From a phage, in sequence record PZ445521.1: a DNA stretch of 64,000 nucleotides; one strand, written 5' to 3'. Below are positions 1 through 64,000 of the stretch, one piece after another (within the stretch, counting starts at the first letter, position 1; the number at the start of each line of letters is the position of its first letter). The position numbers and the translations under genes were made by a program. The notes under the pieces are model-generated. The model did not search any database and had not been told where the DNA came from. It saw nothing but the letters and a program-made list of their open reading frames with translations.

Positions 1-1564
1 TATTAGCTACACCTTTAATACCTTCGGCGTCAAATGACCCATCAAACACTTCATCGAGTATTAATGTACTAATACTAACACCAGATACAATAGAAGCAAT
101 ATCACGCCAAGTAAATAAAAGAGCAATATCAATTCTTGCCTTTTCACCTTCACTAAATGAAGCATAACTAAAATCTTCACGACCACGGGATTTAATTGTC
201 TCATTAAATTCTTCATCTAATGTAAACACATAATCCGCTTCCATTATTTTAAGATAATGGTTAATCTGCTTATTAAATAATGGAATGTACTTTTTAATAA
301 TAGCACCTTTAATACCAGAATCTTTGAGCATATCAGTCAAAATTCCTCTGTGGTATTTTTCCATTACTAAATTAGTTTTTGTCTTAACAATTTTATCAAG
401 TTCTTCTTGAAGCAGTGCTATTTCATCAGCATGGTCAATAAACTCAGAAGATGCTTTTTCTATAGCCGCTTTAACCTTTTTAGCTTTATCTACCGTCGTG
501 ATTAGAGATTGCTTTTTATTGCGAATATCATTTGCCAACGACTGTTGGGTTTTAATATTATCTCGGTATTCATCAACAAGAACTTTTAAATTATCACGGT
601 GTGTTGAAAGCTGTTCAAACGAATGCGTACATTCAGAAACTTTATCTTTAATTTTAGAAACAACTTTATCACCGGAACTTAATTGTGACAAACAGGTTGG
701 ACATAATCCACCTTCGTGATACATATTAATGACTTTATTATATGAGTCAATTTTTGATTTAATTAAAACTGCTTCTTGACCGATTTTATTAAATGCATCA
801 GTCGGGTCTTCATCCAAAACAATATTAACTAATCTTTCATTAGCTTCTTCTATTTCCGATTTTAGCGTTCTAGCTTCTTTTGCCAAATCATCGTACATAT
901 TTTGCAGACGAGTAAGGTTGTCACCCGTTAATTTTTTCTGGCGTTCAACGTTATCATTATATATTTTAATTTGTTGGATAATACTATCTTTTTTAACATC
1001 AAGCACTTGGTTCTGCGAATTTAATTCACGTATTAGTGCTTTATTAAGCTTATCCATTTCAGCTAATGTTCCTACCTCGAGCAGGTCTTCCACAAGCTTT
1101 CTTCGCGCAGGGGTCGACAAACCCATGAAAGGGGTATACCCTGCTGTACCAAGGACAACAATCTGCTTGAAACTGGCATATGACATTCCGATAAGCTGTT
1201 CAAATTCTGCTTGGAAATCTTTACTGCTGGCAGATTCATTAAGACGCGTACCGTTAACGGTGATTTCGAAAACGTTTGGTTTTTGTCCTCTTTTGATATA
1301 GTACTTTTTCTCATCATATTCCATCCACAGTTCAACTAAAAGTTCTTTCTTATTTGTGCTGTTTATTAATTGACCTTTCTTTACATCGCGAAATGGCTTG
1401 CCAAAAAGCCCAAATGTGATGGCTTCTAGCATAGTAGACTTACCACCGCCATTTCGTCCAGTAATAAGAGTTTTTTGAACCTTATCTAATTGAATGTCAA
1501 TAGGATTTCCACCTACTGACATTATATTTTGATACCTAACTCGATTTAGTTTAAAATTCTTCAC
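1..1564 (-). CDS. 46: Recombination endonuclease subunit gp46 (Rad50/SbcC-like ATPase); C-terminal end cut by window edge
   Basis: Minus-strand frame open from GTG at 1564 (AAGGA 7 nt upstream) to position 1; N-terminus MKNFKLNRV...GRNGGGKST Walker A; absent from ORF track because of non-ATG start and no stop in window. Confidence 0.85.
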   Translation of the reverse strand, partial: MKNFKLNRVRYQNIMSVGGNPIDIQLDKVQKTLITGRNGGGKSTMLEAITFGLFGKPFRDVKKGQLINSTNKKELLVELWMEYDEKKYYIKRGQKPNVFEITVNGTRLNESASSKDFQAEFEQLIGMSYASFKQIVVLGTAGYTPFMGLSTPARRKLVEDLLEVGTLAEMDKLNKALIRELNSQNQVLDVKKDSIIQQIKIYNDNVERQKKLTGDNLTRLQNMYDDLAKEARTLKSEIEEANERLVNIVLDEDPTDAFNKIGQEAVLIKSKIDSYNKVINMYHEGGLCPTCLSQLSSGDKVVSKIKDKVSECTHSFEQLSTHRDNLKVLVDEYRDNIKTQQSLANDIRNKKQSLITTVDKAKKVKAAIEKASSEFIDHADEIALLQEELDKIVKTKTNLVMEKYHRGILTDMLKDSGIKGAIIKKYIPLFNKQINHYLKIMEADYVFTLDEEFNETIKSRGREDFSYASFSEGEKARIDIALLFTWRDIASIVSGVSISTLILDEVFDGSFDAEGIKGVAN

Positions 1565-1824
1565 AAAAGATTCCTTTTAATGTATCTTTTAGACCATTCT
1601 ATCATATCATCATAATCTAAAAAGTATTCGTCAAATTCAGCCATGCAAACAACGCCTTGTGCTGTTTTTGATGTAATGTAAATTATTCCAACATATCTAG
1701 AATCTTCTTCGATATAATCAATATTTGCTATGAATTCATCATTAATGTCAAATGTCGAAAACTTCACAGTATGCATCCTTAATACAAGATACAGCCATAT
1801 CTCGTAATGATTTAGGTGTGTCAT
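1561..1824 (-). CDS. hypothetical small protein (46.1-like position)
   Basis: 87-aa ORF; stop overlaps gp46 start; overlaps next ORF by 77 nt so true start may be an internal Met. Confidence 0.4.
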   Translation of the reverse strand: MTHLNHYEIWLYLVLRMHTVKFSTFDINDEFIANIDYIEEDSRYVGIIYITSKTAQGVVCMAEFDEYFLDYDDMIEWSKRYIKRNLL

Positions 1825-2011
1825 TATCTAAAATGTTGAAGTTAAAAGATACAGCCCAGTCAGTGCAGACTGTAACCTTTTTAATACAATTATCTTCAAC
1901 CTCTAACGGTTCAAACCAATATTCAATAATTTCTTTATGCCCAATATCATCTTTTACTTCGCATTCAAAATGCTGACTCATCATAACATTTTTAAATTCA
2001 TCAAAAGTCAT
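1748..2011 (-). CDS. hypothetical small protein (46.2-like position)
   Basis: 87-aa ORF; start overlaps stop of gp47. Confidence 0.45.
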   Translation of the reverse strand: MTFDEFKNVMMSQHFECEVKDDIGHKEIIEYWFEPLEVEDNCIKKVTVCTDWAVSFNFNILDNDTPKSLRDMAVSCIKDAYCEVFDI

Positions 2012-3027
2012 TGTGTTGCCTCTACATATAACTGATTTGCATATTGAATAAGTGCTTCACGGTCAGAATCAGTGATGTCTGGAATTGCATTAATGTATTC
2101 TTCCATCAACGTCTGAAGAGATTGAACTTCAACTTCTTCACTGTCATCTGACTCGACAGAGTTATCAATCTTTGACACAACTCGTAATGAATGCACAACT
2201 TTTTCTAGTTCAGATTCGAACTTCGTCAGATTTTTGTCTACTTCAGTTACTATAACACGTACTGATAGATTTGTAAAATCTTTATAGTCAATTTTTCCTT
2301 TAAATGGATAATGAATTCTACGATGCCAGGTAGTATTGTTTGGAATAAATTCCATTCGTTCTGTTTCTGTATCAAACATCCAGAACCCACGAGGGTCATT
2401 CTCGTCACCTGCAGTTAGTGTCCATGGTGTCCCAATATATCTGACGTTAGCAGCCTCAGAAATAGTATGGAAGTGACCAGACCACACCTCTTTATAAGTC
2501 TTAAGGAAATCAGGTTCAAGACCGTGAGATTTCATTCCTTTATAAAAATAAAATCCATTCAGCTCCCAGTGACCAACACAAAAAGAAGCAGATGAAGTTT
2601 TGATGTGTTCAAGAATTTCACCAGTATTTTCTTCACACATCCAAGGAATTAAATCAATCAAACATCCGTCAAAATCTACTGTAGTAGGCTTATCATATAC
2701 TTTAACATTATGATATTTAGCCAAAAGCTCAGTAGAGGCATTTGGAGTTAAAGTATTTTTAAAGTGCATATCATGGTTTCCTACAACAGTATGTAGGGTA
2801 ATACCAGCATCATCAAGCATTTGAACTATTTCACGAGCGAACTCCATAGTTTTATGCGTGATTGCTTTTCGCACATCAAAAATATCGCCGTATTGAATCC
2901 ATGTAGTAATTCCATTTTTCTTAGAATATTCTATTGCTTGTTTAATTCCATCCAACTGAATGGATTGAACCCACTCATCATCGGCTTTAACGCCTAAATG
3001 CCAATCACCTAAATTTAAAATTTTCAT
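2008..3027 (-). CDS. 47: Recombination nuclease gp47 (Mre11/SbcD-like phosphoesterase)
   Basis: 339 aa; calcineurin-like phosphoesterase motifs (GDWHLG, GDIFD, GNHD, GHWH); immediately upstream of gp46. Confidence 0.9.
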   Translation of the reverse strand: MKILNLGDWHLGVKADDEWVQSIQLDGIKQAIEYSKKNGITTWIQYGDIFDVRKAITHKTMEFAREIVQMLDDAGITLHTVVGNHDMHFKNTLTPNASTELLAKYHNVKVYDKPTTVDFDGCLIDLIPWMCEENTGEILEHIKTSSASFCVGHWELNGFYFYKGMKSHGLEPDFLKTYKEVWSGHFHTISEAANVRYIGTPWTLTAGDENDPRGFWMFDTETERMEFIPNNTTWHRRIHYPFKGKIDYKDFTNLSVRVIVTEVDKNLTKFESELEKVVHSLRVVSKIDNSVESDDSEEVEVQSLQTLMEEYINAIPDITDSDREALIQYANQLYVEATQ

Positions 3028-3187
3028 ATATCAAGAACCGTCATTGAAATGCAAAATAAAATTATTGAAATAAATCCATCTGGAGTGCTAAAGAACCCAA
3101 TCCAACATGCTCTAGTGAATAGATAAAATGCAAGAAAAAGTATCACATATCCAAGAAATATCATTATATCAAACTCCGTATAAAGCT

Positions 3188-3205
3188 AAAGGGCCGAAGC
3201 CCTTT
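3188..3205 (-). terminator. stem-loop (UUCG tetraloop on transcript) at 3' end of a-gt
   Basis: aaagggccgaagcccttt inverted repeat overlapping a-gt stop. Confidence 0.45.
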
Positions 3206-4406
3206 ATTTTGTAATAATGTCAAACTGTTCTTTAAAGCAGAAGCTTGAATCTTGATGCTGATACAAAAATTCATATGCTTTTTCTCGCTCACGGTCATAA
3301 AGAGCTCGGTCAGATGACAGTTCTTTAATACGCTCGAATGTTGATTCCATGTCATTTTCATCAAACCAAATGATACCGCTATCATGCGAGGTCAAAGGAG
3401 TATTATCAACACGGAATTTTAAATTTTCGCCAGTAGATTTCCAAAATACCGGAATTGTTCCACATGCACCAAGCTCGAGATGAGTATATTCTAAAGAGCG
3501 CTGTAGATATTTTTTATCCAACTTACTCAACTGATAACCAAATCCGGATTTACTCATACGTTCAAGCATTTCGCTATTTACATAACGATCGAGAATTTGC
3601 GTTGGTAAATTAGGAGCAATTTTAATTTGGTCTACTTGATGAAGACGATAATACTCGTATGGAATTCCTTTTTCTTTAATAGGAATGAACGCTGGAGAAC
3701 GTTCCAGACCTTCCATAATAGTACTTAGTCCTGCAGGTTTAAGATGTTTTTCATGAAAATCAAACATCTGATAAAAACCTTTCCATGTAGTCGTACGACC
3801 AATCCAACGATTGATATTCATGTTAATTTCAGAAACATCTTTCCAGTAGGTTGACCGAACCTTCGCAATATCCATAGGAGGCTGAAAGTTATATACTGTC
3901 GGTGCTTCTTCAATATCATCAAACAGAGAAACTGTTTCAGGATACCATTCTTTCATCAGAACTTTATTAAAATCACCATTATCAGAATGGCTAAAAATAA
4001 CATCAGCTCGACGAACAGTTTCTTCTAATCCCAAATTTCGGCGCAAAGAAAGAGAAGAATGGTCATGTTGATAAACTACAACACGAACAGAAGGTTTAAT
4101 GTTATCAATAATTTTTTTATAGTTATTAATAGTGTCTTCTTCAACCGAAGTAGCAGGAACTGAATTGATAATTAGAATATCACAATCATTTACCAGCTTA
4201 AGTGTTTTATCGTATTCTTTTGCCAATAAAACCGGAATTGAAAATGATTTATAATCATGCGCACAGTTACGAGTAAATGATTTATCTTTGGCATAAACCA
4301 AAGTTACTTCATGACCATTTTTAATAAACCAATCACGTTGCTCAAGAGAAAATTTAGTTACACCGCAACCTTCAAGACCTCGAGCCATAAAAATACATAC
4401 TTTCAT
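3204..4406 (-). CDS. a-gt: DNA alpha-glucosyltransferase
   Basis: 400 aa, same size and position (between 47 and 55) as T4 a-gt; assignment by synteny and size only. Confidence 0.7.
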   Translation of the reverse strand: MKVCIFMARGLEGCGVTKFSLEQRDWFIKNGHEVTLVYAKDKSFTRNCAHDYKSFSIPVLLAKEYDKTLKLVNDCDILIINSVPATSVEEDTINNYKKIIDNIKPSVRVVVYQHDHSSLSLRRNLGLEETVRRADVIFSHSDNGDFNKVLMKEWYPETVSLFDDIEEAPTVYNFQPPMDIAKVRSTYWKDVSEINMNINRWIGRTTTWKGFYQMFDFHEKHLKPAGLSTIMEGLERSPAFIPIKEKGIPYEYYRLHQVDQIKIAPNLPTQILDRYVNSEMLERMSKSGFGYQLSKLDKKYLQRSLEYTHLELGACGTIPVFWKSTGENLKFRVDNTPLTSHDSGIIWFDENDMESTFERIKELSSDRALYDREREKAYEFLYQHQDSSFCFKEQFDIITK

Positions 4407-4456
4407 TTAATATCCTCATTGTTTTGGTTTATTTTACCAAAAATTTATAAAGCAAT

Positions 4457-4476
4457 ATAGGAGCCGAAGCTCCTAT
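4457..4476 (-). terminator. stem-loop between small ORF and a-gt
   Basis: ataggagccgaagctcctat inverted repeat, UUCG loop on minus transcript. Confidence 0.4.
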
Positions 4477-4646
4477 CCGCATAATACGCCATACAAAGGC
4501 TCATTAGAACTTCTAAATTTTATGCGCTTATATGTTATAGTTCCTTCTGCTTTAGCTTTATCATAAGACTCTTTAAAGAGTCTCATCATTTCCTCTTTAG
4601 AGGAACGAATTTTATTATAATCTATTTCAGAAGTCTGGGTGTTCAT
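4473..4646 (-). CDS. hypothetical small protein (57 aa)
   Basis: Hand-translated minus-strand ORF MNTQTSEIDYNK...; below ORF-track length cutoff. Confidence 0.3.
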   Translation of the reverse strand: MNTQTSEIDYNKIRSSKEEMMRLFKESYDKAKAEGTITYKRIKFRSSNEPLYGVLCG

Positions 4647-4649
4647 CTT

Positions 4650-4856
4650 TCATAACTGCCACCATTTTTTGACTTGATAAGAATCAACCCACACTTTCAT
4701 ATTAGGGTCTGCTCTTACAATAGGAGGATTAACTTCTTTAATTGAACTATCATGGTATTCTTTTTCAGAAATTTTCACACAAAGATGACCATTCAAAGAT
4801 TCAGTAAATCCTGCATTAATTTTAAGACGCTTGAATTTTACGCGTGTAAGCATCAA
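4650..4856 (-). CDS. hypothetical small protein
   Basis: 68-aa ORF in compact minus-strand array. Confidence 0.4.
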   Translation of the reverse strand: MMLTRVKFKRLKINAGFTESLNGHLCVKISEKEYHDSSIKEVNPPIVRADPNMKVWVDSYQVKKWWQL

Positions 4857-5139
4857 TCATATCCTCAATTTGCGATCTAGTAGTCTTCCAAAGAATACTG
4901 ATGAGTTCATCGTTATATGGCTGTTTTAGAATATCCCGACTTTTCTTGATAGCATATTCGTATTGAGCAAAATTATTGTTTTCAGCTGCGATCTGAGCGT
5001 GCTTATAAAGACGATTCAGTTCGCGTTTGTTTTTAGACAATAACTTATTTGCTTTTCTTTCTGCTTCAAGACGGTTCTTTTCTTCAATAGAAGAAATAAG
5101 CTTTTCCACTTCATCATTAATTTCGGGTTTATCAGTCAT
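4822..5139 (-). CDS. hypothetical protein, predicted coiled-coil
   Basis: 105-aa ORF; charged helical sequence. Confidence 0.5.
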   Translation of the reverse strand: MTDKPEINDEVEKLISSIEEKNRLEAERKANKLLSKNKRELNRLYKHAQIAAENNNFAQYEYAIKKSRDILKQPYNDELISILWKTTRSQIEDMIDAYTRKIQAS

Positions 5140-5140
5140 A

Positions 5141-5359
5141 TTATTTCTCTAATATAAAATAAAAATCATCATCTGTTAAATGATACCTGTAATTTAATTC
5201 TACACCATTAGATTTAAAAGCGGTATCATACGGATTTTCTGGATCAATATCAATGTCAAGAGCTAAAACTTCCCTGAGATACATTTTAAGTAAATAGGGA
5301 ATAGCTTCAACTTCAGGTATTTCTTCCAAGAATCCGGAGAGGTTAATCGTTAGCCTCAT
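5141..5359 (-). CDS. hypothetical small acidic protein
   Basis: 72-aa ORF immediately downstream of gene 55, overlapping its stop. Confidence 0.5.
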
Positions 5360-5900
5360 ATAAAAAATCCAAACTAGGAGAATCGTCTACAACACTTTTC
5401 TTTTCAGCCCCCGGTGTTCTATAGGTTGATTCTTCGTAATGCGTCATTTTATCATAGATGTCTTGAATAAAAGTTTCATCTACTAACGCAACCATATCGT
5501 CGTCACGACTGTCATAGACATTGTGAACGAAGTAACTATATTTCTTTGCAACTTCCTTACGTTCTTTTTTAATACGTTGGACGAATGCATTAAAACAAGC
5601 TTGAGTTATATATGCATGTGGGTTTTTATATTTCGTTTCATCAAAATTATGAAGCCCCTTAATAGAAGCTTCTATACCATCTGCAATCATTTCTTGTTTC
5701 CAAGACTGGGTGTATCCTGAAAAGTTGAAACGTTTAGATAAGCCTTCTGCAATAAGCATAATGGCTAATCCAATAGTATCATTTTGACGAACTACTTTAT
5801 TTGGGTCTTTATTATTTGCTAATTCTGTTTTCCAATCAATAATAGCTTGTAAAAGCTCTTTATTGTTTACGTAATTATATTTAGGCTTAGTTTCTGACAT
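5343..5900 (-). CDS. 55: Late-transcription sigma factor gp55
   Basis: ORF 5343..5906; start taken at third codon ([11 protein letters not shown]...) giving 185 aa as in T4 gp55; position between a-gt and nrdH/nrdG. Confidence 0.85.
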
Positions 5901-5978
5901 TTTCACCTCTTAGCTCAATTCATAGATCTATTATATCATAATATTTGAAGATCTATCTTAAAGCATAGAGGATATCAG

Positions 5979-6248
5979 TTATCTAAGTAAACAGTATGCT
6001 TGGAATACTTTTTCCATCATCTTTTTAAATTCATGAATATCTATATAATGACTAGTTAAATCAGCATGATATAAAAAGTCTAAAAACTTTTCATGTGTAC
6101 TAACATATTCACTTTCATTTAATTCAGAAACATGACTTTCCCAATATCCAACACCAGTTTTATTTGGGAAAAATGAAATTTTCATGTATTGGTCAACATA
6201 GAAAATGCCATAATTTTCAATAGTAATAGAAATATTAATAAATTTCAT
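5979..6248 (-). CDS. hypothetical protein
   Basis: 89-aa ORF. Confidence 0.45.
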   Translation of the reverse strand: MKFINISITIENYGIFYVDQYMKISFFPNKTGVGYWESHVSELNESEYVSTHEKFLDFLYHADLTSHYIDIHEFKKMMEKVFQAYCLLR

Positions 6249-6460
6249 ACATTCATCAACTTAGCCGCTTCAAGAGCTGCATCTAGTGAATCAAATTGGT
6301 CAACATATTCAATCAATTCGCCATAATTGGCATATAACCACCATTGGCTAAATTCATACTCAAGGATGAATCCATTTCCTTCAATTTGAGTTAAACCATT
6401 GCCGTTTGTATTTACTTCATATCCGGCAAGACGCAAATCGTTAATAAGAGCTTCGTTCAT
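6245..6460 (-). CDS. hypothetical small acidic protein
   Basis: 71-aa ORF, start overlaps upstream stop. Confidence 0.5.
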   Translation of the reverse strand: MNEALINDLRLAGYEVNTNGNGLTQIEGNGFILEYEFSQWWLYANYGELIEYVDQFDSLDAALEAAKLMNV

Positions 6461-6462
6461 AA

Positions 6463-6789
6463 TTATACCTTAGTAATTTTCAGGTCTGCAAATTTTTTCT
6501 TGCGTTGATTTTTCATGCGACGAATAGTTTTATCGGAAATTTCATGCTTTTGATAAGCTTTAGATTCTACACCAAAAGCTTTAACATCAAATTCTGACAA
6601 GATATATTGAACCAACAATTCACGGACAGTATTGCGTCCAATCTTCTGATCATTCTGTTTCATCGTCTGATGAAGCTCTTTTTCCCATTTATCCAAAATT
6701 TGAGGAGTTACAATATCGCCTTTTTCTAGCAAAGAAACTACTTTATCATATGCGTAAGAATTAATGACGTTTTTAATTTGAATAGTCAT
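6463..6789 (-). CDS. hypothetical protein
   Basis: 108-aa ORF. Confidence 0.5.
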   Translation of the reverse strand: MTIQIKNVINSYAYDKVVSLLEKGDIVTPQILDKWEKELHQTMKQNDQKIGRNTVRELLVQYILSEFDVKAFGVESKAYQKHEISDKTIRRMKNQRKKKFADLKITKV

Positions 6790-6827
6790 ACATTATCCTC
6801 AATTACGTTAAAATTTTATTATCCAAA

Positions 6828-6843
6828 AAGGGCCGAAGCCCTT
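6828..6843 (-). terminator. stem-loop (UUCG loop on transcript)
   Basis: aagggccgaagccctt inverted repeat at 3' end of ORF 6842..7042. Confidence 0.4.
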
Positions 6844-7042
6844 AGCTAAACTTTTTGGCACCCTTCCAGCCTTCATACATCATTGCGGCTGATATTAATA
6901 TTGCTCCTGAGCAACTTGAATATTTGTGATTCCAAAACCAGTTTAGAAAAACTTCATCATCAATACCTTGGGCTATCATATTTTCAAAGAACTGACGACG
7001 AGATTCGGCAATTCGTTGTGATAATTTAGATTCAGGATTCAT
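6842..7042 (-). CDS. hypothetical small protein
   Basis: 66-aa ORF. Confidence 0.45.
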   Translation of the reverse strand: MNPESKLSQRIAESRRQFFENMIAQGIDDEVFLNWFWNHKYSSCSGAILISAAMMYEGWKGAKKFS

Positions 7043-7258
7043 TTAAATTTTCCAGTTACCATTTTCATCAATAAATTTAATCCAGTCATTTACTGACCAC
7101 TTAGTTGTATCGCCTTTTGGAGTAACATTTAAAGTGTATAACCCCTGCTTAAAAAGCATTCGTTTAATATTCATATTTTCCTCAGCTGTAACGATAACAT
7201 TCGTTTGATTTGCGCTTAGCAACCCATTGAGATGTATTATAATCAAAATCATCGTCAA
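7043..7258 (-). CDS. hypothetical small protein
   Basis: 71-aa ORF; overlaps next ORF by 77 nt, true start may be internal Met. Confidence 0.35.
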   Translation of the reverse strand: MTMILIIIHLNGLLSANQTNVIVTAEENMNIKRMLFKQGLYTLNVTPKGDTTKWSVNDWIKFIDENGNWKI

Positions 7259-7514
7259 TGTAAACTGATTTTTTCAACTTTCTTACTTCACCACGCAGTT
7301 GACGATTCAATTCATTCTTAACCTCTGAATCAACACCTCGCATACGTCGCCATTTATCTGAACGAAAAATGTTTTCAACCATATCTTTATGACTTACCCC
7401 ATCAGGAGCTTTACGCTTTCCGAAATAGTCATAATCACGCACTTTTAAGTCTTTACGACGATACGTTTTACCCATGGAGTTTAATTTCCTTAGCAACTGA
7501 ACTAAATGCAGCAC
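7182..7514 (-). CDS. hypothetical basic protein
   Basis: 110-aa ORF rich in Lys/Arg. Confidence 0.45.
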   Translation of the reverse strand: MLHLVQLLRKLNSMGKTYRRKDLKVRDYDYFGKRKAPDGVSHKDMVENIFRSDKWRRMRGVDSEVKNELNRQLRGEVRKLKKSVYIDDDFDYNTSQWVAKRKSNECYRYS

Positions 7515-7650
7515 GATCGCAAATCATGCGTTTATGTAACTTGAGTATAATATAGCAAACTTCAAAACTATTTACATGAGTAACACGAACAGCATTACCA
7601 TTAATGAGATAATACTGTCCCTTTTTAATTTCTTTATCAACCATAACCAT
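7468..7650 (-). CDS. hypothetical small protein
   Basis: 60-aa ORF downstream of early-promoter-like element at 7683..7725. Confidence 0.4.
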   Translation of the reverse strand: MVMVDKEIKKGQYYLINGNAVRVTHVNSFEVCYIILKLHKRMICDRAAFSSVAKEIKLHG

Positions 7651-7682
7651 ATCAATTCCTCAAAGGTAATTCATATGTTAAT

Positions 7683-7725
7683 AATACCACGGTTTGAACT
7701 TGTTGTAAACAACTTTGTGAAAAAT
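7683..7725 (-). promoter_or_regulatory. T4-type early promoter-like element
   Basis: minus-strand GTTTAC -35-like hexamer (7705..7710) with upstream TTTTTCACAAAG block and TATTAT -10-like element about 18 nt downstream. Confidence 0.4.
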
Positions 7726-7791
7726 ATTTTAGGGAATGATAAGAAAGGAACGATAGCTTAGAATGGTAATATACAGAATGTGAGAAAGAAA

Positions 7792-7804
7792 GGCCCAGAG
7801 GGCC
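7792..7804 (-). terminator. intrinsic terminator-like hairpin after nrdH
   Basis: ggccc-aga-gggcc hairpin followed on minus transcript by UUUCUUUCUC. Confidence 0.5.
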
Positions 7805-7808
7805 CGTC

Positions 7809-8102
7809 TTAATCTTCTATGATATCTCTATCATATCCAAGTGAAATGAGAGTTTCTTTGAAGTGTTTAATGTTCTTTTGTCTAGAATCATTAATGAAAA
7901 TGACTGGATAACGAATGTTAAGAGATGTGAATCCAGCGCGTTTAGCAAGAGATACAATCAGTGGACGATCATACTCAATCTTACCATTATTAGTAAGAAC
8001 TTTATAAAAAGTAAAAGGAGCATTGAGCTCCTTTAGAAGTTTTGTAACTGATTGACATCCAGGACAACGACCTACTTCATCTGGAATTCCATAGACTTCA
8101 AT
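7809..8102 (-). CDS. nrdH: NrdH-like glutaredoxin (redoxin for ribonucleotide reductase)
   Basis: CPGC redox motif; ATG-initiated ORF 7809..8261 has a low-complexity N-terminal extension overlapping ORF 8104..8415, so start placed just after that stop; no ATG/GTG there (ATT codon), start uncertain. Confidence 0.55.
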   Translation of the reverse strand: MEVYGIPDEVGRCPGCQSVTKLLKELNAPFTFYKVLTNNGKIEYDRPLIVSLAKRAGFTSLNIRYPVIFINDSRQKNIKHFKETLISLGYDRDIIED

Positions 8103-8103
8103 C

Positions 8104-8415
8104 TTATTCTTTAAGTTCGAGTTTTGTTCCACGAGAAATAATTCCTTGGTAAGCCCAATAAGGAGGATTAACAGAATCCTCACCAGAGTTTTCTTCAGGA
8201 AAATAAACCTGGATAACGAAGCCGGATTCATCAAAGGTAAAATAAACCGTAGGCAGTTCACCTAACAATTCGGCACGAGCATTAATTTCTTCGAGATCTC
8301 GTTCACGTCCAGCCCAAAAACTAGGATTTAGACTACATTCGTAAAAATAATAGTCATTACCGAACATATCAAAACCCTTCCAACTCTCTACCACATACCG
8401 CTCAAAACTAATCAT
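8104..8415 (-). CDS. hypothetical protein
   Basis: 103-aa ORF. Confidence 0.55.
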   Translation of the reverse strand: MISFERYVVESWKGFDMFGNDYYFYECSLNPSFWAGRERDLEEINARAELLGELPTVYFTFDESGFVIQVYFPEENSGEDSVNPPYWAYQGIISRGTKLELKE

Positions 8416-8417
8416 AA

Positions 8418-8633
8418 TTAAGCCTTTTTATCAAGAACAGAATTCAGCTTGTTAGTAATTTTATCCAGACGCTCATTGAACTCACTAGAAGATAAGCCCT
8501 TTTCTGGAGAAATCAAACTAATCACGAAAAATATAGCAATAAAAGGAATAAGGAAAATAGCTCCAACTGCCATAAACAGAAAGAATGTTACAGTTGTAAG
8601 AAAATCAGCTAAACCTTTACGAAATTTATACAT
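8418..8633 (-). CDS. hypothetical small membrane protein
   Basis: 71 aa with one long hydrophobic segment (FFLFMAVGAIFLIPFIAIFFVISLI). Confidence 0.5.
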   Translation of the reverse strand: MYKFRKGLADFLTTVTFFLFMAVGAIFLIPFIAIFFVISLISPEKGLSSSEFNERLDKITNKLNSVLDKKA

Positions 8634-8748
8634 ATTTTACCCTTAATTGATTAACCAAGCATTGATAAGCACTAAACTATATTGCGAATAAAATTCTGGA
8701 CCAAAATGAAAAATCATATCATTTATAGTATCCATAATGTAATTCAAT

Positions 8749-9219
8749 TTAATCATGTGTCCACACCCCATCGGTATTTGACCAAAGTCGCTGATTATCT
8801 GATCCTCGCCACAGCTTTTTAGTCGGAAGATTTTTCTCATACTTCCCATCAATAATAACATCAACATATTTAAGCATTTCTAGTTGTTTAATATCTTCAA
8901 ACTTATATCCTGTCCACAACCAAATGCTTTTATTGGGATAAAGATTTTTAATAGTTTGAACCACAGAGTGAATCACGTCTCTGTTATCAGGATAAAGAGG
9001 GTCACCTCCGGTTATAGTCAATCCTTCTATATAATCATTATTCAAACATTCAATTAATTGTTCTAGTGTTTCACCAGTGAATGGAACACCATTTCTAGCA
9101 TTCCATGTTGATTTATTATAACACCCTTCGCATTTATGCAAACAACCTGTAACGAAAAGAACGACCCTGCATCCAGGGCCATTCACAAAATCACAGGGAT
9201 AAAATCTATCGTAATTCAT
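8749..9219 (-). CDS. nrdG: Anaerobic ribonucleotide reductase activating protein (radical SAM)
   Basis: 156 aa; CLHKCEGCYN radical-SAM cysteine cluster; stop overlaps nrdD. Confidence 0.85.
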   Translation of the reverse strand: MNYDRFYPCDFVNGPGCRVVLFVTGCLHKCEGCYNKSTWNARNGVPFTGETLEQLIECLNNDYIEGLTITGGDPLYPDNRDVIHSVVQTIKNLYPNKSIWLWTGYKFEDIKQLEMLKYVDVIIDGKYEKNLPTKKLWRGSDNQRLWSNTDGVWTHD

Positions 9220-11033
9220 TGGTGTTTAACCCTATGCATGATTTCTTTATTTTTACCGAGATTAAATCCGCGTTCGTTCGGATTTCCCAAATAACCACAT
9301 GTTCTTCTTATTGTGTTCATCTTTTTAGGATCAGTTTCTCCACAAATAGAACAAACAAATCCGTTTTCAGTAGGAGTCATTTCATGGGTACTTCCGCATG
9401 TAAAACATTTATCTACTGGCATATTAACACCAAAATAATCTAAATGTTGTGCAGCATAATCCCATACGGCCTCAAGACCTTTTAGGTTATTTTTCATATC
9501 AGGAAGTTCAACATAAGAAATGTGGCCGCCTGTCGCAATGAAATGATATGGTGCTTCGCGAGAAATCTTTTCAAACGGAGTAATATTTTCTTCTACTGAA
9601 ACATGGAAACTGTTAGTGTACCAGCCTTTATCAGTAACATCCTTTACACTTCCATATTTTTCTGTATCAAGTTTACAGAAGCGATAACAAAGGTTTTCAG
9701 CAGGAGTCGAATATAAACTAAAAGCAAATCCGGTTCTTTCAGTCCACTGCTTAAGATGAGCATTCATTTTAGTTAAAATTTCTTGTCCAATATCACGACC
9801 GACAAGAATATTTAATTCGTGAATACCAATGTATCCTAGAGACACTGAACTTCTACCGTTTTTAAATAACTCAATTATATCGTCATCGGGTTTAAGACGA
9901 ACCCCGAATGCACCTTCTTGGTAAAGAATAGGAGCAACAGTCGCTTTAACTCCTTTTAAGGAACTAATTCTACACATCAAAGCTTCAAAACACAGATCCA
10001 TTCGTTCATTAAATAGCTCAACAAATTTCTGCTCATTGAATTGAGTTCCAATATAAGAATCTAATGCGATACGAGGAAGATTCAGTGTTACAACACCGAG
10101 ATTATTACGTCCATCAAGAATTTCATTACCGGTTGAATCTTTCCACACACTCAAAAAACTGCGGCAACCCATTGGAGAAACAGGAATAGATGAGCCGGTG
10201 ATAGCTTTATTGTTCTTAGCTGAAATAATATCAGGATACATTCTTTTGCTTGCGCACTCTAGAGCAAGCTGTTTAATATCATAGTTCGGATCGTCTTTAT
10301 AAAGATTAACACCTTCTTCAACAAACATAACAAGCTTAGGGAAAATAGGAGTTATCCCATCACGACCAAGACCTTTAATACGATTTTTCAGAATTGCTTT
10401 CTGAATCATTCGTTCAGTCCAGTCAGTTCCTGTACCAAATGTAATTGTTACAAAAGGTGTTTGTCCGTTTGAACTAAAGAGAGTATTTACTTCATATTCA
10501 TAAGCTTGGAATGCATCGTATACATCTTTTTCTGTTTTAGATTGAGCATAATTCAACGCATCAGCGATTTGCCATTTTTCTGCATCCTCAATATGTTTTG
10601 CATAGGTGCGTTTAACATAAGGAGAAAGTACTTTATCTACATTCGCAAAAGTCGTTCCGCCGTATTGGTGAGAAGCAACTTGCGCAGTAATTTGCGCCAT
10701 AATTGCAGTAGCAACTCCAATTGATTTAGGAGTTTCAATCTGTGCATTACCTAGCTTAAATCCGTTTTCAAGCATTCCTTTTAAATCTACTAAACAACAA
10801 TTAGTAAATGGAAGAGCAGGGGAATAATCAATATCGTGGAAATGGATAATTCCGCTTTCATGCGCTTTCATAATAAAAGACGGGACCATATTTTTGGCAA
10901 TGTGTTTAGACACAATACCAGCCATAAGGTCCCGTTGAGTTGGAAAAACACGAGAATCTTTATTAGCATTCTCGTTCAAAAGGTCTTTATTAGTTTTATG
11001 AATCAATCCTTCAATTTCTTTTTCAATTGTCAT
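9216..11033 (-). CDS. nrdD: Anaerobic ribonucleoside-triphosphate reductase (glycyl radical enzyme)
   Basis: 605 aa continuous ORF; C-terminal glycyl-radical motif RRTCGYLG and Cys-rich zinc site (CFTCGSTH...CSICG). Confidence 0.9.
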   Translation of the reverse strand: MTIEKEIEGLIHKTNKDLLNENANKDSRVFPTQRDLMAGIVSKHIAKNMVPSFIMKAHESGIIHFHDIDYSPALPFTNCCLVDLKGMLENGFKLGNAQIETPKSIGVATAIMAQITAQVASHQYGGTTFANVDKVLSPYVKRTYAKHIEDAEKWQIADALNYAQSKTEKDVYDAFQAYEYEVNTLFSSNGQTPFVTITFGTGTDWTERMIQKAILKNRIKGLGRDGITPIFPKLVMFVEEGVNLYKDDPNYDIKQLALECASKRMYPDIISAKNNKAITGSSIPVSPMGCRSFLSVWKDSTGNEILDGRNNLGVVTLNLPRIALDSYIGTQFNEQKFVELFNERMDLCFEALMCRISSLKGVKATVAPILYQEGAFGVRLKPDDDIIELFKNGRSSVSLGYIGIHELNILVGRDIGQEILTKMNAHLKQWTERTGFAFSLYSTPAENLCYRFCKLDTEKYGSVKDVTDKGWYTNSFHVSVEENITPFEKISREAPYHFIATGGHISYVELPDMKNNLKGLEAVWDYAAQHLDYFGVNMPVDKCFTCGSTHEMTPTENGFVCSICGETDPKKMNTIRRTCGYLGNPNERGFNLGKNKEIMHRVKHQ

Positions 11034-11503
11034 TTTAAACTCTTTCTAAGCTGCTTCTTGAATGAAGCTATTAATTGTGTTTTGGTGTCAGATTCATTAT
11101 ATTCAAATCCTCTTTGAAGCATCTCGGCCATCATTTCCTCTTTTCCTAAACGAGAAAATTCCTTTGATTTATCTCCAACGAAGTTAGGGTGAATATTATT
11201 TTGGGTGTAATCGGATTTTAAATAAGTAAGTAAATTTTCTAACCATTCAAGATAATCAACACCTTGTCCCTTTAAGCCAGAACGATTAAATTTATGCTTC
11301 ATTTGACCTTCTGCGGCATTGCAGAGATTACAAAGCAATCCACGTACCTTTCCTGCTTTTGGTCCATTTAATTCATGGTCATGGTCGAGGTGATTAGCTT
11401 GAACGTCAGGATTTAGTTCTCGTTGGCAAATTAAGCATTTACCATTTTGTGCATCATAAAATTTCTGTTTTTCTTCTTTGTATAATTTGCCAGTCAATAA
11501 CAT
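11030..11503 (-). CDS. 49: Endonuclease VII (Holliday junction resolvase)
   Basis: 157 aa; His-Me finger region HLDHDHELNG and Cys pairs; position downstream of nrdD as in T4. Confidence 0.85.
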   Translation of the reverse strand: MLLTGKLYKEEKQKFYDAQNGKCLICQRELNPDVQANHLDHDHELNGPKAGKVRGLLCNLCNAAEGQMKHKFNRSGLKGQGVDYLEWLENLLTYLKSDYTQNNIHPNFVGDKSKEFSRLGKEEMMAEMLQRGFEYNESDTKTQLIASFKKQLRKSLK

Positions 11504-11545
11504 AATAAAACCCTTACCTTAAATAGATAAGGGTATTTATTATTT

Positions 11546-12031
11546 TCAAGTATTGTAAAACATTTGATTCAATCGCTTATATTGCCGAATCTTTTGGTCA
11601 GAAAAAGAAATTTGGGTTTCAAGCCATTCAATATATTCTGCCGCAGCTTGCATCAAATTTCCTTCATAGCCATCGTTATTTTCTTGTGCAGCTAATTTAG
11701 CTAATGCGTATGAAATACGTTCACCTTGAAAATCGGCTTTAGGCTTCTGAACAACTTGATTAGTTCTCTCTACAACTTCTTCAATTTCGCCATTTTCTAC
11801 TGATTCAGTATTCCACAAGCACCAATACGTAATTGGCTTATCGTAGATGTTAATAATCTTTCCATCAGAAAGTTCAATTTCAATAATTCCAGTATCAGGT
11901 TCTATATCATCTTCACATTCTTTTGCAAGTTCACGAACTTTAAAGACAGTACCTGCACTAAGTTCCGGCCAGTAATTACACAGCCCTGTATCAGCACGAT
12001 TAATTCTAAACCACTTATCTACTGTAATCAT
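11546..12031 (-). CDS. pin: probable Pin (inhibitor of host Lon protease)
   Basis: ORF 11546..12049; start at internal Met gives 161 aa as in T4 Pin; assignment by size and position only. Confidence 0.35.
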   Translation of the reverse strand: MITVDKWFRINRADTGLCNYWPELSAGTVFKVRELAKECEDDIEPDTGIIEIELSDGKIINIYDKPITYWCLWNTESVENGEIEEVVERTNQVVQKPKADFQGERISYALAKLAAQENNDGYEGNLMQAAAEYIEWLETQISFSDQKIRQYKRLNQMFYNT

Positions 12032-12154
12032 GTCCCATCTCCATATCAATTAAGTCATTTATCGTTGGTTCATTATATACTGTTTCTTCATCAGTGTAAA
12101 CCGGTTCTTCCGGCTCTGGCTCTACAGTTTCCCATCTAGCCGCCCACCAAGGTT

Positions 12155-12475
12155 TTATAGCGTAATCCATTCTCGTACTGTCTGAGTTACTACACGTTCA
12201 CGGGGCTCGACTAGTTCAACAGTCGGAACTGCATAATACCAATCAGAATGATAAGAACCTGACCGAGATTCATTTACAGCCACATGTACATTATGTTTTG
12301 GACTAAAGTAAACACACTGACGATATTGACATTTACCATCTTGCACCCAGTCTTCTATTTCGACAGGTTTAAGATAATCGGAAAAATCGAAATCATAGTT
12401 TTCCGAAAATGCATCATGGTCTTCAATGATTTCGCTCAGAACTGCATCAACATCTAATTTATTTTCAATAGTCAT
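12155..12475 (-). CDS. hypothetical protein
   Basis: 106-aa ORF. Confidence 0.5.
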   Translation of the reverse strand: MTIENKLDVDAVLSEIIEDHDAFSENYDFDFSDYLKPVEIEDWVQDGKCQYRQCVYFSPKHNVHVAVNESRSGSYHSDWYYAVPTVELVEPRERVVTQTVREWITL

Positions 12476-12485
12476 TTTTCACCAA

Positions 12486-12695
12486 TTAATTTCGCAATTT
12501 ATTAAGTTCTTCATCATCAATCCAGGATTCTAATCCTGATGGCAGGTCACATTCAATTTCCCAAAGAAGTTCTTCAATTTTATGAAGACGATCTAATTCT
12601 TCAACAGGAATAGTAACCATTGATGGAGCTCTTGCTGCACTAATATCGTATATCATATTTACCCCAGTTTGACCATGCAATCGCCGTATTTCCAC
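12486..12695 (-). CDS. hypothetical small acidic protein
   Basis: 69-aa ORF. Confidence 0.45.
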   Translation of the reverse strand: MEIRRLHGQTGVNMIYDISAARAPSMVTIPVEELDRLHKIEELLWEIECDLPSGLESWIDDEELNKLRN

Positions 12696-12874
12696 TTAGA
12701 AATAGACTTTTCACCATTAGAATAATAAACTTCGAGTTTAGCACGATTATTTTTAATTTGAATAACCTTGGCTGTCATCAAAGTTCCATACCCATAATAA
12801 ACTGCAACCTCATCACCTACATATACCGCGCTTCCGCGGTAATCATGGATATAATCAGTTCCTTCGAGAATCAT
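12659..12874 (-). CDS. hypothetical small protein
   Basis: 71-aa ORF, start overlaps nrdC stop. Confidence 0.45.
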   Translation of the reverse strand: MILEGTDYIHDYRGSAVYVGDEVAVYYGYGTLMTAKVIQIKNNRAKLEVYYSNGEKSISKWKYGDCMVKLG

Positions 12875-13134
12875 TTAAAGTATTCTCGCAATTGGTCAAA
12901 TCCACCAATATGACTTCCATCAGGAGCAAATACCTGGGGCATTGTCAAGCCGATTTGAGTATCACGACCTAGTTTAGTCAGAAGCTCAGCGATTTTCTCA
13001 TCATCAAAAACACCTTTTTCCGGCATAATGTTGATAAATTCAAACGGCTGTTTCTTCACGGTCAAAAGACGTTTTGCATTATCGCAATACACACATTTAT
13101 GAATGTTGCTATCATAACCATATACTTTAAACAT
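12871..13134 (-). CDS. nrdC: Glutaredoxin/thioredoxin
   Basis: 87 aa; CVYC active-site motif in N-terminal MFKVYGYDSNIHKCVYCDNAK. Confidence 0.85.
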   Translation of the reverse strand: MFKVYGYDSNIHKCVYCDNAKRLLTVKKQPFEFINIMPEKGVFDDEKIAELLTKLGRDTQIGLTMPQVFAPDGSHIGGFDQLREYFK

Positions 13135-13135
13135 A

Positions 13136-13378
13136 TTATTCCTTAATTCCTAGTACTTGTTTAAAAGTCTCGTCGTAATCAAGACTTTGGCCCGTTTGTT
13201 CTTTATGTTTGTATATAATATCACTTACTTCTGATAGCATATTTTTATATGAACGAGTTAAAGCAGATTTAAGCACGCTGTATCTATCAGGAAATTTACC
13301 GTGTTCATTATAATAAGCTATTGCTAATTCACGGACTGCCTTTTCAGCAGCCTCCATATATTCTTTACGCTTGGTCAT
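13136..13378 (-). CDS. hypothetical protein
   Basis: 80-aa ORF. Confidence 0.5.
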
Positions 13379-13380
13379 TT

Positions 13381-13770
13381 TTAATCCAAAATATTATTAG
13401 GCATTGGTTGAACACTCACAAGTTCTTTAAAGAACTCAGTAGAGTCAGGCAATTTAACCATTTCCGGAGCATGCTTACTGAATTTATGTTTACATTGACG
13501 GCATTTATATTCAAGCTCTGGTTTACGCCAGTTAATCAACTGAACTTGTTCAGTACCGCATTCAGGGCAATTAGGAACGTTTTTAGAAGCTCTTTCACGT
13601 CGTTCAACCATAGCCATAATAGCATCCCATGCTGGAGGTTTAAAATCTAAATCGTCGCAGCCGTGAATCTTTCCACGCATTTCCATATCATCTTCCTCAC
13701 CAGCCATAATAATTTTAATTAAACTGGAATTACTTGAAGCTGCAATGTCTTCTAATAAACGCTTTTTCAT
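13381..13770 (-). CDS. hypothetical zinc-ribbon protein
   Basis: 129 aa; CPECG...CRQCKH four-Cys ribbon. Confidence 0.55.
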
Positions 13771-14696
13771 TTCAATACCTCAATAGCATTACGTAAACCA
13801 TTTGCTTTTGCATTAAGAGCTTTTAACAATTTGGTGTGTTCTGCAATTTGGGCTTCAACTTCAATCAAACGGGCATTGAGATATTCACGTTCTTCACTCA
13901 GATTATCAACCTTTTCCACTTTAGGCTCTTTTACAACTGTCTTATATGTATTAGGGTTCTTCAGTTTAATTAGAATGCGTGAACTGTATAACATTGAACC
14001 ATTATCTTCGGTTTCGTCATACATTTCCACTACGTCCATAATTTTTAACATCATGCGGAGTTTATAAGACAACGAACGAATAGTTTTGTTGTGCTTATTA
14101 ATTTCTTTAGCTGTCATGGTGCCAAGATTACGTGAGTAATAATAAGGAACCTGGATATTAATTAATACTGATGAACCACCTGGCTTGTGTGTTACTTCAT
14201 CAGCAATAACCCAGTCCTTAACATGAACTGTATTTGTACGGTCATCGCCCGCGGTAAATAGTTTGCGAGCATGCTTAAAAAGCATATTCACTTGGGTATT
14301 GAATTGACAAGCAAATTTATCAGCAAATTTAGTTTCAGGAATGGTAGATAACCAATCAGCCAAATGGGTCTTTTTAACATCGTTAACAATAGTAAATTCA
14401 ACCAAATCGGTTATAGATGTCGCAGTTTTAATGAATCTCGGCTTCATAAAGTTTTCAATGTTATCACGAGCTACAGTAGAAGATAACATACGAGAACGTT
14501 TAAACCATTCAAGCAAATTGCCTAACGAATGAGAATAAGCGTTTTGAGTATCTTTACAGATATGATTTTCCTGGCCAACATATTGAAGGAAATCACGAAG
14601 AATATTATTGATTACTGCTCTGTGTCCTATCTGATAATTACGATGTTTAGTAATAAGACTGTCAAAATAATCAATATAATGTTTACGAGTTTTCAT
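13767..14696 (-). CDS. hypothetical protein, paralog family member 1 (C-terminal coiled coil)
   Basis: 309 aa; N-terminus MKTRKHY; shared W..F..LFKKQ..AS.L-type block and C-terminal heptad-repeat tail. Confidence 0.6.
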   Translation of the reverse strand: MKTRKHYIDYFDSLITKHRNYQIGHRAVINNILRDFLQYVGQENHICKDTQNAYSHSLGNLLEWFKRSRMLSSTVARDNIENFMKPRFIKTATSITDLVEFTIVNDVKKTHLADWLSTIPETKFADKFACQFNTQVNMLFKHARKLFTAGDDRTNTVHVKDWVIADEVTHKPGGSSVLINIQVPYYYSRNLGTMTAKEINKHNKTIRSLSYKLRMMLKIMDVVEMYDETEDNGSMLYSSRILIKLKNPNTYKTVVKEPKVEKVDNLSEEREYLNARLIEVEAQIAEHTKLLKALNAKANGLRNAIEVLK

Positions 14697-14748
14697 GTTC
14701 TTCTCACTTGGTTAATGATTTATACTCCGAGCCATCCTTGGCTTTAAA

Positions 14749-15750
14749 TTACTTAATTAACTGTAAAGCTTGTTCAAGACGATCCAGGCGATTAACAGAT
14801 TCTTCCCAAATCCTTTTAGCCTGCTCATATTCTTTCTGCGCTTTATTAGAAATTTCTAGAACTTCTTTATAAGCTTTTTCTAATGCAATAACTTCTGGAC
14901 GAATTTCTACCGGTTCAGGCGAATCATCAAGATTATCCATTAGTTCCTCAAGGGTAGTTTCTTCTTTAGGAGTATTCACAATTTCATCACATTTTTGTTG
15001 GTAAATTTCTTTATCAGTAGGTGAATAAGCACATTTCACTTCACGAAGACTAATTACAATTTTATATCCTTCCCAGCCGCATATATTCTTAAAAGGATAT
15101 GTATGAATATTTTCTACTGTTTCCATACAAAGTAATGCGGTCTCTAATTGACGAGTTATAGTGCTAGCAATTGAGAAAAATTTATTAATATTCTTTTGGT
15201 TAGTTTCTGGTGTAAAAAATCCATAATTCACAAAAATAGATACTTTATTTTTATCAAGTTCATATTCTTTTATGATAATCATGTCAGAAGCCAAAGGATG
15301 AATTTGACGATAATCACCATAACATAATTTAGAAGCTGATTTTAGAATTTGCTTCTTAAAAAGTCTGAAATTACTAATCCAACGACGAGTAAAAATATTC
15401 TCAGGGTCTTCTTTATTATTAAGATGATAAGAATTAACATCACCGAACCAATTATATCCTACTACATCTTTGGTTCGTTTAATTTCTTTCCCAAAATTAC
15501 CAAGAATATCCCGATTAACCAAATATGAAAGAAGACGAGACTCTTTAAAGGTTTTCTTGATAACATCTTTATCTACACGACTAGAAATTTTACGAATTTC
15601 ATGAATAAATTTAGTAGAAGAAACAATACTTGCATCAACACTATTGAGCCATTGATTGATAATAGAAAGAACGATATTTTGACCAAACATCGGTATAGCT
15701 TTATCATCAATAACGCTATTGAATGATTTGATATATTCGTTACGAGTCAT
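14749..15750 (-). CDS. hypothetical protein, paralog family member 2 (C-terminal coiled coil)
   Basis: ORF 14749..15780; start at second Met (MTRNEYIK) preceded by GAGGAG; 333 aa. Confidence 0.6.
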   Translation of the reverse strand: MTRNEYIKSFNSVIDDKAIPMFGQNIVLSIINQWLNSVDASIVSSTKFIHEIRKISSRVDKDVIKKTFKESRLLSYLVNRDILGNFGKEIKRTKDVVGYNWFGDVNSYHLNNKEDPENIFTRRWISNFRLFKKQILKSASKLCYGDYRQIHPLASDMIIIKEYELDKNKVSIFVNYGFFTPETNQKNINKFFSIASTITRQLETALLCMETVENIHTYPFKNICGWEGYKIVISLREVKCAYSPTDKEIYQQKCDEIVNTPKEETTLEELMDNLDDSPEPVEIRPEVIALEKAYKEVLEISNKAQKEYEQAKRIWEESVNRLDRLEQALQLIK

Positions 15751-15774
15751 ATTAATCTCCTCATTAGAAAGTAA

Positions 15775-15812
15775 GAACATTATACCACATCCTTGTGGCG
15801 AAGTAAACTAGT
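15775..15812 (-). promoter_or_regulatory. T4-type early promoter-like element
   Basis: ATTATACCACA ... AAGTAAAC arrangement closely resembling the element upstream of regB. Confidence 0.4.
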
Positions 15813-16833
15813 TTAGTGCATTTAGTGCATTGTTCAGTTTAGAACGTTGCTTTGTCAGATTTTGAACCCTTGACTGAGCTTGTTCTAACACCTTTTCAGC
15901 TTCTAGCACTTCATTGGTCGCTTTAACGAGTTCATCATCTACTGCCTTAAGAGACTTCTCAATCGCGTCAGCGTGCCATTTTTCTACAGGTTTAAGACTC
16001 GGATTTTCAACAGGAAGAAAATTCACTTTATTGAATTTCCATGCATCATTATTACCTGAACTATACATCCAAAATTTAGAATCGTTTGATGAGTAATTGG
16101 ATAAATTTAAATTTAAGTTATCTTGCACTTCTTGCTTTTTCTCTTGCGGGACTTCGTCCTTTCTCAAAAAATCGTATTTAAATGAAACGATCATATCAAG
16201 TTCATATGTTGTCGTATCTAACTTAAATCGTTCAAAACGAGGTAAAATCTTAGATTGAACAGCAGCAACAACATCCATATACTTAAATGCTTCTGTCAAC
16301 TGTGATTTAAGACATTCACAAATTGAAAGAGAATTTTTAGTATTAGGCTTAAAGCTAATTCGTGCAGTTCTATTATTTTCTTTAGATGGTCTTACTTCCA
16401 TTTGAAGAGTATAACCATCAAATTTCAAATTCTTTAAGTTAATATCAGAACCTTTTAATCGACTAGCAGTAGACAAAATTTGCTTTAATTGTTTACGGAA
16501 TAGAGCAATAAATCTCCATTCAAGACGATAATGATTTGGATTAAAAAATCCTGTTGATAAATCAACCTTACTCTGACCAATGCCTTGAACAAATAGAGGA
16601 TTTTTATAATCAATAGTTTTACAGAAATCGGTGAGCTGCTCACGAGCAGTCATTTGTGTAATATATCCCGCTTTACTAAAATGACGTAACCATTCACTGC
16701 TATTCATATATTTAAAGTGAATATCACGATTAACTTTATCAGGGTCTAAATTATTTTGGCACAAAAATGTCATAACATCACGAGTATAGCTGGCATTACG
16801 AACCATATCTTCAATTTGAGAACGAGTTTTCAT
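15808..16833 (-). CDS. hypothetical protein, paralog family member 3 (C-terminal coiled coil)
   Basis: 341 aa; N-terminus MKTRSQ; EWRFIALFRKQLKQILSTASRL block aligns with members 1, 2 and 4. Confidence 0.6.
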   Translation of the reverse strand: MKTRSQIEDMVRNASYTRDVMTFLCQNNLDPDKVNRDIHFKYMNSSEWLRHFSKAGYITQMTAREQLTDFCKTIDYKNPLFVQGIGQSKVDLSTGFFNPNHYRLEWRFIALFRKQLKQILSTASRLKGSDINLKNLKFDGYTLQMEVRPSKENNRTARISFKPNTKNSLSICECLKSQLTEAFKYMDVVAAVQSKILPRFERFKLDTTTYELDMIVSFKYDFLRKDEVPQEKKQEVQDNLNLNLSNYSSNDSKFWMYSSGNNDAWKFNKVNFLPVENPSLKPVEKWHADAIEKSLKAVDDELVKATNEVLEAEKVLEQAQSRVQNLTKQRSKLNNALNALN

Positions 16834-16841
16834 GGTGTTCC

Positions 16842-17744
16842 TTAAGATTTAAGTAAATCAACAATTTTAATTAACTTTTCACGCTCAGATTTAGCTTTAC
16901 TACTCAATCCAGATAGTCTGAATATTTCATCATCATATTGTTGAATAGAAATATTTAGCTCTTCTATTTGTTTACTGAAATAATCAATCTGCTCGGAATA
17001 TTTTTCATTACTGCGAACTGGTACAGGTTTTGTAGGAAATTTAGTTAAACTGGATTCATCCGGGCGATAAATTAAAATGCAATTTGAACCAATCGGGCAT
17101 TTAGCACCAGATGAATATTCTAACGTTCCAGCTTCTTTTAAAACTTCAAAAGCTAAACAGAGATGATGCCCCATATTAACATAATCTGTAGAGCGAGCTC
17201 TGACGTAATAATCATCGCCGCGAATACTAAATTTAAAGCATTTAAGGTCTTCTGTATTATTGGTCTTAAAAATCATTTGTTTATCTAGACCTTTAGCTAA
17301 TCGAGCGCCTAATGCTAATAATCGTCGTTGATTTTCCCACAAATCCGTAATCATTTGATCGAATGATAATTTAGGCATTAGTCGACCATAAAGGTCATAT
17401 CCTTTATTATAATTGCGAAGGATTTCACTCGCATTAATACGAGACAACGCTCCAATTTTATTAAGGGCTTTCATGATGCGATTAGATAAACCCATTCCAG
17501 ACCCATTTGTTCGTTGTAAATGTTTTTCTAATCCAAATCCAATATCAACTTTAAATTTATCTAAAATTTCAGCATGAACATCTCTGTCAATAACATTCAA
17601 ATCCAAAGTTGGGTTAAATCTATGAAAAAATTTATCTGGCTCTCCACGACGAAGTACAGTCCATTCATTTAATTTTTTATTAACTAAAGATTTAATTACT
17701 GCATTGACATTATTAATTACTACTGACATATTTTTCTCACTCAA
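16842..17744 (-). CDS. hypothetical protein, divergent paralog family member 4 (C-terminal coiled coil)
   Basis: 300 aa; WENQRRLLALGARLAKGL block and C-terminal coiled-coil tail. Confidence 0.55.
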   Translation of the reverse strand: MSEKNMSVVINNVNAVIKSLVNKKLNEWTVLRRGEPDKFFHRFNPTLDLNVIDRDVHAEILDKFKVDIGFGLEKHLQRTNGSGMGLSNRIMKALNKIGALSRINASEILRNYNKGYDLYGRLMPKLSFDQMITDLWENQRRLLALGARLAKGLDKQMIFKTNNTEDLKCFKFSIRGDDYYVRARSTDYVNMGHHLCLAFEVLKEAGTLEYSSGAKCPIGSNCILIYRPDESSLTKFPTKPVPVRSNEKYSEQIDYFSKQIEELNISIQQYDDEIFRLSGLSSKAKSEREKLIKIVDLLKS

Positions 17745-18145
17745 TTTTCAATTTTACTAAATACACAGAATATGATGGAAAAGACTATATAAGCACCGCA
17801 TACAGATTGAACTAATACCATTCCAAAGAACCAAACAATATTATCAAACAATGTCTGTTTTACGTCGAAAGGACGTAAACTTACAGTAATATTATCGCCT
17901 TTTTCTATTGATGAATACATCTCTGGTGAAATATATTCACTAAATCTATAACCGTCTTTGAGTTCATATACGGCAATAAACGATAAACTAGACCCCTTTC
18001 CTTGAGTTCCTGTAAGGGTATTAACTACAGTAACATCATAATCTTTATAATGCATATAATCATTAATTGCATAATAACCATATGCAACTACTACACATAA
18101 ACAACATATCAATAAATTCAATCTTTTAATTATCAACTGTTTCAT
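17741..18145 (-). CDS. hypothetical membrane protein
   Basis: 134 aa; hydrophobic segments at both termini. Confidence 0.55.
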   Translation of the reverse strand: MKQLIIKRLNLLICCLCVVVAYGYYAINDYMHYKDYDVTVVNTLTGTQGKGSSLSFIAVYELKDGYRFSEYISPEMYSSIEKGDNITVSLRPFDVKQTLFDNIVWFFGMVLVQSVCGAYIVFSIIFCVFSKIEN

Positions 18146-18200
18146 AATAATCTCAATTAAAAGGGCTTAGAACCATTATACCATCCTTGGTATAAAGCGG

Positions 18201-18728
18201 TTATGCGAGTACCGTCTTTAACCGTTCTTCAAACTTCCGAAGAGTATTTTGGCGTTCAGCTCTTTGCTTTTTGTAAGTTTCAATACGCTCTGAAATGAGA
18301 GTGTATCGTTCATTTACTGATTCTTTCATAAAATCAGGAATTTCACGAGAAGCTTTAATCTCATCAAATTTATCAATAACAGCTTGCTCTTCAGCAATTA
18401 AGTTATCATACATCAAAATATCTTTCTTGATGAACTCAATATCTTCTTGAGTTACACGAGATAATTTAGATGCTTTATCCTTTTTGTACTGTTCGTTAGT
18501 ATCACGAGACCAGTGTAATGTACGATTTTTATTCGTATTCTTGTAAATTTCTACAATACCAATCTCATCAATAATAACGATCCAATTCCAACGAGATTTG
18601 TAAATTTGTCCTCCGTCAACCGTGATTTCACCTCCGATTGAGATGTCATTAAAGAACTTGCTTTGTGCTTCAGATTTAAATTTACCATCGTTGTAATTTA
18701 CCAGGTTGAAAATATCTTTAGCGTTCAT
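18201..18728 (-). CDS. hypothetical protein
   Basis: ORF 18201..18788; start moved to internal Met (MNAKDIF) because the N-terminal 20 codons read through the promoter-like element. Confidence 0.5.
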   Translation of the reverse strand: MNAKDIFNLVNYNDGKFKSEAQSKFFNDISIGGEITVDGGQIYKSRWNWIVIIDEIGIVEIYKNTNKNRTLHWSRDTNEQYKKDKASKLSRVTQEDIEFIKKDILMYDNLIAEEQAVIDKFDEIKASREIPDFMKESVNERYTLISERIETYKKQRAERQNTLRKFEERLKTVLA

Positions 18729-18749
18729 TTTGTGTTCCTCCGTAGTTGA

Positions 18750-18795
18750 TAGTTGTATAGTACCACAGAGGAACGGTCTTGTAAACAACTAAAAG
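18750..18795 (-). promoter_or_regulatory. T4-type early promoter-like element
   Basis: GATAGTTGTATAGTACCACAG block plus GTTTAC hexamer on minus strand. Confidence 0.45.
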
Positions 18796-19103
18796 AAACT
18801 TCTTTCACAATTTTTTCCACTGAACCACGCACTCACTGCTTTCTTAGTCTCAGGAGCAGTGTTATCCATAAACCATTCAAAGGCAGCCTTTTTATGATTC
18901 TGGAGGGCTTCTCGGGCTTTAATCTGCTCACGGTCTATTAACACTAACATATGAGCCTTTCTTGTCACCATGGGCTTCTTATGATTTTTTGAATACTCCC
19001 AATCATTTGTCCATCGCATCGTTGTTGCGAACTGAAATACAGCTTCTTTAATTTTAGTTTCGTAAATTTCACGAGCCTTTGAGTATAACATCACTACCTC
19101 CAT
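18789..19103 (-). CDS. hypothetical protein
   Basis: 104-aa ORF. Confidence 0.5.
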   Translation of the reverse strand: MEVVMLYSKAREIYETKIKEAVFQFATTMRWTNDWEYSKNHKKPMVTRKAHMLVLIDREQIKAREALQNHKKAAFEWFMDNTAPETKKAVSAWFSGKNCERSFF

Positions 19104-19192
19104 TTATCAGTTTAATTCTAATCATCTTTTTGATGGCAGTCCATATAATCTATTTCTGAACTGCCTTTTTGTCATAGAAGGCCTCTTATGAA

Positions 19193-20161
19193 TTATTTCA
19201 GAAGAGTAACCTCAGCAATTTCTTCCCAACCGTTTTTGTCTGTCATAATAAAGTCAGCAAGATAAAGAGCAGTACGCAGTGAAACATTACGTAAACGATT
19301 AACATTGACTTTCATCCATGATAATGCTTTATAAGTTTCTTCATCAGAAAGACCGCGCTTTTGCATCATGTCAGTTGAAAGAATAACATCTTCAACCCTG
19401 ACCATAATTTCTTCATTAGTGTGAACACCCAAATCCAAATAAACTGAGCGGGACACTAATGCTTGTAAATGTGGAGCAAGTTTAGTACCACGGTCTAATT
19501 CGCGGTCAATGTCAACGTTTGTGATAAAAACAATCGTTCCTTTAAATTCAAACTCACGCTCAATGCCTTTTTCTTCTAAGTAAGAAGATGCGGTGCTCCA
19601 GCAGACTTTACGGGTCTCTCCGGTGTCCAGAGCAGCTTTCAGAAGATTAAGAATGTCCATATCAGAGAAAACATCCACATCATCAATCAAAAGGACAGAA
19701 TTCTCTTCACGATTATTCCAAAGCTGCTCATAAAGACCAATACCAGAGATTTTACCATTAATGCTTTTATATTCAATGTATCCAATATCATTTGCTTTAT
19801 TTAAAGCTTTATCTAAAGAATACGTTTTACCAATACCCGCCGCACCAGAGATAATTAATGAACGAATATTTCCATTAATAATACCATTCGTCATCATTCC
19901 CATAACATTAAATCTTTTATTAATGCGGGTTTTCATATCTTCATACGATTCTTTAACTTCTTCAACTTTTACACCATCATATGAAATGTCTGATTTGTAA
20001 ACCCAAACACCGCGACGTTTACCGTCAATTTCAACAAAAACTTTACCATCTCCTTGTGCATCTACCGGAGCATTATCTGGGAACCATTCGCCTAAGAGCT
20101 CAAAAGTTCCAGAGATTTCTTTACCGAAGTAGATACCCTTATTGATAGTTACAGTTTTCAT
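19193..20161 (-). CDS. predicted P-loop / AAA+ ATPase
   Basis: 322 aa; Walker A GAAGIGKT and Walker B VLLIDDVD. Confidence 0.65.
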   Translation of the reverse strand: MKTVTINKGIYFGKEISGTFELLGEWFPDNAPVDAQGDGKVFVEIDGKRRGVWVYKSDISYDGVKVEEVKESYEDMKTRINKRFNVMGMMTNGIINGNIRSLIISGAAGIGKTYSLDKALNKANDIGYIEYKSINGKISGIGLYEQLWNNREENSVLLIDDVDVFSDMDILNLLKAALDTGETRKVCWSTASSYLEEKGIEREFEFKGTIVFITNVDIDRELDRGTKLAPHLQALVSRSVYLDLGVHTNEEIMVRVEDVILSTDMMQKRGLSDEETYKALSWMKVNVNRLRNVSLRTALYLADFIMTDKNGWEEIAEVTLLK

Positions 20162-20218
20162 TTTATTCTCCTTTGATTTGATAGGACTACTATAACATAG
20201 TCCTATCAGTTTGTATAC

Positions 20219-20419
20219 TTATTTTGACATTTCTTCGATGTCACGACGATACCCGTCACGAACTTCACGAAGAGCTTCAAGGCCACACATAGGCTCGATA
20301 CCAGTAATGTGAACTTGATTAATCTGATACTCTACATCTTCTAACTGAGCGAAAACATAACGACGTTCAGCTGCACAACCAGGTTTAGCTTTACCGAAAC
20401 GTTTATTCAAAGTAGTCAT
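20219..20419 (-). CDS. hypothetical small protein
   Basis: 66-aa ORF downstream of promoter-like element. Confidence 0.45.
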   Translation of the reverse strand: MTTLNKRFGKAKPGCAAERRYVFAQLEDVEYQINQVHITGIEPMCGLEALREVRDGYRRDIEEMSK

Positions 20420-20446
20420 TTTGTATCTCCAATTTACTCATTTGTT

Positions 20447-20500
20447 TTGATAGTTGTATAGTACCATAAAGCTTTATGCTTGTAAACAGTTTTGTGAAAA
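20447..20500 (-). promoter_or_regulatory. T4-type early promoter-like element
   Basis: GATAGTTGTATAGTACCATAAAG block, GTTTAC hexamer (20482..20487) and AAAACTGTTTTGTGAAAAATTTTT upstream block. Confidence 0.5.
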
Positions 20501-20517
20501 ATTTTTGAAATAAAAAA

Positions 20518-20535
20518 GGGAGCCCGAAGGCTCCC
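20518..20535 (-). terminator. intrinsic terminator hairpin
   Basis: gggagcc-cgaa-ggctccc hairpin followed on minus transcript by a U-run; directly 3' of ORF 20538..21551. Confidence 0.6.
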
Positions 20536-20537
20536 TA

Positions 20538-21551
20538 TCATTTATAATAACTTCGGTGGTTTTCAAGATAGACCTTCTCAAGGAAGTCATCCCAGAAACT
20601 CATGTCTACTGTTTTAGGCATACCGTTCTTAGAAGCTTCAGTAGATGCTGCTTCTACTTGATCGACCACATCTTCCAAAAACTCTTGAACTGTTTTAAAT
20701 GGATGTTTACCCAACTTCACGTCGAGAATAAATGGAGCATCTTGAAGTGGATAGACTAAGTCACCAGTTTTGTAAATTTCCAATAGTTGAAGTCCACCAC
20801 GACAAGCATGGCTCAGAGCTTTCCAGTCAATGCCTTCATTGGCTTCGGCCTTACGAGCGCGTTCACCATATTCAGCATCTAATTTGTTCAGTGACTGCTT
20901 AAGCTCAATAAGAGAAAGAGTTGTCTGATATTTACGACCCAACACTGTGTAAAACGTCTGTGGGCCTGTTTTCTCATGATTATGGAACACCCATTCACAG
21001 AATTCGTTTTCTGGAAGACGATGCTTAATATCTTCAACTTTAGTACGACGCTGCTTAATGGAACCGTCTTCTTGGTAATCAACCCATTGCTCAGGGATTT
21101 GATTAACTACTTTCAATACATCACGTAATGCAGCCAAACGAGAACCCTTGACACCGTATTTAGAAGCTTGCTTGCGAACATATCCTAAATAGGATTTCAT
21201 GTTAGTCGTATAAAAACGAGAACGGTTGTCTTGAATAAACTTCCACACATCAGGCAAATCAGATTTAACCACTAGTTCAGGTGGAGTATGAAGCATATCT
21301 AATGCTACAGTTTCACCATCTGCAGCTAATTTAAAGAAATATTTAAGACTGTATAGTTCATGGTCAATATCATCTTTAGTGTTTTTAGATGATGTGTTGT
21401 TGGTGTTTTTACTCATGTGCTCTTTGACATTTCCGATAAGAATATCGCGAGCAGGAGGAACAAAAATTTCTTTAAAATCTACATCAGATTCTGGGGTAGA
21501 AGTTCCATAAAGATGACTACCAAAATAGCTTTTCATTACTGTTTTCATCAT
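20538..21551 (-). CDS. predicted nucleotidyltransferase (pol-beta superfamily fold)
   Basis: 337 aa; N-terminal GSHLYG...SDVD motif (GS-x9-DxD) plus downstream acidic ETVALD. Confidence 0.55.
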   Translation of the reverse strand: MMKTVMKSYFGSHLYGTSTPESDVDFKEIFVPPARDILIGNVKEHMSKNTNNTSSKNTKDDIDHELYSLKYFFKLAADGETVALDMLHTPPELVVKSDLPDVWKFIQDNRSRFYTTNMKSYLGYVRKQASKYGVKGSRLAALRDVLKVVNQIPEQWVDYQEDGSIKQRRTKVEDIKHRLPENEFCEWVFHNHEKTGPQTFYTVLGRKYQTTLSLIELKQSLNKLDAEYGERARKAEANEGIDWKALSHACRGGLQLLEIYKTGDLVYPLQDAPFILDVKLGKHPFKTVQEFLEDVVDQVEAASTEASKNGMPKTVDMSFWDDFLEKVYLENHRSYYK

Positions 21552-22009
21552 TCAGCCTTATATTCAATAACAGGACATACTTTAGCTTTACGAGCTTTTA
21601 AAAATTCGACGATAATCGATTTCTTGGGTTGAATAGGAGGTAAACCTTTATACGCTCTATCAATATTTTCTACGTGTAAAGCATAATCCTTTTTCCATTT
21701 ATAATCTTTATATTTTTCACGCAAATGTGCAGGAATAACAAATGAACCGATAATAAGTAAAACAACCAAAAGTGCAAGTATAAATGCCGATGGAAGAAGA
21801 GTCCATAAACTACCGAAAATAAGCCAACGTTGTAGGCTTTCTGCACAAATAATTGTTAACCCTACGAGTATAGCACACCCAAAAATAGAAACGAAAAATG
21901 TAGGAATGGCAATAGACCAAAAATATGCGCATAGTGTCTTAGGTCGTTGCCATTCGTCGTTAAACAATTTGAATAATTTATAATGCCAAGAGTTTTCATT
22001 AATAATCAT
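21548..22009 (-). CDS. hypothetical membrane protein
   Basis: 153 aa; about three hydrophobic segments; start overlaps next stop. Confidence 0.55.
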   Translation of the reverse strand: MIINENSWHYKLFKLFNDEWQRPKTLCAYFWSIAIPTFFVSIFGCAILVGLTIICAESLQRWLIFGSLWTLLPSAFILALLVVLLIIGSFVIPAHLREKYKDYKWKKDYALHVENIDRAYKGLPPIQPKKSIIVEFLKARKAKVCPVIEYKAE

Positions 22010-22011
22010 AA

Positions 22012-22533
22012 TTATCCTTTCATTGAAGGAGTAATGGTTGTTAAATACTTAATCATAGCTTCAGCTTCTGATTTTGATAATGAAATTTCTCCATTGTTTT
22101 GACGAATAGAAATAAAATCCGGATGACGGTCACCACCAGCTTTTAAAACACACATATAAGTATCAACTTCACCTTCAATATTTGAAATGATTGAAGCAGT
22201 TCCGCATGAATGTGGTTTTTGATAAATCAATGCAGCTTTTCTTCCACCATTTGACTGTTCATAGGCTTTTAATACATCAAACAAATCAGTTCTTTTATCA
22301 ATAGCTAAAATGTTATTTTCATCTTCAATGTTAAATCCTTCGGATACTTCATAAAGCGTTACCCATAAATCACCGATGTCAATAACAGCATTTACTTTTC
22401 CACGGCTTTCAAGAGTATGACAAATTTTCTTGATTTCGTCATAACTCATTTTAATAATATCATCTCCTTGACTAAGGAAGATGTCATTTTTAAATTCAAC
22501 ACGAATTAAACCACTTTCACTTGAAATAAACAT
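22012..22533 (-). CDS. hypothetical protein (paralog of 22540..23085)
   Basis: 173 aa; shares GFNIE and C-terminal A..YL..I/T.P(S/T)M blocks with neighbour. Confidence 0.55.
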   Translation of the reverse strand: MFISSESGLIRVEFKNDIFLSQGDDIIKMSYDEIKKICHTLESRGKVNAVIDIGDLWVTLYEVSEGFNIEDENNILAIDKRTDLFDVLKAYEQSNGGRKAALIYQKPHSCGTASIISNIEGEVDTYMCVLKAGGDRHPDFISIRQNNGEISLSKSEAEAMIKYLTTITPSMKG

Positions 22534-22539
22534 ATTTCC

Positions 22540-23085
22540 TCACTTTGAAATCATAGTTGGAATAACAGAATCAAGATAAGTCTTTAGTGCAATAGCTTCG
22601 TCTTTGGTAAATGTGACAATATGTGCTCGAAAATCATCAATTTGACGAATAGTTAAGACATCTCCATCTTCATAACATTTTGATACGTTTAAAACAGTTT
22701 CATCATTCTGATTGCAAGCGTTAGTAATAATAGCATTGCAATTTTTAAACCATTTTAAACTATGTTTTCTTTCATTAGAATAATAAAAATATTTAATCTT
22801 ATCTATAAAACTATCCCAATGGATAACTGATAAGCATATTGACTCGCTTTCAATATTAAATCCTGGGCATGAAGAATAAAAATGAATTTTATGCTCATCA
22901 TTAATGCTTACAATTTTATCAGTATAAGGATTTTCAATTTTGGTTAAATGAATGATTTCACTAGGCGTAAAATACAGCATATCGTCTTCTTGTGTCAAAC
23001 GATACATATTATTTACTTTTTCTATAGCCAATTCACCAAAAAGTGAACTAACTTCTAATACTAATCGTTTCGCCGCTACCGTCAT
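22540..23085 (-). CDS. hypothetical protein (paralog of 22012..22533)
   Basis: 181-aa ORF. Confidence 0.55.
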   Translation of the reverse strand: MTVAAKRLVLEVSSLFGELAIEKVNNMYRLTQEDDMLYFTPSEIIHLTKIENPYTDKIVSINDEHKIHFYSSCPGFNIESESICLSVIHWDSFIDKIKYFYYSNERKHSLKWFKNCNAIITNACNQNDETVLNVSKCYEDGDVLTIRQIDDFRAHIVTFTKDEAIALKTYLDSVIPTMISK

Positions 23086-23206
23086 TACATACTCCTCTGA
23101 ATCATATCAATAATGTTGTTCACCAGATTATAAGTAAACATTGGGTAATTATATTGAATCACCACATACACAACAAACAAAACTTTCATTCTCTTCTCCT
23201 TGGCAG

Positions 23207-23250
23207 TTGACAAGATTACTATACCATAACCTTGCCAACTTGTAAACCAT
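23207..23250 (-). promoter_or_regulatory. T4-type early promoter-like element
   Basis: GACAAGATTACTATACCATAACC block plus GTTTAC hexamer. Confidence 0.35.
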
Positions 23251-23412
23251 TAAATGACGTTTTCGATAAAATTCTGAAGCTTTGTATGAGCATCAACCAT
23301 GATTTTCATTTCTTCCTTTGCGAAAGCTGTACCTCTTTCACGAGAAGAACATTCATAGTCAGAAACTGCATTAGCATATTCTTCAATTAGCTTCATTAAA
23401 AACATCTGCTTT

Positions 23413-23607
23413 TCAGTTTTCATTATTCCACCTAATCATTTCAAGATATTGAACTAACTTAGCTTTGGATTTATCCAAATCCTTTTTAGCTGCTTCTATA
23501 CCGTCGTATGAATATCCTTCACAATGCTCAACTGCTAATTGATATGAATCTATTTCAATATCACGTGCTAATTTAATGATTTTTTCAAACTGTTCGCGTG
23601 TTAGCAT
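23413..23607 (-). CDS. hypothetical small protein
   Basis: 64-aa ORF. Confidence 0.45.
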   Translation of the reverse strand: MLTREQFEKIIKLARDIEIDSYQLAVEHCEGYSYDGIEAAKKDLDKSKAKLVQYLEMIRWNNEN

Positions 23608-23609
23608 AC

Positions 23610-23813
23610 TTAAACTCTCGTATTATGATCGATAATTTCATCAAGAAACATATCTAACGCTTCTACAGCATTATTAACTTTATCTTCAAGTTCTTCAATA
23701 CTTTTATTTGCAATGCCTGACGAAAACCAAGCAAAGTCACTAAGTTCCTCATCTGCTTTACGAATTAAAGCTACCAATTCCTTAATTTTATCCGCTTGTT
23801 CGATACTAATCAT
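23610..23813 (-). CDS. hypothetical small acidic protein
   Basis: ORF 23610..23849; start at internal Met forming TAATG overlap with upstream stop. Confidence 0.45.
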   Translation of the reverse strand: MISIEQADKIKELVALIRKADEELSDFAWFSSGIANKSIEELEDKVNNAVEALDMFLDEIIDHNTRV

Positions 23814-24001
23814 TATTCCACCACATATGAAAGAGAGAATATTGCACACGCCATGTGAGTTGCAACTTCATCACACATATTATAACGTTTCTTAAGAAAT
23901 TCTACAAGTTCTTCACTAGTAACTTCATCCATGTCGACGAAAAAATCACCATTAATGATGACGTAGATATTTCCTTCTTGATTAAGTGCTTCAATTTTCA
24001 T
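23813..24001 (-). CDS. hypothetical small protein
   Basis: ORF 23813..24046; start moved to MKIEALN preceded by GGAGAA, downstream of promoter-like element. Confidence 0.45.
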
Positions 24002-24020
24002 GATGTTCTCCTCTTTATCC

Positions 24021-24065
24021 GATAGTTGTATAGTACCACAGCTCAAACGGAAAGTAAACCGGTAA
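24021..24065 (-). promoter_or_regulatory. T4-type early promoter-like element
   Basis: GATAGTTGTATAGTACCACAG block and GTTTAC hexamer (24054..24059). Confidence 0.45.
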
Positions 24066-24075
24066 AATGAAAAAA

Positions 24076-24091
24076 GTCTCCCGAAGGAGAC
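24076..24091 (-). terminator. intrinsic terminator hairpin after rI.-1
   Basis: gtctcc-cgaa-ggagac hairpin followed by a U-run on minus transcript. Confidence 0.55.
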
Positions 24092-24096
24092 TAATG

Positions 24097-24483
24097 TTAT
24101 TCGAGGGAAAGAAGATACTTACTCTGGTAAAACATTCCAGTAATATCATCTATCGTGCTTTGGATGGCTGGAGGCATTTCTTTATAAATGCTGTTAGATT
24201 GGTCTAGTATGTGATCAATCATTTTAATTGTGTCGGTAGGAAGTTTACTGGCATCTGGAATTGAAGGTGTGTATTTTCTACCAGAATACCCCAAATATTG
24301 CTCACCAAATTTATCAATCAAATCTGGCAACTCGGAGAAAATAAAATCGTATGCTTTGTGTCTAGCATAACTTTTAGTTTCAAAATGTGCAGAATGAAAA
24401 TAAGCTTGTGCAGCCATTAATAAACCTAAGTATTCATCTGCCTTTGAAGGTTTTCCACTTTGTGAAAAGTCGCTGAATTTCAT
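24097..24483 (-). CDS. hypothetical protein at rI.-1 position
   Basis: 128 aa, immediately downstream of rI. Confidence 0.5.
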
Positions 24484-24773
24484 TCAGTCTCCAATTTAAT
24501 GTTCATAATTCTAGCGTATGATTGTGCCATCTCCGCGCCTCGCTCTATACATTCAAAATCAGAAGAGCACGGGTCATTTTTATAGGTCGTTCTCATAAAA
24601 CTATAGAATTGTTCAGACGATTCTACGCTTTTATTTTCAAAAAGCATATAAACGTGCCTAATACCAGATTCCATAAATTTATCAAAATGAGGATCGACAT
24701 TCGCTTCAATCGGTGGAGATAAAACAAATGACAATCCTAGCATGGCAAATAGTGCCGTTGCTTTTAAGGCCAT
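24480..24773 (-). CDS. rI: Lysis-inhibition regulator RI (signal-anchored periplasmic antiholin partner)
   Basis: 97 aa; N-terminal hydrophobic signal anchor MALKATALFAMLGLSFVL; matches remembered T4 RI; upstream of tk. Confidence 0.8.
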   Translation of the reverse strand: MALKATALFAMLGLSFVLSPPIEANVDPHFDKFMESGIRHVYMLFENKSVESSEQFYSFMRTTYKNDPCSSDFECIERGAEMAQSYARIMNIKLETE

Positions 24774-24785
24774 AAAGGCCTCCTA

Positions 24786-24998
24786 TCATTTTTGTCCTGT
24801 ATTTACTTTATGCCGATGCACGGCCTTAACTTTATCAAGGTATTTTTCAAAATTTCGCAATCTAGTATAGTCTGCCGGAGATTGATTGAGTGATACTTCT
24901 CGACGCAAAGCTGAAATGATATTTCCAACTTCCCTACGAATTTCATCTAATTGAAGCACAGTAAGATTGCGAAGTTGCTTTTCAGTTAATTGTAGCAT
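24786..24998 (-). CDS. hypothetical small protein
   Basis: 70-aa ORF between tk and rI. Confidence 0.5.
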
Positions 24999-25040
24999 AT
25001 ATACCCCTTTAGTTAGATAAACCTATTTATAACTTTTGCA

Positions 25041-25622
25041 CTAACCGAGCTTTTTAGTTAATTCATTCCAATGTTTTCTACACAAAGAAACATAAATTTC
25101 ATCACCAATACAGATTTGATTACCTTCTTTAACTGGTGATCCATCTTCCATTAATCGAGCTGTCATAATCGCTTTTTTACCACAATGACAAACTGCCTTT
25201 AGTTCAATAAGTTTATCTGCAATCGCTAAAAGTTCTTTAGAACCTTCAAATAATTTTCCAGCGAAATCAGTCCTTAGCCCATAAGCCATAACAGGAACAT
25301 TATATGTATCAACAATTCGGCTCAATTGATGCACCTGTTCAGTTTTTAAAAACTGAGCTTCATCTACAAATACGCAATGAATATCTTTTTGTGCTTCAGC
25401 CCATTTATAGAACTCGAAAATATCCATATCATCTGTAATAATATTCGCTTCCTGTTTAATTCCAATGCGAGAAACAACTTCACAGACAGAATCGCGAGTA
25501 TCAATAGCAGGCTTAAGAACTAATACACTCATTCCACGTTCTTTATAATTATGTGCAGCAGTCAAAAGAGAAGCAGATTTTCCAGCATTCATTGCTGCAT
25601 AAGTAAAAATTAAACTCGCCAT
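25041..25622 (-). CDS. tk: Thymidine kinase
   Basis: 193 aa; P-loop AAMNAGKS and C-terminal Cys motifs typical of type II thymidine kinase. Confidence 0.9.
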   Translation of the reverse strand: MASLIFTYAAMNAGKSASLLTAAHNYKERGMSVLVLKPAIDTRDSVCEVVSRIGIKQEANIITDDMDIFEFYKWAEAQKDIHCVFVDEAQFLKTEQVHQLSRIVDTYNVPVMAYGLRTDFAGKLFEGSKELLAIADKLIELKAVCHCGKKAIMTARLMEDGSPVKEGNQICIGDEIYVSLCRKHWNELTKKLG

Positions 25623-25623
25623 C

Positions 25624-25812
25624 TTAGTCCTTAGTTAAATTTTCTAAATATGTTTCTAAATCATTTTCAACTTTATCGATAGATTTTACTAATTCGTAAT
25701 ATGTTTCGGCATCTCCATATTCAGAAGATATTTCAAAAGACAAATCCTTTTCTAAACTAATAATTTCACCAACTAAAAATAATATTTCGTTCTTTTGTTC
25801 GCGAGTAATCAT
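25624..25812 (-). CDS. hypothetical small acidic protein
   Basis: 62-aa ORF. Confidence 0.45.
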   Translation of the reverse strand: MITREQKNEILFLVGEIISLEKDLSFEISSEYGDAETYYELVKSIDKVENDLETYLENLTKD

Positions 25813-25994
25813 AAGGAATTTATATAATTAATAAGTTCTTGTTCTTTATTATCGAATTCTTTAGAAAGTTCTTCGTACTCGTTTGCACTAAAAGGACCGC
25901 ATTCATTACAAACTTTTTCCAATTCACTATTTTTATCCATAACTTCGTGGATAAGAGAAAAGAGTTTGTCTTTTTGTTCTTTGCTTAGGCTCAT
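25809..25994 (-). CDS. hypothetical small acidic protein
   Basis: 61-aa ORF. Confidence 0.45.
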   Translation of the reverse strand: MSLSKEQKDKLFSLIHEVMDKNSELEKVCNECGPFSANEYEELSKEFDNKEQELINYINSL

Positions 25995-26160
25995 ATATTA
26001 ATTTCCAGAAGTTTTAAAATAATTCGCTTTTGCTTAAATATTTCCACAGTTAAATGATCAGTATCTTTTTGACCAATTCCAATGGCAAAACCTTTATTAA
26101 CAGCGAGTTCAATTAAATTATCAAGTTCACGTAACACTTCATATTGTAACTCAGAACTAT

Positions 26161-26373
26161 TCATTTCGGTTTACCTTCTTTAACGAAATCTGGATAAGGA
26201 TAAAATCCCGAATAAAATCCTTCACCTTTATGATTGATGCATCCTTTATTAGAACAATAGCACCAATAATCGAAATCACAAACCATTTCATCGTTGCATA
26301 AAGCAAAAACAACCGGCCATTTACACTTTTCACAGTGGGCTTTTTTAAGAATACTAGTTTGGCTCATAACCAT
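26161..26373 (-). CDS. hypothetical Cys-rich small protein
   Basis: 70 aa with nine Cys (CEKCKW...CDFDYWCYC...GC). Confidence 0.5.
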   Translation of the reverse strand: MVMSQTSILKKAHCEKCKWPVVFALCNDEMVCDFDYWCYCSNKGCINHKGEGFYSGFYPYPDFVKEGKPK

Positions 26374-26591
26374 GTCACCTTTAAGCAGTATTCTTCTACA
26401 TGCTGTTTACGACCTTTCTTATCAATAAAGGTATATTCAACGAATGTTCCAATGTAGTCTTTATCTACATCATGTGGACTATTAATTGGACATTTAGTAC
26501 GGCAAATGCGTTCCCATTGACGAATAATTACTGCCTTATTCTTTGGGTCATACGGATGTGGATAATGTATATTCATAATAACGGTTCCCAA
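26364..26591 (-). CDS. hypothetical small protein
   Basis: 75-aa ORF. Confidence 0.45.
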   Translation of the reverse strand: MGTVIMNIHYPHPYDPKNKAVIIRQWERICRTKCPINSPHDVDKDYIGTFVEYTFIDKKGRKQHVEEYCLKVTWL

Positions 26592-27040
26592 TCAACAATC
26601 ACAATTTCTAATTTAGAGGAATATGTATCTAAAATCCCCTCAATAATATCCCAGTTCCCTTTACCTATGCCTGCTCCAATCCTAGGCATATAAATTGTAG
26701 GTTTAATCAGTTTATTTTCACCAAACTCATTTAATTCTAACATACAATTCATTAAAGCGGAATACTCAAAATTTGGCCCTGGTTGAAATTGAGTATAAAG
26801 ATTAAAGCAATACGCTTTATGAGTCCTAAAGTATTTTTCATAGACTGAGTAAGAACCGAGTTTAGTTACATCACCCCATTCAGTCTGTAATTTATCAGCT
26901 TCCAAAATTTTAGGGAAAGCTTTGGTTAATTGACCTGCGACTCCAGCTTTCATCGCGTGAAAACAATTACATCCATGCGCAATATTTTTACCTTCAGCGA
27001 AAAGGGCGACAATATCGCCCTTGATATATTTTACAATCAT
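26573..27040 (-). CDS. possible macro-domain (ADP-ribose binding/hydrolase-like) protein
   Basis: 155 aa; GDI...HGCNC, AGVAGQL and PRIGAGIGKG blocks resemble macro-domain signature segments; by-eye motif match only. Confidence 0.4.
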   Translation of the reverse strand: MIVKYIKGDIVALFAEGKNIAHGCNCFHAMKAGVAGQLTKAFPKILEADKLQTEWGDVTKLGSYSVYEKYFRTHKAYCFNLYTQFQPGPNFEYSALMNCMLELNEFGENKLIKPTIYMPRIGAGIGKGNWDIIEGILDTYSSKLEIVIVDWEPLL

Positions 27041-27378
27041 CTAGTACTCAATCCTCGATTATAAGAATCTACCAAACGGTCAACCATTGAATGACAAGCG
27101 GCTTTATCTTTCTCCTCCGCAACTGAACATTCTAAGGTATTCCACTTTTTAGCATATCGTTTTAATAATGTATCATTTTTGTATCTGCTTGATTTATCTC
27201 TTTCTCCGTCTTTATATGCATATATTAATTTCTGCGCAAATTCAGCTTGGCATGCTTTATTTTTCCCGCAATAATCCGCTGCAGTACGGTTTACATACTC
27301 TCTAATTTCAGTATATGATGTATCTGCTAACGCAGAAAATGAAATTAATCCTATACATAAAACCAAAATTTTAGTCAT
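27037..27378 (-). CDS. hypothetical secreted/periplasmic protein
   Basis: 113 aa; signal peptide MTKILVLCIGLISFSALA; four Cys. Confidence 0.55.
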   Translation of the reverse strand: MTKILVLCIGLISFSALADTSYTEIREYVNRTAADYCGKNKACQAEFAQKLIYAYKDGERDKSSRYKNDTLLKRYAKKWNTLECSVAEEKDKAACHSMVDRLVDSYNRGLSTR

Positions 27379-27916
27379 TTACTATTTCCAAAAGTTTATT
27401 ATTTTTAAGGTAATTAGCCTTTTCTAGGACTTCAGAAGCATATTTAGAACCTGCTTTAACATTCCATCCCGAATTATAAGAGGATATTGCTTTTCTTATA
27501 TCGCCCTTATGTATATTTAACCAATAAGAAAGTTCAATGTACGCCCAGGAAGCTGAATTGGACCGTTTATTCAACATTCTTTTTATTTCAGCATCGGTCA
27601 TATTATAACCAAGTTCCTTAACTCTTGCTCGCATAGTAGGCAAATAATTTTGGAACATTCCGTAGGCGTGATGCTTTGGTTTAGATTTTAAATTAACTCC
27701 GCCAGAGCTTTCTTGCCATAAAATAGCAGCCATTATATGACCTAATCCGCTCTTGTGGATATTTTTGTGTGTTTTATATTTTCCATCCTTAGAAAATTGT
27801 TCCCCGAATTGATACGCGTAACGCATGTTATCGAGTTGGACATTACTGAAAGTATGCTCGGAGCTATGTGCCATCATTGAAATGGCCAATAGACCAGCGA
27901 GTAGTGCTTTTCTCAT
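27371..27916 (-). CDS. secreted lytic transglycosylase-like protein (SLT domain)
   Basis: 181 aa; signal peptide; WQESSGG...GMFQ catalytic-region motif. Confidence 0.6.
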   Translation of the reverse strand: MRKALLAGLLAISMMAHSSEHTFSNVQLDNMRYAYQFGEQFSKDGKYKTHKNIHKSGLGHIMAAILWQESSGGVNLKSKPKHHAYGMFQNYLPTMRARVKELGYNMTDAEIKRMLNKRSNSASWAYIELSYWLNIHKGDIRKAISSYNSGWNVKAGSKYASEVLEKANYLKNNKLLEIVND

Positions 27917-27923
27917 GCTTACC

Positions 27924-28385
27924 TCATTGAGTTTTAATTACTGCTTTAGAAGCCTTTCCTGGTAAACGACGACTGTTGATAATTGCCATCCTACATTGAA
28001 GTGACGGGTCTTTGAACTTCTCGTTAGGTTTACAAACTGTAAATCCAAGCCAAAGATTTCCATCTGTGATTTCTAAACGTCCAGGACGATATTCAACCCC
28101 ATCAATAAAATCCTCGTCAATGTCAGGACGCGGAGGCATACTCAGGAATTCATTAACTTCTAAAACATGGTCTTTTATTTTATGGAATAATTCAAAAACA
28201 TATGTCTCATCAATCTCCCGTTGAATTGCACGATCAAGAAGATGTTGAGAATATTTTAGATGAAACGATGAGACCCCTGCTGCTTTTGATGCCTCACGAA
28301 TCTCATTGTTAATTTGACGAAACTCCGACTCAAAGTGACGACGAAGCTTATTTCGACGGATAAAAACTTCAGTGTTGATAGTCAT
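27924..28385 (-). CDS. regB: probable RegB endoribonuclease
   Basis: 153 aa, exact T4 RegB length, between tk and denV, downstream of early promoter-like element; no motif confirmation. Confidence 0.55.
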   Translation of the reverse strand: MTINTEVFIRRNKLRRHFESEFRQINNEIREASKAAGVSSFHLKYSQHLLDRAIQREIDETYVFELFHKIKDHVLEVNEFLSMPPRPDIDEDFIDGVEYRPGRLEITDGNLWLGFTVCKPNEKFKDPSLQCRMAIINSRRLPGKASKAVIKTQ

Positions 28386-28404
28386 GTTATTCTCCTCTTA
28401 ACTG

Positions 28405-28450
28405 ATAGAAAAATTATACCACAGTCAAGAGGAAAAGTAAACAGTTATTC
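28405..28450 (-). promoter_or_regulatory. T4-type early promoter-like element
   Basis: minus-strand TATAAT -10 (forward attata 28413..28418) and GTTTAC hexamer (28437..28442). Confidence 0.5.
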
Positions 28451-28723
28451 TTTAAATCTAATCAATTTATTCATAGACTTTGAAACTTCTGCACGGACCT
28501 CATGTAGGTTTTTAAGTTGTTCAAGACGTTGCTCATAGTAAGCAATTTCATCTTCTTCGAGACAGTCCTGTGAATCTTCTTTAAGATAACGTGCATAGTC
28601 CTGGAAAGCTTTACGGACTACTTCCTGGAAGTCATCAAGACTTTGAATTTTCTTAGGAGCGGCAGATACACGACGAGGGGCAGTATAATACTCATAACCA
28701 AACCCTGCGCTTAATTGAGCCAT
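28445..28723 (-). CDS. hypothetical small protein; candidate Acb2-like (vs.4-position) protein
   Basis: ORF 28445..28765; start at MAQLS (overlapping upstream stop) gives 92 aa; assignment by size and neighbourhood only. Confidence 0.4.
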
Positions 28724-29025
28724 TAGTATTTTTCCTCTGGTTGAAACACTGCGCGACAAGCCCACATACTGGCTTCTTTGAGTTTCGTTTTAGCAATAGT
28801 TAACTGATCGAGGCTTTCGGCATAATTCTTCGCGAGTTCATCATCTTCACAGCTATCAAATGCTTCCCAAAATTCATCGTATAAAGCATCAAAGATAAGT
28901 CCTAAACGAACTTCAGCGTCTTTAATAGCATTTACTTTACCGATTTTTTCGTCGGTATGTGGCTTATAACCCTTAATATCTTCAATCATATTTGACTTCC
29001 TCACCAGTACATAAATCATATTCAA
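28723..29025 (-). CDS. hypothetical acidic protein
   Basis: 100-aa ORF. Confidence 0.5.
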
Positions 29026-29203
29026 CTAAACGAATAGGTTCATGAATGCCATATCCTTGAACAGAAATTTCTGTCGTAGGATAAATTCCATCAATATCAC
29101 CCATATTCCAGGCTTCGTTAAATTGCTGTTCGCCTGAATTACTAAACCACTCGGCGAAAGCATTTAGCACATCTTTAGAACCTTCAATAATTATCTTTGC
29201 CAT
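28982..29203 (-). CDS. hypothetical small protein
   Basis: 73-aa ORF. Confidence 0.45.
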   Translation of the reverse strand: MAKIIIEGSKDVLNAFAEWFSNSGEQQFNEAWNMGDIDGIYPTTEISVQGYGIHEPIRLVEYDLCTGEEVKYD

Positions 29204-29565
29204 TACAAACTCTCAGTAAAGGTACGAGCGATAACGTCGCGCTGCTGTTCCGGAGTCAGAGAGTTAAAGCGAACTGCATAACCGGATACACGGATGGTCA
29301 GCTGCGGATATTTTTCCGGATGCTTAACTGCATCTTCCAGAGTTTCACGACGCAGAACGTTAACGTTCAGGTGTTGACCACCTTCAATTTTAACTGTAGG
29401 CTGTGGCTCAATTTCAATTTCACGAGCATGCAAACCGTAGAAAATTTCTGGGTCTACAAAAGAGTCCTCTTTAAAGGTTTTAGAGACAATAATTCGTGCT
29501 TGAATACCATCTTCAAAATAAATAGTACCTTTATGTGTGCCTTCAAGAATTTGATATGCTTTCAT
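29203..29565 (-). CDS. Autonomous glycyl radical cofactor (GrcA/YfiD-like)
   Basis: 120 aa; C-terminal RVSGYAVRF glycyl-radical motif and [35 protein letters not shown] region; coding DNA markedly GC-richer than surroundings. Confidence 0.8.
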
Positions 29566-29572
29566 ATAAACC

Positions 29573-29899
29573 TCAATTAGAAAATAAATTTATCCAAGAT
29601 TGTTCTTTAATTAAAAATGGCTCAGAATCATATGCCATTAAACTCTGTGTGATTAGTCCTTTAAAAGGCCCATCAATAAATTCCATGGTAAAATATGGAA
29701 TTTTATTCATTAGCCGTGCATTAGGAGCAGTACATAAAACTCTACATCCTTTGAATACGCCTTTTTGTAATTTGTATTGCTTAGGATAAAATTCGCTTAA
29801 AATGTTGTTATTTGCCAAAATTTCAAAATGATTTACCAATTTATTTTTAATAGTTTTTGGCGAAAAATAGAGATATTCGAAAAGCTGTGTGTCTGTCAT
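29573..29899 (-). CDS. hypothetical protein
   Basis: ORF 29573..29953; start at internal Met overlapping upstream stop. Confidence 0.45.
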
Positions 29900-30438
29900 T
29901 ATTGCATTCCGATTACGAAAAACTGTGGACGAGTAATACCACCAATGCAACATTTACTATTACAGCAGTAGTGTACAGTGTCAATATGGACGCTATAAAT
30001 CTTATCCATATCAGGAGATTTGACAGGCTCATCAATTATATACAAAATTCGCGAAAGCGATAAACCTCTGAACTTGCTTCCTTTATTACCAATAAAACTG
30101 CGCACAGAATCAGTAAATAAACGAAAACGTATATCATCATTAGAATAACGCGAAAATTCCTTTTTAATGTTATTTGCAGAAATTTTAGCGTAAGCTGAAG
30201 TATTAGAAAGAACAATAACTGTTCCACCGTCATACAACCAATTAGCGGCAAAATTAGTTACTGCAGTTGATTTACCAGATTGACGTCCACCATCTAGTCG
30301 AAGTGTGCAATACTGCTTAAGTAAGTCTTCAAATGGCGGGATATATTCGTTTTTACAAATTTCTTCTACTCTAGCATCAGAATGGTGTGTAAAAGCATTC
30401 ATCAGGGATAGATAAGGACCAGTTAAAAATGTTCTCAT
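29899..30438 (-). CDS. predicted small P-loop NTPase
   Basis: 179 aa; Walker A GGRQSGKS and Walker B ILYIIDE. Confidence 0.55.
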   Translation of the reverse strand: MRTFLTGPYLSLMNAFTHHSDARVEEICKNEYIPPFEDLLKQYCTLRLDGGRQSGKSTAVTNFAANWLYDGGTVIVLSNTSAYAKISANNIKKEFSRYSNDDIRFRLFTDSVRSFIGNKGSKFRGLSLSRILYIIDEPVKSPDMDKIYSVHIDTVHYCCNSKCCIGGITRPQFFVIGMQ

Positions 30439-30578
30439 TTCTTCTCTCTAAGTTTGGGCCATTCCATGGCGCATGAATTGTCCATTTCTGTATTTACCCA
30501 TTACCGCGCTTGGGCTCGACCTTATTACAGGTTGGCGGGAATCCCTCATAGAATCATGAGGTCCAGGTTGTTCCCATG

Positions 30579-31052
30579 TTATTTGAACGATTTAACGTAC
30601 TGAATAGAACCTTTACTATTCACAAAGGCAATTTTACCATTTTTGTTATACATGGTAGCAGTACGTTGATAGCCATAAGTTTGTTTACCAGATTGATAAC
30701 CAACTAATGCAAAATTATCTTCGCCCATTTTATTCTGTTTAGCGCGGATGCGTTCATGACCATGTGCCATAAGAACCTTAGCATCACCGGTTGCAATGGA
30801 TCGACGAGTTTTTTCATCTTCAACTGTATTAACAAAGTCGTCAAATGAATCAAATTTAGCATGAGATTTATTATACAGTTTTCCATCTACTGCATAATTA
30901 TATCCCTGTACATCCATCTCAACTTCTGTACCATCATCCAATACAGCAGTGATTTTTTGACCTTTTTTAAATTTCAAAAGATCAGTAAAAGATTCAGCAA
31001 TAATTTGAGAATTAATAGCTGCTTCAGTGATAAATTCTTGATATGTTTTCAT
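30579..31052 (-). CDS. internal (head-packaged) protein candidate with capsid targeting sequence
   Basis: 157 aa; N-terminus MKTYQEFITE; next to denV. Confidence 0.6.
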   Translation of the reverse strand: MKTYQEFITEAAINSQIIAESFTDLLKFKKGQKITAVLDDGTEVEMDVQGYNYAVDGKLYNKSHAKFDSFDDFVNTVEDEKTRRSIATGDAKVLMAHGHERIRAKQNKMGEDNFALVGYQSGKQTYGYQRTATMYNKNGKIAFVNSKGSIQYVKSFK

Positions 31053-31068
31053 ATGATTCCTTTAATTT

Positions 31069-31386
31069 TTATTCTTTAGGAAAATTTTTAGAATATGCGT
31101 CGTAAAGCTTATTTCCAATACGACGAAAAACTCTAGCTGCAAAACGATTTTCTGGGTTTTTAATCATAATTTGCATCATATAAGTACCCGCGTCTGAAAG
31201 AGCTTCTTCATAGTACCCGTTAATTTCTTTAAGAGTCCTACGTTTACCACCAGGACCATCAACAGTGATTTTCCATTTACCTGTAGAAGTGCGACTCGGC
31301 GGCTCAACTTGTTCAATCCAAATATAACCGCCTTCTACACGTTGTCCTGCAGCAGATTCTGCAATAAATTCTTGATATGTTTTCAT
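31069..31386 (-). CDS. internal (head-packaged) protein candidate with capsid targeting sequence
   Basis: 105 aa; N-terminus MKTYQEFIAE. Confidence 0.6.
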   Translation of the reverse strand: MKTYQEFIAESAAGQRVEGGYIWIEQVEPPSRTSTGKWKITVDGPGGKRRTLKEINGYYEEALSDAGTYMMQIMIKNPENRFAARVFRRIGNKLYDAYSKNFPKE

Positions 31387-31395
31387 ATGTTTCCT

Positions 31396-31812
31396 TTAAA
31401 TGTAAATATTTTTACCGTAATACTTATACCAATGTGGTTTCATTAAAATTTTTTCATCAAGTCGTTGTTGACTCAATTTAATAGCTGATTTGCATGGATT
31501 ATAATCATTTTTCCATTCTACTGGAATATCGCTGATGTCAGGAACTTCAGTATCTTTTATACTGAACCCTCGTTTTAAGCATTCCGTTATAATGTCTGAT
31601 TGACGCTTTCGCAAAAATTCTAACTTATCGTAAAAGAACGTGACATGACCAGAACCTAAAATAAACTCGGAAGATATTTTAAAATCTTTAACGCGCTTAC
31701 CGTTTGCCACATGCTTACGAACTATACCAAAAACACGTGGCAATTCACGGTATTCTGCGATTAAATGTTGATCAGCAAGTTCAGATACTAAAGTCAAATT
31801 AATACGAGTCAT
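31396..31812 (-). CDS. denV: Endonuclease V (pyrimidine dimer DNA glycosylase)
   Basis: 138 aa, N-terminal [12 protein letters not shown]; adjacent to lysozyme gene. Confidence 0.8.
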
Positions 31813-31829
31813 TTTATCCCTCCAAGTAA

Positions 31830-31871
31830 CTGTGAATATACTATCACAATTCTAGGAGAAAGTAAACAACT

Positions 31872-31872
<1 letters not shown>
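31830..31872 (-). promoter_or_regulatory. T4-type early promoter-like element
   Basis: GTTTAC hexamer (31861..31866) with TAGTAT -10-like block. Confidence 0.4.
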
Positions 31873-32840
<968 letters not shown>

Positions 32841-32859
<19 letters not shown>

Positions 32860-33329
32860 TCAGTGATAAAGCTATTTAAATTTTGGGTATATTTCTTTTC
32901 ATCAAAAATCTTTTGTTGTCTGCGTAAACGCCATGGCATTTCAATGAACGTGTACCATATCCCAGATAATATTGCTGCTGTAAAAATATTAACAAGTATG
33001 GTTAAAATAATCCAATCTCCCGTTCTGTCTACTGGACTTTCTCCAAAGAAGCAAAATACAAATGATGTCACAGGAAAACTAATAATGTACCACAGAATCA
33101 TAATTTTATCTGTGAACCAATCAGCATTTGTTAACTTAGCACGACCATTATGAATACACACGAATTTATCATCTGTTATAATAGATGGCTTAGCTGCTTG
33201 ATATCCCATTCTAAACTCCCTAATCAACAAATTTTTCATATCTTCGGAACAACCATTCCAGTCAACTCTATTAACTGAAATGCCATCATCCCCATCATCT
33301 AAATCATACCAGCGAGTTTTTAAAATCAT
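32841..33329 (-). CDS. hypothetical membrane protein with C-terminal FITECRKLK motif
   Basis: 162 aa; two hydrophobic segments. Confidence 0.55.
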
Positions 33330-33700
33330 TTAATTTTCCTACAATCACTCACAAACTCTTCCATTGATTCTTTTTCAATATAAGACATGTAGTTATTATA
33401 TTCTTTTAATTGTATTTTGTAATCCTTTTTTCTTTGCCAATTTATTTTAAAATTATCATAATGAAAATATAAAATAATACCAAAGAATGAAAATAATGAA
33501 ATCGCTATAGTATAATGAAGTTCACTCCAAACTTCTATTATATCTACTATACCGCTGACATTACTGCGGATGTTTAAAATAATACAGTCAATCATTAATC
33601 CAATAAGACTACCAGCAAGAGCTGCAGCCAACGCCACAGCAAAAATTAAAAATGACTCAGAAAAAGAATATTTGACTTTATTTAGTTTTGGCTTTTGCAT
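33326..33700 (-). CDS. hypothetical membrane protein with C-terminal FVSDCRKIK motif
   Basis: 124 aa; two hydrophobic segments. Confidence 0.55.
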   Translation of the reverse strand: MQKPKLNKVKYSFSESFLIFAVALAAALAGSLIGLMIDCIILNIRSNVSGIVDIIEVWSELHYTIAISLFSFFGIILYFHYDNFKINWQRKKDYKIQLKEYNNYMSYIEKESMEEFVSDCRKIK

Positions 33701-34095
33701 CGTGATTCCTTAACAAATTTCATAATTTCGTTAAATTCATGCATATCTAATTTAAGCTGGTGTTCCTTTTTAATCTTTTTACACTGAGCTTTCCATTCAC
33801 GTACACGTTTACGATAATGTCTTCCTTGATACCAGTATCCTACCCAATTTACCGGTACTAATAAAAGTGGAACTACCAATGGAAGAATTAGCATTAACAC
33901 AAGTATTTCGCCAGAATCAATATCAGTCATAACATCTAAAACACCTCCAATAATCAATAGAATTACAAATGATATAAGTATAACAGGACCTATTAATACA
34001 TCGGTAGAAATTATCTGGTGCTTTGATTCATACTTCAAAGGTTTACTTGGAAGGTATAGTGATGGTTTTGACATATTCTCTACATTCCTTAACAA
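33682..34095 (-). CDS. hypothetical membrane protein with C-terminal FVKESRCKSQN motif
   Basis: 137 aa; two hydrophobic segments. Confidence 0.55.
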   Translation of the reverse strand: MLRNVENMSKPSLYLPSKPLKYESKHQIISTDVLIGPVILISFVILLIIGGVLDVMTDIDSGEILVLMLILPLVVPLLLVPVNWVGYWYQGRHYRKRVREWKAQCKKIKKEHQLKLDMHEFNEIMKFVKESRCKSQN

Positions 34096-34651
34096 ATTTT
34101 TCTAATAATAAATCGCTTTCAAAATTGGGATTTTCCACGAATTTATCAAAAAGATCATCAACAATAGTTAAGATATTCTTTTTACTAAGAATACGTTTAT
34201 TTTCATGCTTCGTTTCAGAATCAACTATAAGAGTAAAGAAATATTTCTTGCCCTGAAATTTTACCGTAGTATCAATATAGAATAAATTTGACTTTTGTAA
34301 ATTACGTTTAAACCATGCGTCACTTAAACTATAAACACCGAGATAATCATAATCGTCATTTAAATAACATACTGTCCATTCAGGGGAAACGAAATCAGTA
34401 AATTCAACGTCAAAATCGCATGTTAATAAATGAATTGATTCAATACTGTTAATAAGTATTCCAGGACGTATTAAAGACTTTTTACCTCTGGAAAATCTTC
34501 CAGAAAGACTTTCATCAGTTTCATATGAAGAACCCCAATAATAATTACGTCCTTCTGCCATACGTTTAAGAGCATTTAGTAATTGGTCTGGAACATCAAC
34601 TTGTCTTTGGAATTCTTCAAACATTGAATTGAAATCACTTTGCATTTTCAT
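34043..34651 (-). CDS. hypothetical protein with C-terminal FVKECREYVK motif
   Basis: 202-aa ORF, no clear hydrophobic segment. Confidence 0.55.
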   Translation of the reverse strand: MKMQSDFNSMFEEFQRQVDVPDQLLNALKRMAEGRNYYWGSSYETDESLSGRFSRGKKSLIRPGILINSIESIHLLTCDFDVEFTDFVSPEWTVCYLNDDYDYLGVYSLSDAWFKRNLQKSNLFYIDTTVKFQGKKYFFTLIVDSETKHENKRILSKKNILTIVDDLFDKFVENPNFESDLLLEKFVKECREYVKTITIPSK

Positions 34652-34672
34652 TCCTATTTACTCCAAGTAATA

Positions 34673-34686
34673 GGGGCCGAAGCCCC
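34673..34686 (-). terminator. stem-loop (UUCG loop on transcript)
   Basis: ggggc-cgaa-gcccc hairpin 3' of ORF 34693..35286. Confidence 0.4.
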
Positions 34687-34692
34687 TTATCA

Positions 34693-35286
34693 TTATTTCA
34701 GAGAATTAATATATTCCTGAACATCGGCAGAGGTGGTTTCAACCCCAGAAATATTACCATTAAAGGTTTCAACTCGAGCAAGAGTATCTTCAATATCAAC
34801 CTTAGTCAGTGCTGCAATTTCAACTACATCATCGGCAGTACTAATTCCAAGTGCATTCGCTGCTCGAGTTTCACGGATATATTCCAATTTAACTGCAAGT
34901 TCTTGGCGAGCATCATCCAATTCAACTACTTTCTTGGCGATTTCAATTCGCATTTCAGCATACCCATCAGCTTTAGTAGTTAACTGTTCAGCTGTTCGAC
35001 GATATAGCAAGCCGAGTTTAGCATGCATTGTTACATCTTGACCTTCAGAAAGAAGCTTGCGAATTTCACGCTCTTTTGATTCGGCCTGCTTATTCTTTTC
35101 AACGATAAGTTCACGAATACGCTTTTCTTCATTAATAGATTTAATAGAAGCAGTTTTTAGATCTTTAATTTTATCAAGTAGTTTTGCTGCTGCAGCAGTA
35201 TACTGTTCTTCAACAGATAGATTTTTAGCCATAGCAGAACCAAGTTTAGTGCGAATAAACTCAACAATTTTCTTCAGTGTGTTCAT
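34693..35286 (-). CDS. hypothetical coiled-coil protein (PspA/IM30-like composition)
   Basis: 197 aa, predicted long helical charged repeats; family assignment tentative. Confidence 0.5.
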
Positions 35287-35335
35287 AGTATTTCCTTAGG
35301 TTGATTAAGATTTAAAATCCGTGAGAGTATTATAC

Positions 35336-35512
35336 TCCGGATAGTTTGTAAACTATTTCAACATCGCCTTTTGCTGCTTTATAACCTTCAGCCCAAGATA
35401 TAACCGAGTTTTTATCTGAAGATTCAAATTCTGGCATTGGGCTTTCGCCAATGTTCACGCAGTATGTTTCTTCATTTTCGTCGAACCAAATAATTAAAGT
35501 AGTCATTTATTT
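35336..35512 (-). CDS. hypothetical small protein (58 aa)
   Basis: Hand-translated ORF MTTLIIWFDENEE...; below ORF-track cutoff. Confidence 0.3.
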
Positions 35513-35574
35513 CTCCGTTTCTGTATTTGTTTTGATAAGTCTATAATAACACCGTCCTTGGTGTTTGTACACAA

Positions 35575-35838
35575 TTATTTCATATTATTGAAATATTCTT
35601 CTGCGATTTCGTCGTTATCATGGTAAACTTTAGAAGACAGTTTAACATAACCTTCAGCAGTGAACATATTAATCACAACCTTTACAGTATACCACTGACC
35701 ATCTTCATTACCCATTACTGCGTAAGTTTCAAACATCGGATGGTCAGGACCGATAACTTTAATATCATTCACTGTACGACCAAAATCTTCTGAAACACAT
35801 TTCATAAAGAAGTTGAACAGTTCGCCGTAATTATCCAT
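35575..35838 (-). CDS. hypothetical protein
   Basis: ORF 35575..35970; start moved to Met45 (MDNYGELF, GGAGAA upstream) because the N-terminal codons read through the promoter-like element. Confidence 0.5.
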   Translation of the reverse strand: MDNYGELFNFFMKCVSEDFGRTVNDIKVIGPDHPMFETYAVMGNEDGQWYTVKVVINMFTAEGYVKLSSKVYHDNDEIAEEYFNNMK

Positions 35839-35869
35839 TTCATTCTCCAAGTTGTTTTTCTGTATCAGT

Positions 35870-35930
35870 AGTTGATAGTTGTATAGTACCATGGAAGAAT
35901 AGGGATGTAAACAGTTTTGTGAAAAATTTT
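35870..35930 (-). promoter_or_regulatory. T4-type early promoter-like element
   Basis: GATAGTTGTATAGTACCATGG block, GTTTAC hexamer (35907..35912), AAAACTGTTTTGTGAAAAATTTTT block. Confidence 0.5.
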
Positions 35931-36040
35931 TTAAAAAGTTTTGGGGGAATTCTAGGGCAGGGAGGGGCAATTAAAGGATAGGATAATATATTATAAAGGA
36001 TAGAAACTAAATGATGCCTAGAGAGGCCCGGAAAGGCCTA

Positions 36041-36064
36041 GATACCAAAAAGCCCCAACCTTTT
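36041..36064 (-). terminator. intrinsic terminator hairpin (copy 1 of near-identical pair)
   Basis: agccccaacc-tttt-ggtcggggct, 10-bp stem with one mismatch, U-run follows on minus transcript. Confidence 0.55.
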
Positions 36065-36081
36065 GGTCGGGGCTAAGAATG

Positions 36082-36555
36082 TTATTTGATTTGTTTAGCA
36101 GACCAAATGCGGTCTTTAATAATTTTTTGGATGTCTTCAACATACTCAAGAGAGTGAGCATGTGGGTTATCTTTGAAACTATAAGCACGAGCTAGCTTTT
36201 GGCCTTCAGTTTTGATTACTAAAAGCTCTTTAAGGATAGCTTCATATTTGGAGATAATTCCTTTAACAATATTTTTCTCTTGTGTAGCTTTAGGATCTGC
36301 TTTAGGAGCAGGTTTACCTGAAGCCTTTGCAAAAGCAGCTCCAGTAGCAACTAAACTTTTCCAGGCCATACTAACTGCATTTCCCGTAAATCCTTCCGCT
36401 TTCATGTCGCGTGCGAACTGGAATCGCGATTCATCAGAAGCATCTTTATAAGAATATTTACCCGCTGCAATGGCTGCTTTTGCGACAGCTTGAATTTCGG
36501 TGCTAGATGCTTCATTTAACACCGCTTCATTTAAAAATTGAGCATATGATTTCAT
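36082..36555 (-). CDS. internal (head-packaged) protein candidate with capsid targeting sequence
   Basis: 157 aa; N-terminus MKSYAQFLNE; Ala/Lys-rich; late-promoter motif upstream. Confidence 0.55.
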   Translation of the reverse strand: MKSYAQFLNEAVLNEASSTEIQAVAKAAIAAGKYSYKDASDESRFQFARDMKAEGFTGNAVSMAWKSLVATGAAFAKASGKPAPKADPKATQEKNIVKGIISKYEAILKELLVIKTEGQKLARAYSFKDNPHAHSLEYVEDIQKIIKDRIWSAKQIK

Positions 36556-36591
36556 CTTATTTCCTGTTTTAATTCGTGGTTTTAATATACT

Positions 36592-36599
36592 TATTTATA
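36592..36599 (-). promoter_or_regulatory. late promoter motif TATAAATA (minus strand)
   Basis: forward tatttata about 40 nt upstream of ORF 36082..36555 start. Confidence 0.45.
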
Positions 36600-36605
36600 C
36601 TAAAA

Positions 36606-36629
36606 AGCCCCAACCTTTCGGTCGGGGCT
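36606..36629 (-). terminator. intrinsic terminator hairpin (copy 2 of near-identical pair)
   Basis: agccccaacc-tttc-ggtcggggct followed by U-run on minus transcript. Confidence 0.55.
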
Positions 36630-36680
36630 AAGCCTTGCGGCAACCTTGTCGGGGTTCCACCTGCTAAGGCAAGTGTTTGT

Positions 36681-36772
36681 ACGAAACGCCGGGATTCGAA
36701 CCCGGTTATTAAGCAGTTGACGCTACTCAATATTTTTAAAAGGCCATATCTCGACCATATCCGAACGTTCCG
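36681..36772 (-). ncRNA. tRNA-like element (possible degenerate tRNA or small stable RNA)
   Basis: 7-bp acceptor-like pairing (cggaacg/cgtttcg) and canonical T-arm ccggg-TTCGAAT-cccgg, but about 44 nt between D-region and T-arm without a recognisable anticodon arm. Confidence 0.3.
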
Positions 36773-36940
36773 TCAAAAACGCTACTCGGCTTACGGCAAA
36801 GATATTTCCTCGAATCGATAATTCGGTGCGCCGTTTCTGCTGTGATATAAGGGGACATTAACAAAACATAAAGATTTATTAATGCCAGTCCTTAAACAGG
36901 GAACATCAGTCCGACGACTTACCGGTAGCGACCCGGTTTC

Positions 36941-37288
36941 TTATTCTGACATATAATAAAGTTGCTCACGTCGTCTACGCCATAAATTAATTGCTTCATG
37001 AGCACATTCAGCGTTCAGGATAGGACGACAATAATATAACGACTCACGTTTTTGGAACCGATGCTGCAATGGGATTTCATTTAAAAGGTCTTTACGATCA
37101 AAGTATTCGTAACCATCTAAACCTACTGAACGATTTTTAATAAACTTCCAATGGCCGAATTCATTCTGAATATAAATGTAATCAGCGTGTTGGTATAATG
37201 CCATAATCTCACGGTCAGAAATAGCTGTTTCATGTTCGTTAAAATAAAACGTTAAATCATGTACTACTAAGTAAACATTACCTTTCAT
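36941..37288 (-). CDS. hypothetical protein
   Basis: 115-aa ORF immediately downstream of tRNA cluster. Confidence 0.5.
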   Translation of the reverse strand: MKGNVYLVVHDLTFYFNEHETAISDREIMALYQHADYIYIQNEFGHWKFIKNRSVGLDGYEYFDRKDLLNEIPLQHRFQKRESLYYCRPILNAECAHEAINLWRRRREQLYYMSE

Positions 37289-37306
37289 ATTTTCCTCACT
37301 TATAAT

Positions 37307-37382
37307 TGGTCGAGGCAGTAGGGATCGAACCTACGACCTAGGACTTAGAAGGTCCTTGCTCTTCCTTCTGAGCTATGCCCCG
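37307..37382 (-). tRNA. tRNA-Arg (anticodon UCU)
   Basis: Hand-folded cloverleaf: acceptor cggggca/tgcctcg, D-arm TAGCTCAG, anticodon loop cu-UCU-aa, T-arm GGTTCGATCC, encoded CCA. Confidence 0.8.
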
Positions 37383-37386
37383 TAAT

Positions 37387-37462
37387 TGGGGTGACCGATG
37401 GGAGTCGAACCCATGACTACGAGAATCACAATCTCGAGTTCTACCAACTGAACTACGGCCAC
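37387..37462 (-). tRNA. tRNA-His (anticodon GUG)
   Basis: Cloverleaf: anticodon stem cgaga/tctcg, loop uu-GUG-au, T-arm atggg-TTCGACT-cccat, discriminator C, encoded CCA; no encoded G-1. Confidence 0.65.
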
Positions 37463-37576
37463 ATTAATACCTACTCCAACAATCAAGATGTCTTCACACG
37501 AAATTAAGAGAAGAGTGATCAGTTCAACCCCTATAATCGCGTCAAGTAGATATTAATGTGACAGTTGTCACAAATT

Positions 37577-37651
37577 TGGCGGACGTGATAGGATTCGAAC
37601 CTATAACCAATCGCTTAACAGGCGATCGCTCTACCATTGAGCTACACATCC
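37577..37651 (-). tRNA. tRNA-Asn (anticodon GUU)
   Basis: Cloverleaf: anticodon stem atcgc/gcgat, loop cu-GUU-aa, T-arm atagg-TTCGAAT-cctat, encoded CCA. Confidence 0.65.
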
Positions 37652-37655
37652 AAAT

Positions 37656-37742
37656 TGGTGGGGAGTGGTGGAGTCGAACCACCCGAGTCGCAATGACAAT
37701 GAATTTACAGTCCACACCGCTACCTCTACGGGATAACTCCCC
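37656..37742 (-). tRNA. tRNA-Tyr (anticodon GUA), long variable arm
   Basis: 87 nt; anticodon loop cu-GUA-aa, T-arm ggtgg-TTCGACT-ccacc, acceptor ggggagt/actcccc, encoded CCA. Confidence 0.6.
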
Positions 37743-37754
37743 TAATTCATAATT

Positions 37755-37829
37755 TGGTGGCCCTGGGTGGAATTGAACCACCATCTGGCGATTATGAGTC
37801 GCTTGCTTGAACCTTCCAGCTACAGGGCC
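37755..37829 (-). tRNA. tRNA with CAU anticodon (Ile2 or Met)
   Basis: anticodon loop cu-CAU-aa, T-arm ggtgg-TTCAATT-ccacc, acceptor ggccctg/cagggcc, encoded CCA; Ile/Met identity undetermined. Confidence 0.65.
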
Positions 37830-37830
37830 T

Positions 37831-37906
37831 TGGTGCTGATTGACGGAATCGAACCGCCGACGTCCTCATTACAAGTGAGTTGCTCTACCTACTGAGCTAA
37901 ATCAGC
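37831..37906 (-). tRNA. tRNA-Thr (anticodon UGU)
   Basis: anticodon loop cu-UGU-aa, D-arm TAGCTCAGTAGGTAGAGC, T-loop TTCGATT, encoded CCA. Confidence 0.75.
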
Positions 37907-37912
37907 AAAAAC

Positions 37913-38002
37913 TGGCGGAGGCGATAGGATTTGAACCTATGAGTCGCCGGAGCGACTGCCGGTTTTCAAGACCGGTGCATTAAACCACTCTGCCACGCCT
38001 CC
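37913..38002 (-). tRNA. tRNA-Ser (anticodon UGA), long variable arm
   Basis: 90 nt; anticodon stem ccggt/accgg, loop cu-UGA-aa, long variable arm, T-arm atagg-TTCAAAT-cctat. Confidence 0.75.
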
Positions 38003-38004
38003 AG

Positions 38005-38078
38005 TCTCCATACAAGGATTTGAACCTTGGACCTCCTGATCCCAAATCAGGCGCTCTACCAAACTGAGCTACACGGAG
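38005..38078 (-). tRNA. tRNA-Pro (anticodon UGG), CCA not encoded
   Basis: anticodon stem cctga/tcagg, loop uu-UGG-ga, T-arm caagg-TTCAAAT-ccttg; 3' terminus lacks CCA. Confidence 0.75.
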
Positions 38079-38088
38079 TAAATTAAAT

Positions 38089-38162
<74 letters not shown>

Positions 38163-38167
38163 AAATT

Positions 38168-38254
38168 TGGTGCGAGAAGTGGGACTCGAACCCACAAGGA
38201 AATCATTCCGCAGCATTTTAAGTGCTGTGCCTTTACCAATTTGACCATTCTCGC
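38168..38254 (-). tRNA. tRNA-Leu (anticodon UAA), long variable arm
   Basis: 87 nt; anticodon stem cagca/tgctg, loop cu-UAA-aa, T-arm gtggg-TTCGAGT-cccac, encoded CCA. Confidence 0.75.
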
Positions 38255-38255
38255 G

Positions 38256-38328
38256 CTGGGAATAAAGGACTCGAACCTTTGCATCCTGGAATCAAAATCC
38301 AGTGCCTTACCAACTTGGCTAATTCCCA
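38256..38328 (-). tRNA. tRNA-Gln (anticodon UUG), CCA not encoded
   Basis: acceptor tgggaat/attccca, anticodon stem ctgga/tccag, loop uu-UUG-au, T-loop TTCGAGT; 3' end abuts tRNA-Leu. Confidence 0.75.
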
Positions 38329-38425
38329 ATTATTAACAAAGGCTCTTTAGCAAGAACCCTTGATGATAGAGGGTATTAATCAGTGCGGTATGAGTTAATA
38401 ATAACAAATAATTCTTAAAGCATAT

Positions 38426-38719
38426 TTACCATTTATGATAATACATATTTACGATGCATTCAAGACCCAAAGGATTCTTGAAAATATCATATTCAAGAGG
38501 ACCTTTTTCTGTTTCAATAAAGAAATCAAAATTTACTGTATTAAATTTACGGTCTTCCTTCACTAATTTAACTTGAGAAGATGAACGGTCAACATAAACC
38601 TTTTCAACTTCAAAACATGTTAAAATGCCATAATCATCAATCAAGGCTTTAGCTGCTTCTTGATCATATTTATATCCATTTTCAATGGATGATACTTTAG
38701 CATAAAGAATCATTATCAA
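38426..38719 (-). CDS. hypothetical protein
   Basis: 97-aa ORF. Confidence 0.5.
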   Translation of the reverse strand: MIMILYAKVSSIENGYKYDQEAAKALIDDYGILTCFEVEKVYVDRSSSQVKLVKEDRKFNTVNFDFFIETEKGPLEYDIFKNPLGLECIVNMYYHKW

Positions 38720-39099
38720 CCTTCATCAACAATAGTATGAGTATGGGCATTTACAATTTGCCACCAATCAAAGCGATTAGAACCATACATCGGTTTGTTT
38801 TCATTTTCTTTGATAATATCACGAAGTTCATCTTCAGTAGCGGCTTTCGCGATTAAATCAGCATATCCACCACGAGGATAATAATTATCACCTGCAAAAA
38901 GTAAAAAGTTTGGTTTAATGTTATTGAACTCTTCAAGAGTAATAACTGTTCCTGATGGTAGTTGAACAATCTCTACATATTTATATCCTAATTTTTGAGC
39001 AGCATCTACTGCTTCAAGCAAAGTATCATGAGCCCATCCAATTTGACAACCTGGCTTTTCAGATGGATTAGCCTGATAATCCGCGTACACTTTATACAT
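38716..39099 (-). CDS. hypothetical protein
   Basis: ORF 38716..39138; start moved to MYKVYADYQ (127 aa). Confidence 0.5.
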   Translation of the reverse strand: MYKVYADYQANPSEKPGCQIGWAHDTLLEAVDAAQKLGYKYVEIVQLPSGTVITLEEFNNIKPNFLLFAGDNYYPRGGYADLIAKAATEDELRDIIKENENKPMYGSNRFDWWQIVNAHTHTIVDEG

Positions 39100-39100
39100 T

Positions 39101-39286
39101 CTATTCACCTTTAGAAATTTTATCCATAACGACAGCAATTAAACCAATTAAAAATGCTACTACAAGTGAAAACACATTTTCTGCTGTAGTTAATAATCCA
39201 CATATAAATCCAACAAACATTGAAAAACTAAAAGCAGAAGCAGAAATTGCAATAGCAACATTTCGAATTAATTCACAGCGTTTCAT
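39101..39286 (-). CDS. hypothetical small membrane protein
   Basis: 61 aa, two hydrophobic segments; downstream of promoter-like element. Confidence 0.5.
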   Translation of the reverse strand: MKRCELIRNVAIAISASAFSFSMFVGFICGLLTTAENVFSLVVAFLIGLIAVVMDKISKGE

Positions 39287-39302
39287 TTTATTCTCCTCAG
39301 TA

Positions 39303-39350
39303 GTTGATAGGGTAATAGTATCACTACCCTATCTAAAAGTAAACTCATTT
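39303..39350 (-). promoter_or_regulatory. T4-type early promoter-like element
   Basis: GTTGATAGGGTAATAGTATCACTACC block and GTTTAC hexamer (39339..39344). Confidence 0.45.
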
Positions 39351-39578
39351 TTTACGAAAAATTGATTTATTTTCTGCTGCCCATTTTTCAATAACTGCAA
39401 CCGGACCAGTAACAACAATTTTATCACCGTAATCTTCTGCGGCGAGTTGACCGAAATTATCTAATGCATCACGAAGAACTCCATGAGGCATTTCACCCAT
39501 TTTATCTTTCTTGCCAGTGTAAATAAACTCAACTTTTACATCAGAAGATTCAGCGATAAATTCTTGATACGTTTTCAT
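39345..39578 (-). CDS. small internal (head-packaged) protein candidate with capsid targeting sequence
   Basis: ORF 39345..39596; start at MKTYQEFIAE gives 77 aa. Confidence 0.55.
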   Translation of the reverse strand: MKTYQEFIAESSDVKVEFIYTGKKDKMGEMPHGVLRDALDNFGQLAAEDYGDKIVVTGPVAVIEKWAAENKSIFRKK

Positions 39579-39603
39579 TTTATTCTCCAATTTCACATTT
39601 GTT

Positions 39604-39660
39604 TTGATAGGGTAATAGTATCACTACTAAAACCCCGTGTAAACAACTTTGTGAAATTGT
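39604..39660 (-). promoter_or_regulatory. T4-type early promoter-like element
   Basis: GATAGGGTAATAGTATCACTAC block, GTTTAC hexamer (39639..39644), CACAAAGTTG upstream block. Confidence 0.45.
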
Positions 39661-39663
39661 TTA

Positions 39664-39951
39664 TTACAAAAGATTTTTAGCAATAATCTTGAGATGTGCT
39701 GCAGAAATGTGTTTAGCTTTAAACAACGCAGTTTCTTCGGCAGGAGAGATAACGATTGTAGCACCATCCTTTTTAGCAGACCACCCATCACCTAGGTAAA
39801 CAGTACCTTTGATTTCTTCGCCATCAACCAGACTAATCATTGGTTTACCTTCTCGTCCTTTATTTGCTTTAATAACTTCAGAAGTAAGAGTAGCTTCGGT
39901 AATGGTAGAAACCGGGGTAGTTGTAGAAGTAAATTCTTTAAATGTTTTCAT
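39664..39951 (-). CDS. ipI: Internal protein I-position protein (capsid targeting sequence)
   Basis: 95 aa (T4 IPI length); N-terminus MKTFKEFTS; adjacent to 57B as ipI is in T4; identity by position and size. Confidence 0.5.
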   Translation of the reverse strand: MKTFKEFTSTTTPVSTITEATLTSEVIKANKGREGKPMISLVDGEEIKGTVYLGDGWSAKKDGATIVISPAEETALFKAKHISAAHLKIIAKNLL

Positions 39952-39972
39952 TTTATTTTCCTAATTAATTTT

Positions 39973-40020
39973 GATGAGATAATAGTATCACTACCTCATC
40001 AGCATGTAAACAACTTTGTG
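39973..40020 (-). promoter_or_regulatory. T4-type early promoter-like element
   Basis: GATGAGATAATAGTATCACTACC block and GTTTAC hexamer (40006..40011). Confidence 0.45.
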
Positions 40021-40023
40021 AAA

Positions 40024-40720
<697 letters not shown>

Positions 40721-40721
<1 letters not shown>

Positions 40722-41434
40722 TATAGTACCTTTAGTGTATTTTTAATTTTAGAAAAAAGTTCTTCAAGAGAACCATCGTTTGTAATTACTAAATCGCCAT
40801 CACGAATTGGCAATCCAGCTTCTGTAATATGAGTATCATTGGATTTTTGACCAGGACGAACTACATGAATTACTGTAGCACCCATCGCCCTAGCCGCATC
40901 CATTTCATGATCTTGACGAGTATCAGGAACGATATAATAATCATAACCTGAGTTAAATTTATCAAGATAATCTAAAGCAAATAATTTTACCCAATACATG
41001 CGGTCGAAGTTATTAACAATCAAATCCGTACCTAGGGCTTGCATCAGACGACGGACTGACCATTGATCTTCAATATTATTTATAACGTCAGCAATCTTGT
41101 TAAATGCTACGAAATTAACTGCGTCATCAAAAACAAACACACCTTTAATTGGGCTTTTACTATTAAGATAGCAAAATGCTTGTTCCATAATCGTGATTAC
41201 TTCTGATTTAGTCAGATTTAAATTAGTCTCACGATCATAGTCAATTCCTTCAAACTCTTTACGAGTTAAGCAAGGATAGTCAGTGTTTGCTGCAAATACA
41301 CCCCATGCATAAGCCAATGCATCCTTAATAGGACCAGCAAGTTGATATTTAACTGCAGAATAATTATTCATAATAAAATCTGCAGTAGTATCTTTTCCAC
41401 TACGCTTTACACCACTTAAAAAGATTAGTTTCAT
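40721..41434 (-). CDS. 1: Deoxynucleoside monophosphate kinase gp1
   Basis: 237 aa; P-loop GVKRSGKDT; position adjacent to gene 3. Confidence 0.85.
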
Positions 41435-41483
41435 ATGTTTCTCCTCAAATTTAGTTAAGATTATAACACATGAAACTGAAGCA

Positions 41484-42014
41484 TTAAACTTCTGCTATAA
41501 TTTTTCCATCTTTTTCTACTTGAAAATATGTGTAAGGAATCGTTGCAGTACATACTAAAGCCGGGTCTGAATCTTCTGTGTAGCTAAATTCTACTTCAGA
41601 CAGGTCAGAAACCCAGGGCTTATAAAAATTTATTGACATCACGATTTCAGTTTTACTATTATCTAAAATGTAAAGCGTAATGTATTCAGGACCTGTTTTT
41701 TGGGCAGTATTTTCGCCTGTAAGATAGTTACTAGTTCCTAGCATCCATTCATACATTCCTATCCATGACTTAAGCTCTTCATCAACTATAAATCTCACGA
41801 TGAGTGGGTCGTACTCAAATGTAACACCTGGACGTTGTGCTCGGCCTAGTCCAAACGGCCCAGTCACGGTATCAGTAACAGGTATCCTAATTCCCGGAAT
41901 AGGAACTGACTGAGCATTTAAAGTAAAAGCAGATGTAGTATTACTATGCGGTATTGATACTACAAAGTTAGTTGTATTTGCTTGGTTAAAAATTTGTTGT
42001 AGTGCTTGCGACAT
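41484..42014 (-). CDS. 3: Tail completion / sheath stabiliser protein gp3
   Basis: ORF 41484..42095; start at internal Met (MSQALQQIF) gives 176 aa as in T4 gp3. Confidence 0.7.
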   Translation of the reverse strand: MSQALQQIFNQANTTNFVVSIPHSNTTSAFTLNAQSVPIPGIRIPVTDTVTGPFGLGRAQRPGVTFEYDPLIVRFIVDEELKSWIGMYEWMLGTSNYLTGENTAQKTGPEYITLYILDNSKTEIVMSINFYKPWVSDLSEVEFSYTEDSDPALVCTATIPYTYFQVEKDGKIIAEV

Positions 42015-42120
42015 ATATTCCTCATAATGCTTCATAAATGTTGGTGGTATAATGGGTCTAAGTCCCTTCCATTCAATTCCAATTAGAACAAACAATAGAA
42101 AAGAATGGAAGATAATAGAA

Positions 42121-42945
42121 TTAGATATTTGACCAGACTTTGTTTGCAGAGAAACGTTTTCCTTTTGAAACGAACTGCTGAAGTGGCATTAACACAACGT
42201 TCGCCCAGTCTTTCGGGGCGATTTCAACGAGGCTACCCATAATATTACCAGGTATATATGCCTTAATCATTTGGTCTGCACCCCTAAATCCTTTCACTTG
42301 ACTCCAATCAATTTTTAATTTCGTTTTATTAGTAATAGTAGGTGTATTTGAATATTGCTTTAAAAGCTCTTCTAGGAATTGCTGACGAGCTTTAGGTGGA
42401 ATATAGTGCAAGTTTAATCCGTACATTAAATTATGCTTACCTAAACCAAGGTAAATTATCAAAGGAAATTTATCCCAGTAAGGAAGAGTTTCCTTGTGTT
42501 TAGCATCATAAGCAAAAGCATATATTCTTCCCGGCTGCGGGCGAACAACTTTATGTCCTTTTACTTGCTTAATAGTTTCAGCAAACCACTTTCTGGTTTT
42601 ATTATTAATTGCTGCACCTTCATTACGAATTTTATCACGCAATGTTTGTCTGAATGAATTTATCATAAGCAGTTGTCTTTCTTGCTTATTGAGTTTATTC
42701 ATTGGTTTTGATTCAAGCTTTTGAATCTTTTCAGCCGTTTTAATTCCTGAAGCATATTTTGACATTGCTGAAGTAAACGTAGAGTATTTGATTCCTCTTT
42801 CTTCAGCAAATTGCTTTCCTGTCATTCCTTTTGCTTTGGCCTTTTTATATTCAAGACCTATCTGAATCCATTTCTTTTCGTTTAATGATTGCTTAACCTT
42901 TGGAACTTGGGGAGTGCTTTCATTAATTATTTGAAAAATAGCCAT
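42121..42945 (-). CDS. 2: DNA end-protector protein gp2
   Basis: 274 aa, T4 gp2 size; between genes 3 and 4. Confidence 0.75.
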
Positions 42946-43397
42946 TATGCCCCCTTAAAGCCAAGAGCTCGTAATCCATCTTCTGTTAGAATTCTAAATT
43001 TTATTCCACGCTTTTCAGCTAAAGCTTGCGCTGCTTTCCATTTGTCGGTATTAACGGAATATGTATAAATTTCATTCATAAATCTTTTCTTCGCTGCAGT
43101 TGTTAGATGTGCTGGTTTAACTGGTGGTTGTGTTTCTTTTTTAGGTTTTATTTCAATAAAAAATTCTTGTCCAGAAGAATCTTTCATCCAAATATCCATG
43201 AAGTATCTACGTTTTTTCCCTTCGGCATTACAAAAATAAGGAATTACTGCTGTTTCACTACCCCATGCAATAATTTCTGGATTTTTATCTAACCATTCAA
43301 AAAAGAATTTTTCCCAATTTGATCTATACGTAATTTTTTTAGGGTCACCTCTATACTTTGATATATTTTTAGGAACCCATTTTCCAGAATATGCCAT
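42945..43397 (-). CDS. 4: Head completion protein gp4
   Basis: 150 aa; TAATG overlap with gene 2; last minus-strand gene before strand switch. Confidence 0.75.
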
Positions 43398-43408
43398 TGG
43401 ATTCTCCT

Positions 43409-43416
43409 TATAAATA
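43409..43416 (+). promoter_or_regulatory. late promoter motif TATAAATA (for gene 53)
   Basis: exact TATAAATA about 29 nt upstream of gene 53 ATG; AGGAGG Shine-Dalgarno follows. Confidence 0.6.
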
Positions 43417-43423
43417 GATAATA

Positions 43424-43431
43424 TATTTATA
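43424..43431 (-). promoter_or_regulatory. late promoter motif TATAAATA (minus strand, for gene 4)
   Basis: forward tatttata 27 nt upstream of gene 4 start. Confidence 0.5.
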
Positions 43432-43444
43432 AACAGGAGGGCCC

Positions 43445-44035
43445 ATGCTCTTTACATTTTTTGATCCGATTGAATATGCGGCCAAAACGGTGAATAAAAA
43501 CGCGCCGACTATTCCTATGACAGATATTTTTAGAAACTATAAAGACTATTTTAAACGCGCTCTTGCGGGATACCGCTTACGTACTTATTATATCAAAGGT
43601 TCACCCCGCCCGGAAGAATTAGCAAATACTATATATGGAAATCCACAGTTGTATTGGGTTTTATTGATGTGTAATGATAATTATGATCCATATTATGGAT
43701 GGATTACTTCACAAGAAGCTGCTTATCAAGCATCTATACAAAAATACAAAAATGTAGGTGGAGACCAAATAGTATATCATGTGAATGAGAATGGTGAAAA
43801 ATTTTATAATTTAATATCATACGATGATAATCCATATGTTTGGTATGATAAAGGCGATAAAGCTAGAAAATATCCTCAATATGAAGGAGCACTTGCTGCG
43901 GTCGATACGTATGAAGCGGCTGTTCTTGAAAATGAAAAACTTCGTCAAATAAAAATAATAGCAAAATCAGACATTAATTCATTTATGAACGACCTTATAC
44001 GTATAATGGAGAAATCTTATGGAAATGATAAGTAA
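43445..44035 (+). CDS. 53: Baseplate wedge protein gp53
   Basis: 196 aa; first gene of plus-strand late block; T4 gp53 size and position. Confidence 0.8.
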   Translation: MLFTFFDPIEYAAKTVNKNAPTIPMTDIFRNYKDYFKRALAGYRLRTYYIKGSPRPEELANTIYGNPQLYWVLLMCNDNYDPYYGWITSQEAAYQASIQKYKNVGGDQIVYHVNENGEKFYNLISYDDNPYVWYDKGDKARKYPQYEGALAAVDTYEAAVLENEKLRQIKIIAKSDINSFMNDLIRIMEKSYGNDK

Positions 44036-45746
44036 TAACCTTAATTGGTTTGTTGGTGTTGTTGAAGATAGAATGGACCCATTAAAATTAGGTCGTGTTC
44101 GTGTTCGTGTGGTTGGTCTGCATCCACCACAAAGAGCGCAAGGTGATGTAATGGGTATTCCAACTGAAAAATTACCATGGATGTCAGTTATTCAACCTAT
44201 AACTTCTGCAGCAATGTCTGGAATTGGAGGTTCTGTTACTGGACCGGTAGAAGGAACTAGAGTTTATGGTCATTTTTTAGACAAATGGAAAACTAACGGA
44301 ATTGTCCTTGGCACGTATGGTGGAATAGTTCGCGAAAAACCGAATAGACTTGAAGGATTTTCTGACCCAACTGGGCAATATCCTAGACGTTTAGGAAATG
44401 ATACTAACGTACTAAACCAAGGCGGTGATGTAGGATATGATTCCTCTTCTAATGTTATTCAAGATAGTAACTTAGACACTGCAATAAATCCTGATGATAG
44501 ACCACTATCAGAGATTCCAACTGATGATAATCCAAACATGTCAATGGCTGAAATGCTTCGCCGTGATGAAGGATTAAGACTAAAAGTTTATTGGGATACT
44601 GAAGGATATCCGACAATTGGTATTGGTCATCTTATCATGAAGCAGCCAGTTCGTGATATGGCTCAAATTAATAAAGTTTTATCGAAACAAGTTGGTCGTG
44701 AAATTACTGGAAACCCAGGTTCTATTACAATGGAAGAGGCGACGACTCTATTTGAACGTGATTTGGCTGATATGCAACGCGACATTAAATCACATTCTAA
44801 AGTAGGACCAGTCTGGCAAGCTGTTAACCGTTCTCGTCAAATGGCATTAGAAAATATGGCATTTCAGATGGGTGTTGGTGGTGTAGCTAAATTTAACACA
44901 ATGTTAACTGCTATGTTAGCAGGAGACTGGGAAAAAGCATATAAAGCCGGTCGTGATTCATTGTGGTATCAACAAACAAAGGGTCGTGCATCCCGTGTTA
45001 CCATGATTATTCTTACGGGAAATTTGGAATCATATGGTGTTGAAGTGAAAACACCAGCTAGGTCTTTATCTGCAATGGCTGCTACTGTAGCTAAATCTTC
45101 TGATCCAGCTGATCCTCCTATTCCAAATGACTCAAGAATTTTGTTCAAAGAACCAGTTTCTTCATATAAAGGCGAATATCCTTATGTTCACACAATGGAA
45201 ACTGAAAGCGGTCATATTCAGGAATTTGATGATACCCCTGGGCAAGAACGATATAGATTAGTTCATCCAACTGGAACTTATGAAGAAGTATCACCGTCAG
45301 GAAGAAGAACAAGAAAAACTGTTGATAATTTGTATGATATAACAAATGCTGATGGTAATTTTTTGGTAGCCGGTGATAAAAAGACTAACGTCGGTGGATC
45401 AGAAATTTATTACAACATGGATAATCGTTTACATCAAATCGATGGAAGCAATACAATATTTGTACGTGGCGATGAAACTAAGACGGTTGAAGGTAATGGA
45501 ACTATCCTAGTTAAAGGTAATGTTACTATTGTAGTTGAAGGTAATGCTGACATTACAGTTAAAGGAGATGCTACCACTTTAGTTGAAGGTAATCAAACTA
45601 ATACAGTAAATGGAAATCTTTCTTGGAAAGTTGCTGGGACAGTTGATTGGGACGTTGGTGGTGATTGGACAGAAAAAATGGCATCTATGAGTTCTATTTC
45701 ATCTGGTCAATACACAATTGATGGATCGAGGATTGACATTGGCTAA
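44019..45746 (+). CDS. 5: Baseplate central spike / tail lysozyme gp5
   Basis: 575 aa; internal lysozyme domain (MAEMLRRDEGLRLKVYWDTEGYPTIGIGHL, paralogous to gene e) and C-terminal VxGxxxxx beta-helix repeats. Confidence 0.95.
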   Translation: MEMISNNLNWFVGVVEDRMDPLKLGRVRVRVVGLHPPQRAQGDVMGIPTEKLPWMSVIQPITSAAMSGIGGSVTGPVEGTRVYGHFLDKWKTNGIVLGTYGGIVREKPNRLEGFSDPTGQYPRRLGNDTNVLNQGGDVGYDSSSNVIQDSNLDTAINPDDRPLSEIPTDDNPNMSMAEMLRRDEGLRLKVYWDTEGYPTIGIGHLIMKQPVRDMAQINKVLSKQVGREITGNPGSITMEEATTLFERDLADMQRDIKSHSKVGPVWQAVNRSRQMALENMAFQMGVGGVAKFNTMLTAMLAGDWEKAYKAGRDSLWYQQTKGRASRVTMIILTGNLESYGVEVKTPARSLSAMAATVAKSSDPADPPIPNDSRILFKEPVSSYKGEYPYVHTMETESGHIQEFDDTPGQERYRLVHPTGTYEEVSPSGRRTRKTVDNLYDITNADGNFLVAGDKKTNVGGSEIYYNMDNRLHQIDGSNTIFVRGDETKTVEGNGTILVKGNVTIVVEGNADITVKGDATTLVEGNQTNTVNGNLSWKVAGTVDWDVGGDWTEKMASMSSISSGQYTIDGSRIDIG

Positions 45747-45756
45747 TATACTTCCA

Positions 45757-46275
45757 ATGAGCGCTGATTTAGGAGAATCCATGGAAGGTTCTTCTATCGA
45801 CGTCACCTTTACCGCTCAATTAGAAACAGGTGAAACGTTAGTATCTATAAATATAACTAGTTACGAAGAAACTCCTGGGGTTTTAGTAGAAGAAAATCGC
45901 TTATATGGAACATATGAATCTGTGTTTGGATTTGGAGATGACGCGTTGAAATATCGTTTAGGCGATGAATTTAAAACTGCTGCTTCATGGGAAGAACTTC
46001 CTACTGATTCTGATACTCAGTTGTATTTGTGGAAAGCTCCTCAAAATCTCCAGAAGACATTCACTTACGAAGTAACATTAATATATGACTACCAAGAACA
46101 AAGTGAATCTGGAGGTTCTGGCAGTAATTCTAGGTCATCTTCTGATACTACTGAACCGACGGATCCTCCTGCTCCAGTAAGAAAAACTCTCGTTAAAAAT
46201 TATACTAAAACTATAGTTGGAAATTGGAGTCGTTGGGCTAATAAATTGAGAAGCTATGTGTATGAGAGGCCATAA
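45757..46275 (+). CDS. hypothetical protein gp5.1-position
   Basis: ORF 45718..46275; start moved to MSADLG just after gp5 stop; Ser/Gly-rich low-complexity segment. Confidence 0.55.
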
Positions 46276-46569
46276 ATGTCAGGATTAAGTTATGATAAGT
46301 GTGTTACTGCTGGCCATGAAGCGTGGCCTCCAACAGTTGTGAATGCTACACAAAGTAAAGTATTCACTGGAGGAATTGCTGTTCTAGTAGCAGGCGATCC
46401 AATTACAGAACATACAGAAATTAAAAAGCCATATGAAACACATGGCGGAGTGACACAACCCAGAACTTCTAAGGTATATGTCACTGGAAAGAAAGCTGTT
46501 CAAATGGCTGATCCAATATCATGCGGTGATACTGTGGCTCAGGCATCATCTAAAGTATTCATTAAATAG
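46276..46569 (+). CDS. 5.4: PAAR-repeat spike tip protein gp5.4
   Basis: 97 aa; PAAR-like Pro/Ala/Gly-rich repeats; directly upstream of gene 6. Confidence 0.75.
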
Positions 46570-46577
46570 GATTTAAA

Positions 46578-48560
46578 ATGGCAAATACCCCTGTAAATTA
46601 TCAATTAACAAGAACAGCAAATGCTATTCCCGAGATATTCGTCGGGGGTACGTTTGCTGAAATAAAACAAAACCTCATTGAATGGCTTAATGGCCAAAAT
46701 GAATTTTTGGATTATGATTTTGAAGGCTCAAGATTAAACGTTCTGTGTGACCTTTTGGCTTATAATACATTGTACATTCAGCAGTTTGGTAATGCTGCTG
46801 TATATGAAAGCTTCATGCGTACTGCTAACTTACGAAGTTCAGTTGTTCAAGCTGCACAAGATAACGGATATTTACCTACTTCAAAATCCGCTGCGCAGAC
46901 CGAAATTATGTTAACATGCACCGACGCATTGAATAGGAATTACATTACAATTCCTCGCGGAACTCGCTTTTTAGCATATGCAAAAGATACTTCTGTTAAT
47001 CCATACAACTTCGTTTCTACCGAAGACGTTATTGCTATTCGTGATAAAAATAACCAATATTTTCCGCGTTTAAAATTGGCCCAGGGACGTATAGTAAGAA
47101 CTGAAATCATTTATGATAAATTAACACCTATTATCATTTATGATAAAAATATTGATAGAAACCAGGTTAAATTATATGTTGATGGAGCGGAATGGATTAA
47201 CTGGACGAGAAAGTCAATGGTTCATGCTGGTTCAACATCAACGATTTACTATATGCGTGAAACTATTGATGGAAACACTGAATTCTATTTTGGCGAAGGT
47301 GAAATTTCTGTTAATGCTTCTGAAGGAGCTTTGACCGCTAATTATATCGGAGGTCTTAAACCTACCCAGAACTCTACGATTGTTATTGAGTACATCAGTA
47401 CTAACGGTGCAGATGCGAATGGCGCAGTCGGATTTTCATATGCAGATACATTAACAAATATAACTGTCATCAATATTAATGAAAATCCAAACGACGACCC
47501 AGATTTTGTCGGAGCAGATGGCGGCGGTGATCCAGAAGATATTGAACGTATTCGTGAATTGGGTACTATTAAGCGTGAAACTCAGCAGCGATGTGTAACT
47601 GCGACAGATTATGATACATTTGTCTCAGAAAGATTTGGTTCTATTATTCAAGCCGTTCAGACTTTCACTGATTCTACTAAACCTGGTTATGCATTTATTG
47701 CTGCTAAACCTAAATCAGGATTGTATTTAACTACTGTGCAGCGTGAAGATATTAAAAATTATCTCAAAGACTATAATTTAGCTCCTATTACGCCATCAAT
47801 TATTTCTCCTAATTATCTTTTTATTAAGACTAATTTAAAAGTCACATATGCTTTAAATAAGCTGCAAGAATCCGAACAGTGGCTCGAAGGTCAAATAATT
47901 GATAAAATTGATCGTTATTATACCGAAGATGTAGAAATTTTTAACTCGTCTTTTGCCAAGTCTAAGATGTTGACATATGTAGATGATGCAGATCATTCTA
48001 TCATTGGTTCATCAGCGACAATTCAAATTGTTCGTGAAGTACAAAACTTCTATAAAACGCCTGAAGCAGGTATTAAATACAATAATCAAATAAAAGATCG
48101 TTCTATGGAATCTAATACGTTTTCATTTAATTCTGGACGAAAGGTTGTAAATCCTGATACTGGTTTAGAAGAAGATGTATTATATGACGTTCGTATAGTA
48201 TCAACAGACCGAGATTCTAAAGGAATTGGTAAAGTTATTATTGGTCCATTTGCTTCTGGCGATGTTACAGAAAATGAAAACATTCAGCCGTATACAGGAA
48301 ACGATTTTAACAAATTAGCAAATTCTGATGGACGCGACAAATACTATGTTATCGGTGAAATAAATTATCCAGCTGACATGATTTATTGGAATATCGCTAA
48401 AATTAATTTAACATCTGAAAAATTTGAAGTTCAGACTATTGAATTATATTCTGACCCAACCGATGATGTTATCTTTACTCGCGATGGTTCACTGATTGTA
48501 TTTGAAAATGACTTACGTCCACAATACTTAACTATCGATTTGGAGCCTATATCACAATGA
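46578..48560 (+). CDS. 6: Baseplate wedge protein gp6
   Basis: 660 aa; T4 gp6 size and order. Confidence 0.85.
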   Translation: MANTPVNYQLTRTANAIPEIFVGGTFAEIKQNLIEWLNGQNEFLDYDFEGSRLNVLCDLLAYNTLYIQQFGNAAVYESFMRTANLRSSVVQAAQDNGYLPTSKSAAQTEIMLTCTDALNRNYITIPRGTRFLAYAKDTSVNPYNFVSTEDVIAIRDKNNQYFPRLKLAQGRIVRTEIIYDKLTPIIIYDKNIDRNQVKLYVDGAEWINWTRKSMVHAGSTSTIYYMRETIDGNTEFYFGEGEISVNASEGALTANYIGGLKPTQNSTIVIEYISTNGADANGAVGFSYADTLTNITVININENPNDDPDFVGADGGGDPEDIERIRELGTIKRETQQRCVTATDYDTFVSERFGSIIQAVQTFTDSTKPGYAFIAAKPKSGLYLTTVQREDIKNYLKDYNLAPITPSIISPNYLFIKTNLKVTYALNKLQESEQWLEGQIIDKIDRYYTEDVEIFNSSFAKSKMLTYVDDADHSIIGSSATIQIVREVQNFYKTPEAGIKYNNQIKDRSMESNTFSFNSGRKVVNPDTGLEEDVLYDVRIVSTDRDSKGIGKVIIGPFASGDVTENENIQPYTGNDFNKLANSDGRDKYYVIGEINYPADMIYWNIAKINLTSEKFEVQTIELYSDPTDDVIFTRDGSLIVFENDLRPQYLTIDLEPISQ

Positions 48561-51500
48561 CAGTAAAAGCACCTTCAGTCACTAGTCTCAGAATTTCCAA
48601 GTTATCCGCAAATCAGGTGCAAGTACGCTGGGATGACGTTGGTGCTAATTTCTACTATTTTGTAGAAATCGCTGAGACAAAAACAAACTCGGGGGAAAAA
48701 CTCCCGAGTAATCAATATCGTTGGATTAATTTAGGATATACTGCAAATAACAGCTTCTTTTTTGATGATGCTGATCCATTGACATCATACATTATCAGAG
48801 TAGCTACAGCTGCGCAAGATTTTGAGCAGTCTGATTGGATTTATACCGAAGAGTTTGAAACTTTTGCTACAAATGCTTATACATTTCAAAACATGATTGA
48901 AATGCAATTAGCCAATAAATTCATTCAGGAAAAATTTACTCTTAATAATTCTGATTATGTTAATTTTAATAATGACACTATAATGGCTGCATTGATGAAT
49001 GAATCATTTCAATTCAGCCCATCGTATGTTGATGTTTCATCAATAAGTAATTTTATTATTGGTGAAAATGAGTATCATGAAATACAAGGTTCTATTCAGC
49101 AAGTATGTAAGGATATTAACCGAGTTTATTTGATGGAATCAGAAGGAATTCTATATCTTTTTGAGCGCTATCAACCTGTAGTTAAAGTATCTAATGATAA
49201 AGGACAAACCTGGAAAGCTGTAAAGCTCTTCAATGACCGTGTAGGATATCCTTTATCTAAGACAGTATATTACCAATCTGCGAACACAACATACGTTCTA
49301 GGATACGGCAAGATTTTCTATGGCCGCAAATCTACTGATGTTAGATGGTCAGCCGATGATGTCAGATTTAGTTCTCAGGATATAACATTTGCTAAACTTG
49401 GCGACCAACTTCATTTAGGATTTGATGTAGAAATTTTTGCCACTTACGCGACTTTGCCAGCGAATGTATACCGCATTGCAGAAGCTATTACTTGCACCGA
49501 TGATTACATTTACGTTGTCGCCAGAGACAAAGTTAGATACATAAAAACGAGTAATGCACCTATAGATTCTGATCCATTATCTCCAACATATTCGGAAAGA
49601 CTTTTTGAACCTGATACTATGACTATAACCGGAAATCCTAAAGCGGTATGCTATAAAATGGATTCTATCGGTGATAAAGTTTTTGCTCTTATTATTGGTG
49701 AAGTTGAAACATTAAATGCTAATCCTAGAACATCAAAAATAATTGATTCCGCTGATAAAGGAATATATGTTTTAAATCATGACGAAAAAACATGGAAAAG
49801 AGTTTTTGGTAATACCGAAGAAGAAAGAAGACGTATTCAACCCGGATATGCGAATATGTCAACTGATGGTAAATTAGTTTCTCTGTCTTCGAGTAATTTT
49901 AAATTTTTAAGTGATAACGTTGTTAATGACCCTGAAACTGCTGTAAAATACCAGTTAATCGGTGCTGTTAAATATGAATTTCCTCGTGAATGGTTAGCTG
50001 ATAAACATTATCATATGATGGCGTTTATAGCGGATGAAAAATCTGATTGGGAGACTTTTACTCCTCAACCGATGAAATACTACGCAGAACCGTTCTTTAA
50101 TTGGTCTAAAAAATCTAACACTCGTTGTTGGATAAACAACTCTGATAAAGCTGTAGTAGTTTATGCTGATTTAAAATACACTAAAGTTATAGAAAATATT
50201 CCGGAAACATCACCAGATAGATTAGTTCATGAATACTGGGATGATGGCGATTGTACTATAGTAATGCCAAATGTTAAATTCACTGGATTTAAAAAATATG
50301 CATCTGGGATGCTTTTCTATAAAGCCTCTGGTGAAATAATTTCTTACTATGATTTTAACTATCGCGTGAGAGATACAGTAGAAATTATTTGGAAGCCAAC
50401 TGAAGTATTTTTAAAAGCATTTTTACAAAACCAAGAGCATGAAACTCCTTGGTCGCCTGAAGAAGAGCGTGGATTGGCTGACCCTGATTTAAGACCATTG
50501 ATTGGCACAATGATGCCTGATTCTTATTTGTTGCAGGATTCGAATTTTGAGGCATTTTGCGAAGCATATATTCAGTATCTTTCTGATGGATATGGAACTC
50601 AGTATAACAATTTACGAAATTTAATTCGTAACAAATATCCACGAGAAGAGCATGCATGGGAATATTTGTGGTCAGAGATATATAAAAGAAACATTTATTT
50701 AAATGCTGACAAACGTGATGCTGTTGCAAGATTTTTCGAATCACGTAGCTATGATTTTTATTCTACTAAAGGAATTGAAGCATCATACAAATTTCTTTTT
50801 AAAGTTCTTTATAATGAAGAAGTCGAAATTGAAATTGAATCGGGAGCAGGTACTGAATATGATGTAATCATTCAATCTGATTCTCTTACAGAAGATTTAG
50901 TAGGACAGACTATCTATACTGCAACCGGAAGATGCAATGTTACTTATATAGAAAGAAGTTATTCTAATGGTAAATTGCAATGGACCGTGACTATACATAA
51001 TCTTTTGGGGCGTTTAATAGCAGGGCAAGAAGTTAAAGCAGAAAGACTTCCAGGTTTTGAAGGCGAAATTATTCGTGGGGTTAAAGGAAAGGATTTGCTT
51101 CAAAATAATATAGACTATATTAATAGAAGTCGATCATATTATGTAATGAAAATTAAATCCAATTTACCTTCTTCTCGTTGGAAATCTGACGTTATTCGTT
51201 TTGTTCATCCAGTAGGATTTGGATTTATAGCAATTACACTTTTAACAATGTTTATTAATGTTGGTTTAACTCTTAAACATACAGAGACTATAATTAATAA
51301 ATACAAAAACTATAAATGGGATTCTGGATTGCCTACTGAATATGCTGATAGAGTAGCTAAATTGACTCCAACTGGTGAAATTGAGCATGATTCGGTAACA
51401 GGCGAAGCAATTTATGAGCCTGGTCCAATGGCTGGTGTAGAATATCCTCTTCCTGATGACTATAATGCTGAAAATAACAATTCAATATTTCAAGGTCAAT

Positions 51501-51655
51501 TGCCGTCTGAACGACGTAAATTAATGAGTCCTTTATTTGATGCATCTGGAACAACATTTGCGCAATTTAGAGATTTAGTTAATAAACGTCTAAAAGATAA
51601 TATAGGAAATCCAAGAGACCCTGAAAATCCAACACAGGTTAAAATAGATGAATGA
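48557..51655 (+). CDS. 7: Baseplate wedge protein gp7
   Basis: 1032 aa; T4 gp7 size and order. Confidence 0.85.
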   Translation: MTVKAPSVTSLRISKLSANQVQVRWDDVGANFYYFVEIAETKTNSGEKLPSNQYRWINLGYTANNSFFFDDADPLTSYIIRVATAAQDFEQSDWIYTEEFETFATNAYTFQNMIEMQLANKFIQEKFTLNNSDYVNFNNDTIMAALMNESFQFSPSYVDVSSISNFIIGENEYHEIQGSIQQVCKDINRVYLMESEGILYLFERYQPVVKVSNDKGQTWKAVKLFNDRVGYPLSKTVYYQSANTTYVLGYGKIFYGRKSTDVRWSADDVRFSSQDITFAKLGDQLHLGFDVEIFATYATLPANVYRIAEAITCTDDYIYVVARDKVRYIKTSNAPIDSDPLSPTYSERLFEPDTMTITGNPKAVCYKMDSIGDKVFALIIGEVETLNANPRTSKIIDSADKGIYVLNHDEKTWKRVFGNTEEERRRIQPGYANMSTDGKLVSLSSSNFKFLSDNVVNDPETAVKYQLIGAVKYEFPREWLADKHYHMMAFIADEKSDWETFTPQPMKYYAEPFFNWSKKSNTRCWINNSDKAVVVYADLKYTKVIENIPETSPDRLVHEYWDDGDCTIVMPNVKFTGFKKYASGMLFYKASGEIISYYDFNYRVRDTVEIIWKPTEVFLKAFLQNQEHETPWSPEEERGLADPDLRPLIGTMMPDSYLLQDSNFEAFCEAYIQYLSDGYGTQYNNLRNLIRNKYPREEHAWEYLWSEIYKRNIYLNADKRDAVARFFESRSYDFYSTKGIEASYKFLFKVLYNEEVEIEIESGAGTEYDVIIQSDSLTEDLVGQTIYTATGRCNVTYIERSYSNGKLQWTVTIHNLLGRLIAGQEVKAERLPGFEGEIIRGVKGKDLLQNNIDYINRSRSYYVMKIKSNLPSSRWKSDVIRFVHPVGFGFIAITLLTMFINVGLTLKHTETIINKYKNYKWDSGLPTEYADRVAKLTPTGEIEHDSVTGEAIYEPGPMAGVEYPLPDDYNAENNNSIFQGQLPSERRKLMSPLFDASGTTFAQFRDLVNKRLKDNIGNPRDPENPTQVKIDE

Positions 51656-52652
51656 TTCAAGTGTTATCTATCGTGCGATAGTTACTTCAAAATTTAGAAC
51701 AGAAAAAATGTTGAATTTTTATAATTCAATTGGAAGTGGTCCGGATAAAAACACTATCTTTATCACATTTGGAAGATCAGAACCGTGGTCATCAAATGAA
51801 AATGAGGTGGGCTTTGCCCCACCTTATCCTACCGATTCTGTATTAGGTGTAACTGACATGTGGACTCATATGATGGGAACAGTAAAAGTTCTTCCATCAA
51901 TGCTTGATGCTGTTATTCCTCGCAGAGATTGGGGAGATACTAGATATCCGGATCCATACACATTTAGAATTAACGATATTGTAGTGTGTAACTCAGCTCC
52001 TTACAACGCTACTGAATCAGGCGCAGGCTGGTTAGTATATCGTTGTTTAGATGTTCCTGATACCGGAATGTGTTCAATCGCATCTTTAACTGATAAGGAT
52101 GAATGCCTTAAGTTAGGTGGAAAATGGACTCCTTCTGCTAGGTCAATGACTCCTCCTGAAGGTCGAGGAGATGCTGAAGGAACAATTGAACCTGGGGACG
52201 GATATGTTTGGGAATATCTATTTGAGATTCCGCCTGATGTATCTATAAATAGATGCACGAATGAATATATCGTGGTTCCTTGGCCTGAGGAATTAAAAGA
52301 AGACCCGACTAGATGGGGGTATGAAGATAATCTCACTTGGCAGCAAGATGATTTTGGATTAATTTACCGTGTTAAGGCAAATACTATCCGTTTTAAAGCA
52401 TATTTAGATTCAGTTTATTTTCCTGAAGCTGCATTGCCGGGAAATAAAGGATTTAGACAAATATCAATAATTACGAATCCTCTTGAAGCTAAAGCTCATC
52501 CAAATGACCCAAATGTTAAAGCTGAAAAGGATTATTATGATCCGGAAGATTTAATGAGGCATTCGGGCGAAATGATTTATATGGAAAATAGGCCACCTAT
52601 TATTATGGCAATGGATCAGACAGAAGAAATCAATATTCTGTTTACATTTTAA
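51648..52652 (+). CDS. 8: Baseplate wedge protein gp8
   Basis: 334 aa; T4 gp8 size and order. Confidence 0.85.
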   Translation: MNDSSVIYRAIVTSKFRTEKMLNFYNSIGSGPDKNTIFITFGRSEPWSSNENEVGFAPPYPTDSVLGVTDMWTHMMGTVKVLPSMLDAVIPRRDWGDTRYPDPYTFRINDIVVCNSAPYNATESGAGWLVYRCLDVPDTGMCSIASLTDKDECLKLGGKWTPSARSMTPPEGRGDAEGTIEPGDGYVWEYLFEIPPDVSINRCTNEYIVVPWPEELKEDPTRWGYEDNLTWQQDDFGLIYRVKANTIRFKAYLDSVYFPEAALPGNKGFRQISIITNPLEAKAHPNDPNVKAEKDYYDPEDLMRHSGEMIYMENRPPIIMAMDQTEEINILFTF

Positions 52653-52657
52653 ATTAA

Positions 52658-52680
52658 GGGAGCCCATGGGCTCCCTTTTT
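52658..52680 (+). terminator. intrinsic terminator after gene 8
   Basis: gggagccc/gggctccc palindrome followed by TTTTT. Confidence 0.65.
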
Positions 52681-52683
52681 CTT

Positions 52684-52691
52684 TATAAATA
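52684..52691 (+). promoter_or_regulatory. late promoter motif TATAAATA (for gene 9)
   Basis: exact TATAAATA 25 nt upstream of gene 9 ATG. Confidence 0.6.
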
Positions 52692-52715
52692 CTATAAACT
52701 CATAAGGAAACCGCT

Positions 52716-53582
52716 ATGTTCATTCAAGAACCAAAGAAATTGATTGATACCGGCGAAATTGGTAACGCTTCTACTGGTGATATCTTATTCGACGGTGGTA
52801 ATAAAATTAATAGTGATTTTAACGCAATTTATAATGCGTTTGGCGATCAACGTAAAATGGCAGTAGCAAATGGCACCGGAGCAGATGGTCAAATTATCCA
52901 TGCTACTGGATATTATCAAAAACACTCTATTGCAGAGTATGCAACTCCAGTAAAAGTTGGCACTAGGCATGATATTGATACCTCTACTGTAGGTGTTAAA
53001 GTTATCATTGAAAGAGGCGAACTCGGCGATTGTGTTGAATTCATTAACTCTAATGGATCAATATCAGTTACTAATCCTTTGACAATTCAAGCTATTGATT
53101 CAATTAAAGGTGTTTCAGGTAATTTAGTAGTAACTAGCCCATATAGTAAAGTAACTTTACGCTGTATTTCATCTGATAATTCTACATCGGTTTGGAATTA
53201 TTCTATTGAAAGTATGTTTGGGCAAAAGGAATCACCAGCTGAAGGTACATGGAATATTTCTACGTCCGGATCAGTTGACATTCCATTATTTCATCGCACT
53301 GAATACAATATGGCTAAATTGCTAGTTACGTGCCAATCGGTAGATGGAAGAAAAATTAAAACAGCAGAAATAAATATTCTTGTGGATACTGTTAATTCAG
53401 AGGTCATTTCTTCTGAATATGCTGTCATGCGAGTTGGGAATGAAACCGAAGAAGACGAAATCGCTAATATTGCATTTAGTATTAAAGAAAACTATGTAAC
53501 GGCGACTATAAGTTCTTCAACTGTCGGTATGAGAGCAGCAGTTAAAGTTATCGCTACGCAGAAAATCGGGGTGGCTCAATAA
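52716..53582 (+). CDS. 9: Baseplate protein gp9 (long tail fibre socket)
   Basis: 288 aa; T4 gp9 size and order. Confidence 0.85.
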   Translation: MFIQEPKKLIDTGEIGNASTGDILFDGGNKINSDFNAIYNAFGDQRKMAVANGTGADGQIIHATGYYQKHSIAEYATPVKVGTRHDIDTSTVGVKVIIERGELGDCVEFINSNGSISVTNPLTIQAIDSIKGVSGNLVVTSPYSKVTLRCISSDNSTSVWNYSIESMFGQKESPAEGTWNISTSGSVDIPLFHRTEYNMAKLLVTCQSVDGRKIKTAEINILVDTVNSEVISSEYAVMRVGNETEEDEIANIAFSIKENYVTATISSSTVGMRAAVKVIATQKIGVAQ

Positions 53583-55390
53583 TGAAACAAAATATTAATA
53601 TCGGTAATGTTGTAGATGATGGTACCGGTGACTACCTGCGTAAAGGTGGTATAAAAATAAATGAAAACTTTGATGAGCTTTATTATGAACTCGGTGATGG
53701 TGATGTTCCATATTCAGCTGGTGCCTGGAAAACTTATAATGCTTCATCAGGACAAACATTAACAGCAGAATGGGGAAAATCATACGCTATTAATACATCT
53801 TCTGGAAGAGTGACTATAAATCTTCCAAAGGGTACAGTTAATGATTACAACAAGGTAATTAGAGCTAGAGACGTATTTGCTACATGGAACGTCAACCCAG
53901 TTACACTAGTAGCTGCTTCCGGCGATACGATTAAAGGGTCTGCAGTACCAGTTGAAATTAATGTTCAATTCAGCGATTTAGAACTAGTGTATTGTGCCCC
54001 AGGACGTTGGGAATATGTCAAAAATAAACAAATTGACAAAATTACCAGTTCAGACATTAGTAATGTAGCTCGTAAAGAATTTTTAGTCGAAGTCCAAGGA
54101 CAAACAGACTTTTTAGATGTTTTCCGTGGAACCAGTTATAATGTAAATAACATCAGAGTAAAACATCGTGGTAACGAATTGTATTACGGCGATGTGTTTA
54201 GCGAAAACAGCGATTTTGGCTCTCCGGGCGAAAATGAAGGAGAACTAGTTCCTCTTGATGGATTTAATATTCGATTAAGACAGCCTTGTAATATTGGTGA
54301 CACTGTTCAAATTGAAACATTTATGGATGGTGTATCGCAGTGGAGAAGTTCATATACAAGACGTCAAATTAGATTGTTAGATTCAAAATTAACGTCAAAA
54401 ACTTCTTTAGAAGGAAGCATTTACGTTACTGATTTATCAACAATGAAATCAATTCCATTTTCTGCTTTTGGATTAATTCCAGGAGAACCTATTAATCCTA
54501 ACTCTCTTGAGGTTCGTTTTAATGGAATTTTGCAGGAATTGGCTGGCACAGTTGGAATGCCATTATTTCATTGTGTTGGTGCCGATTCAGACGATGAAGT
54601 AGAATGCTCTGTTTTAGGTGGAACTTGGGAACAATCTCATACCGATTATTCAATTGAAACTGATGAAAACGGCATACCGGAAATTTTACATTTCGATAGA
54701 GTATTTGAGCATGGTGACATTATCAATATCACCTGGTTTAATAATGATTTGGGTACATTATTAACGAAAGATGAGATTATTGATGAAACTGATAATCTCT
54801 ATGTATCGCAAGGACCAGGGGTAGATATTTCAGGTGATGTAAATTTAACAGACTTCGATAAAATTGGTTGGCCAAATGTAGAAGCAGTTCAATCTTATCA
54901 ACGCGAATTTAATGCTGTTTCAAATATCTTTGATACGATTTATCCTATTGGAACTATATATGAAAACGCTGTTAATCCAAACAACCCTGTTACATATATG
55001 GGATTCGGCTCATGGAAATTATTTGGGCAAGGAAAAGTTTTAGTTGGATGGAATGAAGATATTTCGGATCCGAATTTTGCTCTAAATAACAACGATTTAG
55101 ATTCTGGCGGAAATCCTTCGCATACTGCAGGTGGAACAGGTGGTTCTACTTCTGTTACATTGGAAAATGCTAATCTTCCTGCAACTGAAACAGATGAAGA
55201 AGTTCTAATAGTTGATGAAAATGGATCAGTCATTGTTGGTGGGTGTCAATACGATCCAGATGAATCCGGTCCAATTTACACTAAATACCGTGAAGCTAAA
55301 GCATCTACTAACTCTACTCACACTCCGCCAACATCAATAACTAACATTCAACCATATATTACAGTTTATCGTTGGATAAGGATTGCATAA
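53582..55390 (+). CDS. 10: Baseplate wedge protein gp10
   Basis: 602 aa; T4 gp10 size and order. Confidence 0.85.
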
Positions 55391-56049
55391 TGAGTTTACT
55401 TAATAATAAAGCGGGAGTTATTTCCCGCTTAGCCGATTTTCTTGGTTTTAGACCTAAAGCTGGTAATATAGATGTAATGAATCGTCAATCAGTTGGGTCA
55501 GTGACAATTTCTCAATTAGCGAAAGGTTTTTATGAACCAAACGTAGAATCAGCTATTAATGATGTTCATAATTTTTCTATAAAAGACATTGGTACAATTA
55601 TTACTAATAAAACTGGTGTTTCTCCTGAGGGTGTTTCTCAAACTGATTATTGGGCATTTTCTGGAACTGTAACAGACGATTCTCTTCCTCCGGGTTCTCC
55701 TGTTACAGTATTAGTATTTGGTCTTCCAGTTTCAGCAACAACTGGAATGACGGCAATTGAGTTTGTTGCAAAAGTTCGTGTTGCCCTTCAAGAAGCTATT
55801 GCGTCATTTACTGCTATCAACTCATATAAAGACCATCCGACAGATGGTAGTAAATTAGAAGTTACTTATTTAGATAATCAAAAACATGTATTAAGCACAT
55901 ATTCTACATATGGAATAACTATTTCACAGGAAATTATTTCTGAATCTAAACCTGGCTATGGTACATGGAATTTATTAGGCGCACAAACTGTAACTTTAGA
56001 TAATCAGCAGACTCCTACAGTACTTTATCATTTTGAGAGAACAGCATGA
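55390..56049 (+). CDS. 11: Baseplate protein gp11 (short tail fibre attachment)
   Basis: ORF 55372..56049; start at MSLLNNKAG (TAATG overlap with gp10 stop) gives 219 aa. Confidence 0.85.
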
Positions 56050-57629
56050 GTAATAATACATATCAACACGTTTCTAATGAATCTCGTTATGTAAAATTTG
56101 ATCCAACTGGTACAAATTTTCCGGAAGAGATTACTGATGTTCAGGCTGCTATAGCAGCCATTTCTCCTGCTGGCGTAAATGGAGTTCCTGATGCATCGTC
56201 AACAACAAAGGGAATTTTATTTCTTGCCACTGAACAGGAAGTTATAGATGGAACTAATAATACCAAAGCAGTTACACCAGCAACGTTGGCAACAAGATTA
56301 TCATATCCAAATGCTACCGAAGAAGTTTATGGACTTACACGTTATTCAACAGACGATGAAGCTGTAGCTGGTGTTAATAATGAATCATCTATAACTCCGG
56401 CTAAATTTACTACAGCAATTAATCACATTTTTGATACACGAATTTCTTCTGAAAGTTCACTTGGCGTTATTAAGTTATCATCTCTACCGCAAGCATTAGC
56501 TGGTGCAGATGATACTACTGCAATGACTCCATTAAAAACGCAGCAGTTAGCTATTAAATTAATTGCGCAAATTGCTCCTTCTGAAACCACAGCTACCGAA
56601 TCGGACCAAGGTGTTGTTCAATTAGCAACAGTAGCGCAGGTTCGTCAGGGAACTTTAAGAGAAGGCTATGCAATTTCTCCTTATACGTTTATGAATTCAT
56701 CTGCTACTGAAGAATATAAAGGCGTAATTAAATTAGGAACACAATCAGAAGTTAACTCGAATAATGCTTCTGTTGCTGTTACTGGTGCAACTCTTAATGG
56801 TCGTGGTTCTACAACGTCAATGAGAGGCGTAGTTAAATTAACTACAACTGCCGGCTCACAGAGTGGAGGTGATGCTTCATCAGCACTAGCTTGGAATGCT
56901 GACGTTATCCATCAAAGAGGCGGTCAAACTATTAATGGAACACTCCGCATTAATAACACGCTTACAATAGCTTCAGGTGGAGCAAATATTACCGGAACAG
57001 TTAACATGACCGGTGGTTATATTCAAGGTAAGCGTGTCGTAACACAAAATGAAATTGATAGAACTATTCCTGTCGGAGCTATTATGATGTGGGCCGCTGA
57101 TAGTCTTCCTAGTGATGCTTGGCGTTTTTGTCATGGCGGAACTGTTTCAGCATCAGATTGTCCATTATATGCTTCTAGAATTGGAACAAGATACGGCGGA
57201 AGTTCATCAAATCCTGGATTACCTGATATGCGCGGTCTTTTTGTTCGCGGCTCTGGTCGCGGCTCTCACTTAACAAATCCAAATGTTAATGGTAATGACC
57301 AGTTTGGTAAGCCTAGATTAGGTGTAGGTTGTACTGGTGGATATGTTGGTGAAGTACAGAAACAACAGATGTCTTATCATAAACATGCTGGCGGATTTGG
57401 TGAGCATGATGATTCTGGAGCATTCGGTAATACCCGTAGATCAAATTTTGTTGGTACACGTAAAGGACTTGACTGGGATAACCGTTCATACTTCACCAAT
57501 GACGGATATGAAATTGACCCGGCATCACAACGAAATTCCAAATATACATTAAATCGTCCTGAATTAATTGGAAATGAAACACGTCCATGGAACATTTCTT
57601 TAAACTACATAATTAAGGTAAAAGAATGA
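56046..57629 (+). CDS. 12: Short tail fibre protein gp12
   Basis: 527 aa; repetitive beta-rich sequence; T4 gp12 size and order. Confidence 0.85.
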
Positions 57630-59089
57630 CAGATATTGTACTGAATGACTTACCATTCGTTGACGGCCCTCCTGCAGAGGGCCAGAGCCGCATTTCCTGG
57701 ATTAAAAACGGCGAAGAAATATTAGGAGCTGACACACAGTATGGAAGTGAAGGTTCAATGAATAGACCTACAGTTTCTGTACTAAGAAATGTTGAAGTTC
57801 TCGATAAAAACATTGGAATACTTAAAACATCTTTAGAAACCGCAAATAGTGATATTAAAACAATTCAGGGCATCTTAGATGTATCTGGTGATATTGAAGC
57901 TTTGGCCCAAATAAGTATCAATAAAAATGATATTTCTGACCTTAAAACGCTAACCAGTGAACATACAGAAATATTAAATGGGACTAATAGTACAGTTGAC
58001 AGCATTCTTGCTGATATTGGTCCATTTAACTCCGAGGCCAACTCTGTATACAGAACGATCAGAAATGATTTACTATGGATAAAGCGTGAACTTGGACAAT
58101 ACACAGGTCAAGATATTAATGGTCTTCCTGTTGTAGGAAATCCTAGTAGTGGAATGAAGCATCGCATTATTAATAATACTGATGTCATTACTTCACAGGG
58201 AATACGTTTAAGCGAATTAGAAACAAAATTTATTGAATCTGATGTAGGTTCTTTGACTATTGAAGTTGGTAATCTTCGCGAAGAGCTTGGACCAAAACCA
58301 CCGTCATTTTCACAGAACGTTTACAGTCGTTTAAATGAAATTGACACTAAACAGACAACAGTTGAATCTGACATTAGTGCTATTAAGACCTCAATAGGAT
58401 ATCCAGGAAATAATTCGATTATCACGAGTGTTAATACAAACACTGATAATATTGCATCTATTAATTTAGAGCTAAATCAAAGTGGAGGTATTAAACAGCG
58501 TTTAACCGTTATTGAAACTTCTATTGGATCAGATGATATTCCTTCGAGTATTAAAGGTCAAATCAAAGATAATACAACTTCAATCGAATCTCTAAATGGA
58601 ATCGTCGGTGAAAACACTTCATCTGGTTTAAGAGCGAATGTTTCGTGGTTAAACCAAATTGTTGGAACTGATTCTAGCGGTGGACAACCTTCTCCTCCTG
58701 GGTCTCTTTTAAACCGAGTTTCTACAATTGAAACTTCTGTTTCAGGCTTGAATAATGATGTTCAAAACCTACAAGTAGAGATTGGTAATAACAGCACAGG
58801 AATTAAAGGGCAAGTTGTAGCGTTAAATACTTTAGTAAATGGAACTAATCCAAACGGTTCAACTGTTGAAGAACGCGGATTAACCAATTCAATAAAAGCT
58901 AACGAAACCAACATTGCATCAGTTACACAAGAAGTGAATACAGCTAAAGGCAATATATCTTCTTTACAAGGCGATGTTCAAGCTCTCCAAGAAGCCGGTT
59001 ATATTCCTGAAGCGCCAAGAGATGGGCAAGCTTACGTTCGTAAAGACGGCGAATGGGTATTGCTTTCTACCTTTTTATCACCAGCATAA
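57626..59089 (+). CDS. wac: Fibritin (whisker antigen control)
   Basis: 487 aa; segmented coiled-coil repeats and C-terminal foldon-like [27 protein letters not shown]. Confidence 0.9.
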
Positions 59090-59092
59090 CAT

Positions 59093-59108
59093 GGGGCCGC
59101 AAGGCCCC
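59093..59108 (+). terminator. stem-loop (GCAA tetraloop) after wac; weak terminator or RNA-stabilising hairpin
   Basis: ggggcc-gcaa-ggcccc hairpin; no strong T-run follows. Confidence 0.35.
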
Positions 59109-59120
59109 AAAGGATTTTAA

Positions 59121-60820
<1,700 letters not shown>

Positions 60821-60822
<2 letters not shown>

Positions 60823-60828
60823 TAAATA
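60821..60828 (+). promoter_or_regulatory. possible late promoter (AATAAATA variant)
   Basis: one-mismatch TATAAATA-like octamer about 35 nt upstream of gene 15. Confidence 0.3.
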
Positions 60829-60863
60829 TTATAAACTAATTAAAGCCCAGATTAGGAGAAATC

Positions 60864-64000
<3,137 letters not shown>

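Follow-up and report, generated by a model that had tools for sequence, protein, structure and literature searches.

The closest described counterpart of the locus reported here is nrdC.5 of phage T4, whose product carries DUF7235 (PF23882) and overcomes Dsr1, a defence based on a SIR2 NADase; Srikant et al. 2022 (PMC9391042) found that supplying nrdC.5 in trans allows plating on Dsr1-carrying cells again. The sensor of Dsr1 is a TPR domain that is triggered by the phage major capsid protein (PMC12803255). Phage SPbeta counters a comparable defence, DSR2, with the inhibitor DSAD1, whose binding site is the C-terminal sensor domain of DSR2 (PMC10973363, PMC10981675), suggesting a logic by which a phage protein that occupies the sensor for a virion protein would block a SIR2 NADase defence. 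In T-even phages, inhibitors of host systems are collected in anti-defence islands, such as dmd-tifA-adfA (PMC9391042) and the pin-gp49.2 region, in which gp49.2 inhibits OLD (PMC13096335).

The four genes described here, nrdC.3 to nrdC.6 of Shigella phage JK38, neighbour gp49.2 and belong to a series of genes known to interfere with the host (Pin, gp49.2, and nrdC.5 itself). The locus resembles the T-even islands in being a cluster of small to medium-sized, dispensable genes, some of them early, of which each known member disarms one host system, and in being prone to deletion, amplification, and recombination. Unlike those islands, which assemble unrelated inhibitors, the array consists of mutual paralogs and represents a family expansion. 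JK38 nrdC.5 is the orthologue of the T4 gene (93.7% identical to T4T nrdC.5), and since the T4 protein has this effect, the JK38 allele is a candidate Dsr1 neutraliser. The other three genes are remote paralogs of nrdC.5 at the same locus, with identity to it of only about 14-22% in the alignment, and, unlike it, belong to PF26897 and PF26899. Comparison of the four proteins with DSAD1 found no relationship in sequence or fold.

Organization of the array

The window, a 64,000-nt stretch of DNA, derives from JK38, a Tequatrovirus (PZ445521.1; DNA identity 100%). It contains four adjoining minus-strand ORFs (13767-14696, 14749-15780, 15808-16833, and 16842-17744 before two start sites were corrected). 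The preliminary description had proposed looking for counterparts among the T4 nrdC.x genes, and comparison with the T4 annotation identifies the ORFs, in order of coordinate, as homologues of nrdC.3, nrdC.4, nrdC.5, and nrdC.6 (Table 1). The start of nrdC.4 was moved to ATG 15750 (MTRNEY), because ATG 15780 falls within the -10 element of a T4-early-type promoter, and that of nrdC.6 to ATG 17729 (MSVVINN), matching the T4 annotation. Three of the four proteins begin as had been noted earlier, with MKTR (nrdC.3 and nrdC.5) or MTR (nrdC.4).

The predicted promoter, which is a consensus match, reads GTTTACTT...TGGTATAAT, with a 17-nt spacer and a TG-extended TATAAT, and is followed downstream by GAGGAG and then ATG 15750. 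Together with the designation of nrdC.5 as an early gene in the eLife paper (PMC9391042), it suggests that all four proteins are probably made early in infection.

Table 1. Positions of genes, promoter, motifs, and C-terminal helices in the 64,000-nt window
Feature	Position	Strand	Remarks
nrdC.3 homologue	13767..14696	-	309 aa; phrog_1435 E 6.8e-116; recombinant allele
nrdC.4 homologue	14749..15750	-	333 aa from corrected ATG 15750; phrog_1435 E 9.2e-169
nrdC.5 homologue	15808..16833	-	341 aa; Pfam DUF7235 (PF23882)
nrdC.6 homologue	16842..17729	-	295 aa from corrected ATG 17729; phrog_2257 E 2.5e-151
Predicted T4-early-type promoter	15779..15807	-	directly upstream of nrdC.4; consensus match only
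Motif 1	nrdC.3 14442-14504; nrdC.4 15487..15549; nrdC.5 16618-16680; nrdC.6 17403-17465	-	from alignment
Motif 2, shared internal block	nrdC.3 14241-14321; nrdC.4 15310..15387; nrdC.5 16441-16521; nrdC.6 17283-17354	-	columns of alignment A5
nrdC.3 C-terminal heptad helix, residues 266-309	13770..13901	-	periodicity p = 0.04 (weak); ends LRNAIEVLK
nrdC.4 C-terminal heptad helix, residues 285-333	14752..14898	-	p = 2e-4; AlphaFold single helix 285-332
nrdC.5 C-terminal heptad helix, residues 285-341	15811..15981	-	p = 2e-4; best period 3.50
nrdC.6 C-terminal heptad helices, residues 241-295	16845..17009	-	p = 2e-3; AlphaFold helices 242-271, 277-294

Relationship among the four proteins

Pfam and PHROGs divide the four proteins into three separate families of unknown function. 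Both nrdC.3 and nrdC.4 match phrog_1435 over their full length, as nrdC.6 does phrog_2257; PF26897 is carried by all nrdC.4 homologues and PF26899 by all nrdC.6 homologues. In the Pfam search, nrdC.5 matches PF23882 over its full length (403 bits against a cutoff of 30, E 1.2e-120), and nrdC.3, nrdC.4, and nrdC.6 give no PF23882 match at E <= 1. Because both databases list these as three unrelated families, the superfamily that joins all four proteins looks to be a new link.

This division, along with pairwise BLAST, in which only nrdC.3-nrdC.4 is significant (E 5e-8) and the other five of six pairs are not, would favour the view that the genes are unrelated neighbours whose resemblance is an artefact of coiled-coil composition. 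We consider such an artefact extremely improbable, as it is already contradicted by profile, bridging-sequence, and model results. Profile-profile comparison with hhalign joins nrdC.3 to nrdC.4 at E 6.5e-14 and, once profiles are extended by adding distant relatives, nrdC.3/4 to nrdC.5 at E 1.2e-10, nrdC.5 to nrdC.6 at E 1.3e-9, and nrdC.3/4 to nrdC.6 at E 1e-5, against E 0.2-0.8 for reversed templates. Profiles stripped of the tails still match (nrdC.4-nrdC.5 E 2.4e-4, nrdC.4-nrdC.6 E 8e-4; reversed nulls 0.15-0.7), and the similarity among the member families is collinear, nearly full-length, and above composition controls. Bridging sequences were also found, of which P0232 and P0233 match the HMMs of both nrdC.6 and nrdC.5, and P0238 those of nrdC.5, nrdC.4, and nrdC.3.

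The AlphaFold models of nrdC.4 (pLDDT 82.3, pTM 0.68) and nrdC.6 (pLDDT 79.6, pTM 0.66), although built separately, present their secondary-structure elements in identical order and agree in secondary structure at 66% of aligned columns, compared with 43 +/- 5.5% (maximum 58%) when the alignment is shifted. With the nrdC.4 model as query, Foldseek retrieves an nrdC.3-like protein (E 7.6e-8) and nrdC.6 of JS10 (E 4.9e-5). The paralogy claimed in the preliminary description is thus borne out, and we regard it as confirmed that the four genes arose by tandem duplication of a single ancestral gene, located beside nrdC in T4-like phages, and have since diverged strongly.

Both models begin with a helical bundle at the N-terminus, followed by an alpha/beta core that two conserved helical motifs hold together; a disordered linker then leads to an amphipathic heptad helix of 44-57 residues. 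The alignment suggests that nrdC.3 and nrdC.5 share this layout. The shared internal block that had been picked out earlier, here motif 2, proved to be real, forming the best-conserved stretch of the collinear similarity. It reads DKFACQFNTQVNMLFKHARKL in nrdC.3, RRWISNFRLFKKQILKSASKL in nrdC.4, EWRFIALFRKQLKQILSTASRL in nrdC.5, and ITDLWENQRRLLALGARLAKG in nrdC.6, and is modeled as helix-helix-short helix in both nrdC.4 and nrdC.6. Motif 1 follows the pattern F/L-x-K-x-G/S-x-L/I-S/T...A-R/S-E/D-x-L/I-x-x-F/Y-x-K.

The C-terminal heptad-repeat tails that had been described are likewise present in all four proteins, each a helix of 44-57 residues with heptad periodicity; this was scored as the 3.5-residue period in hydrophobicity, compared with shuffled versions of each segment. 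The signal is weak in nrdC.3, and in nrdC.5 the a/d occupancy score reaches 0.84 (shuffle maximum 0.70). Across the superfamily the tail spans at least 40 residues and ends in L-x-x-A/I-hydrophobic-x-hydrophobic-L/I-K/N, one such end being LIKIVDLLKS, and tails are more conserved than bodies. The tails are putative coiled coils.

The earlier observation that no enzymatic motif is visible also holds. The four-family alignment (A5) contains no invariant column, its nearly invariant columns are all hydrophobic (L, A, and I only), and neither conserved catalytic polar residues nor a catalytic-domain match above curated cutoff was found. Since no polar residue is invariant, the four are probably binding proteins rather than enzymes. 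No other Pfam or NCBIfam family scores above its curated cutoff, and PADLOC returned one weak match, located in the tail. A tyrosine recombinase N-terminal SAM-like domain at residues 30-88 of nrdC.3 was rejected at 13.8 bits against 22.3 (Pfam) and 19.2 against 279 (NCBIfam). Structural matches to phage tail terminator/tail completion proteins (lambda gpU fold) were set aside as a fold resemblance at most: Z stays below 8 with 4-14% identity, the match is absent with the nrdC.6 model, whose matches are all generic helical hairpins, and nrdC.3-6 are early, non-virion genes.

Variation among T4-like phages

The family occurs in T4-like phages of Enterobacterales and Acinetobacter, at the same locus, in varied combinations ranging from one copy (Klebsiella and Enterobacter phages) through two and three to four (Tequatrovirus), and most of the ~460-500 Tequatrovirus records retain the four genes intact. 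Invariant T4 ORFs would have spoken against an arms-race locus, but the four vary: Tequatroviruses share their flanking genes at 99-100% identity, whereas nrdC.3-6 are 60-99% identical, absent, or frameshifted. Within this range, nrdC.4 and nrdC.5 are 89-99% identical where they are not absent or frameshifted, and nrdC.3 falls into two allelic forms (identity 60% versus 94-98%). The JK38 form, 59-61% identical to T4 nrdC.3 and 94-98% to those of other Tequatroviruses, is a recombinant domain-swap mosaic, with a T4-like N-terminus and a centre 87-90% identical to RB69; between alleles, identity is about 77% over the final ~30 residues and 37-60% over the centre.

Values of dN/dS lie at 0.1-0.39, raised 2-5 fold over the 0-0.1 of most flank comparisons; gene-wide they stay well below 1, which indicates that the genes are under selection, and positive selection was not demonstrated. 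The most conserved and widespread member is nrdC.6 (742 phage records, dN/dS 0.07-0.15). Hot-spots of variability fall at matching positions in nrdC.4, nrdC.5, and nrdC.6.

Proposed counter-defence role and alternative functions

Because they are paralogs of a published defence inhibitor, nrdC.3, nrdC.4, and nrdC.6 are good candidates for counter-defence factors as well, and may act as such. We consider it moderately likely that nrdC.3-6 are diverged duplicates encoding non-enzymatic binding proteins, each directed against its own host anti-phage defence protein, or variant of one, which it neutralises. These proteins would bind stoichiometrically to the sensor part of their target; for Dsr1, this would be the TPR domain reported to recognise the major capsid protein, and with that domain occupied the NADase would not be switched on. 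Direct binding of nrdC.5 to Dsr1 is proposed by analogy with DSAD1 and DSR2, our literature search having found no physical interaction reported. The tail could serve oligomerisation or docking, and specificity could come from the variable regions at residues ~20-60 and ~180-280.

The suspicion of an arms-race locus voiced in the preliminary description is supported, with direct published support for one member, nrdC.5 against Dsr1 (PMC9391042). Its statement that function is open no longer applies to nrdC.5; for the other three, our literature search found no published phenotype. Counter-defence might accordingly be confined to nrdC.5, while nrdC.3, nrdC.4, and nrdC.6 retain the fold but serve a different early function that the phage can dispense with (for instance, the modulation of a host housekeeping protein) or are drifting to loss. 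The missing or frameshifted nrdC.4 of some phages agrees with this, and the conservation and spread of nrdC.6 would fit a more general role; we nevertheless judge it rather unlikely, given the intactness of the four genes in most Tequatrovirus records, the low dN/dS of every one of them, the matching positions of variability, and the location among host-interference genes. An assembly of all four proteins into one hetero-oligomeric complex with a single function, held through related C-terminal coiled coils, would account for the shared terminal motif and for tails better conserved than bodies, but is improbable: nrdC.5 alone in trans restored plating of a T4 deletion mutant, of unstated extent in the available text of PMC9391042, and natural phages hold differing subsets of the family.

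A bolder form of the counter-defence reading, which we put forward as a doubtful speculation, is that the array encodes modular "anti-sensor" proteins, in which a conserved scaffold and coiled-coil tail carry swappable recognition surfaces. Each paralog would be matched to a distinct receptor of the Dsr1/Avs7 family, plugging its TPR-type capsid-sensing domain, or to another pattern-recognition defence. If true, the phage would hold a small recombining repertoire against diversified host receptors, mirroring receptor diversification on the viral side.

As nrdC.5 is a known inhibitor of the Dsr1 NADase, the paralogy makes its three neighbours specific counter-defence candidates. The conserved scaffold can be separated from the variable regions, which should aid the mapping of specificity, and naturally occurring alleles and swapped domains, the two forms of nrdC.3 among them, are directly comparable. 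Because the family occupies one locus, in one to four copies, in T4-like phages infecting Enterobacterales and Acinetobacter, its role would be a general feature of host-range determination in Straboviridae, and may be relevant to phage-therapy cocktails made from T4-like phages.

Gene identity and boundaries

Across its 3,978 bp the region matches Shigella phage JK38 (MK962755) at 100% identity, and its identity to hundreds of Tequatroviruses is 91-97%. Alignment to the annotated T4T genome identifies its four open reading frames as nrdC.3, nrdC.4, nrdC.5, and nrdC.6, flanked by nrdC.2 and nrdC.7 within the nrdC-mobD block; all four are encoded on the minus strand. The starts given for nrdC.4 and nrdC.6 in the preliminary description were too long. 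Because ATG 15780 falls within the -10 element of a T4-early-type promoter, the true start of nrdC.4 is a downstream ATG, which is preceded by GAGGAG and yields a 333-residue protein beginning MTRNEY; nrdC.6 encodes 295 residues, the same as in T4. In many GenBank records nrdC.3 to nrdC.7 are called "thioredoxin," and one entry is called "Mur ligase domain-containing protein." Since neither domain is detectable, these labels appear to be annotation errors propagated from the gene name nrdC, or spurious.

Several neighboring features were also recorded. The product of nrdC.2 has 129 residues here versus 104 in T4, and contains two CxxC pairs suggestive of a zinc ribbon; its sequence varies from one Tequatrovirus to another (61-100% identity, with coverage often only ~77%). 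Eleven clustered tRNA genes (Arg, His, Asn, Tyr, Met(CAT), Thr, Ser, Pro, Gly, Leu, and Gln) account for a GC bump at 36-38 kb; Rfam at gathering score recovers 10 of the 11, missing the tRNA-Tyr called by ARAGORN. T4 has eight tRNA genes.

Coordinates of features in JK38 (window positions) and in related phage loci
Feature	Source	Position	Strand	Remark
gp49.2 homolog	window	12155-12475	-	
nrdC.2	window	13381-13770	-	
nrdC.3 to nrdC.6	window	13767-17744	-	
Spacer upstream of nrdC.3	window	14697-14748	-	52 nt; TATAAATC, near T4 late-promoter consensus TATAAATA
Weak hairpin in spacer	window	14727-14741		
nrdC.4 start (ATG)	window	15750	-	
T4-early-type promoter upstream of nrdC.4	window	ends 15779		GTTTACTT, 17 nt, TG-TATAAT
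nrdC.6 start (ATG)	window	17729	-	
tRNA cluster	window	37307-38328	-	
Annotated nrdC.5	RB69 (L002, AY303349)	9071-9973	-	
nrdC.4, two overlapping ORFs	L016 (IMGVR_UViG_2974742932)	6889-7921	+	
Two tandem proteins adjoining nrdC	Acinetobacter phage Acj61 (L021)	35452-37472	-	304-330 aa
71-aa ORF	L005	5733-5948	+	
71-aa ORF	L006	5724-5939	+	

Common descent of the four proteins

Databases divide the four genes among three families: nrdC.3 and nrdC.4 in phrog_1435/PF26897, nrdC.5 in phrog_2351/PF23882 (DUF7235), and nrdC.6 in phrog_2257/PF26899. Pairwise BLAST joins nrdC.3 to nrdC.4 (E 5e-8; 226 residues aligned at 26% identity) and finds no significant similarity for the other pairs, where the method is too insensitive. 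Profiles were built from non-redundant alignments of collected homologs and orthologous loci (RB69, VR26, E33, and others); a search for related loci with a four-sequence nrdC.5 alignment had returned mostly Tequatro-, Gapriver-, and Dhakaviruses. All five alignments of these profiles are collinear and almost full length, and reversed-template controls gave P values of 0.15-0.8.

Because a first shallow hhalign comparison and a local jackhmmer search left the families unmerged, distant members from a full HMMER scan were needed; adding them to the family profiles improved the scores, with reversed controls at E 0.2-0.8. Among the bridging homologs, P0232 and P0233 each hit the nrdC.6 HMM (1e-16) as well as the nrdC.5 HMM (1e-8), core domain included, and P0238 gives HMM matches to nrdC.5 (9e-11), nrdC.4 (3e-8), and nrdC.3 (4e-5). 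Without P0238, E is 7.7e-6 for nrdC.3/4 with nrdC.5 and 1.4e-7 for nrdC.5 with nrdC.6. We regard the descent of nrdC.3, nrdC.4, nrdC.5, and nrdC.6 from one ancestor as established.

Profile-profile comparisons (E values; probability refers to the extended profiles)
Pair	Full length	Tails removed	Extended	Probability
nrdC.3 - nrdC.4	6.5e-14	6.9e-14		
nrdC.3/4 - nrdC.5	4e-5	3e-4	1.2e-10	97%
nrdC.4 - nrdC.5	8e-4	2.4e-4		
nrdC.4 - nrdC.6	1e-3	8e-4		
nrdC.5 - nrdC.6	8e-3	4e-3	1.3e-9	96%
nrdC.3/4 - nrdC.6			1e-5	82%

When the four families are aligned together with plain MAFFT, three blocks and a C-terminal ending (L..A/I.x.L/I-K/N) line up. Motif 1 reads FKxSRLLS..V.RD.L..F.K / FSKAGYITQMTAREQLTDFCK / LNKIGALSRINASEILRNYNK; motif 2 is the shared internal block picked out in the preliminary description; and motif 3 is a helix whose last residues are M(D/E)(V/T)VE in nrdC.3 and nrdC.4, MDVVA in nrdC.5, and LKEAG in nrdC.6. 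With the profile of this alignment, full HMMER retrieves only 28 of 1.84 billion representative proteins at E <= 1e-3, and the superfamily is therefore narrow.

AlphaFold2 models of nrdC.4 (mean pLDDT 82.3, pTM 0.68) and nrdC.6 (79.6, 0.66), predicted from separate, family-specific input alignments, have a common order of elements: an N-terminal helical bundle, the motif-1 helix pair, a helix-helix-short-helix unit (motif 2), a beta hairpin, a long helix (motif 3), a second hairpin, a low-confidence linker, and long C-terminal helices. The nrdC.4 model has an extra three-stranded insert between the motif-1 helix pair and motif 2. On the MAFFT alignment, the secondary structures of the two models agree in 66% of 263 columns (shifted null 43 +/- 5.5%, maximum 58%). 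In BFVD, Foldseek matches the nrdC.4 model to an nrdC.3-like protein (7.6e-8) and to nrdC.6 of phage JS10 (4.9e-5); further matches at E <= 2.2e-4 are uncharacterized 300-370 aa proteins of T4-like phages from seven host genera (Pectobacterium, Enterobacter, Klebsiella, Erwinia, Serratia, Yersinia, and Acinetobacter), with a weaker match in Aeromonas phage Aeh1 (E 1.1e-2). Structural matches of the nrdC.6 model are mainly generic helical hairpins aligned to its tail. A resemblance of the predicted fold to phage tail terminator/tail completion proteins (lambda gpU fold) is unconfirmed, and PDB sequence searches returned no related chain, with none above the curated cutoff.

Each protein has no more than one Pro or Gly in its last 44-57 residues, and this stretch shows hydrophobic periodicity at 3.5 residues (p = 2e-4 for both nrdC.4 and nrdC.5, 2e-3 for nrdC.6, and 0.04 for nrdC.3). 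The tails were thus rightly described as heptad repeats, forming a putative coiled coil.

Variability and rearrangement of the locus

Across eight Tequatrovirus loci, each compared with the window, the flanking proteins nrdC, nrdC.1, nrdC.8, nrdC.9, and nrdC.10 are 99-100% identical in nearly all comparisons (lowest 95%). Identity of nrdC.3 is 60% in one group of loci and 94-98% in the other; nrdC.4 (91-99%) can be missing or broken by a frameshift, nrdC.5 (89-95%) can be missing, and nrdC.6 ranges over 93-97%. The four genes are accordingly not ordinary invariant T4 reading frames, in keeping with the diversification first proposed for them. In the four genes pairwise dN/dS lies at 0.04-0.39, and most flank comparisons give 0-0.1; being raised gene-wide but below 1, the ratio for the four genes does not demonstrate diversifying (positive) selection.

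Among Tequatrovirus sequences, nrdC.4, nrdC.5, and nrdC.6 are all most variable at residues ~20-60 and ~180-280, and the motif 1-2 core and tail are nearly invariant. The JK38 allele of nrdC.3 is mosaic. It is ~90% identical to T4 over its first ~60 residues and only 37-60% identical over residues ~60-270, but its center matches RB69 at about 87-90% identity; compared with the T4-type allele its dS is ~1.0, versus ~0.1 in neighboring genes. This pattern of identity and dS points to recombinational exchange of the central domain.

Copy number also differs. Phage SYGD1 has nrdC.3 and nrdC.6 only, and G10400 lacks nrdC.4; RB69 has nrdC.3, a strongly divergent nrdC.5, and nrdC.6; nrdC.3 is missing from Gapriver- and Dhakaviruses, which have the other three; and a single member occupies the same position in both Klebsiella phage Marfa and Enterobacter phage IME523. 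Of the two tandem Acj61 proteins beside nrdC, Acj61p120 fits the superfamily profile (HMM E 2e-9, hhalign probability 91%) and Acj61p121 is linked by fold only (Foldseek E 1.2e-5). The family, like its position, is therefore older than the Tevenvirinae/Twarogvirinae split.

Individual relatives are rearranged: nrdC.6 of Shigella phage Sf25 (P0121) contains an internal tandem duplication of 83 aa, in P0056 an in-frame fusion joins nrdC.5 to nrdC.3 (nrdC.5::nrdC.3) and nrdC.4 has been lost, and P0244 carries an nrdC.5 tail behind an unrelated 115-aa N-terminus, which together suggest frequent rearrangement at the locus. The C-terminus of the annotated RB69 nrdC.5 is unrelated to the family, and the conserved coiled-coil tail (...LQYSKLFNAMNALKS*) lies just downstream in another reading frame; this reflects a frameshift, a pseudogene, or a mistake in the old record. 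The divided nrdC.4 of L016, where the other three paralogs are intact, looks like a frameshift or pseudogene. In Gapriver- and Dhakaviruses, a further ORF of 71 aa lies between nrdC.6 and nrdC.5 and overlaps the nrdC.5 start.

A possible role in countering host defense

A T4 deletion mutant fails to plate on ECOR17 owing to the SIR2-domain defense Dsr1, and the early gene nrdC.5 supplied in trans restores plating (PMC9391042; Srikant et al., eLife 2022). T4 NrdC.5 is 93.7% identical to the JK38 protein. Dsr1 is reported to have a TPR sensor domain in common with Avs7 and to be triggered by the phage major capsid protein (PMC12803255, 2026 preprint). Our literature search found nothing on nrdC.3, nrdC.4, or nrdC.6. 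The gp49.2 homolog in the window is 96-98% identical to T4-type proteins, and T6 gp49.2 inhibits the OLD defense nuclease (PMC13096335); the stretch from pin, whose product inhibits Lon, to nrdC.6 therefore looks like an anti-defense island.

The superfamily alignment has no invariant column, its near-invariant columns are hydrophobic, and profile searches of family libraries detected no enzymatic domain in nrdC.3-nrdC.6, which makes a binding role far more likely than a catalytic one. NCBIfam and PADLOC gave no match above the curated cutoff; sub-threshold matches to a tyrosine-recombinase N-terminal domain, the BrxC tail, the PgrA surface-exclusion domain, and a PHL domain were rejected as chance or coiled-coil similarity. 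We propose that the proteins form a family of early, oligomerizing inhibitors with a conserved scaffold, whose variable surfaces would each bind a different host defense protein. NrdC.5 would bind the Dsr1 sensor, so that capsid protein could not switch on the NADase. This sensor binding is modeled on DSAD1, the SPbeta inhibitor of DSR2, whose logic would be alike by analogy; no homology of the four proteins to DSAD1 was found. The nrdC.5 phenotype alone is experimental, and we infer the binding mode and the roles of nrdC.3, nrdC.4, and nrdC.6.

The reading frames are long-annotated T4 genes, and the nrdC.5 phenotype was already published. Four points appear to be new: the union of three database families into one superfamily, the occurrence of one to four members at a fixed position across Straboviridae, the mosaic allele structure, and the prediction that follows for nrdC.3, nrdC.4, and nrdC.6. 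Together they make a useful, testable lead rather than a surprise.

Follow-up and report, generated by a model that had tools for sequence, protein, structure and literature searches.

What do five small genes have in common when only their first few codons look alike? The question arises at the two genes that follow denV in a 64,000-nucleotide stretch of phage DNA (PZ445521.1; hereafter the window), which has 100% identity with Shigella phage JK38 (Tequatrovirus). A sequence-only reading had grouped this pair with three further open reading frames (ORFs), all starting with a capsid-targeting sequence (CTS) of the form MK(T/S)(Y/F)xxF and a Glu cleavage site shortly after it, as T-even internal proteins (Ips), which travel in the phage head and enter the host together with the DNA. 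The ORFs are where it placed them, all on the minus strand (Table 1). When the ATG, GTG and TTG starts of all six frames are scanned for MK[TS][YF]xxF, exactly these five match in the window and no others, and each has an L/I-x-E site after the motif. For 39345-39578, the mechanical ORF list starts at GTG 39596; the annotated ATG at 39578 gives MKTYQEF. About 0.07 matches would be expected in the window by chance. The whole JK38 genome has 4049 candidate starts, of which 6 carry the motif; amino-acid composition predicts 0.17.

The sixth JK38 match, outside the window, is the homologue of gene 61.1. The T4 gene 61.1 product (54 aa, from the early primase cluster) has the N-terminus MKTFKEFIKE, and the motif is not fully specific; we know of no report that this protein is an internal protein. 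Two MKSY starts within 20538-21536 were set aside as CTS proteins because they lack both Phe7 and a subsequent L/I-x-E leader, and the sole extra match to a relaxed motif, an internal start inside DNA ligase, is spurious.

In T-even phages, CTS targeting hinges mainly on an aromatic residue 4 and on Phe7 (Mullaney & Black 1996, as cited in PMC9026906), and the gp21 cleavage motif is L/I-x-E, at residues 8 and 10 in IPIII (PMC9026906). The Ips have been described as diverse defence proteins with the CTS as their sole common part (PMC3012670); T-even phages have at least 10 of them (PMC12373910), in more than 30 variants (Comeau et al. 2007, as cited in PMC2839356), far beyond the three of T4. 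In the window, position 4 is Tyr in Ip4, Ip10, orf157 and Ip6 and Phe in IpI, position 7 is Phe in all five, and the predicted gp21 sites are ITE10 and IAE20 in Ip4, IAE10 in Ip10, LNE10 and LNE15 in orf157, IAE10 in Ip6 and ITE19 in IpI. With these residues present and four of the five proteins in named Ip families, the proposed T-even internal-protein signature stands. The kinship with T4 IPI, IPII and IPIII is complete in one case, 39664-39951 being identical to IPI, while the others are alike in the leader only. The leader is also the sole part common to the five proteins; past residue 20, sequence comparison detects no similarity among them, nor to T4 IPII or IPIII. JK38 also has annotated genes for the prohead protease gp21 and for gp22, gp67 and gp68, the core proteins to which the CTS binds; they are found beyond the window, at record positions 99904-102046.

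Table 1. Features of the window discussed in the text. A slash within a leader marks a predicted cleavage site.
Feature	Position	Strand	Remarks
Ip4 precursor, 157 aa	30579..31052	(-)	JK38 record note 'Ip4'; leader MKTYQEFITE/AAINSQIIAE/S
Ip10+Ip4 cassette pair, 807 bp	30588..31394	(-)	cleanly missing from Bas37/KarlGJung
Ip10 precursor, 105 aa	31069..31386	(-)	JK38 record note 'Ip10'; leader MKTYQEFIAE/S
Conserved Ip leader, 58 nt (Shine-Dalgarno region and CTS codons)	31357..31414	(-)	blastn, 98% identity to T4 ipII leader
Two TATAAATA cores, 5' of lysozyme gene e	32380..32400	(-)	
Downstream hairpin copy, one substitution	36047..36074	(-)	right cassette boundary
orf157 (JK38_00132), 157 aa	36082..36555	(-)	leader MKSYAQFLNE/AVLNE/A; phrog_2280 'unknown function'
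T4-type late promoter core TATAAATA	36592..36599	(-)	ends 36 nt 5' of orf157 ATG
Upstream hairpin copy AGCCCCGACCGAAAGGTTGGGGCTTTTT	36602..36629	(-)	left cassette boundary
Ip6 precursor, 77 aa	39345..39578	(-)	JK38 record note 'Ip6'; leader MKTYQEFIAE/S; phrog_8111 2.4e-51
Early-type promoter-like site before Ip6 (TTTACA-17-TACTAT with TG)	39615..39643	(-)	duplicate of IpI's
IpI precursor, 95 aa	39664..39951	(-)	100% identical to T4 IPI; 19-residue propeptide to ITE/A
Early-type promoter-like site before IpI	39982..40010	(-)	

IpI has 57B on one side and the trna.4 homologue on the other, the position it also takes in T4, and its upstream sequence is nearly identical to that of T4 ipI. Residues 20-95 cover positions 1-76 of the 76 in the PF11634 IPI_T4 profile (7.3e-54), and its mature form, IPI*, has 76 residues; in T4, IPI is the inhibitor of GmrSD of strain CT596. 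Together with Ip6 it occupies the 57B/ipI side, which is one of two loci already described as variable for Ips, and the upstream regions of the two genes have the block tagtgatactatta in common. Ip6, found in 246 records including T6 and named ip6 in VR7 and JK08, would mature to a near-neutral protein of 67 aa (predicted pI 6.5). It is identical to the CTS-bearing bas37_0260 of phage Bas37 (KarlGJung) at 74 of 77 positions (96%), with equal length and the same slot downstream of the ipI position; the three substitutions are S11T, S12A and V60A. Ip6 follows a genuine IPI in JK38, whereas Bas37_0260 follows a different Ip of 85 aa. Deletion of Bas37_0260 renders phage Bas37 McrBC-sensitive (HIDEN-SEQ preprint 10.1101/2025.11.20.689424), and Ip6 is the ortholog of this McrBC inhibitor, with McrBC as its likely target. 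JK38 also encodes an Arn-like McrBC inhibitor. The suggestion that the extra members are anti-defence effectors thus finds support for one extra member, Ip6.

Ip10 and Ip4 are at the second described variable locus, e/denV. T4 has the order e-ipIII-ipII-denV-vs.8 and the window e-denV-Ip10-Ip4-vs.8, so that the earlier observation that this pair lies below denV, and T4's between denV and e, is correct. Bas37 has e-denV-vs.8, and with T2 the slot is seen in four arrangements (T4, T2, JK38 and Bas37). Against Bas37, the blastn breakpoints fall at JK38 31395/30587, and the junctions of the cassette read catttaaA/GGAAACAT... and ...TTCAAA/TAACATGGGA. The first 19 nt of the 58-nt leader are the final codons and stop of denV (..KNIYI in JK38, ..KAIYA in T4), and the block TTAAAGGAA(A/T)CATATGAAAACATATCAAGAATTTAT is common to the regions 5' of Ip10, Ip4, T4 ipII and T4 ipIII.

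The two products of this slot belong to named families. Ip4 matches Pfam DUF7412 (5.7e-96) and phrog_3155, 'internal virion protein' (6e-102); it occurs in 471 phage records, is 100% identical in T2 and is named Ip4 in RB51 and ime09. Its predicted mature form has a mass of ~15.5-16.5 kDa and a pI of ~9.2, and E10 and E20 are invariant across 14 homologues. Homologues in Klebsiella, Salmonella and Serratia phages have 65-70% identity with it, with 64 invariant columns, and such strong conservation would fit a fast arms race less well. Ip10, with a predicted mature form of 95 aa and pI 9.6, belongs to phrog_3966; it is named ip10 in PP01 and VR25, and its 190 records include RB69 and Enterobacter phages at ~52% identity. 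The 90% cluster that contains it includes 'Ip10 [Enterobacteria phage Pol]' (CAA84455).

The fifth protein, orf157, carries the leader without such a name. It is found in 512 phage records. Among 40 matches listed, all 38 that are annotated have uninformative names; in its cluster of 216 members, 40 were examined and 20 are named, and all 15 of the names listed are hypothetical, uncharacterized or 'Phage protein'. None of the annotations listed thus names an Ip family, and the Ip papers of 1994 and 2007 may mention it. Sequence searches of Pfam, NCBIfam and the PDB with Ip4, Ip10, orf157 and Ip6 returned DUF7412 or nothing (for orf157, no Pfam or NCBIfam family), and structure searches with models of Ip4 and orf157 gave no match to known folds and no functional lead. 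Because it matches no named family and has no similarity to Ips beyond the leader, orf157 is filed as a candidate new internal-protein family. Homologues that an exhaustive profile search places at 24-49% identity retain the leader pattern aromatic4-x-x-F7-(L/V)8-x-E10, and family and leader are conserved in the Tequatrovirus, Klebsiella-phage and Yersinia-phage lineages. In the AlphaFold2 model of orf157 there are two helical domains, and the leader is low-confidence and outside them. The predicted mature form is ~15.5-16 kDa, with pI 9.5 and a net charge of +7 to +8. A literature search for JK38 and the orf157 family turned up no proteomics of virions, no sequenced N-termini and no injection data.

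The surroundings of orf157 are also distinctive. The gene is flanked by the e.8 and rnaC homologues and sits in a cassette of 555 bp that has no counterpart in T4 and consists of a terminator hairpin, a TATAAATA late promoter, the ORF and a second copy of the hairpin. The hairpin at 36602..36629 is, by homology to T4, the terminator following the rnaC homologue. At the equivalent site T4 and Bas41 have one copy of it and are missing the 555-bp unit, which the blastn breakpoints show to be bounded by a direct repeat of ~35 nt; recombination would have occurred at the hairpin repeats. A scan of IMG/VR for the junction of hairpin and late promoter found only two copies, both with the same gene. 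The late promoter is at -46 from the orf157 homologue in Bas37 and at -44 in a Klebsiella phage, and in Yersinia phage fHe-Yen9-01 the motif is at -38, ahead of a two-gene unit; its position is conserved across three genera. In the AT-rich window the TATAAATA octamer is at chance level (12 found, 10.7 expected), so the argument for a promoter is one of position and conservation only.

In Bas37 and fHe-Yen9-01 a second leader-bearing ORF adjoins the orf157 homologue; in Bas37 this is bas37_0243, whose family has 165 phage records. We tentatively suggest that 36047-36629 could be a third, previously unrecognised Ip locus, a module driven by a late promoter, with a hairpin at either end, inserted where the rnaC homologue has its terminator, a reading that we hold to be possible and somewhat short of probable. 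A locus of this kind would carry one or two unrelated leader-bearing proteins per phage, from the orf157 and bas37_0243 families.

For the other four genes the promoter evidence is of another kind. No late-promoter core was found within 80 nt of Ip4, Ip10, Ip6 or IpI, so we infer their late expression; the nearby sites are early-type promoter-like only, and the candidate late promoters are at 32380-32400 and 41077-41084, from which late synthesis would need read-through. Late transcripts running via e and denV into Ip10 and Ip4 could start, at the nearest, from the TATAAATA cores 5' of e; no terminator-like site was found on the minus strand between 32400 and 30579. A search of Rfam found tRNAs only, with no match for the GC-rich 30440-30578 or for the rnaC and rnaD homologues.

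Taken as a set, the five ORFs are very probably precursors of T-even Ips that would act as follows. During prohead assembly the CTS, through aromatic residue 4 and Phe7, would dock each protein onto the scaffolding core. The protease gp21 would then cut after the Glu of L/I-x-E: after residue 10, possibly also after residue 20 in Ip4 and 15 in orf157, and after residue 19 in IpI. The small mature proteins, four of five basic and Ip6 with a predicted pI of 6.5, would remain beside the DNA inside the head and be injected at infection. In the cell they would disarm modification-dependent (type IV) restriction enzymes that are already there, ahead of all phage gene expression. The genes themselves would be exchangeable cassettes in three variable slots: ipI (IpI and Ip6), e/denV (Ip10 and Ip4) and the rnaC terminator (orf157). 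Homology for recombination would be provided in the first two slots by 36-58 nt of leader and CTS codons, and in the third by the duplicated 28-nt hairpin. The sequences, their homologies, the gene order and the breakpoints are direct observations, and the function of the CTS, the specificity of gp21 and the activities of IPI, Ip2, Ip3 and Bas37_0260 come from published work. We infer packaging, processing and injection of the five proteins, and an anti-defence role may extend to Ip4, Ip10 and orf157. Additional Ips have reportedly been known since 1994, when Repoila et al. are said to have described polymorphic T-even Ip genes; for the extra Ips, then, the reading is correct and not new. Four of the ORFs are already in known families, and the fifth, orf157, is the new element.

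Other explanations can be given for parts of this picture, and one for all of it. Given a short motif and an AT-rich genome, the common N-terminus might be put down to chance or composition, the ORFs being unrelated, ordinary genes. We give this practically no credence: it is refuted by the motif expectation given above, by the matches of four of the five ORFs to curated or named internal-protein families and by the conservation of the leader as DNA, shared with T4 ipII and ipIII. A more specific doubt concerns orf157, which could be a late protein that acts in the cell and is not packaged, its CTS-like N-terminus having been picked up from an ip gene through recombination, or having arisen by convergence. 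That T4 61.1 has such an N-terminus on a protein without known head presence would suit this account, as would the location of orf157 outside the two described Ip loci, the lack of an Ip name in any listed record or cluster name, a leader DNA that is unlike the conserved ip leader block, and the dispensability of its ortholog in Bas37 on laboratory hosts. We nevertheless consider it rather unlikely, since in other genera the leader survives even where the C-terminal half has been replaced, one or two L-x-E sites always stand behind it, and the adjoining cassette in Bas37 and fHe-Yen9-01 has the same type of leader. A late promoter is, moreover, what a head component requires, and orf157 is basic after predicted processing, as are IPII and IPIII.

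Even if all five proteins are packaged, some of them, chiefly the conserved and basic Ip4, might mainly serve the virion rather than counter host defences, through neutralisation of DNA charge, DNA condensation or help in core and head morphogenesis. The 64 invariant columns of Ip4, which span phages of four host genera, and its identity between T2 and JK38 speak for such a role, as do the pI values of 9.1-9.6 predicted for mature Ip4, Ip10 and orf157. A part in head morphogenesis has been suggested for IPIII (reviewed in PMC9026906), and when ip4-10 were tried against eight GmrSD systems, no inhibition was reproducible (PMC12373910). Yet Bas37 does without Ip4 and Ip10, and T4 without Ip4, Ip10, Ip6 and orf157; because their presence varies among close relatives, none of them is needed for head assembly. 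In work from 2025, T4 Ip2 and Ip3 block distinct GmrSD enzymes, Ip1, Ip2 and Ip3 each inhibiting a different one, and with Bas37_0260 all four Ips of known function are restriction inhibitors. A mainly structural function for some Ips is in our view improbable, and structural and anti-defence roles are in any case compatible.

How do these genes compare with known systems? Like the T4 Ips, they combine small size, the L/I-x-E motif, mostly basic predicted mature forms (4/5) and the ipI and e/denV slots, and the first ten residues of Ip10 and Ip6, MKTYQEFIAE, are those of IPII and IPIII. Unlike them, Ip4, Ip10, Ip6 and orf157 have no detectable similarity to IPI-III past residue 20, JK38 has no IPII or IPIII, Ip10 and Ip4 come after denV and not between e and denV, and orf157 is in a third slot with its own late promoter. 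Both their names and their sequence clusters put Ip4, Ip10 and Ip6 among the polymorphic T-even Ips (Ip4-Ip12 and others), with which they share a cassette-type pattern of gain and loss and borders marked by promoter or stem-loop elements. The orf157 and bas37_0243 families differ in lying outside the two 'highly variable IP loci' and in not being named Ip in the annotations examined.

Two further systems are similar in strategy or in gene arrangement. The Dar proteins of phage P1 (DarA, DarB and Hdf) follow a like strategy, being anti-restriction proteins that are made in advance, packaged in the head and injected; they differ in having unrelated sequences, another packaging route and type I rather than type IV restriction as their target. 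The mobile regulatory PeSL cassettes of RB49 and phi1 (Arbiol et al. 2010, PMC2839356) resemble the orf157 unit in having a small ORF, repeated stem-loop terminators and a promoter alongside, in being present or absent among close relatives and in having breakpoints within the repeats. The promoter of orf157 is of the T4 late type, however, whereas that of PeSL is sigma-70-like and early, and the hairpin of the orf157 unit is the one that terminates the rnaC homologue.

Ips encounter the defences of the host before any other phage product does. The four whose function is known all act against type IV restriction, one enzyme each, and a complete list of a phage's Ips therefore helps to predict its host range, which is relevant to therapeutic Tequatroviruses. 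For the four named genes, the gain is one of book-keeping: names and, for Ip6, the likely target McrBC. For orf157 it is a candidate, an unannotated family that has leader, late promoter and cassette structure, is present in ~500 sequenced phages and is missing from the ip4-10 screens and from annotation pipelines. The clean breakpoints also illustrate how Ip genes get swapped. If the third-locus proteins are indeed packaged and injected, they would be new 'first-response' effectors, and the CTS proteins of T-even phages, possibly including T4 gp61.1, would be systematically undercounted in current annotation.

For incorporation into the head, ten N-terminal residues of IPIII are enough (Black laboratory, summarised in PMC9026906). 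Within this capsid targeting sequence (CTS), positions 4 and 7 matter most for targeting and positions 8 and 10 for processing, with gp21 cleaving after the Glu of L/I-x-E (PMC9026906). T-even internal proteins (Ips) are very diverse defence proteins with the CTS alone in common (PMC3012670), and more than 30 variants at two highly variable loci are cited in PMC2839356.

Around the five ORFs, a 3-kb stretch matches Shigella phage JK38 (MK962755.1, Tequatrovirus) at 100% identity and numerous further T-even-like phages at 97-98%. Window coordinates are used unless stated otherwise (JK38 record coordinate minus 31626); the five ORFs and the other genes discussed here lie on its minus strand. The sequence-only reading had reported five ORFs with a CTS-type start and taken them for T-even internal proteins. 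The ORF list and a six-frame scan of every possible start codon agree with the first point: MK[TS][YF]xxF occurs at exactly five starts in the window. In the whole JK38 genome it matches 6 of 4049 candidate starts (0.17 expected); the one beyond the window is the T4 gene 61.1 homologue. In each of the five ORFs position 4 is aromatic and position 7 is Phe, and four have (I/L)-x-E at residues 8-10; the exception is IpI, with its known ITE at 17-19. A second L/I-x-E site is found in Ip4 (residues 18-20) and orf157 (13-15). Comparison with T4 IPI, IPII and IPIII, which had been proposed, finds IPI itself in the window; the other proteins share the leader and nothing past residue 20, where the five are also unrelated to each other. 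The interpretation as internal proteins is supported but largely textbook; four of the five are named Ips.

Features of the internal protein loci in the window
Feature	Coordinates	Strand	Remarks
IpI	39664-39951	-	identical to T4 IPI; Pfam IPI_T4 match
Ip6	39345-39578	-	JK38 record note 'Ip6'; phrog_8111; 246 phage records including T6
Upstream terminator hairpin	36629-36602	-	28 nt
Late-promoter core TATAAATA	36599-36592	-	36 nt ahead of the orf157 ATG
orf157	36082-36555	-	PHROG of no known function; 512 phage records
Second hairpin copy	36074-36047	-	downstream of orf157
Ip10	31069-31386	-	named Ip10 in PP01 and VR25; 90% cluster includes phage Pol Ip10
Ip4	30579-31052	-	Pfam DUF7412; phrog_3155 'internal virion protein'; named Ip4 in RB51 and ime09

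The motif start also opens T4 gp61.1, so the leader alone is no proof of packaging. Gene 61.1 (JK38 record 17305-17469, minus strand; T4 NC_000866 18966-19130) belongs to the early primase cluster, and its 54-aa product starts MKTYKEFIKED in JK38 and MKTFKEFIKED in T4. This leader is CTS-like and includes an I-K-E site; behind it comes a Lys/Glu-rich low-complexity tail. T4 may therefore have a fourth protein with such a leader, or the motif may be incompletely specific. A 332-aa ORF at 20538-21536 (minus strand, MKSYFGSHLYG...) was rejected as a CTS protein; only its first four residues fit.

The fifth ORF, the unannotated orf157 (JK38_00132, 157 aa), is a self-contained unit. T4 and Bas41 have a single hairpin copy directly downstream of rnaC and no ORF, and the breakpoints delimit a 555-bp unit with a direct repeat of ~35 nt at its borders. 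The TATAAATA octamer occurs in the window at chance frequency (12 found, 10.7 expected); the evidence for a promoter is where it lies and that it is conserved. A Klebsiella-phage homologue has the same terminator tail and TATAAATA at -44; Yersinia phage fHe-Yen9-01 has TATAAATA at -38, then two adjacent leader-bearing ORFs. In Bas37 (phage KarlGJung), the unit is followed by another leader-bearing ORF, bas37_0243 (starts MKTYAEFLTEAA, 187 aa), from a family of 165 records in which every annotated one among those listed is named hypothetical.

The HIDEN-SEQ supplement lists bas37_0243 (9029-9592, minus strand, numbering of the MZ501089 excerpt; next to the orf157 ortholog) as 'Essential', with hits at 1 of 48 TA sites. 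The gene is absent from both T4 and JK38, and the HIDEN-SEQ paper does not discuss the score. Essentiality could be real, or an artefact of, for example, a segment missing from the library stock. The minus strand at 36597-36945 is 93% identical to T4 rnaD and rnaC (stable RNAs, 'species 1 and 2') and has a T-loop-like motif, TTCGAATCC; it matches no Rfam family at E <= 0.01, so there is apparently no covariance model for these RNAs. Between tRNA-Arg and the rnaD homologue lies a 360-bp insertion relative to Bas41 (36946-37305), with an ORF at 36941-37288 (minus strand, JK38_00133, 115 aa) that has no CTS.

The orf157 protein matches no Pfam or NCBIfam family. In the records listed its name is hypothetical, except for two Yersinia phages, where it is 'Phage protein'; the names listed for its 216-member cluster are likewise uninformative. 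Only 13 clusters emerged when 1.8 billion representatives were searched exhaustively with a profile. Six of seven newly retrieved homologues (24-49% identity where full-length) open with aromatic4-x-x-F7-(L/V)8-x-E10 or something close to it. The seventh has its called start further upstream, and there the leader motif comes after an internal Met. Subgroups differ in their C-terminal half. The predicted mature form is basic (pI 9.5, +7), as are IPII and IPIII, and the AF2 model has two helical domains and a low-confidence leader. Neither structure searches, on Ip4 and orf157, nor family searches pointed to a mechanism. On laboratory hosts Bas37 can do without its ortholog, as expected of an accessory gene. 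We consider it likely, with a fair measure of doubt, that orf157 is packaged in the head.

At the e/denV slot, the gene order is e-denV-Ip10-Ip4-vs.8 in JK38 and e-ipIII-ipII-denV-vs.8 in T4, just as the sequence-only reading had it in placing the pair below denV and the T4 genes between denV and e. The order in Bas37 is e-denV-vs.8, with no Ip, and in T2 e-Ip4, with no denV. The JK38-specific segment relative to Bas37 is 30588-31394, almost exactly the pair itself, with two clean junctions. Positions 31414-31357 are 98% identical to the 58 nt of T4 that span the leader and CTS codons of ipII. The final six codons of denV and its stop (31396-31414) have their homologous counterpart in the untranslated ipII leader of T4; the rest of the gene is ~78% identical to T4 over 294 nt, with its 3' third unalignable. 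The gene ends ..KNIYI* in JK38 versus ..KAIYA* in T4, and with terminal codons from ipII-leader-like DNA the KNIYI C-terminus is a by-product of the cassette junction. Bas37 keeps this leader-derived end despite having no Ip after denV, which suggests that it lost the Ip10-Ip4 pair by deletion. A ~36-nt block (Shine-Dalgarno region and first 23 coding nt) common to Ip4, Ip10, T4 ipII and T4 ipIII offers homology for unequal exchange. Between Ip4 and the vs.8 homologue, ~140 nt (30440-30578) look unusually GC-rich for an AT-rich genome and are conserved in T4 and Bas37; the T4 annotation makes them the first 40 codons of vs.8, which has 219 aa there and 179 aa here. They match no Rfam family. 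Some phages may translate this stretch where others do not, or it may be a structured element.

The extra members had been proposed as anti-defence candidates, and this holds in part. Each of T4 Ip1, Ip2 and Ip3 blocks a GmrSD of its own, and ip4-10 gave no reproducible inhibition of further GmrSD systems (Silas et al. 2025, PMC12373910). Bas37_0260, a CTS protein in the KarlGJung ipI slot, protects against McrBC (2025 preprint 10.1101/2025.11.20.689424). Ip6 is identical to it at 74 of 77 residues and has the same position in the locus (Bas37, MZ501089), so one 'extra' Ip already has a demonstrated anti-restriction ortholog. IpI and Ip6 each have one copy of an early-type promoter-like element. 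Outside the window, the JK38 record has an Arn-like 'inhibitor of McrBC' and a beta-glucosyl-HMC-alpha-glucosyltransferase (159784-160062 and 22350-23192), the transferase being the T2/T6-type DNA modification enzyme. The Arn-like protein and Ip6 may give JK38 two independent anti-McrBC functions. Ip4 is identical in T2, and its 471 records extend to Klebsiella, Salmonella and Serratia phages at 61-71% identity; given this strong conservation and the negative GmrSD screen, its function may be anti-defence or another. The phage Pol Ip10 reportedly stems from the original 1994 survey.

In fHe-Yen9-01 a 52-aa ORF (KY593455 excerpt 2700-2858, plus strand) with a CTS-like start, MKTYIEFINEIIVK, lies upstream of the two adjacent leader-bearing ORFs, and other T4-like genera probably carry further unannotated leader-bearing genes. 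That extra T-even Ips are defence proteins is already the accepted view; this analysis adds a candidate Ip family, unannotated and with well-defined limits, in a late-promoter cassette at a third locus besides the ipI and e/denV slots, and the exact recombination breakpoints of Ip10-Ip4.

Follow-up and report, generated by a model that had tools for sequence, protein, structure and literature searches.

Why should four neighbouring phage proteins with different bodies end in the same few residues? This question arose from a sequence-only reading of a 64,000-nucleotide stretch of phage DNA (record PZ445521.1; "the window" hereafter). It described three small two-helix membrane proteins and a soluble one, encoded head to tail, each finishing with a similar Cys-Arg-Lys-containing motif, and it suggested a common interaction partner or a processing signal as the cause. 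The window is from Shigella phage JK38 (Tequatrovirus), and the genes in question are the T4 genes e.5, e.4, e.3 and e.2, which the ORF coordinates indeed place head to tail, all on the minus strand.

The module opens with e.6 (34693-35286, minus strand), a conserved gene for a 197-aa helical-hairpin protein. Between its stop and the start of e.5 lies a GC-rich UUCG hairpin, AAGGGGCTTCGGCCCCT (34672-34687, minus strand); in some GenBank records the matched region carries a terminator annotation. The product of e.5 (34043-34651, minus strand; PHROG 2607) is a soluble protein of 202 aa with the C-terminus LEKFVKECREYVKTITIPSK. It is followed by two 2-TM inner-membrane proteins, those of e.4 (33682-34074, minus strand; 130 aa; tail IMKFVKESRCKSQN; PHROG 2604) and e.3 (33326-33700, minus strand; 124 aa; C-terminus MEEFVSDCRKIK; PHROG 2330). 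The e.2 protein (32841-33329, minus strand; 162 aa; PHROG 2203) consists of an N-terminal soluble domain, two TM segments and the tail. The final gene of this translationally coupled chain, e.1 (32404-32844, minus strand), encodes the Nudix hydrolase NudE, from which the tail motif is absent.

In a Kyte-Doolittle scan, e.4, e.3 and e.2 each had two TM segments and e.5 had none, in agreement with the initial description. The sizes proposed there for e.2, e.3 and e.5 stand as well; the 137 aa given for e.4 had counted from an upstream TTG (34095), which we rejected in favour of the conserved ATG at 34074. Scans of the four window proteins and of 26 small tail proteins with Pfam, PHROG and PADLOC returned no functional family, and none of the records examined gives e.2 to e.6 a functional annotation. 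A literature search on e.2-e.6, on the motif strings and on phage-encoded PspA found nothing relevant.

The shared tail of e.2 to e.5

The sequence F-[IV]-x-[ED]-C-R ends three of the four proteins, all encoded on the minus strand: e.5 (tail LEKFVKECREY, 34073-34105; core FVKECR, 34079-34096), e.3 (tail MEEFVSDCRKIK, 33329-33364; core FVSDCR, 33338-33355) and e.2 (tail at 32844-32879; core FITECR, 32853-32870). The strict pattern F[IVL].[ED]C[RK], looked for in the 319 six-frame ORFs of the window, has three matches, all of them at these three C-termini. With a relaxed pattern and shuffled residues, the probability of at least three tail hits was 0.0075. We also scored all 1620 ORFs of the JK38 genome with a leave-one-genus-out tail HMM, trained solely on 35 tails from other genera: e.5, e.2 and e.3 were the best three (E about 2e-3), the next-ranked ORF reached 6.8 bits, and e.4 was at noise level. 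Tail HMM scores were limited to e.2 to e.5 in the whole genome.

In profile-profile comparisons of the four families, the tail was the sole local alignment. Its similarity, on which the original claim hinged, was significant: E was 1e-6 for e.3-e.4, 4e-5 for e.2-e.3, 2e-4 for e.3-e.5 and 4e-4 for e.2-e.5. By hhalign, e.3 has only 12-19 columns in common with e.5 and e.2, and the bodies are unrelated. These results confirm that the shared C-terminal motif of e.2 to e.5 is genuine and beyond chance.

The copy in e.4 is degenerate, so that the suggestion of a similar motif on each protein applies in full to e.5, e.3 and e.2. It reads FVKESR (33700-33717, minus strand), with Ser in place of Cys, and contains AAGGAA, the Shine-Dalgarno sequence of e.3. 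The "C" of the e.4 string SRCK is a TGC that overlaps the e.3 start codon (cgATGc); aligning the C-K of e.4 with C-R-K is therefore spurious. We nevertheless count e.4 in the set because its family shows tail homology with e.3. That alignment spans 38 columns, and the two proteins also have an N-terminal M-x-K-P-S-L element in common and are alike in size and topology, which suggests that e.3 and e.4 are probably paralogs. Directly after TM2, e.4 carries a second motif-like element, EWKAQCKK (33775-33798, minus strand), whose W and C are invariant across the e.4 family.

Spread and helical character of the motif

Searches in other T4-like phages showed that the motif is spread far more widely than the window reveals. 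An e.5-like soluble protein comes directly after e.6 in each of the 12 sampled Straboviridae lineages and in each of 42 IMG/VR loci, and in every one of these loci it bears the motif. Small 2-TM or soluble proteins, in a varying series, often come next. Cluster proteins from Tevenvirinae to Emmerichvirinae have tails with the consensus Φ-x-x-[FW]-[IV]-x-x-C-[RK]-basic, and an e.6-like gene shares one unit with genes for small inner-membrane proteins in at least nine genera.

The 42 IMG/VR loci yielded 129 tail matches of at least 9 bits, a count that is not independent because the training tails of the HMM came partly from the same phages. All were on the e.6 strand and no more than 23 residues from a C-terminus, and one of the 129 was upstream of e.6. 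On the opposite strand of these loci no match attained 9 bits (maximum 6.6 bits). These data show that the tail motif is confined to the e.6-headed cluster.

As the sequence-only reading had supposed, the bodies that carry this tail diverge: across the 12 Straboviridae lineages they belong to 15 or more sequence families. By phmmer, 39 tail proteins fell into seven multi-member families and 13 singletons, and between-family hhalign comparisons aligned 12-38 columns, in the tails only. Within families the key residues are well kept. In the e.2 family, the F, I, C and R of the tail are invariant. Only N98 and, in the tail motif, F186 and C190 are invariant columns in the e.5 superfamily, which had 14 representatives among 1.84 billion proteins, with the motif kept in all full-length ones. 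Nine of the 39 tails, among them those of the entire e.4 family, have S, I, V, M, A or L in place of the Cys; thus, any Cys-specific chemistry is not universal.

Loops between TM segments contain 0-2 Lys or Arg residues, as opposed to 7-15 in the C-tails. By the positive-inside rule, the tails are thus cytoplasmic and the small TM proteins N-in/C-in. With Phe numbered as position 0, the tail consensus is Φ(-3)-[E]-x-[F/W](0)-[I/V]-x-x-C(+4)-[R/K](+5)-basic, and positions -3, 0, +1 and +4 form the hydrophobic face of a short amphipathic helix. A hydrophobic residue occupies position -3 in 33/39 tails, and the hydrophobic moment of the tails is 0.411, compared with 0.305 for shuffled versions (sd of means, 0.022). 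In a low-confidence model of e.5 the motif falls in the last helix; the pLDDT of this model, 57, is too low to tell a free tail from one packed against the body. Together, the data on the tails show them to be cytoplasmic amphipathic helices.

Overlap of the motif with the next gene's start

Translationally coupled overlaps, with ATGA junctions and a Shine-Dalgarno sequence within the upstream ORF, are common in T4 early regions. The chain examined here is similar: from e.5 through to e.1, each gene's ORF is overlapped by, or contains, the start codon of the next, and Shine-Dalgarno sequences lie in the upstream tail. In all four window genes, motif codons coincide with the downstream Shine-Dalgarno sequence or start. 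The e.5 tail holds AAGGAA, with the ATG of e.4 inside it or directly after; in the e.3 tail, tgtAGGAaaattaaATGa comprises a Shine-Dalgarno sequence and the ATGA stop/start overlap with e.2; and in the e.2 tail, tgcAGGAaattaaaATGa does the same for e.1/nudE. The Shine-Dalgarno sequence is AAGGAA for e.4 and e.3 and AGGAAA, with the ATGA overlap, for e.2 and e.1. It falls on K-E in the e.4 and e.5 tails and on R-K in those of e.2 and e.3. This double use of the tail DNA accounts for the R-K-x-K-stop ending of e.2 and e.3 and for a bias toward AGR codons, which encode the Arg in 16/23 tails with a close next ATG vs. 3/10 elsewhere (Fisher p = 0.057). Since the 3' motif codons serve the next gene's start in most genes, the motif is fixed at the extreme C-terminus.

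Could the motif then be a by-product of the overlap, the read-through of the next gene's Shine-Dalgarno sequence, spacer and ATG(A), with no role as a peptide? Besides the position of all four window tails on the next translation initiation region, this idea can draw on the 26/39 tails in which the next ATG lies -1 to 15 nt from the Arg codon, where AGR is enriched, and on the 16 identical nucleotides, aaatttgttaaggaat, found at both the e.5/e.4 and e.4/e.3 junctions. However, the Shine-Dalgarno sequence lies downstream of the conserved F, I/V and C, which draw on all their synonymous codons. Across the 39 tails from 12 lineages, Phe is TTT in 24 and TTC in 13, Cys is TGT in 13 and TGC in 17, and Arg is AGA in 11, AGG in 7, CGT in 7, CGA in 5 and CGC in 3, drawing on the CGN as well as the AGR family. 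The use of both Phe, both Cys and five Arg codons indicates selection at the peptide level. The motif also persists in 13 of the 39 proteins in which the next start lies at a distance of 19 to 149 nt; some of these extend 15-25 residues beyond it, and the e.5-like proteins, some of which have no close downstream gene, extend 5-25 residues. Because the Shine-Dalgarno sequence falls on different motif residues from gene to gene, it explains the last 2-4 residues only, and overlap leaves the conserved F, I/V and C unexplained. On the strength of the codon data we reject a pure Shine-Dalgarno shadow as very improbable. The evidence supports a genuine, selected peptide motif on divergent and mostly unrelated bodies.

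The junctions invite comparison with the PeSL promoter/stem-loop cassettes, which shuffle modules within T4-type hyperplastic regions (PMC2839356, PMC4122927). Both involve short repeats at gene boundaries in a variable region with gene gain and loss, and the breakpoint of an e.4 insertion/deletion between Gaprivervirus and Dhakavirus falls in the repeated junction sequence AARGRGGTTCRWAATG. Unlike PeSLs, which are intergenic promoters and terminators, the e-gene repeat is coding sequence plus a ribosome-binding site and is conserved as a peptide. The coding-overlap junctions leave no room for a promoter/stem-loop, and the sole hairpin is the one between e.6 and e.5.

The e.6 module and the role of the tail

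The gene that heads the cluster looks PspA/Vipp1-like. In its AF2 model (pLDDT 75.6), a long hairpin is preceded by a short helix at the N-terminus and followed by short helices at the C-terminus, and Vipp1 took all of the top eight places in a Foldseek search of the PDB. Sequence-level support is weak. A profile search of PDB sequences aligned Vipp1 in register with e.6 over residues 3-140, a match whose E rose to about 5 when the alignment was enlarged. PspA_IM30 (PF04012) matched 9 of 41 e.6 homologs (best E 7e-5, below the gathering threshold), level with PHM7_cyt as the Pfam family matched by most of them; the window e.6 protein itself had no PF04012 match. The hhalign probability of e.6 against E. 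coli PspA was 1.8%. Taken together, these findings suggest that e.6 probably belongs to the PspA/Vipp1/ESCRT-III membrane-remodelling superfamily. One JGI record names an e.6 homolog "phage shock protein A".

What, then, might the tails do? The explanation that we favour, with slightly better than even confidence, is that the shared tail is a selected peptide motif that acts as a docking helix for a common cytoplasmic partner in the e.6 module. Such a partner is plausible from the topology of the tails, their amphipathic-helix character and their strict synteny with e.6 and e.5; the candidates are e.6 and the e.5 body. The link to e.6 is a candidate one whose sole basis is synteny, and a cluster inherited as a block would give the same pattern without contact between the proteins. 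The module begins with e.6, always followed by the e.5-like soluble protein, which always bears the motif; then come, in many genera, variable proteins with the same tail. The latter, small N-in/C-in 2-TM proteins with a few small soluble ones, form a frequently reshuffled string. Its small membrane proteins could serve as exchangeable membrane anchors or adaptors, by analogy with LiaI, which anchors LiaH, and PspB/PspC, which engage PspA.

Other functions of the helix have to be weighed against docking. The tail might be an inherited structural element, owed to ancestry or to a spread junction cassette, that serves homo-oligomerisation or folding with no shared partner. The probable paralogy of e.3 and e.4, whose tails align over 38 columns, is in keeping with this, as is the capacity of recombination at repeated translation initiation regions to swap tails; Dhakavirus e.5 has a hybrid tail (FIAECREYAK+EVQNGTA) precisely where e.4 is absent. 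Yet e.5 and e.2, with unrelated bodies, match e.3 in only 12-19 columns, and independent self-association would not require one set of four residues to recur in more than 15 families from Tevenvirinae to Emmerichvirinae. We consider it unlikely. The amphipathic pattern, the basic residues at +5 to +7 and the setting among 2-TM neighbours and a PspA-like gene would also suit a helix lying in the plane of the membrane, which would hold e.5-like proteins at the inner membrane and the tails of 2-TM proteins on its surface. Its hydrophobic face, however, is just four residues, acidic residues at -2 (19/39 tails) and +3 (22/39) are unusual for membrane targeting, and lipid binding would not call for residues as specific as the near-invariant F, I, C and R, which makes direct membrane binding improbable.

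To a processing signal, the other suggestion of the sequence-only reading and one that the data do not support, we assign a small chance, whether it be gp21-type cleavage, a degron, a Cys-Arg thiol switch or a nascent peptide acting in termination/re-initiation. In some tails F-I-x-E fits the I/L-x-E form, the window contains the IPII/IPIII targeting peptides MKTYQEFI[TA]E, which bear a likeness to the tails, a basic residue always follows the Cys, and in most genes the motif is a few codons from the stop. But the acidic residue at +3 that would fit the gp21 form is present in just 22 of the 39 tails, and no consensus of a cleavage or degradation type extends to the whole set. Cys is missing from the whole e.4 family and others, and the 5-25 residues beyond the motif in e.5-like proteins, some without a close downstream gene, also count against such a signal. 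Most carriers are inner-membrane proteins, which are not expected within T4 proheads. A link to the IPII/IPIII capsid-targeting peptides was discarded, as the N-termini of the internal proteins scored at noise level with the tail HMM.

The docking reading has a parallel in ESCRT-III, in which MIM helices bind MIT domains: helical short linear motifs bring many clients to one hub. The resemblance lies in a short amphipathic C-terminal helix with few fixed hydrophobic or charged positions on otherwise different carriers. The consensus differs, however; it is the putative adaptors, not the ESCRT-III-like protein, that bear the phage motif, and the hub is only a candidate.

A closer comparison is with the small membrane partners of the PspA family, surveyed in PMC11237479, such as LiaI-LiaH of Bacillus subtilis and PspB/PspC-PspA of E. 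coli. As in these systems, the phage locus combines, in one transcription unit, a PspA/IM30-like gene with one or more very small inner-membrane proteins whose cytoplasmic portions may recruit its product, although the PspA-like nature of e.6 is only probable. The e.5-like gene recalls the PspA-PspAA dyads of that survey, in which the gene of a soluble partner comes immediately after the pspA-like one. In contrast to the bacterial partners, the phage proteins lack PspB, PspC or LiaI-LiaF-TM sequence membership and are 2-TM proteins with a common C-terminal F-I-x-x-C-R helix. A Pfam scan of the 26 small tail proteins gave 24 weak, sub-threshold hits, each in 1-4 members, with no match to the PspB, PspC or LiaI models among them. 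The survey does not mention the F-I-x-x-C-R helix and does not treat viruses, whereas the present system is viral.

We offer a broader proposal of our own more tentatively, as possible but doubtful: that the locus is a phage PspA/Vipp1-type membrane-maintenance module, in which e.6 forms the polymer, e.5 and exchangeable tailed proteins dock, and the junctions are portable. In such a module, e.2, e.3, e.4 and their analogues would be a lineage-specific set joined by the F-I-x-x-C-R helix. The tail and the ribosome-binding-site DNA together would make up the portable junction, at which adaptor genes could be inserted, lost or re-tailed by recombination.

The sequence of the T4 e.1-e.8 region has been available for decades. 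The present findings turn four "hypothetical proteins" into a defined module that is conserved across Straboviridae, and they provide a handle for its study: a ten-residue cytoplasmic helix motif with four key residues that can be mutated. The locus further provides a clear case of dual coding, in which a peptide motif and the next ribosome-binding site occupy the same nucleotides, and its junctions illustrate how gene gain and loss can be promoted. Should e.6 or e.5 prove to be where the tails dock, the phage would encode a Psp-like system of its own whose membrane adaptors can be interchanged, with a bearing on how the inner membrane of the host is kept energised by T4 during infection, superinfection and lysis inhibition.

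A C-terminal tail shared by four adjacent genes

The 2.9 kb surrounding the genes of interest matches Shigella phage JK38 (Tequatrovirus) at 100% identity and hundreds of T4-like genomes at 95–97%. The genes lie on the minus strand and are those known in T4 as e.6 (34693-35286), e.5 (34043-34651), e.4 (33682-34074), e.3 (33326-33700), e.2 (32841-33329) and e.1/nudE (32404-32844); T4 lysozyme and denV follow downstream. The e.2–e.5 proteins fall into four different PHROGs, all without assigned function, and had no match in Pfam or PADLOC scans; e.5 carries one precomputed Pfam accession, PF26876. Two hydrophobic segments are present in each of e.4, e.3 and e.2, and none in e.5. The length of 137 aa initially given for e.4 reflects the use of an upstream TTG; the conserved ATG yields 130 aa. 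Mechanical ORF calling overextends both e.4 (34075-34095, minus; TTG; 137 aa vs. 130 aa in annotated T4 records) and e.1 (32845-32859, minus; ATG; 151 vs. 146 aa), the extra codons lying within the e.5 and e.2 tails, respectively.

The sequence-only reading held that these four proteins share a Cys-Arg-Lys-containing C-terminal tag. The tails of e.5, e.4 and e.3 read LEKFVKECREYVKTITIPSK, IMKFVKESRCKSQN and MEEFVSDCRKIK, respectively. The strict pattern F[IVL].[ED]C[RK] has three matches in the window's 319 six-frame ORFs, always at the C-terminus of one of these genes; for a looser pattern, residue shuffling gave P = 0.0075 for three tail matches. A 23-column hidden Markov model (HMM) of the tail found e.2–e.5 and no other gene among the 1620 ORFs of the complete JK38 genome. 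When it was rebuilt without Tequatrovirus sequences, e.5, e.2 and e.3 still ranked at the top (E about 2e-3; noise from 6.8 bits). In profile-profile comparisons of the family alignments, the tail was the only local alignment between the four families: e.3-e.4 (38 columns, E 1e-6), e.2-e.3 (19 columns, 4e-5), e.3-e.5 (12 columns, 2e-4) and e.2-e.5 (12 columns, 4e-4). These checks agree with one another. Because the pattern, shuffling, HMM and profile-profile analyses were all positive, the similarity is significant on alignment (profile-profile E 1e-6 to 4e-4); the shared tail is confirmed, and it generalizes beyond the window.

The weak member is e.4, which has Ser in place of the motif Cys and scored at noise level in a leave-one-genus-out HMM test. 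The Cys formerly ascribed to its tail is an artefact: it is the TGC of cgATGc, produced by reading the e.3 start codon in frame with e.4. Directly after TM2, e.4 has a further motif-like element, E-W-K-x-Q-C-K-K (33775-33798, minus); the W and C of this element do not vary within the e.4 family, whose C-terminal copy lacks the Cys. The capsid-targeting N-terminal peptides of the two internal proteins (31023-31052 and 31357-31386, minus; MKTYQEFITE and MKTYQEFIAE) superficially resemble the FITEC tail; they scored at noise level with the tail HMM, and the likeness is probably coincidental.

Tail anatomy and overlap with ribosome-binding sites

Tail composition was examined in 39 proteins from 12 Straboviridae lineages, with positions numbered from the Phe (0). 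This residue is F in 37 tails and W in 2; it is preceded by a hydrophobic residue at -3 (33/39; L in 16) and often by E at -2 (18/39). It is followed by I (30) or V (8) at +1, K at +2 (15/39), E (19) or D (3) at +3, C at +4 (30/39; otherwise I, V, M, S, A or L), R (33) or K (6) at +5, and, for the most part, basic residues or G at +6 and +7. Positions -3, 0, +1 and +4 occupy one face of an alpha-helix, and the mean hydrophobic moment of the tails is 0.411, vs. 0.305 when the same residues are shuffled (sd of shuffle means 0.022). Because the inter-TM loops contain 0–2 Lys/Arg residues and the C-tails 7–15, the two-TM proteins are assigned an N-in/C-in topology, which places all of the tails in the cytoplasm, like that of soluble e.5. 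The tail is thus cytoplasmic and helical-amphipathic. The replacement of Cys by small or hydrophobic residues argues that this position would serve a packing contact rather than obligatory thiol chemistry.

The tail is also dual-coded with the ribosome-binding site of the next gene. All four tails overlie the following translation initiation region, at the e.5/e.4 (aaatttgttAAGGAAtgtagagaatATG), e.4/e.3 (aaatttgttAAGGAAtcacgATG), e.3/e.2 (tgtAGGAaaattaaATGa) and e.2/e.1 (tgcAGGAaattaaaATGa) junctions. The Shine-Dalgarno sequences encode K-E in two of the tails (e.5, e.4) and R-K in the other two (e.3, e.2), and the A/T-rich spacer with its ATGA stop/start overlap encodes K-[IL]-K-stop. This overlap accounts for the location of the motif at the extreme protein end and for part of its basic extension. 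In 26 of the 39 tails from the 12 lineages, the Arg codon is followed by the next ATG at a distance of -1 to 15 nt; Arg is AGA or AGG in 16/23 tails with a near start vs. 3/10 with a farther one (Fisher p = 0.057). The sequence-only reading overlooked this dual coding, as well as the artefactual nature of the e.4 Cys and the presence next door of e.6, which looks PspA-like.

Could the motif be nothing more than an artefact of this overlap? That explanation was rejected. Every synonymous codon is used (Phe: TTT 24, TTC 13; Cys: TGT 13, TGC 17; Arg: AGA 11, AGG 7, CGT 7, CGA 5, CGC 3), and the motif position under the Shine-Dalgarno sequence varies between genes. The motif also persists where no start codon is near. 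The Gaprivervirus e.5 tail FIKECR is encoded by TTT ATT AAA GAA TGC CGT and lies 22 nt ahead of the ATG; in Aeromonas phage 65.2, the second e.5-like protein continues for 24 residues past the motif and is followed by no start codon for 149 nt; and Tegunavirus, Tulanevirus and Karamvirus provide additional cases. From this codon usage and persistence we conclude that selection acts on the peptide, which is carried on unrelated bodies.

Distribution and turnover of the cluster

The e.6 protein had tblastn matches in 1107 phage records. The region 3' of e.6 was fetched from Mosigvirus, Gaprivervirus (VR25), Dhakavirus (JS98 group), Mosugukvirus, Jiaodavirus, Ishigurovirus, Karamvirus, Tegunavirus, Tulanevirus, Pseudotevenvirus (RB43) and an unclassified Klebsiella phage. 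In each of these lineages, the gene after e.6 encodes an e.5-like soluble protein (178–316 aa) bearing the motif; in most Tevenvirinae, 1–6 small two-TM proteins come next, together with a few small soluble ones, all with the same tail (e.g., FIKECRK, FIDDCRRNKNA, WIRSCRK, FISKCRTKR, FVTYCRGNK, FINQCRRK). In 42 further IMG/VR e.6 loci, the tail HMM gave 129 matches at >=9 bits, a count that is not independent, as training shared some of the phages. Every match shares the strand of e.6 and lies no more than 23 residues from a C-terminus, one upstream of e.6 and the rest downstream; on the opposite strand of these loci, nothing reached 9 bits. The sole locus without a match reads ...LFVDYCRRTASKK directly after e.6. 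The tail is confined to the transcription unit with e.6 at its head, and the gene adjoining e.6 always carries the motif.

Clustering by phmmer placed the 39 tail proteins in 7 multi-member families, leaving 13 singletons. With 14 representatives at E <= 1e-3 among 1.84 billion proteins, the e.5 superfamily is small, and every full-length representative keeps the motif; N98, F186 and C190 are the only invariant columns in an alignment of 12 diverse e.5-like proteins. The e.2 family shows no variation at F, I, C or R.

The cluster itself changes quickly. Dhakavirus (JS98 group) has no e.4, and its e.5 has a hybrid tail, FIAECREYAK+EVQNGTA, joined at the junction repeat AARGRGGTTCRWAATG, which borders e.4 in Gaprivervirus; the last residues of the hybrid tail match the Gaprivervirus e.4 tail (comparison loci L014 6100-6200 and L009 6100-6560, own coordinates). 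It offers a natural case of gene loss or gain through recombination between Shine-Dalgarno/ATG junction repeats. In one Mosigvirus-like IMG/VR contig (L008 6560-6700), e.3 is a frameshifted remnant that has lost its TM region and retained its start and tail. In the T4 record OZ209057 (L002 3860-4347), a frameshift splits e.2 into ORFs of 102 and 63 aa, the latter retaining the FITECRKLK tail; since the two pieces have their own PHROGs (35263 and 35580), T4-proper genomes probably often carry such a disruption. In Mosigvirus, e.2 lies at a distance of 5 kb, and the downstream gene coupled to e.3 is a different one. An N-terminal M-x-K-P-S-L element is common to e.3 and e.4. These two genes are probably tandem paralogs, and the copying probably took in each junction whole, from the upstream tail through the Shine-Dalgarno sequence and ATG to the N-terminus. 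This plasticity resembles the modular shuffling credited to PeSL cassettes in T4-type phages (PMC2839356, PMC4122927), with the difference that the repeated element at the e.2–e.5 junctions is coding.

In several genera, the FIxxCR-tail genes are interleaved with a second family of small soluble proteins (61–103 aa, 1–5 tandem copies) that is absent from the JK38 window. Its members share the ending W-x-S-S-x-x-x-C-stop, most often in the form GWVSSSxxC*, and TAAGGAA frequently comes next (L001 3857-4651; L009 6862-8112; L018 7407-7718 and 8265-8450; L021 6299-6825; L022 7553-8576). The conserved C-terminal Cys of this neighboring family may be related.

The neighboring e.6 protein and a proposed role for the tail

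The 197-aa e.6 protein is strongly conserved, with 30–99% identity across Straboviridae. Its AF2 model (pLDDT 75.6; 41-sequence alignment) opens with a short helix (3-22), continues as a long helical hairpin (25-80 and 86-145) and closes with short helices at the C-terminus. The best eight Foldseek matches in the PDB were all Vipp1, with archaeal CdvB2 next. An e.6 profile search of PDB sequences aligned Vipp1 in register from the N-terminus, a match that weakens with a larger alignment. PspA_IM30, matched weakly and below threshold by 9 of 41 e.6 homologs (best E 7e-5), is the Pfam family with the most homologs, tied with PHM7_cyt; one JGI record names a homolog "phage shock protein A". An hhalign comparison with E. 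coli PspA was not significant. We consider it probable, with appreciable room for doubt, that e.6 belongs to the PspA/Vipp1/ESCRT-III superfamily. Neither a PspA-like e.6 nor the tail motif was described in the literature searched.

Two further features of e.6 were observed. Its most conserved stretch, K-L-E-[YF]-I-R-E-T-R (34864-34890, minus), is similar to the tail consensus L-E-x-F-I-K-E-C-R, with the register shifted and at only 4.6 bits; the resemblance may be fortuitous, or it may point to mimicry of an e.6 helix by the tails. A GC-rich UUCG hairpin (AAGGGGCTTCGGCCCCT, 34672-34687) separates the stop of e.6 from the start of e.5, and G/C-rich sequence likewise follows the e.6 stop in other genera. 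The hairpin could be a partial terminator or an RNA-stabilizing element that sets the ratio of e.6 to e.5-e.1 expression.

What might the tail do? The earlier suggestion of a processing signal found no support; the other, a common interaction partner, fared better. The tail may be a docking helix for a single common partner inside the e.6 module, with e.6 as one candidate and the body of e.5 as an equally possible one. Inheritance of the cluster as a block would produce the same synteny whether or not the tails dock on a common partner. A putative common partner is the best available reading of these sequences. LiaI serves LiaH, and PspB and PspC serve PspA, as membrane anchors or adaptors. 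The small two-TM phage proteins can be likened to these (comparison with PMC11237479): given their gene arrangement beside e.6, they would be membrane anchors or adaptors of a probably PspA-like protein.

Follow-up and report, generated by a model that had tools for sequence, protein, structure and literature searches.

A gene with a putative late promoter between two copies of the rnaC terminator as a candidate third internal-protein locus of T4-like phages

The window analysed here, a stretch of 64,000 nucleotides (64 kb), carries between its homologues of rnaC and e.8 an ORF of 157 codons, which for ease of description we call gene X. In T4, the homologous interval from rnaC to e.8 is 284 bp long and, according to the T4 annotation, contains no ORF. 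The minus strand carries every gene of the locus region, and transcription runs from high to low coordinates. Read in that sense, the gene order is ipI, a second ip gene, homologues of trna.4, trna.3 and trna.2, eleven tRNA genes, a 115-codon ORF, rnaD, rnaC, the gene X cassette, e.8 and e.6. Over the 2.1 kb that we tested around the locus (35300-37400), the sequence agrees with Shigella phage JK38 (MK962755, Tequatrovirus) at 100% identity and with hundreds of T4-like phages at 92-98%; the rnaC-e.8 flanks match at 90-97% across hundreds of genomes. The neighbours of gene X are as follows.

39664-39951, minus strand: ipI (Pfam IPI_T4)
39345-39578, minus strand: second ip gene of the ipI locus
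38328-37307, minus strand: eleven tRNA genes
36825..36944, minus strand: rnaD (species 2 RNA), the upstream context; 105 of 119 nt identical to annotated T4 rnaD
36680..36818, minus strand: rnaC (species 1 RNA), whose terminator is duplicated here; 137 of 139 nt identical to annotated T4 rnaC
35883-35911: early-type promoter of the e.8 homologue (TTTACA-17-TACTAT), from a promoter scan
35575..35838, minus strand: e.8 homologue, the downstream neighbour; 257 of 264 nt identical to T4 e.8

Within this setting, gene X lies between two near-identical hairpins, each part of a longer direct repeat, and behind a putative promoter and ribosome-binding site.

36597..36632, minus strand: repeat copy B, the resident intrinsic terminator of the tRNA/rnaD/rnaC unit; single copy in T4, T2 and RB10
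36606-36629, minus strand: hairpin of copy B, GAAA loop, with its U-tract at 36601-36605
36592..36599, minus strand: T4 late-promoter consensus octamer TATAAATA, overlapping the last 3 nt of repeat copy B
36560..36565, minus strand: Shine-Dalgarno-like AGGAAA, read from the sequence, 4 nt before the ATG of gene X
36082..36555, minus strand: gene X, candidate internal (capsid-packaged, injected) protein of 157 aa (leader motif, composition, phrog_2280)
36042..36077, minus strand: repeat copy A, terminator of gene X
36051-36074, minus strand: hairpin of copy A, AAAA loop, with its U-tract at 36046-36050

The first-pass annotation had reported two 24-nt hairpins that differ only in the loop, had called them terminators and had placed them on either side of the ORF. 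All of this stands. The hairpin pattern AGCCCCAACCTTTYGGTCGGGGCT has exactly these two exact matches in 64 kb, which differ at a single loop base, and no match in 100 dinucleotide-preserving shuffles with up to 3 mismatches allowed. The direct repeat exceeds the hairpin, extending over 36 nt (34 of 36 positions, or 94%, identical) at a spacing of 555 nt, and brackets the minus-strand ORF; copy B lies some 50 nt beyond the 3' end of rnaC. Read as minus-strand RNA, either copy pairs into a perfect stem of 10 bp, among them 7 G-C pairs and one G.U pair, with a loop of 4 nt and UUUUU directly behind. Folding yields -19.5 kcal/mol for one copy and -20.3 kcal/mol for the other (z = -4.5 and -4.2), a stability that no shuffle reached. 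A G+C-rich stem-loop followed by a U-tract, the hallmark of an intrinsic terminator, is thus present on the minus strand only: on the plus strand, an A.C mismatch takes the place of the G.U pair, and there is no T-run behind the stem. Because of these two features, we dismissed a bidirectional-terminator reading and consider the hairpins one-directional terminators for the strand of the ORF. Other annotators have marked terminators at these sites in the G50, Lutter, PhAPEC2 and Aplg8 records. A natural stem variant, GACC to AGCC, shifts the G.U pair by one position and preserves the minus-strand stem, which again points to selection on the RNA. An Rfam search of the window returned tRNAs only, with no family for the hairpin, rnaC or rnaD.

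The same annotation had placed a late-promoter octamer about 40 nt upstream of the start codon. The octamer TATAAATA is indeed there, 36 nt from the ATG, and predicts a transcription start near 36586. By count, it is statistically unremarkable in such AT-rich DNA (12 occurrences in the window against 10.7 expected). Its evidential value lies instead in its fixed position after the hairpin, which recurs at the same offset in 13 of the 13 Tequatrovirus loci with gene X that we examined. The record of phage Lutter annotates a promoter at the corresponding position; the Mosigvirus copies of gene X have only AATAAATA in place of the full octamer. No convincing MotA middle or sigma-70 promoter was found upstream of gene X or of gene Y, a second gene found at this locus in some relatives and described below. 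As judged from the promoter motif, gene X is probably transcribed late in infection, from the putative late promoter. The upstream terminator would insulate it from the early/middle transcription of the tRNA operon, so that X would be made from TATAAATA late, as proheads assemble.

Gene X is a real gene, as indicated by dN/dS values of 0.05-0.15 against its homologues. Homologues occur in 512 phage records, and the ORF is intact in 468 of these. Databases say little about the product: Pfam has no match for X; PHROGs assigns both X and Y to phrog_2280, a family of "unknown function"; a search of 5.8 billion proteins yielded just 14 relatives, every one unnamed or hypothetical; and every database record that we examined annotates X and Y as hypothetical. 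A sequence profile search of the PDB gave a sole match to a repeat protein, which we dismissed as spurious. The AlphaFold2 model of X (pLDDT 76.8) is all-helical, with a three-helix N-domain, a PAPKADPK linker and a long helical hairpin. Foldseek found no significant PDB match for this model, and its BFVD matches belong to the family of X itself; with no significant neighbour outside that family, the predicted fold yields no functional clue. In our literature search, no paper discussed X or Y, and none named RB32ORF132c or RB69ORF148c/149c; the fPS-65/fPS-90 paper contains no proteomics.

The N-terminus of X is more informative. In T4 internal proteins, ten N-terminal residues are enough for packaging. 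Capsid targeting depends on residues 4 and 7 (Y4 and F7 in IPIII) and processing on residues 8 and 10, and the prohead protease gp21 cleaves after L/I-x-E (PMC9026906). X begins MKSYAQFLNE|AVLNE|A, and so has the targeting residues Y4 and F7 and the processing residues L8 and E10, followed by the small residue A11. In the JK38-type protein, the cleavage motif is present twice through a 5-residue tandem duplication (L8-N9-E10|A11 and L13-N14-E15|A16), and homologues without the duplication have a 10-residue leader with a single LNE|A or LTE|Q. The leader of Y, a protein of 187 aa, is MKTYAEFLTE|A, which likewise follows the IPIII rules for targeting and processing. We scanned every ATG-initiated ORF of at least 50 aa in the window for the motif ^MK[ST][YF].[EQDK]F. 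Five ORFs carry it, namely X and four ORFs of the ip loci, two in the ipI locus and two in the ipII/ipIII locus (30579-31052 and 31069-31386). The remainder of the protein also resembles the internal proteins in composition. Mature X has a pI of 9.5-9.6 with 20 Lys in 142-147 residues, and is thus basic and Lys-rich like T4 IPI*, IPII* and IPIII* (pI 9.0-9.65).

Two further observations bear on this identity. First, BLASTP aligns X and Y over an 11-residue leader only. We therefore do not take their common membership of phrog_2280 as homology of the mature parts, and dismissed the idea that X and Y are paralogues. A likeness confined to the leader is the pattern described for ip genes, in which the capsid-targeting sequence (CTS) is conserved and the remainder is diverse (PMC3012670). 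Second, Gp140 (g140) of Yersinia phage phiD1, which is identical to X at 156 of 157 positions, is flagged as virion-associated (PPAP) by LC-MS/MS of purified phiD1 virions, in a permissive list that flags 113-137 of 277 gene products, or 41-49% (Table S3, PMC8309999). Its neighbours g138 and g139, unlike Gp140, have no particle-associated flag. Because the list is permissive, this flag is supportive, not decisive.

An alternative is that X is a late cytoplasmic accessory protein, in which case its CTS-like N-terminus would reflect common descent of the 5' end or chance, and its detection in phiD1 particles would be carry-over contamination. The breadth of the phiD1 list is compatible with contamination. 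The Pfam, PDB profile and Foldseek searches detected no known internal or anti-defence protein that resembles mature X in sequence or fold, and the gene lies between rnaC and e.8, outside both recognised ip loci (57B-ipI-trna.4 and e-ipIII-ipII-denV). The X leader is also identical to the T4 IPII/IPIII leader, MKTYQEFIAE|A, at just 5 of 10 positions. But the positions of experimental importance (Y4, F7, L/I8, E10 and the small residue after it) are all present in X; the leader motif picks out only X and ip-locus genes in 64 kb; the leader of the adjoining module Y is closer still to that of T4, at 7 of 10 positions; the basic, Lys-rich composition is like that of the internal proteins; and a late promoter suits a component of the prohead. 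The cytoplasmic alternative is therefore improbable. The label of internal protein, which the first-pass annotation had attached to the ORF, is favoured by the leader residues, the specificity of the motif, the Lys-rich composition and the phiD1 flag, and on these grounds X is a probable capsid-packaged, injected internal protein.

We turn now to how the locus differs between relatives. The span lengths of BLAST matches proved unsuitable for reading occupancy, since the flanks have indels of their own (e.7, and the ORF between rnaD and tRNA-Arg) that also alter the spans; 23 fetched loci were therefore dissected base by base instead. A hairpin scan of IMG/VR yielded 5 contigs only, too few for a survey. 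The 23 loci fall into four states. Six are empty, with one hairpin and no gene (T4, T2, RB10, G2540-3, SHFML-26 and ELT1). Seven have X only (JK38, RB51, Lutter, Aplg8, SYGD1, phiD1 and one IMG/VR contig), three have Y only (HY03, CT01 and the Mosigvirus RB69), and the other seven have X then Y (G50, Kelasse, PBM-1, SH-1, the Mosigvirus PhAPEC2 and two IMG/VR contigs). Wherever both genes are present, X comes first and Y second. Among phage records, X is found in 512 and Y in 165. Of 50 T-even-type records that were sampled systematically, 35 (about 70%) have at least two hairpin matches, so the empty state of T4 and T2 is that of a minority.

The arrangements can be written as a simple grammar. 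In gene sense, rnaC is followed by GGCTT, the hairpin and TTTTT, then by module X, by module Y, and finally by the e.8 leader (ggtatctagg...). Module X runs from (a/g)gTATAAATA through ORF157 to aacattctt, a hairpin that is the same as the rnaC terminator, and TTTTT. Module Y runs from agtttgaatcac through ORF187 to aataatttt, a different hairpin (AAATCCCTATC-TAAAT-GATAGGGC) and TTTT; this hairpin shares only about 9 nt with the rnaC terminator. Every junction in the dissected loci falls immediately after GGGCTTTT(T), that is, at the hairpin/U-tract. The left flank of the T4 site (ggtatctaagcc..., in the e.8 leader) matches the flank of copy A in JK38, and its right flank (...ttgccgcaa, in the rnaC 3' trailer) matches the flank of copy B; the same holds for T2, RB10, G2540-3, SHFML-26 and ELT1. 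The empty and Y-only arrangements are thus the X and X-then-Y arrangements minus exactly one repeat unit plus X.

These comparisons bear on the remaining claims of the first-pass annotation. It had taken the locus for an exchangeable module and had proposed to look for presence and absence in T4-like relatives with breakpoints at the hairpins. The six gene-less sites with a single hairpin support the first idea, and the breakpoints lie exactly where they had been sought. It had also described a promoter-gene-terminator cassette with repeated ends. The self-contained module holds, but the upstream end does not belong to it: the upstream hairpin is not borne by the cassette but resident, being the terminator that follows rnaC in all the relatives examined.

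The difference of exactly one repeat unit plus X between states is the signature of a crossover between repeats. We infer from these end states that the two terminator copies recombine. Loss of X could occur by homologous recombination or replication slippage between the copies and would leave the exact arrangement of T4 and T2; X could be gained through this reaction in reverse, or when phages in a mixed infection cross over twice, in the conserved sequence to either side.

There are, however, other ways to account for the distribution. Neighbour-joining trees built from either flank mix the four states, with neighbours such as JK38 (X) and RB10 (empty), ELT1 (empty) and CT01 (Y), and SHFML-26 (empty) and a ZN18-like contig (X then Y). 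The locus has therefore changed state repeatedly or been exchanged repeatedly. On a rival view, the hairpins would be selected as terminators only, with no part in recombination, and the X and Y states would spread as whole alleles by homologous recombination in the flanks (rnaC/rnaD and e.8) between co-infecting T-even phages; breakpoints would seem to lie at the hairpin only because homology between the alleles starts and stops there. T-even phages do recombine heavily, the flanks are closely similar across hundreds of genomes, and states scattered over flank trees are what allele swapping predicts. Moreover, the hairpin repeat is restricted to one locus and is not dispersed like the PeSLs, and module Y ends in a hairpin of its own. 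Against this, swapping of alleles explains how the states spread and not how they arose, it does not account for the origin of a difference of precisely one repeat unit and the gene, and a stem variant moves between the proximal and distal copies: CAGCC is found in the rnaC-proximal copy of Lutter and one IMG/VR contig and in the distal copy of SYGD1 and PBM-1. (A related variant, TAGCC, is in the distal copy of RB51.) As an account in which the hairpins serve as terminators only, allele swapping is possible, if on balance unlikely. Crossover between the repeats and allele replacement through the flanks are not mutually exclusive, and we regard them as acting together.

In a third scenario, a dedicated recombination system would recognise the hairpin by its structure, in the manner of an integron attC site or of PeSL mini-circles, and the ip cassettes would move as small circles. 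All junctions do fall at one point of the hairpin/U-tract, the order of X and then Y is constant, and PeSL mini-circles have been demonstrated experimentally in RB49 and phi1 (PMC2839356). But no recombinase is associated with the locus, the hairpin is present in just 1-3 copies per genome, and a 36-nt direct repeat is enough by itself for homology-driven deletion, with no dedicated system required. We thus consider a structure-specific system very unlikely. The same low probability applies to its fuller form, in which the rnaC terminator would be a hairpin-guided, integron-like landing pad where late-expressed cassettes encoding injected anti-defence proteins are captured, stacked in a fixed order and excised in a manner that depends on structure and not on homology. 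If that were true, the site would be a third specialised "arsenal" locus, and X and Y would disarm defences not covered by Ip1-3.

Taken together, the best explanation, to which we assign a probability of roughly 0.7, is that gene X is part of a self-contained accessory module with a terminator copy, inserted after the U-tract of the rnaC terminator, and that it encodes a late-expressed internal protein. The module consists of the putative late promoter, the ribosome-binding site and gene X, and ends in a second copy of the rnaC terminator, so that gene X lies between two 36-nt direct repeats. Once made, X would be directed into the prohead core (the scaffolding core) by its 10-residue capsid-targeting leader, and would be cut by gp21 after E10 and/or E15, packaged together with the genome and then injected when the next host is infected. 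There, by analogy to Ip1, Ip2 and Ip3, each of which inhibits a distinct GmrSD enzyme (PMC12373910), X would most likely neutralise a host defence, for example a type IV (GmrSD-family) restriction enzyme. X resembles T4 Ip1-3 in its leader, its basic composition, its probable late availability and its patchy distribution, as expected of an injected counter-defence protein. The mature regions share no detectable likeness in sequence or fold, and the proposed anti-defence role is by analogy only. Such a role would explain why X is distributed so patchily and reshuffled so rapidly.

It is useful to compare this locus with the systems that it most resembles. First, module shuffling at the ip loci is known from Repoila et al. 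1994, as summarised in PMC2839356, PMC4122927 and PMC12373910. The canonical ip modules and the X/Y modules alike contain small, non-essential, highly variable genes whose products have a leader of about 10 residues in common and are otherwise unrelated, and at both the canonical loci and the X locus, gene content varies between close relatives and repeated regulatory DNA brackets each gene. In the window, the canonical loci have promoter/stem-loop repeats of 41-66 nt at 39304-40029 and a 61-nt repeat at 31017-31411. The systems differ in three respects. The repeated element is a G+C-rich intrinsic terminator at the X locus and an AT-rich stem-loop overlapping an early promoter at the canonical loci. 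The putative promoter of X is of the late TATAAATA type, whereas canonical ip genes use early promoters with stem-loops. And the rnaC-e.8 site is a third locus, absent from the literature examined; according to Arbiol et al., IP genes are absent elsewhere in T-even genomes (PMC2839356). The placement of ip genes at two loci is a positional convention of the literature and not a functional requirement.

Second, PeSLs and PmSLs are elements in which a stem-loop and an early or middle promoter flank small ORFs at indel boundaries (Arbiol et al. 2010, PMC2839356; Comeau et al. 2014, PMC4122927). Like them, the X locus has a stem-loop with a putative promoter directly behind it, and then a ribosome-binding site at which a small accessory ORF starts; like them, it is sited at boundaries of insertion, deletion or replacement between close relatives, as the X repeat proves to be; and in both systems single ORFs lie between tandem copies and are deleted when these recombine. 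PeSLs carry sigma-70-like early promoters and PmSLs carry MotA middle promoters, whereas the putative promoter of X is of late type: upstream of X, the stem-loop, Shine-Dalgarno sequence and ATG are present and a -35/-10 pair is not. PeSL/PmSL copies are also many and dispersed in hyperplastic regions, whereas the X repeat is a local duplication, with two copies in 64 kb and hairpins in 1-3 places per genome across 818 records. With a late-type promoter and few copies, the X locus thus lacks two defining features of PeSLs.

Third, RB32ORF132c / RB51ORF140 (GenBank NC_012635) is an orthologue of X in the same locus, with 98% amino-acid identity, and the RB51 record notes that it is "flanked by 34 bp imperfect direct repeat". 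The flanking repeat is therefore not new. Unlike the present analysis, that record is silent on function, on any link to internal proteins and on how the locus compares with empty sites. We did not find a third internal-protein locus with a late promoter described in the literature examined. Such a candidate locus, with two candidate injected proteins, duplicated terminators as insulation and probable late expression, is the modest new content here.

In general, the X locus is a further instance of an evolutionary device known in T-even phages, and it extends the published idea of gene shuffling mediated by stem-loops to the combination of a terminator with a late promoter. The junction between rnaC and e.8 could also serve as a natural, insulated, late-expressed insertion site for engineering packaged cargo. 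Internal proteins are the payload that T-even phages inject to disarm host restriction. X, known from about 500 sequenced phages, and Y, known from about 165, are unannotated candidates for this class that are missing from the laboratory models T4 and T2, and many of the phages that carry them came from clinical or pathogenic strains of E. coli, Shigella and Yersinia. The rnaC-e.8 junction, if taken as a third ip locus, would thus offer two candidates for screens of host range and anti-defence activity.

X, the candidate internal-protein ORF on the minus strand (ORF157), has in its JK38-type form a five-residue tandem duplication of a protease-site motif, FLNEA-VLNEA, within residues 1-15 (window 36511-36555, minus strand). 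The X homologues of SYGD1, PhAPEC2 and others carry a single 10-residue leader, MKSYAQFLNE, followed by AS. Because the motif is duplicated, the JK38-type X would present two potential cleavage sites for gp21, the prohead protease.

At the ipI locus (window 39250-40100) lie two ip genes, together with a repeat:

39304-39344, 39604-39644 and 39971-40011: three copies of a 41-66-nt repeat
39345-39578: phrog_8111, "internal virion protein"
39664-39951: IPI

Read on the minus strand, the repeat represents an early promoter (GTTTAC...TACTAT) overlapped by a stem-loop, and it corresponds to the published ip-locus element resembling PeSL, the stem-loop and early promoter cassette of T4-type phages. 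The ipII/ipIII-equivalent locus (window 30579-31411) contains two ORFs with a capsid-targeting leader (CTS):

157-aa CTS-bearing ORF: phrog_3155, internal virion protein
105-aa CTS-bearing ORF: phrog_3966, "unknown function"

Common to both is a 61-nt repeat, 82% identical, that covers the ribosome-binding site and the DNA encoding the leader. The 105-aa ORF resembles an internal protein that has not been annotated as such.

Between rnaD and tRNA-Arg there is a 115-codon ORF (phrog_3355, RB69ORF150c-like; window 36941-37288, minus strand), which shares a few bases with rnaD at the latter's mapped 5' end. T4 has nothing at this site; the ORF marks one more indel in the tRNA region. The tRNA stretch itself (37307-38328) holds 11 tRNA genes, whereas T4 has 8, and it lacks a segB homing endonuclease. 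Rfam at its gathering threshold reports 10 of the 11; the exception, tRNA-Tyr (37656-37742), comes from ARAGORN alone. An unannotated gap of 114 nt separates tRNA-His (37387-37462) from tRNA-Asn (37577-37651).

Module Y, the 187-aa gene found at the rnaC-e.8 junction of relatives, is split in the RB69 record (AY303349; L015 1395-1957) into RB69ORF148c and RB69ORF149c, which are annotated as separate ORFs that overlap. Since the RB69 sequence can be aligned to the uninterrupted 187-codon gene that other phages have, the record contains a frameshift or a sequencing error. The exact TATAAATA is absent from module Y in G50 (L001 2843-2935), HY03 (L014) and RB69 (L015). A AATAAATA sits 38 nt upstream of the module Y ATG, and Mosigvirus copies of X have a AATAAATA too; it may be a one-mismatch late promoter.

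In T4-like phages of Klebsiella, among them KP15 and Roth41, a 33-nt match to the terminator hairpin flanking X, 88% identical, occurs at or inside a "baseplate wedge subunit" gene. The KP15 record annotates this match as a terminator. It may be a convergent terminator, or the resemblance may be due to chance. Klebsiella and Yersinia T4-like phages also encode proteins of 177-178 aa (KpV477, L017 1341-2030; P0010, P0011), the gene again lying just downstream of a tRNA cluster. These proteins have only the N-terminal domain in common with X (AGKYSYKD..ESRFQF..GF), where it is joined to a C-terminal half unlike that of X. This arrangement suggests that domains have been shuffled within the X family.
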